Source: Aulosira sp. ZfuVER01 (GTDB lineage Bacteria > Cyanobacteriota > Cyanobacteriia > Cyanobacteriales > Nostocaceae). From it: a stretch of DNA of 12,621 nucleotides. A program made the position numbers and the translations under genes. Below are positions 1 to 12,621 of this stretch, in pieces; position 1 is the first letter of the stretch, and every line of letters begins with the position of its first letter. The notes under the pieces are model-generated. The model had not been told where the DNA came from. It did no database searches and saw only the letters and a list, made by a program, of their open reading frames with translations. The DNA is taken from NCBI GenBank assembly GCA_034530615.2, contig JAVRCV020000058.1, positions 1 to 12,621 on the forward strand, given 5' to 3'.

Positions 1-207
1 CCCAATCCCAAACCGGATGGTGGCGGCAATCCAAATCCCAAGCCAGATGGCGGCGGCAATCCAAATCCCAAGCCAGATGGCGGCGGCAACCCTAATCCCA
101 AGCCGGATGGCGGCGGCAATCCAAATCCCGATCCTAAACCGGATAGTGGCGGCAACCCCAATCCCGATCCTAAACCGGATAGTGGCGGCAACCCCAATCC
201 CAATCCT
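1..207 (+). repeat. Coding tandem repeat: four 30-bp units, two 36-bp units and a partial unit
   Basis: Units start at 1, 31, 61, 91 (30 bp) and 121, 157 (36 bp, with extra GATCCT); partial unit from 193. Confidence 0.95.
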
Positions 208-249
208 GGTTCAGGTACACCCACCCCAACAGATCGACCTACATCATAA
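1..249 (+). CDS. 3' end of a CDS entering from the left; low-complexity tail (PNPKPDGGGN)x4, (PNPDPKPDSGGN)x2, PNPNPGSGTPTPTDRPTS*
   Basis: Frame 1 is open from base 1 to TAA at 247-249. Differences among the 30-nt units are synonymous third-position changes in this frame (CCC/CCA/CCT, AAA/AAG, AAT/AAC, GGT/GGC). Confidence 0.8.
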   Translation, partial: PNPKPDGGGNPNPKPDGGGNPNPKPDGGGNPNPKPDGGGNPNPDPKPDSGGNPNPDPKPDSGGNPNPNPGSGTPTPTDRPTS

Positions 250-282
250 GTATTGATGTATTATTCATTGCAGTTGTAAAAG

Positions 283-325
283 ATGGGGAAAGCGCCTCAA
301 GGTTAATTCCCCCATAGTTTATTTT
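283..325 (+). terminator. Possible intrinsic terminator
   Basis: ATGGGGAA (283-290) pairs imperfectly with TTCCCCCAT (307-315), followed by AGTTTATTTT. The loop is large. Confidence 0.35.
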
Positions 326-570
326 GTATTCCCTATGTAAATACTGAGTATAGACGATGGCTTTTAAACCAAAGTATGTTATTTCTGATTATGCAAAACT
401 ATTTTTATCAACGCAAAAGAGACTTTTACCCTGACTCCAGAGCATTCGCTAACGCTAGATTAAATCTAGGGTAGGGCTTACGCCTGGTCGGTGAAAATGT
501 TTTAGGCTTAATTCACCGTATTTGCGTAATCTACCAAAGCTAAAATGTTCCAAAAGAGACAGATAAAATT

Positions 571-1950
571 ATGACATTTGATTATGACCTGTTTGTAATT
601 GGTGCCGGTTCTGGGGGTTTGGCGGCATCCAAACGAGCAGCTAGTTACGGGGCGAAAGTAGCGATCGCAGAAAATGATTTAGTAGGCGGTACTTGTGTAA
701 TTCGCGGTTGTGTGCCCAAAAAGCTTATGGTATATGGCTCACATTTTCCAGCACTGTTCGATCATGCCGCAGGCTATGGCTGGAAAGTTAGTGATGCTGA
801 ATTAGACTGGGAACATTTCATTACATCTATAGACAAGGAAGTCCGACGGCTGTCTCAACTACATATCAGCTTGTTAGAAAAAGCCGGAGTCACATTAATT
901 CCAGGCCGTGCTACTTTAGTAGACCCTCATACTATAGAAGTTGACGAACGCAAAATTACAGCTGATAAAATTTTAATTGCTGTTGGAGGGCGACCTGTCA
1001 AACCAGATTTACCTGGTATGGAATATGCTATTACCTCCAACGAAATCTTTCACCTGAAAGAAAGACCCAAGCACATAGCCATTATTGGTGCTGGTTATAT
1101 AGGTTCGGAATTTGCTTCAATACTGCGTGGTTTAGGTTCCCAAGTAACACAGATTATCCGCAAAGACCTGATTTTGAAGGGGTTTGATGAAGATATCCGC
1201 ACTGGTATTCAGGAGGGGATGGTAAACCACGGCATTCGCATCATCCAGAATAATGTAGTGACATCTGTTGAGCAGGTGCCAGAAGGATTGAAGCTGTCCT
1301 TATCTGAGGAAAATACCGAACCAGTAATTGCTGATGTGTTTCTTGTAGCCACCGGTCGGATGCCTAATATAGATGGACTGGGTTTAGAAAATGCTGGGGT
1401 TGATGTTGTCGCCAGTTCGATCGAAGGCCCAGGATACAGCACTGCAAATGCGATCGCAGTCAATGAATATAGTCAAACTAGTCAACCAAATATTTTTGCT
1501 GTGGGTGATGTCACAGATAGGTTGAATTTAACACCAGTAGCAATAGGTGAAGGCCGAGCCTTTGCCGATAGTGAATTTGGCAACAACCGCCGAGAGTTTA
1601 GTCACGAAACCGTACCAACAGCAATCTTTTCCAATCCAGAAGCGGCTACAGTCGGTTGGACAGAAGCTGAAGCCAAAGCCAAACTTGGTGATGAAGCAGT
1701 CAAAATTTTTCGTACCCGCTTCCGCCCTATGTACTACAGTTTAACGGGTGCCCAAGAAAGAACCATGATGAAGTTAGTAGTGGATGCTAACACCGATAAA
1801 GTTCTGGGTGCTCACATGGTAGGAGACAGTGCAGCAGAGATCATTCAAGGTATAGCGATCGCTGTCAAAATGGGCGCAACCAAAAAAGACTTTGATGCCA
1901 CTGTGGGAATACATCCCTCAGCAGCAGAAGAGTTTGTCACGATGCGATGA
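571..1950 (+). CDS. gor: Glutathione-disulfide reductase
   Basis: FAD motif YDLFVIGAGSGG, redox disulfide GGTCVIRGCVPKK, second Rossmann motif GAGYIG, C-terminal GIHPSAAEEF His-Glu pair; 459 aa. Confidence 0.97.
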   Translation: MTFDYDLFVIGAGSGGLAASKRAASYGAKVAIAENDLVGGTCVIRGCVPKKLMVYGSHFPALFDHAAGYGWKVSDAELDWEHFITSIDKEVRRLSQLHISLLEKAGVTLIPGRATLVDPHTIEVDERKITADKILIAVGGRPVKPDLPGMEYAITSNEIFHLKERPKHIAIIGAGYIGSEFASILRGLGSQVTQIIRKDLILKGFDEDIRTGIQEGMVNHGIRIIQNNVVTSVEQVPEGLKLSLSEENTEPVIADVFLVATGRMPNIDGLGLENAGVDVVASSIEGPGYSTANAIAVNEYSQTSQPNIFAVGDVTDRLNLTPVAIGEGRAFADSEFGNNRREFSHETVPTAIFSNPEAATVGWTEAEAKAKLGDEAVKIFRTRFRPMYYSLTGAQERTMMKLVVDANTDKVLGAHMVGDSAAEIIQGIAIAVKMGATKKDFDATVGIHPSAAEEFVTMR

Positions 1951-1953
1951 TAA

Positions 1954-1983
1954 GTCCTGAGTATTGAGTCCCGAGTGCTGAGT
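1954..1983 (+). repeat. Heptameric short tandem repeat (STRR-type)
   Basis: GTCCTGA GTATTGA GTCCCGA GTGCTGA GT directly after the gor stop. Confidence 0.75.
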
Positions 1984-2065
1984 TAGAAAACTACCCACAA
2001 ATGGCGGAATATCTAACTAGTGAATCATTCCTGAGTAATTTTACTTTACTCTTGACTAAATTTTG

Positions 2066-2087
2066 TACAGATGCCATCGCATCTGTA
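2066..2087. repeat. Perfect 9-bp inverted repeat centred on a one-mismatch HIP1
   Basis: TACAGATGC-CATC-GCATCTGTA; the centre GCCATCGC differs from GCGATCGC at one base. Confidence 0.7.
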
Positions 2088-2112
2088 TTAAAAATACTGG
2101 CTGAGTTGAATT

Positions 2113-2766
2113 TTGAATTACTTTATCTACTTACACGGTTTTGCTTCTAGTCCTAATTCTGCTAAAGCACGAGATATTAGCGATCGCTTTGCCCAAATAC
2201 AAACAAAGCTGAAAATTCCCGATCTGAATGCTGGTGATTTTTCTCAGTTGACAATCACTCGTCAGATAACTCAAGTTGTTGCAGAATTTCCCCATAATTC
2301 AGTACCAGTAACCCTAATTGCCTCCAGTTTAGGCGGGTTAACAGCAGCTCACATAGGGCAAAAATACTCACAAGTACAACGTCTAGTTTTACTAGCGCCA
2401 GCTTTTGGGTTTTTATCCCACTGGCTACCTAAACTAGGAGATGAACAGCTACAGCGTTGGCAAAAAGAAAAATATCTCCAGGTTTACCACTATGGGGAAG
2501 GGCGAGAACTTCCTTTAAGTTACGATTTCGTTACAGATGCCACTCAATACCAAGAAGATTTATTGCAACGCCCAATCCCTACTGTGATTTTGCATGGAAC
2601 GAAGGATGAAGTCATTCCCATTGCAGCTAGTCGTGACTTTGCGCAATCGCGTCCTTGGGTGAATTTAGTAGAACTCGACAGCGATCACAGCTTAGGAAAT
2701 GTCATGGAAGAAATATGGCAAGCAATTCACCTCTTCTGCCAGTTACCTGGAAGCAGTAAAATATGA
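2113..2766 (+). CDS. YqiA/YcfP (UPF0227)-family alpha/beta hydrolase (esterase)
   Basis: N-terminal YLHGFASSPNSAKA, nucleophile elbow ASSLGG, LLAPA, HGTKDEVIP (Asp), SDHSL (His); TTG start. Confidence 0.88.
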   Translation: MNYFIYLHGFASSPNSAKARDISDRFAQIQTKLKIPDLNAGDFSQLTITRQITQVVAEFPHNSVPVTLIASSLGGLTAAHIGQKYSQVQRLVLLAPAFGFLSHWLPKLGDEQLQRWQKEKYLQVYHYGEGRELPLSYDFVTDATQYQEDLLQRPIPTVILHGTKDEVIPIAASRDFAQSRPWVNLVELDSDHSLGNVMEEIWQAIHLFCQLPGSSKI

Positions 2767-2788
2767 ACTTCTCAGATCGCAAGTGTCC

Positions 2789-2848
2789 TTAGTCATTTGT
2801 CTTTTATCTATTACCAATGACTAATGACCAATGACCAATGACTAATGA
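2789..2848. repeat. STRR-type heptamer array (CYAATGA)x5 with an upstream inverted copy
   Basis: CCAATGA CTAATGA CCAATGA CCAATGA CTAATGA at 2814-2848. TTAGTCATT at 2789-2797 is the reverse complement of AATGACTAA. Confidence 0.85.
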
Positions 2849-2857
2849 CAAAAAATT

Positions 2858-4006
2858 ATGCTTCCATTCATCCGGTCAGATTTAGCTCAATTCACAGCTT
2901 ATAAACCCCATCCCAGCAGCGATAATGCCGACTCTGTGCCGACGCAATTCGATCGGCTGGATACGAATGAAAGCCCCTATGATTTGCCACCAGAGTTAAA
3001 AGAAAAGCTGGCTTGGACATATCAGCAAGTAATTGAAACAAATCGTTACCCTGATGGAGGGCATGAGACACTTAAAGAAGCGATCGCTGAATATGTTAAT
3101 GAGTCAGCTTCTCTCTCATCATCGAGTGTTACTGCTGCTAATATTTCTGTGGGCAATGGTTCAGATGAACTGATCCGTTCTTTATTAATTGCCACCTGTC
3201 TGGGAGGAGAAGGCTCAATTCTAGTTGCTAATCCTACTTTCTCTATGTATGGGATTTTGGCAAAAACTTTGGGTATTCCCGTTGTAGAAGTGGGTAGAAG
3301 TGAAGCAAATTTTGAAATTGATTTACAAGCAGCACAATCTGCTATCGAACAAACGCAAAATCCTCCAATTCGGATCGTTTTTGTAGTGCATCCCAATTCT
3401 CCCACTGCTAATTGCTTAACTGTGGCAGAGTTAGCCTGGTTAAGAAGTCTAAGTGAAGAAATTTTGGTAGTAATTGATGAAGCTTACTTTGAATTTAGCC
3501 AGACTACTTTAGTTGGAGAATTACTACAGCGGCCAAACTGGATAATATTACGCACTTTTTCTAAAGCTTTCCGGTTAGCAGCTCTGCGAGTTGGCTATTG
3601 TATTGCACATCCAGAAGCGATCGCCATTTTAGAAAAAGTCCGCTTACCCTACAATCTTCCCAGTTTCTCAATAGCCGCAGCATTAATCGCTTTACAAAAC
3701 CGCAAGCTATTACTCGCATCAATTTCCCAAACGCTCACTGAACGTGACAAACTGATCCAAGCTCTATCACAATACTCAGTCTTACAAATTACAGCCAGCA
3801 CGGCTAACTTTATTTACCTGCGTGTCACCCCAAATAGCCCCATCTCTCAAGGTACAGCTTTACAAAATCTTCATCAACAACTCAAACACTCCGGTACACT
3901 TGTACGCCTTCTGAGTGGAGGATTAAGAATTACCATAGGGGCAAAAGAAGAAAACGCCCGTACCCTAAGTCGGCTACAGGCTGCTGTGGCAAATCTTCCA
4001 TTTTAA
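2858..4006 (+). CDS. hisC: Histidinol-phosphate aminotransferase
   Basis: [42 protein letters not shown] lysine motif [23 protein letters not shown]. Confidence 0.93.
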
Positions 4007-4018
4007 GTATCAACTCAC

Positions 4019-4573
4019 TTAGTAATTAAACCTACCTTCTACTCCACTGCCCAAACGGCGTACCATTCTCACTGTTTGTGGCAAAACACCTACTAACAGC
4101 GCAAAGGAAACATCTGGTAGATTAGCTACCGTTTCCAGTGGAAAGTATTGTTCAAATTGATCGAGAATCTTTTGAACTCGTTGCTGAGGTACGGGGTTTT
4201 CAGTAATTTGTTTGATCAAGCGAATCCATTGTCGCCTTATTAAATAAGCTTTCTGGCGCTCCTCATAAGTTTCAGGAGTTAATAAAGAAAGATTACCTAT
4301 AGGTAATGCTCTTTGGCAATCACAATCATAGTCCCCACCCACAGCAGCCCCAGGCCCAGCAAACTCAGCATGGTAGCGTTTAAAGAGAATTAAACCATTC
4401 CGTTTACGACTATTGACGATGAAAACCTTTCCAGTCTGTAGTAGCGTGAGGATATCCGAGCCTTGCGATTGCTCAGTTCCATCAGGCATGACACTATTGT
4501 CAAAGAAACTGGTTTCAGGATAATAAGTTGATACCATAGCAATCTGATAGCGTCGGCGTTGTTCGCTATCCAT
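4019..4573 (-). CDS. Hypothetical protein, possibly a degenerate Crp/Fnr-like regulator (alternative start ATG at 4537, MVSTYY)
   Basis: 184-aa ORF. A beta-rich segment (GKVFIVN...EFAGPGAAVG), a long helix and a C-terminal HTH-like LPDVSFALLVGVLPQTVRMVRR recall the Crp layout (inference). Confidence 0.75.
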   Translation of the reverse strand: MDSEQRRRYQIAMVSTYYPETSFFDNSVMPDGTEQSQGSDILTLLQTGKVFIVNSRKRNGLILFKRYHAEFAGPGAAVGGDYDCDCQRALPIGNLSLLTPETYEERQKAYLIRRQWIRLIKQITENPVPQQRVQKILDQFEQYFPLETVANLPDVSFALLVGVLPQTVRMVRRLGSGVEGRFNY

Positions 4574-5192
4574 GTTTTCTCAGATTTGCGAATAATTGAG
4601 TAGTAGTATGCACTAAAAGCTGTAACTTGCTGTTAAATCAAATTAGACTTTTGATTTTTCTTATTATTAAGAACTTTATAGTCGATTTGCCTAGGATATG
4701 AATAAATAGGTTTGCCTGAAAAATTGAGTAATCATATTTTATGAAATTTAACTGAGTTTGTCTTCTATTCGAGTGAACTTTTTTTAAAGTTTTTATAAAG
4801 ATCAATATCTTCAATACAAAGTTATGATGAGGAATTAATAAATTCCTAGATGTTAATTTATGTTATATATTTCATTGTAATTGATGCGTATATATAAAAA
4901 AATATTTGTTTTAATATCTTATCAAAAGTAACTTAACATAACTTATGAATAAGTTGAATCTATGAAGAAATAGATTATTTTTAATTGTATCCGTTATCTC
5001 TAATACTTACTGTTTACCAAACTTTTATAAGATTGAATCGCATAAAAAATATTAATTTAAATTAACAATAAACCTATTTAGGAATAGCAGGTAAACATTT
5101 TATTAATCTCTCCTCTCAATCATTTGTGAATAGAAATATCCTCCGAATTGTTTTACAAGTCGTGGTTCAGAGCATATCGATTTTCATAACTT

Positions 5193-5852
5193 TCAAATCG
5201 TTGAATTATTTCTCAGATGTTTATGTAGTAATATCTGATTTGAGTATTTAGTGAAAAAAATATTCCAACTAGATTCGACTTTATGTACCCTATATCCCAA
5301 CTTAAAATATAGCTGCCGTGCCTGGTAGTTATTTTCTAAAACGTGCAGATATAAGTCTTGAAATCCCCATTCTTGGGAAACTTTCTCGCAGTTTTGTAAT
5401 AAACCTGAAGCCACGCCATGCCTACGGTATTGTGGGCGAACAGCTAAATTAGACAAGTAGGGAAAACTTCTGCCGACTTGTGTCCATGAATTACTAAAAC
5501 GTACACCTAATTCTACAGTTCCTATTAAGTTATCTGCTCCACCTTTAGTAGTATCAGTAGCAACCAAACAAATGTGATGGGGTGCAGGTGATGCTATACG
5601 GTGCTTCAAGTCTTCATAAATACCCAAACGTAGTATTGGAAAAGCCCATCCCCAGATTCCCTGTTGGGAGTGAAAGCTTTCAGTAATGATTTGGGCAATC
5701 CCATTGAGATCGGCAGGTGTTGCAGCACGGATTTGGAATTGGCACTCAGGCAGATCGGCTGCAACTGCGATCGGCTCTTGGTGGTATGGGTGAAAAAACC
5801 AGGATGTCAAGGCTAGTTTAGTATTAATTACATTTAACAAAAATTTTCTCAA
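5193..5852 (-). CDS. GNAT-family N-acetyltransferase (real start may be TTG at 5810, MTSWFFHPY)
   Basis: IRAATPADL, motif A YLSNLAVRPQYRRHGVASGLL, motif B LYLHVLENNYQARQLYFKLGY. Confidence 0.9.
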   Translation of the reverse strand: MRKFLLNVINTKLALTSWFFHPYHQEPIAVAADLPECQFQIRAATPADLNGIAQIITESFHSQQGIWGWAFPILRLGIYEDLKHRIASPAPHHICLVATDTTKGGADNLIGTVELGVRFSNSWTQVGRSFPYLSNLAVRPQYRRHGVASGLLQNCEKVSQEWGFQDLYLHVLENNYQARQLYFKLGYRVHKVESSWNIFFTKYSNQILLHKHLRNNSTI

Positions 5853-6441
5853 ATATCCTCAAACACCATATAAACTTGACGAAAATTCTTAGCAGACTAT
5901 AGCTTTGAATTTCTAGTAATCATGCAAATTATCTTTTGGTCTTTGAGCAAACGAAGTGCGAAGCCTTTTTGTCCAAAACAGACAATGCGTTTCGCAACTT
6001 TAATAATATTGTTATACACCTTGGTAGAGATGATATCGATGACCTAGGTTATTTTTCAAGGTGATAACATAACTCTCCGAGCCTTTGGGTACTCTATTGA
6101 TAGATTAGTAACTCTGGGTGGTTAAGCATCATAGAGAAAAATTATTATTGCCTAAATACAATATATCCCAGCTAAAGTAAAAGCTTTAAACCTGAGAGAT
6201 TGCTACTTGGCTGAAAATTATAACTTGTATAAGTTATGACATTCTAATTTATCCAATGGTTGCTCATTTCCCATCTTCTAGTTCCTAGAGTGGAGCCTAC
6301 CTCTCTCACAGGTGTAGGTTTTTCATCCAAAGGTGAGTTAGGACTCTCATTTGAACGCAGGAATCAGCCTTTTGTTTTTTTTATCTGCAAATTTCTGTTC
6401 TTTGGCTGCCGACGCTCAGACTTTTCTCCTTGTCTCTCCTA

Positions 6442-6489
6442 CCCTAGCCTGCGGCAACGGCTACGCCGAACGGGAACGACTTCGTCGAA
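6442..6489. mobile_element. Two nested 24-bp small dispersed repeats (SDR-like)
   Basis: Inner unit GCCTGCGGCAACGGCTACGCCGAA (6447-6470) interrupts outer unit CCCTA^CGGGAACGACTTCGTCGAA (6442-6446 + 6471-6489). They are 18/24 identical with compensatory stem changes. Confidence 0.75.
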
Positions 6490-7098
6490 CGGTTGAAGCT
6501 CGTTTCTAGCTACCGCTATGCTAACGTAGTCGCTTAGATCTGACTCACCCTAGCAAGAGGAGGGTCTAATCTGATTCCTCCCGTTTCTAAAAGTTGTGGT
6601 ATTTATCCTACTGATAGTCCTGATTGCTAAATTAGAAACAAGTGTTTGTCTAATTGTATACTTAGACTTTACATCTTATTGTTGTATTATTACTAACTTT
6701 AGTATGGGTATCATAAATAAAATTTCCCGACAAGTGTTAGTGCAACTGCTGCAACGGGAAAACTTAATATGCAGCTACAGATGGATTTTTCAGCCAGCTT
6801 TGAGTGCTGTATGTGTATAGTGTTTGGACATTTCTCGCCGGAGGTGAGGGAAGATTTGGCAAGCATCAACTCTGTAAGACTAAAACTGAATATGAAAGCA
6901 ACTGCCCTACTTCAGAGCGAATGGCAATTATTACAAGCCATTGAGGCGAATTACTGTGAGTAAATGCTTATACACTCAGCACTCATGTAGCTATACAGCC
7001 TTATTCGTCAAAATGCTCTGCTCTTACCTGACTCAGAAATATCCCAGTCTGATCAGATTATTCTTTATCCAACTGCCGTTGCAGCAGGAAAGCGGTGC

Positions 7099-10000
7099 AT
7101 GAAATCCCAACAAGCAAACAGTAAGCCTAAAATTTTGGTTGTCGATGATGAGCCAGACAACCTTGACTTGCTTTACCGCACCTTTTATCGTGATTACAAG
7201 GTGCTAAGGGCAACTTCTGGTCCTGCAGCACTGGATCTGCTCTCCCAAGAAGGAGAGGTCTCAGTGATCATCTCCGATCAGCGGATGCCAATCATGAGCG
7301 GTACAGAATTTTTGAGTCTGACAGCGACTCAATATCCAGATATTATTCGGATTATCTTAACTGGCTACACCGATGTCGAAGATTTAGTGGAAGCCATTAA
7401 CGCTGGTAAGGTCTTCAAATATGTTACCAAACCGTGGGAAGCCGAGGAACTTAAAGCAGTAGTACGTCAGGCTCTTGATACTCACAATGTTCTCAAAGCC
7501 CGTACTCGTGAATTGACGCGCACACTGCGTCAGGAATCGCTGCTGAATACTGTTACTAATACGATTCGTAGTGCTTTAGACTATCGACAAATTTTACAAG
7601 CAATTGTCGATACAGTGGGTCATATGTTGGAAGTGGATGTCTGTCTTTTACGTCCTTTCCAAGATGGGCAATTGGTTGATGAAGGCTTCATTTACCAGAA
7701 GGTGCCTCAAGAGGTAGCAGGAGAGCTAGCAGATAATGTTTCTGCCTTACCTCTCGGTTCCTTTACCTCTCAAGCCCTATTGGCCCAGACAGTATGGGAA
7801 ACCCGTGAAGTACAAGTTATTCATCATGTTGCAGATGATGAACGCCTCCAAGGCGATACTCCACAACTGCAACAACGTAGCGCCGCTTTTATTGCAGCCA
7901 ACATAAACTCCAGCTTGGTTGTGCCGTTGATTTGTCAACAAGAACTGATGGCAGTTTTGGCATTGCATCAATGCTCCCAGTCTCGTATTTGGCGAGAAGA
8001 GGAAGTGCAGTTGGTGTTGATGGTGGCGGATCAGGCAGCTCTTGCTTTATCTCAAGCCTATACTTACGAACAGGTGCGTGCTCTTGCCATGCGAGAAGCA
8101 CTGATTAATACAATTACTACAGCGATTCGCTCTAGCCTAGATCCTCAAGATATTTTCGCAGCTATTACAGAACAACTGGGACAAGCCTTGCAAGTTAATG
8201 GCTGTGTCCTGTCTTTATGGACAGAAGAAGATGAGTTTGTTGAGTGTGTGGGATTGTATGACAGTTCCCAAAATTTAGAAAACACTATTAAATTAGAACA
8301 GGAAAAGCTATTAAGTAATAATCATCACTATTTGTCACCAGAATTACCCCACTCTCAGGCTCCAATTAAGGAGAATCCGATCCTGCAAGAAATTTTGCGG
8401 ACACAGGAGCCAGTGGTAATTGCTGACATGAGTCATTGTCCTGTAGAAATTCGGGGATTTGATCTGCCTTTAAAAATGCCAGCGCGATCGCTCATGGTTG
8501 TTCCTTTACTGGCTGATGGCAAATGTATCGGTAGTATTACGCTACGTGAAGGTAGCAAATCACGTCGATGGTTAGCTTCGGAAATTGAACTAGCTAAAGC
8601 CGTAGCAGCTCAAGCAGCGATCGCGGTGCAACAATCACGTCTATATCAAACAACTCGCGATCAAGCCGAGCGCTTGTTGCAATTAGATAAACAAAAAACC
8701 GAATTTTTTCAAAATATTTCCCATGAGTTCCGCACTCCGATTACCTTAATTCAAGGGCCTTTAGAGTCAGCGGTAAGTGTTGGTGAGGGGTTATCCTATT
8801 CCCAAAGTGCGATCGCTTTACGTAACTCCCGCCGATTACTCAGACTGGTAAACCAACTCCTAGATTTGCAACGCTTAGATGCTGGGAGGATGCAGCCTAG
8901 TTTCCGTCCCTGTGATTTAGATGAATTTGTCGGTCAAATTGTTGAATCTTTTCGCCCTTACTGCGAGAAAAAGGGACTGCATCTGGTCACAGATTTAGAT
9001 AAATGCCCTCAAGTTTACTTAGACATGGAAAAATTTGACAAAGTAGTTTACAACTTACTGTCAAATGCCATGAAATTCACTCCTGAAGGTGGCAAGATTA
9101 GCGTCAGGCTAATATCTCAAGGAGATAGTTGCATATTACAAGTACAAGATACAGGAATTGGCATTGTTCAAGAACAAATTCCTCACCTATTTGAGCGATT
9201 CCGCCAAGCTGAAGGCTCAGAAAACCGTTCCTATGAAGGTAGTGGTTTGGGTTTGGCTTTAGTCAAAGAATTGGTAGAAATGCACGGGGGTAAAATAACA
9301 GTAGAATCAGTTTACGGTGAGGGTACTAGCTTTACATTATGGCTTTTGATCGGTAGCAGTCACTTACCCGTACAGCAAGTACAAGAAACCCCTTGTGAAC
9401 TAAACACGAGCCGCGCCAGTGTGGAATTGGCTGATTTAGAACTAGTAGACCCAACCATAGAAAATCTTGATAGCTTTGCCAAAGACCTATCAGCTAATGC
9501 TGATACTCGGGAATCTCTAGGCAACAATAATGGCAGTCTCTTGAAGAGTGGACATTCAATTCTCGTCGTAGATGATAATCCAGACTTGCGAACCTATGTA
9601 TCTGATATCATTCGCAGCAATGGCTATCAAGTCCATACTGCTCGTAACGGTGCAGAAGGATTGCAGATAGCTCAGAAAGTCTTACCGAGTTTGATTATCA
9701 CTGACTTAATGATGCCCTTGGTCACAGGGCTAGAAATGATTCGGATGATCCGCAGTGAGGAGAATTTGAAAGGAACACCAATCATTTTGCTCACAGCCAA
9801 AGTTGATGAAGAAACCCGGATTGAAAGCACAGAACATGGTGCTGATGCTTATTTAGCCAAACCATTTAACGATCGCGAACTGCTGGCAGAAGTGAGAAAT
9901 CTCTTAGCCTTGAAAGAAAATGAGCGACGGGTGATAGAGTTAAATACTTATCTGACAGAATCGGTACTAAAACGCTTTTTGCCGCCTGTTTTGGTGAAAA

Positions 10001-10632
10001 AAGCCGCAGCCGGAGATTTGACCTTAGATTTACGACCAGAACCGCGCTTGATTACAGTTTTGTTTAGCGACATAGTTGGTTTTACCCAACTAGCAAATAC
10101 TCTCAGATCCCGACGAGTCGCAGAGTTACTGAATGAGTATTTGGAAGGGATGACAAAGACTGTGTTTGATAATGGCGGTACTGTAGATAAATTTATGGGA
10201 GATGCCATCTTAGCTTTATACGGAGCACCAGAAGAATTAACACCGAATGAGCAGGTGCGTCGTGCCATTAATACAGCAAGGGCCATGCATCGCTCGCTAG
10301 ATCAGTTAAATCAGCGTTGGCGAGACCAAGGTATATTCGACTCTCACGGACATACTGGTGTTAAGTTTCGTTGTGGTATCCATCAAGGTACGGCAGTTGT
10401 GGGAATGTTTGGTAGCGCCGAACGTGCTGACTACACTGCTATTGGCCCAAGTGTCAATATTGCTGCTAGGTTACAAGCTGCCGCTGTTCCCGGTACGATC
10501 TTAGTTTCTGCTGCTGTGGCAGATTATTTACAGGATGAAGAAATTACTAAAGTCAGTCCCTTAGAACTTAAAGGAGTAGATGAAACAGTTCTGACCTTTG
10601 CTGTTACACCAGAAATTATGGTTAATCGTTGA
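7099..10632 (+). CDS. cyaC: Multidomain sensory adenylate cyclase CyaC: REC-GAF-GAF-HisKA-HATPase-REC-class III cyclase
   Basis: REC1 ILVVDDE/IISDQRMP; two GAF domains (LVVPL...LALHQC, LMVVPLL...ITLRE); H-box NISHEFRTP; N, G1 and G2 boxes (NLLSNAMKFT, DTGIGI, GSGLGLAL); REC2 IITDLMMP; cyclase VLFSDIVGFT, DKFMGD, DYTAIGPSVNIAARLQ. AGGA lies upstream of the ATG. Confidence 0.95.
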   Translation: MKSQQANSKPKILVVDDEPDNLDLLYRTFYRDYKVLRATSGPAALDLLSQEGEVSVIISDQRMPIMSGTEFLSLTATQYPDIIRIILTGYTDVEDLVEAINAGKVFKYVTKPWEAEELKAVVRQALDTHNVLKARTRELTRTLRQESLLNTVTNTIRSALDYRQILQAIVDTVGHMLEVDVCLLRPFQDGQLVDEGFIYQKVPQEVAGELADNVSALPLGSFTSQALLAQTVWETREVQVIHHVADDERLQGDTPQLQQRSAAFIAANINSSLVVPLICQQELMAVLALHQCSQSRIWREEEVQLVLMVADQAALALSQAYTYEQVRALAMREALINTITTAIRSSLDPQDIFAAITEQLGQALQVNGCVLSLWTEEDEFVECVGLYDSSQNLENTIKLEQEKLLSNNHHYLSPELPHSQAPIKENPILQEILRTQEPVVIADMSHCPVEIRGFDLPLKMPARSLMVVPLLADGKCIGSITLREGSKSRRWLASEIELAKAVAAQAAIAVQQSRLYQTTRDQAERLLQLDKQKTEFFQNISHEFRTPITLIQGPLESAVSVGEGLSYSQSAIALRNSRRLLRLVNQLLDLQRLDAGRMQPSFRPCDLDEFVGQIVESFRPYCEKKGLHLVTDLDKCPQVYLDMEKFDKVVYNLLSNAMKFTPEGGKISVRLISQGDSCILQVQDTGIGIVQEQIPHLFERFRQAEGSENRSYEGSGLGLALVKELVEMHGGKITVESVYGEGTSFTLWLLIGSSHLPVQQVQETPCELNTSRASVELADLELVDPTIENLDSFAKDLSANADTRESLGNNNGSLLKSGHSILVVDDNPDLRTYVSDIIRSNGYQVHTARNGAEGLQIAQKVLPSLIITDLMMPLVTGLEMIRMIRSEENLKGTPIILLTAKVDEETRIESTEHGADAYLAKPFNDRELLAEVRNLLALKENERRVIELNTYLTESVLKRFLPPVLVKKAAAGDLTLDLRPEPRLITVLFSDIVGFTQLANTLRSRRVAELLNEYLEGMTKTVFDNGGTVDKFMGDAILALYGAPEELTPNEQVRRAINTARAMHRSLDQLNQRWRDQGIFDSHGHTGVKFRCGIHQGTAVVGMFGSAERADYTAIGPSVNIAARLQAAAVPGTILVSAAVADYLQDEEITKVSPLELKGVDETVLTFAVTPEIMVNR

Positions 10633-10707
10633 GAGTAGACTGGATTTTAAAGCGTTAATTTAGTAAAGGGTAATAGCGCAAAATTTAGATCCAGTTAGAA
10701 ATTCAAT

Positions 10708-11763
10708 ATGACACAATCGGTTGCAGATAAAACTTCAATTCTACCAAAGGACTGGAGAAGACATACAGATCCACCTAGTTTATGGATTGCTGTAGTCATA
10801 GGTTCAGTCACCCTGCACTTATTGGTGTTTTGGCTGTTACGCTCATATCAGTCAAGTTTACTATGGCGACAGCAAAACAAAAGTACTATTCCGATTGAGG
10901 TTGTAGAAATTTCTTCTCCAACGAAATTAAAAAAACCTGCGGCTTCTAAACCCAAATCATTATCATCAAAGCCTTTATCCACAAAATTAGAACCAAAACA
11001 TTTATCTAAACCTTTAGTTCCAGCAGATAAATTAATAACAAAACCCAACCCGACTAATCAAGATAACAATGCTGTAGCTTTTGCCGAGCAACGCCAGCGC
11101 CAATTGGCTGAACAACAGCAACGCGAACTCGCTGAACAGCGCCAACGACAACTGGCTGAACAACAGCAACGCCAACTCGCTGAGTACCGTCAACGGCAAC
11201 TAGCTGAACAACAGCAACGCGAATTGGCTGAGTACCGTCAACGACAACTAGCTGAACAACAGCAACGCGAATTGGCTGAGTACCGTCAACGACAACTAGC
11301 TGAACAACAGCAACGCGAACTAGACAAAAAATCTCCAGAAGAAGGTAGTCAAGAAAGGCTACCGCCTCCAAAAACTCAGTCTGGGGGAGGACTGTTTGCG
11401 TTCTGGGTTCCTATGAGTGAAGAGGAGCAGAGGGGATTGATGCGATCGCCTTTACCACCGGATTTGAAGCTAGCTGAACATATCGGCAGTAACGAAAAAA
11501 AAGTTGAGTCAATTGACATCAACCGCAACCTCGATCTTCCTGTAGTAGATTTTTTAGTATCCTTAGTCATTGATAACACTGGCAAGTTTATAGAAGCTGA
11601 GGTTATAGACCCAAAAATACCCGCAGACCAAAGAAGTAAGTATGAGGACTATGCTAACGATGTTTTTCAAGGTGAGAAATTTCAGCCAGCCTACTTCCCT
11701 GACGGCAAAACACCACCAGAATTAACCAATCGGTTTGTACGTCTCAAAATCGAACGCCGATAG
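10708..11763 (+). CDS. Membrane-anchored TonB/TolA-like protein with a Gln/Arg/Glu-rich helical repeat
   Basis: Single N-terminal TM helix with S-x3-H (IAVVIGSVTLHLLVFWLL), then IPIEVVEI, a Pro/Lys-rich linker, ten 8-aa repeats, and a C-terminal domain VSLVIDNTGKFIEAEV...FQPAY resembling TonB_C. Confidence 0.7.
   Translation: MTQSVADKTSILPKDWRRHTDPPSLWIAVVIGSVTLHLLVFWLLRSYQSSLLWRQQNKSTIPIEVVEISSPTKLKKPAASKPKSLSSKPLSTKLEPKHLSKPLVPADKLITKPNPTNQDNNAVAFAEQRQRQLAEQQQRELAEQRQRQLAEQQQRQLAEYRQRQLAEQQQRELAEYRQRQLAEQQQRELAEYRQRQLAEQQQRELDKKSPEEGSQERLPPPKTQSGGGLFAFWVPMSEEEQRGLMRSPLPPDLKLAEHIGSNEKKVESIDINRNLDLPVVDFLVSLVIDNTGKFIEAEVIDPKIPADQRSKYEDYANDVFQGEKFQPAYFPDGKTPPELTNRFVRLKIERR
11083..11322 (+). 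repeat. Coding tandem repeat: ten 24-bp units with a 48-bp higher-order period
   Basis: Units encode AE(Q/Y)RQRQL alternating with AEQQQR(E/Q)L. The last three 48-bp pairs (11179-11322) are nearly identical. Confidence 0.95.
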
Positions 11764-11777
11764 CTGGGACTAGGTAC

Positions 11778-11806
11778 TTGAATTATCATTAATGCTGTGC
11801 TAAACT
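11778..11806 (+). promoter_or_regulatory. Sigma70-type promoter of tRNA-Gly
   Basis: TTGAAT (11778-11783), 17-bp spacer, extended -10 TGcTAAACT (hexamer 11801-11806), ending 17 bp before the tRNA. Confidence 0.65.
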
Positions 11807-11823
11807 TTTAAAGTTGGCAATTT

Positions 11824-11894
11824 GCGGGCGTAGTTTAGTGGTAAAACTATAGCCTTCCAAGCTATTAATGCGGGTTCGATTCCCGCCGCCCGCT
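11824..11894 (+). tRNA. tRNA-Gly(TCC), CCA not encoded
   Basis: Acceptor stem GCGGGCG/CGCCCGC with discriminator T, D arm GTTT-AGTGGTA-AAAC, anticodon arm ATAGC-CTTCCAA-GCTAT (TCC at 11856-11858), T arm GCGGG-TTCGATT-CCCGC. Confidence 0.97.
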
Positions 11895-11902
11895 TAATCA
11901 GT

Positions 11903-11944
11903 AAAACCCCTGAAAGAATTACCTTTCAGGGGTTTTTTACTTTT
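11903..11944 (+). terminator. Rho-independent terminator, probably bidirectional
   Basis: Perfect 14-bp stem AAAACCCCTGAAAG/CTTTCAGGGGTTTT, 6-nt loop, T-rich tail. Confidence 0.88.
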
Positions 11945-11962
11945 GATCGATAGCTTATAATT

Positions 11963-11976
11963 AGTACATGAGTTCT
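11963..11976. promoter_or_regulatory. Cyanobacterial LexA-type box next to a TATAAT hexamer
   Basis: AGTAC-ATG-AGTTCT fits the Anabaena LexA consensus RGTACNNNDGTWCB; TATAAT lies at 11956-11961. Confidence 0.55.
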
Positions 11977-11992
11977 ACTTTTATTCCAAAAA

Positions 11993-12030
11993 TTGGGGCA
12001 GGTTGGGTTAGTTTGGGTGCGAATTGGGTG
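11993..12030 (+). repeat. Four phased TTGGG direct repeats
   Basis: TTGGG starts at 11993, 12003, 12013 and 12024 (spacing 10, 10, 11). Confidence 0.7.
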
Positions 12031-12335
12031 TAGCTTTAAATTTACTCAATTGCCGTATAGTCGTATGTGCTGGCGACGAAGACTTTGGTAAGCCCTATGC
12101 TTTGCGAGTTTTACATAGCCCAGCTTTAAAAATTCAGGACAACTATAATCCCAATCTTTGCGGCAAGGTCGGCAGACCACCAGTTAAACCTTCACCAGTC
12201 TGGATTGCTGATCTAGGCGAATACCAATTAGTGACGATTTTTGGCGCTATTAGCGACCCACGCAAAAAGTATTTAACTGAATTACGCGATCGCACTTCTG
12301 GTCAAAGCTACTTTCAAATTTATCCTTTAACTTAA
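12024..12335 (+). pseudogene. 5'-truncated gene remnant resembling the C-terminus of a cyanobacterial type III-B CRISPR RAMP protein (Cmr1 or Cmr6-Cmr1 fusion-like)
   Basis: No ATG or RBS: the TTG lies inside a TTGGG repeat and an in-frame TAG sits at 12009-12011. Protein-like sequence runs from NCRIVVC (~12048) and includes NLCG...KPSPVWIADLGEYQLVTIFGA...DPRKKYL. It stops 7 bp before the next ATG. Family assignment is from recall only. Confidence 0.5.
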
Positions 12336-12342
12336 TATCTCT

Positions 12343-12621
12343 ATGAAAGCCGTTTTAATTGCAACAATTGGTACTAGAGATTTAATGTTTCAAATTTCCT
12401 CTGGTACTTGGTATAACATTGGCGATGATCGAATGCAAAACGGAGAGATAATCGGCGAACAAGCAGAGGTAATTTCTGACCATAGGCTACATAATATCAG
12501 TTATCGAAATTTAATAAATATTTAGTAGATAAAATTACAATTTATCAACAGCGAGTTAAGCCAGTCATTATTGGTAAGCTACTTAGTGAAAAAGCCACAG
12601 ATATAGAGAAAGTCTATTTAA
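12343..12621 (+). pseudogene. Frameshifted CARF-like (CRISPR-associated Rossmann fold) gene, continuing beyond the window
   Basis: Starts MKAVLIATIGTRD. Frame 0 stops at 12523-12525, but the -1 frame from 12516 reads KYLVDKITIYQQRVKPVIIGKLLSEKATDIEKVYL open to the window end, implying a 1-nt deletion near 12514-12516. Confidence 0.6.

Follow-up and report, generated by a model that had tools for sequence, protein, structure and literature searches.

A probable decayed integrase element at tRNA-Gly(TCC) in Aulosira sp. ZfuVER01, with the tail of a type III-Bv CRISPR operon and a frameshifted CARF-HEPN gene

The 3' edge of contig C58 in the genome of Aulosira sp. ZfuVER01 (8.03 Mb in 83 contigs) is, judged from its sequence and from intact counterparts elsewhere, the broken left end of a mobile element inserted at a tRNA, with the integrase and most of the CRISPR genes gone. 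The window analysed is the whole of this contig, 12,621 nt, and directly readable sequence stops with the contig at 12621. We hold with good confidence that an integrase element at tRNA-Gly decayed through a deletion of some 19 kb, that its CARF-HEPN gene was afterwards frameshifted and that what is left is a silent remnant. The features which the earlier note had listed here (tRNA, hairpin, LexA-type box, TTGGG repeats, headless gene, 7-nt gap and frameshifted gene) are all present, so its observation is confirmed, and its reading of the contig edge is supported by the comparisons given below.

An intact tRNA-Gly(TCC) gene (11824-11894, + strand, called by ARAGORN) stands at the left attachment site, attL, and the att core of 47 bp (11850-11896, + strand) extends from the anticodon stem to just beyond the tRNA 3' end. 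Presumably the crossover lay at the anticodon loop, a class with which a core starting in the anticodon stem would fit. A BLAST search of 11801-12621 against the genome returned an exact 47-bp duplicate of the core at C43:9299-9345 (attR) with a similar hairpin after it, and this is the second att site that had been predicted from the window. The arrangement is that of a tRNA island, with the intact tRNA at one end and its 3' part repeated at the other, and the relative G003 has the same pair of cores about 45 kb apart. In the read contigs of all three runs from a single study the inner flank of attR is visible as a loose end ahead of 11850. The two ends sit on separate contigs that the assembly leaves unjoined and are linked here through synteny with G001, G003, G011 and G013. 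C43 retains a module of HNH and RAMP-like genes that is 89-91% identical to the one in the G003 tRNA-Gly element, the host genes flanking attR are the same on C43 and in G003, and in G001, G011 and G013 those host genes are found at most 0.5 kb from the tRNA. Because of the att duplicate, the repeats inside both ends, the G003-like module and the shared host genes, C58 and C43 are most likely the two ends of one element.

The surroundings of the insertion have features of their own. The host genes after attR (G000:C43:10168-13072, G000 being the ZfuVER01 genome) match PADLOC SngB (E 2e-178) and SngA, and on these matches the vicinity of tRNA-Gly could represent a defence locus of older date. 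Ahead of the tRNA the window encodes a multidomain signalling protein of 1177 aa (7099-10632), in which receiver, GAF, kinase and cyclase-like parts were recognised by eye, and then a 351-aa protein (10708-11763) that likely has a membrane anchor and contains Gln/Arg-rich repeats of 13 residues in tandem, for which there was no Pfam match above the cut-off; genes similar to the latter sit ahead of the tRNA in relatives.

The arm of the element begins with a hairpin of 14 pairs with A and T runs (11903-11936, + strand), which is likely the terminator of the tRNA carried on the element. A hairpin scan found one such structure against 0.9 ± 1.0 in shuffled sequence, and so by itself it is not beyond chance; it is conserved with stem changes in six aligned relatives, and similar hairpins follow the tRNA-Phe att sites as well as attR. 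A putative LexA-type operator (11963-11976) then matches strictly the consensus given for Nostoc, RGTACNNNDGTWCB (PMC3091678). Across the 8.03 Mb of the genome there are 64 copies of the strict motif, and of 20,000 windows of 156 nt drawn at random 27 contained it; the box has the same position in six aligned relatives, strictly in two and with one mismatch in four. A host lexA gene is present whose own box equals that listed for Nostoc PCC 7120, which together with the HIP1 richness of the genome fits a Nostoc-like host. The two marks of a cyanobacterial LexA regulon, a consensus box ahead of a gene and a host lexA, are found together, and the box probably controlled the lost integrase. LexA control as a general trait of these integrases was also considered and is not supported over 36 loci (a box with at least 8 of 10 positions in 12 of 36, background 12%; with at least 9 of 10 in 5 of 36, background 1.4%).

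Last in the arm come four phased TTGGG repeats (11993-12031, + strand) starting at 11993, 12003, 12013 and 12024, spaced by 10, 10 and 11. Four copies on one strand turned up in 35 of 20,000 random windows, and the paired 8-mer repeat pattern is found genome-wide only at C58:12013 and C43:9232. Just inside attR two repeats lie at offsets of -72 and -61 from the core, equally on C43 and in G003. Lambda-family integrases typically have arm-type sites in the form of direct repeats inside both ends, and an Arm-DNA-bind_2 domain is present in the G003 integrase. At the level of sequence, repeats of this type are present within both ends of the element, and the TTGGG copies may well be arm-type integrase binding sites.

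Among 14 relatives in the genus the arm follows this tRNA in seven (G001, G003, G004, G011, G012, G013 and, with an insertion, G009), two have the hairpin without the TTGGG arm, and in five the tRNA leads directly to a shikimate-kinase-like gene (named by eye); these genomes are kin, and arm scars in them are not necessarily independent. A direct search for the arm in 300 genomes recovered five of these 14 and one genome outside the genus. The integrase is retained only in G003 among the arm-bearing relatives, G004 and G009 having weak stubs (E 0.07 and 0.05). The comparison behind tRNA-Gly proposed in the earlier note came out in its favour, the cmr tail described below occurring at this site in 0 of the 14. 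The island edge that it had seen holds as regards the element itself, although terminator, LexA box and TTGGG repeats together make up the att arm, which half of these relatives share. In G004 the att sites of the tRNA-Gly element (C1:852393 and C1:765962-766018) are 86 kb apart in inverted orientation, and the right one adjoins the gene found after the tRNA in empty genomes, an arrangement that suggests an inversion.

Beyond the arm the headless frame (12048-12335, + strand) comprises the last 95 codons, with no start of their own, of a Cmr6-Cmr1 fusion gene of type III-Bv. It was identified through the intact gene on contig C5 because the fragment alone, 103 aa as translated, has no Pfam, PADLOC or NCBIfam match; the C5 gene encodes 662 aa and matches both the Cmr6 and the Cmr1 models, and the tail is first 84% and then 96% identical to it in DNA. 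To the RAMP tail of pSYSA it is 33% identical (E 6e-13), and the RAMP tail suspected at the outset has so been given a family. Its stop (12333-12335) and the next ATG (12343) leave the same 7-nt gap as in the intact copy. The 15 nt missing from one loop of the tail were not taken as evidence of decay, since several intact homologues also have the short loop. These codons are all that the window holds of the III-Bv operon. The HIP1 octamer within them (12286-12293), once taken to mark a cyanobacterial origin, is uninformative in a HIP1-rich host (0.96 per kb, at which a stretch of 727 nt is expected to hold one), being at background frequency and having a counterpart in the C5 copy.

Homology to the intact cmr gene begins abruptly at 12048, and the deletion junction, at which a few bases fit both parents, is placed at 12048-12054, close to the end near 12045 that had been proposed. 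In the arm alignment it falls where the G003 integrase begins. The deletion is estimated to have removed about 19 kb, since the integrase start and the corresponding place in cmr6/1 are separated by 18.7 kb on C5 and by about 19 kb in G003. No close copy of a tRNA-Gly integrase is in the assembly, the best relative there being the tRNA-Phe enzyme at 44% identity; the integrase is missing beside the att site in the window and present at the aligned position in G003, which we read as loss, as the earlier note did.

Two intact templates bear on what stood here. The sister element at tRNA-Phe on C5 runs through integrase, excisionase, primase-helicase, WYL gene, csx18-cas1-cas2, array, cas10-cmr3-4-5-6/1 and CARF gene, and 12048-12621 matches C5:590-1 at 92%. 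It is apparently an intact integrase element (G000:C5:1-19640, locus L001, with its right end on C8 at 227928-228012) that holds a complete III-Bv system and an array of 20 repeats; the right part on C8 includes an open frame of more than 4300 aa whose repeats were judged by eye to be RTX/Calx-beta-like. The operon, the csx18-cas1-cas2 genes and the CRISPR3-like repeat are those of type III-Bv. The cas6 profile PF10040 matches only on C46, C33, C22 and C1 and nowhere at the C5 III-Bv locus as assembled, the stretch after the CARF gene being unassembled, and by its sequence the C5 system is a cas6-less III-Bv of the Synechocystis type, already known. The type III CRISPR module of the earlier note can thus be named III-Bv, with the correction that no cas6, cas1, cas2 or array is left at the remnant, the intact copy lying on this second element; the PADLOC check that it had proposed gave the CARF1 match described below for the second gene. 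The 19 C5 spacers have no full match in their own genome. The spacer nearest cas2 (G000:C5:9359-9404) resembles a tRNA T-arm and matches a tRNA array on C32 in 17 of 17 bases (E 0.013), a match too short for self-targeting to be accepted; that array (G000:C32:178953-181569) has 28 genes and includes a second tRNA-Gly(TCC). The C5 primase found nothing among viral contigs.

The tRNA-Gly element of G003 is complete and reads, from the left, integrase, 260-aa ORF, excisionase, primase-helicase, 359-aa ORF, WYL gene, csx18, cas1, cas2, array, cas10, cmr3, cmr4, cmr5, cmr6/1 and CARF-HEPN gene, followed by a DruE-like helicase module, the HNH and RAMP-like module and vWA-MoxR-type genes. Capsid, terminase and conjugation genes were not found in the 21 of its 30 ORFs of at least 80 aa that were compared with Pfam, several of which are without a family; of the others eight are cas or WYL genes and one is an antisense frame.

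The course of events that we propose starts with a tyrosine-integrase element that would have entered tRNA-Gly(TCC) so that the tRNA was rebuilt at the left end of the element and the 47-bp duplicate remained at the right, a step still legible in the sequence. The ancestral layout of arm, LexA box and integrase, with cas10-cmr, CARF-HEPN and cargo further on, is seen in G003 and C5 and would have been that of the C58 copy. A single deletion, its junction observed and its size estimated as above, would have fused the integrase start to the cmr6/1 tail, and would have both immobilised the element and taken away the CRISPR machinery. The orphaned CARF-HEPN gene, made redundant by its counterpart on the element at tRNA-Phe, would then have been frameshifted by one base, probably in this order, and through recombination or gene conversion the two elements would have come to have nearly identical CARF regions. 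The sole role remaining to the remnant is most likely that of a terminator behind the tRNA.

Identity to C5 rises along the remnant from 84% (12048-12145) through 95-96% (12146-12566) to 100% (12567 on), the two copies having probably been made alike in their 3' part by later exchange. Over 188 codons there are 20 synonymous and 10 non-synonymous changes (9 to 2 within the CARF gene); the changes being mostly synonymous, both copies would therefore have diverged while functional and the frameshift would be recent. Two findings count against decay of a full element: the G003 tRNA-Gly element has different cmr4, cmr5, cmr6/1 and CARF alleles, and the best match of the remnant among 301 genomes is the C5 copy of its own genome (92%), which fits copying from C5. 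Such copying, an unlikely alternative in our estimation, would mean that the tRNA-Gly site had no more than an old arm scar or an element free of CRISPR genes, into which the cmr tail and CARF gene came illegitimately from the tRNA-Phe element, and that a full operon of this allele was never here; the roughly 1.9 kb past 12567 that seem almost exactly common to both copies and the frequency of integrase-less arms at this tRNA-Gly (6 of 14 relatives) would go well with it. It sits badly with the first 98 nt, which are only 84% identical to C5 and include an in-frame indel of 15 nt within a loop that is variable between homologues, with a preponderance of synonymous changes unexpected for a fragment dead from the outset, and with the persistence of both element ends and the G003-like module.

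Under the deletion and decay that we prefer, the last gene of the window is what remains of a once functional effector. The 5' part of a CARF1-HEPN gene (12343-12621, + strand, cut by the contig end) matches PADLOC model PDLC01795 (E 2.4e-10), as the earlier note's suggestion of an inactivated CARF effector would have it. Relative to the C5 copy one base is missing after 12514, which brings in a stop at 12523-12525 and leaves 60 aa, the first 47 of 449 model positions. An N-terminal CARF domain is indicated by PDLC01795 on the window fragment and on the full length of three homologues (487-491 aa, 444-464 bits, n=3), which have R-X4-H at the C-terminal side and are 73-89% identical over the first 93 aa; the matching DNA of ZfuVER01 is absent from the assembly. 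The homologues fall below the NCBIfam cut-off for Csm6 (39 vs 150 bits). In G022 (L032:8300-9886) a further broken copy of this CARF gene, internally deleted, is followed by the C-terminal end of the other CARF type and is, as its sequence reads, a trace of module replacement.

It is very improbable that the remnant is active, with a LexA-controlled promoter in the arm making a short CARF peptide or read-through product that tunes cOA signalling by the C5 system. The perfect match of the LexA box, the open frame that continues from 12024 through the tail and the GGDD motif kept in the C5 Cas10 would suit such a role; against them stand the brevity of the frameshifted product, a promoter scan that called no sigma-70-type promoter on the + strand, and the C58 junction, seen in no other genome searched.

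Read contigs of four runs were compared with 10600-12621, of which the fourth gave scraps only; the three that support the sequence belong to one study, and the assembly may have been built from them; run X4 and other low-share runs, having the tRNA or a relative only, were excluded. The least probable reading, that junction or frameshift is an assembly error derived from the near-identical C5 copy, might be suggested by C58 ending in a collapsed repeat common to C5 and is largely refuted by a 373-nt read contig that spans the junction (11867-12239) with 0 differences and near single-copy depth in 3 of 3 runs, and by alleles at 12514 in a ratio of about 1:1 (681 vs 804, 122 vs 128 and 181 vs 190).

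The contig end itself can be followed somewhat further. The last 55 nt of the window (12567-12621, + strand) are identical to the end of C5 and form the start of a repeat common to both and missing from the assembly, and a 1879-nt read contig from 12567 has about twice the single-copy depth (run X2). The rest of the CARF gene was not found in the assembly with the profile and three homologues as queries, and a near-identical two-copy repeat dropped from the assembly is the simplest reading. The exit of this repeat from C58 was not found among 30 contig ends, which had no match to related loci, or in 17 contig-end pairs compared, which gave no clear cargo. Collapsed repeats can in this way lose effector genes from assemblies.

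The closest known system to that on C5 is III-Bv CRISPR3 of Synechocystis sp. PCC 6803 (pSYSA, NC_005230.1), with identities of 55% for Cas10, 53% for Cmr3, 62% for Cmr4, 62% for Cmr5, 46% for Cmr6/1, 62% for Cas1 and 65% for Cas2, and with repeats identical in 29 of 36 nt that share the 5' stem-loop. Both are without cas6, on C5 at the assembled locus, and crRNA maturation in the Synechocystis III-Bv is described as the work of RNase E and J (PMC12464536). In contrast to CRISPR3 the C5 and G003 systems are carried in the chromosome by integrase elements that target tRNA genes and include a WYL gene; they have the CARF1-HEPN gene directly behind cmr6/1 and have cas1-cas2-array in the same direction as cas10, and the window keeps only the cmr6/1 tail and a broken effector. 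SyCsx1, a CARF-HEPN RNase of Synechocystis from a different subfamily, is cA4-activated and has a DxTHG motif (PMC9676260). The full-length homologues share with such type III effectors the N-terminal CARF and C-terminal R-X4-H, and by analogy we infer for them a ligand and an RNase activity; in contrast to SyCsx1 they read without DxTHG, and the C58 copy is frameshifted.

In layout the elements recall the tycheposons of Prochlorococcus, described (bioRxiv 10.1101/2020.12.28.424599) as combining a tRNA-targeting tyrosine recombinase, a partial-tRNA repeat, excisionase, primase/helicase and cargo; C5 and G003 have that set of integrase, excisionase and primase/helicase, without capsid or conjugation genes. 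As with tycheposons and PICI-like elements, degenerate fragments are common and control by DNA damage plausible. Unlike the 10-20 kb of tycheposons, the G003 element has about 45 kb between att cores, and a full CRISPR system, other defence-type cargo and filamentous cyanobacterial hosts also set these elements apart. They would work like a cargo-carrying tycheposon but are not classed as such, the size being out of range and the likeness so far one of layout.

The tRNA-Phe III-Bv locus of Chlorogloeopsis fritschii PCC 6912 (L062, L099) has the same arm layout and no integrase. Its deletion, like that of C58, begins right after the arm repeats and takes the integrase; it halts at the WYL gene and so spares cas genes, array and CARF gene, whereas that of C58 removes cas genes and array. 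More widely, C5-type Cas10 is encoded in 56 of 301 genomes of the family, and up to 20 kb upstream of cas10 was taken for 38 of the 56. Of these regions 28 have a Cas1 at 72-84% identity to that of C5 and gave 0 integrase matches with two queries (22 of the 28 being full 20-kb regions), one has a Cas1 at 97% with integrase and tRNA-Phe, and nine have no Cas1 match. Loci with a Cas1 at least 94% identical to that of C5 lie at a tRNA arm in five cases of five, among them C5, G003, Nostoc sp. TH1S01 and PCC 6912; the count is not unbiased, as the tRNA or the genome under study itself led to two of the five. These five cases suggest that a lineage of tRNA-targeting elements carries III-Bv across genera. 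We lean, by a little, towards an undescribed and recently spreading tycheposon-like lineage at tRNA-Gly and tRNA-Phe, LexA-switched, with a complete III-Bv and adaptation module, swapping of cmr and CARF genes, and repeated grounding deletions from the integrase start that would leave either a fixed locus (PCC 6912) or a scar (C58, 6 of 14 relatives). A literature search, mainly of freely accessible papers and of titles and the beginnings of abstracts, gave no type III CRISPR on tRNA-integrated cyanobacterial elements. The C58 remnant itself is ordinary decay of a known CRISPR subtype and matters little, save as a clean example for reading an att arm; its intact relatives point to a way in which complete III-Bv systems could pass between cyanobacterial genera and then be fixed or lost, and this lineage is the only part that deserves follow-up.

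Two further observations concern the right parts of these elements. Adjacent to HNH, on C43 (G000:C43:6157-7551) and in G003 (L027:4230-6524), lies a module encoding a 206-aa protein that ends in a glycine-rich RAMP-like loop; the protein had no Pfam, PADLOC or NCBIfam match and a weak one to a PHROG of unknown function, and the module is truncated in ZfuVER01. An apparently non-coding block of about 290 nt, 77-78% identical, recurs in four related elements close to their right ends (G000:C43:7932-8223, C8:228227-228485, L027:3550-3828 and L062:13381-13644).
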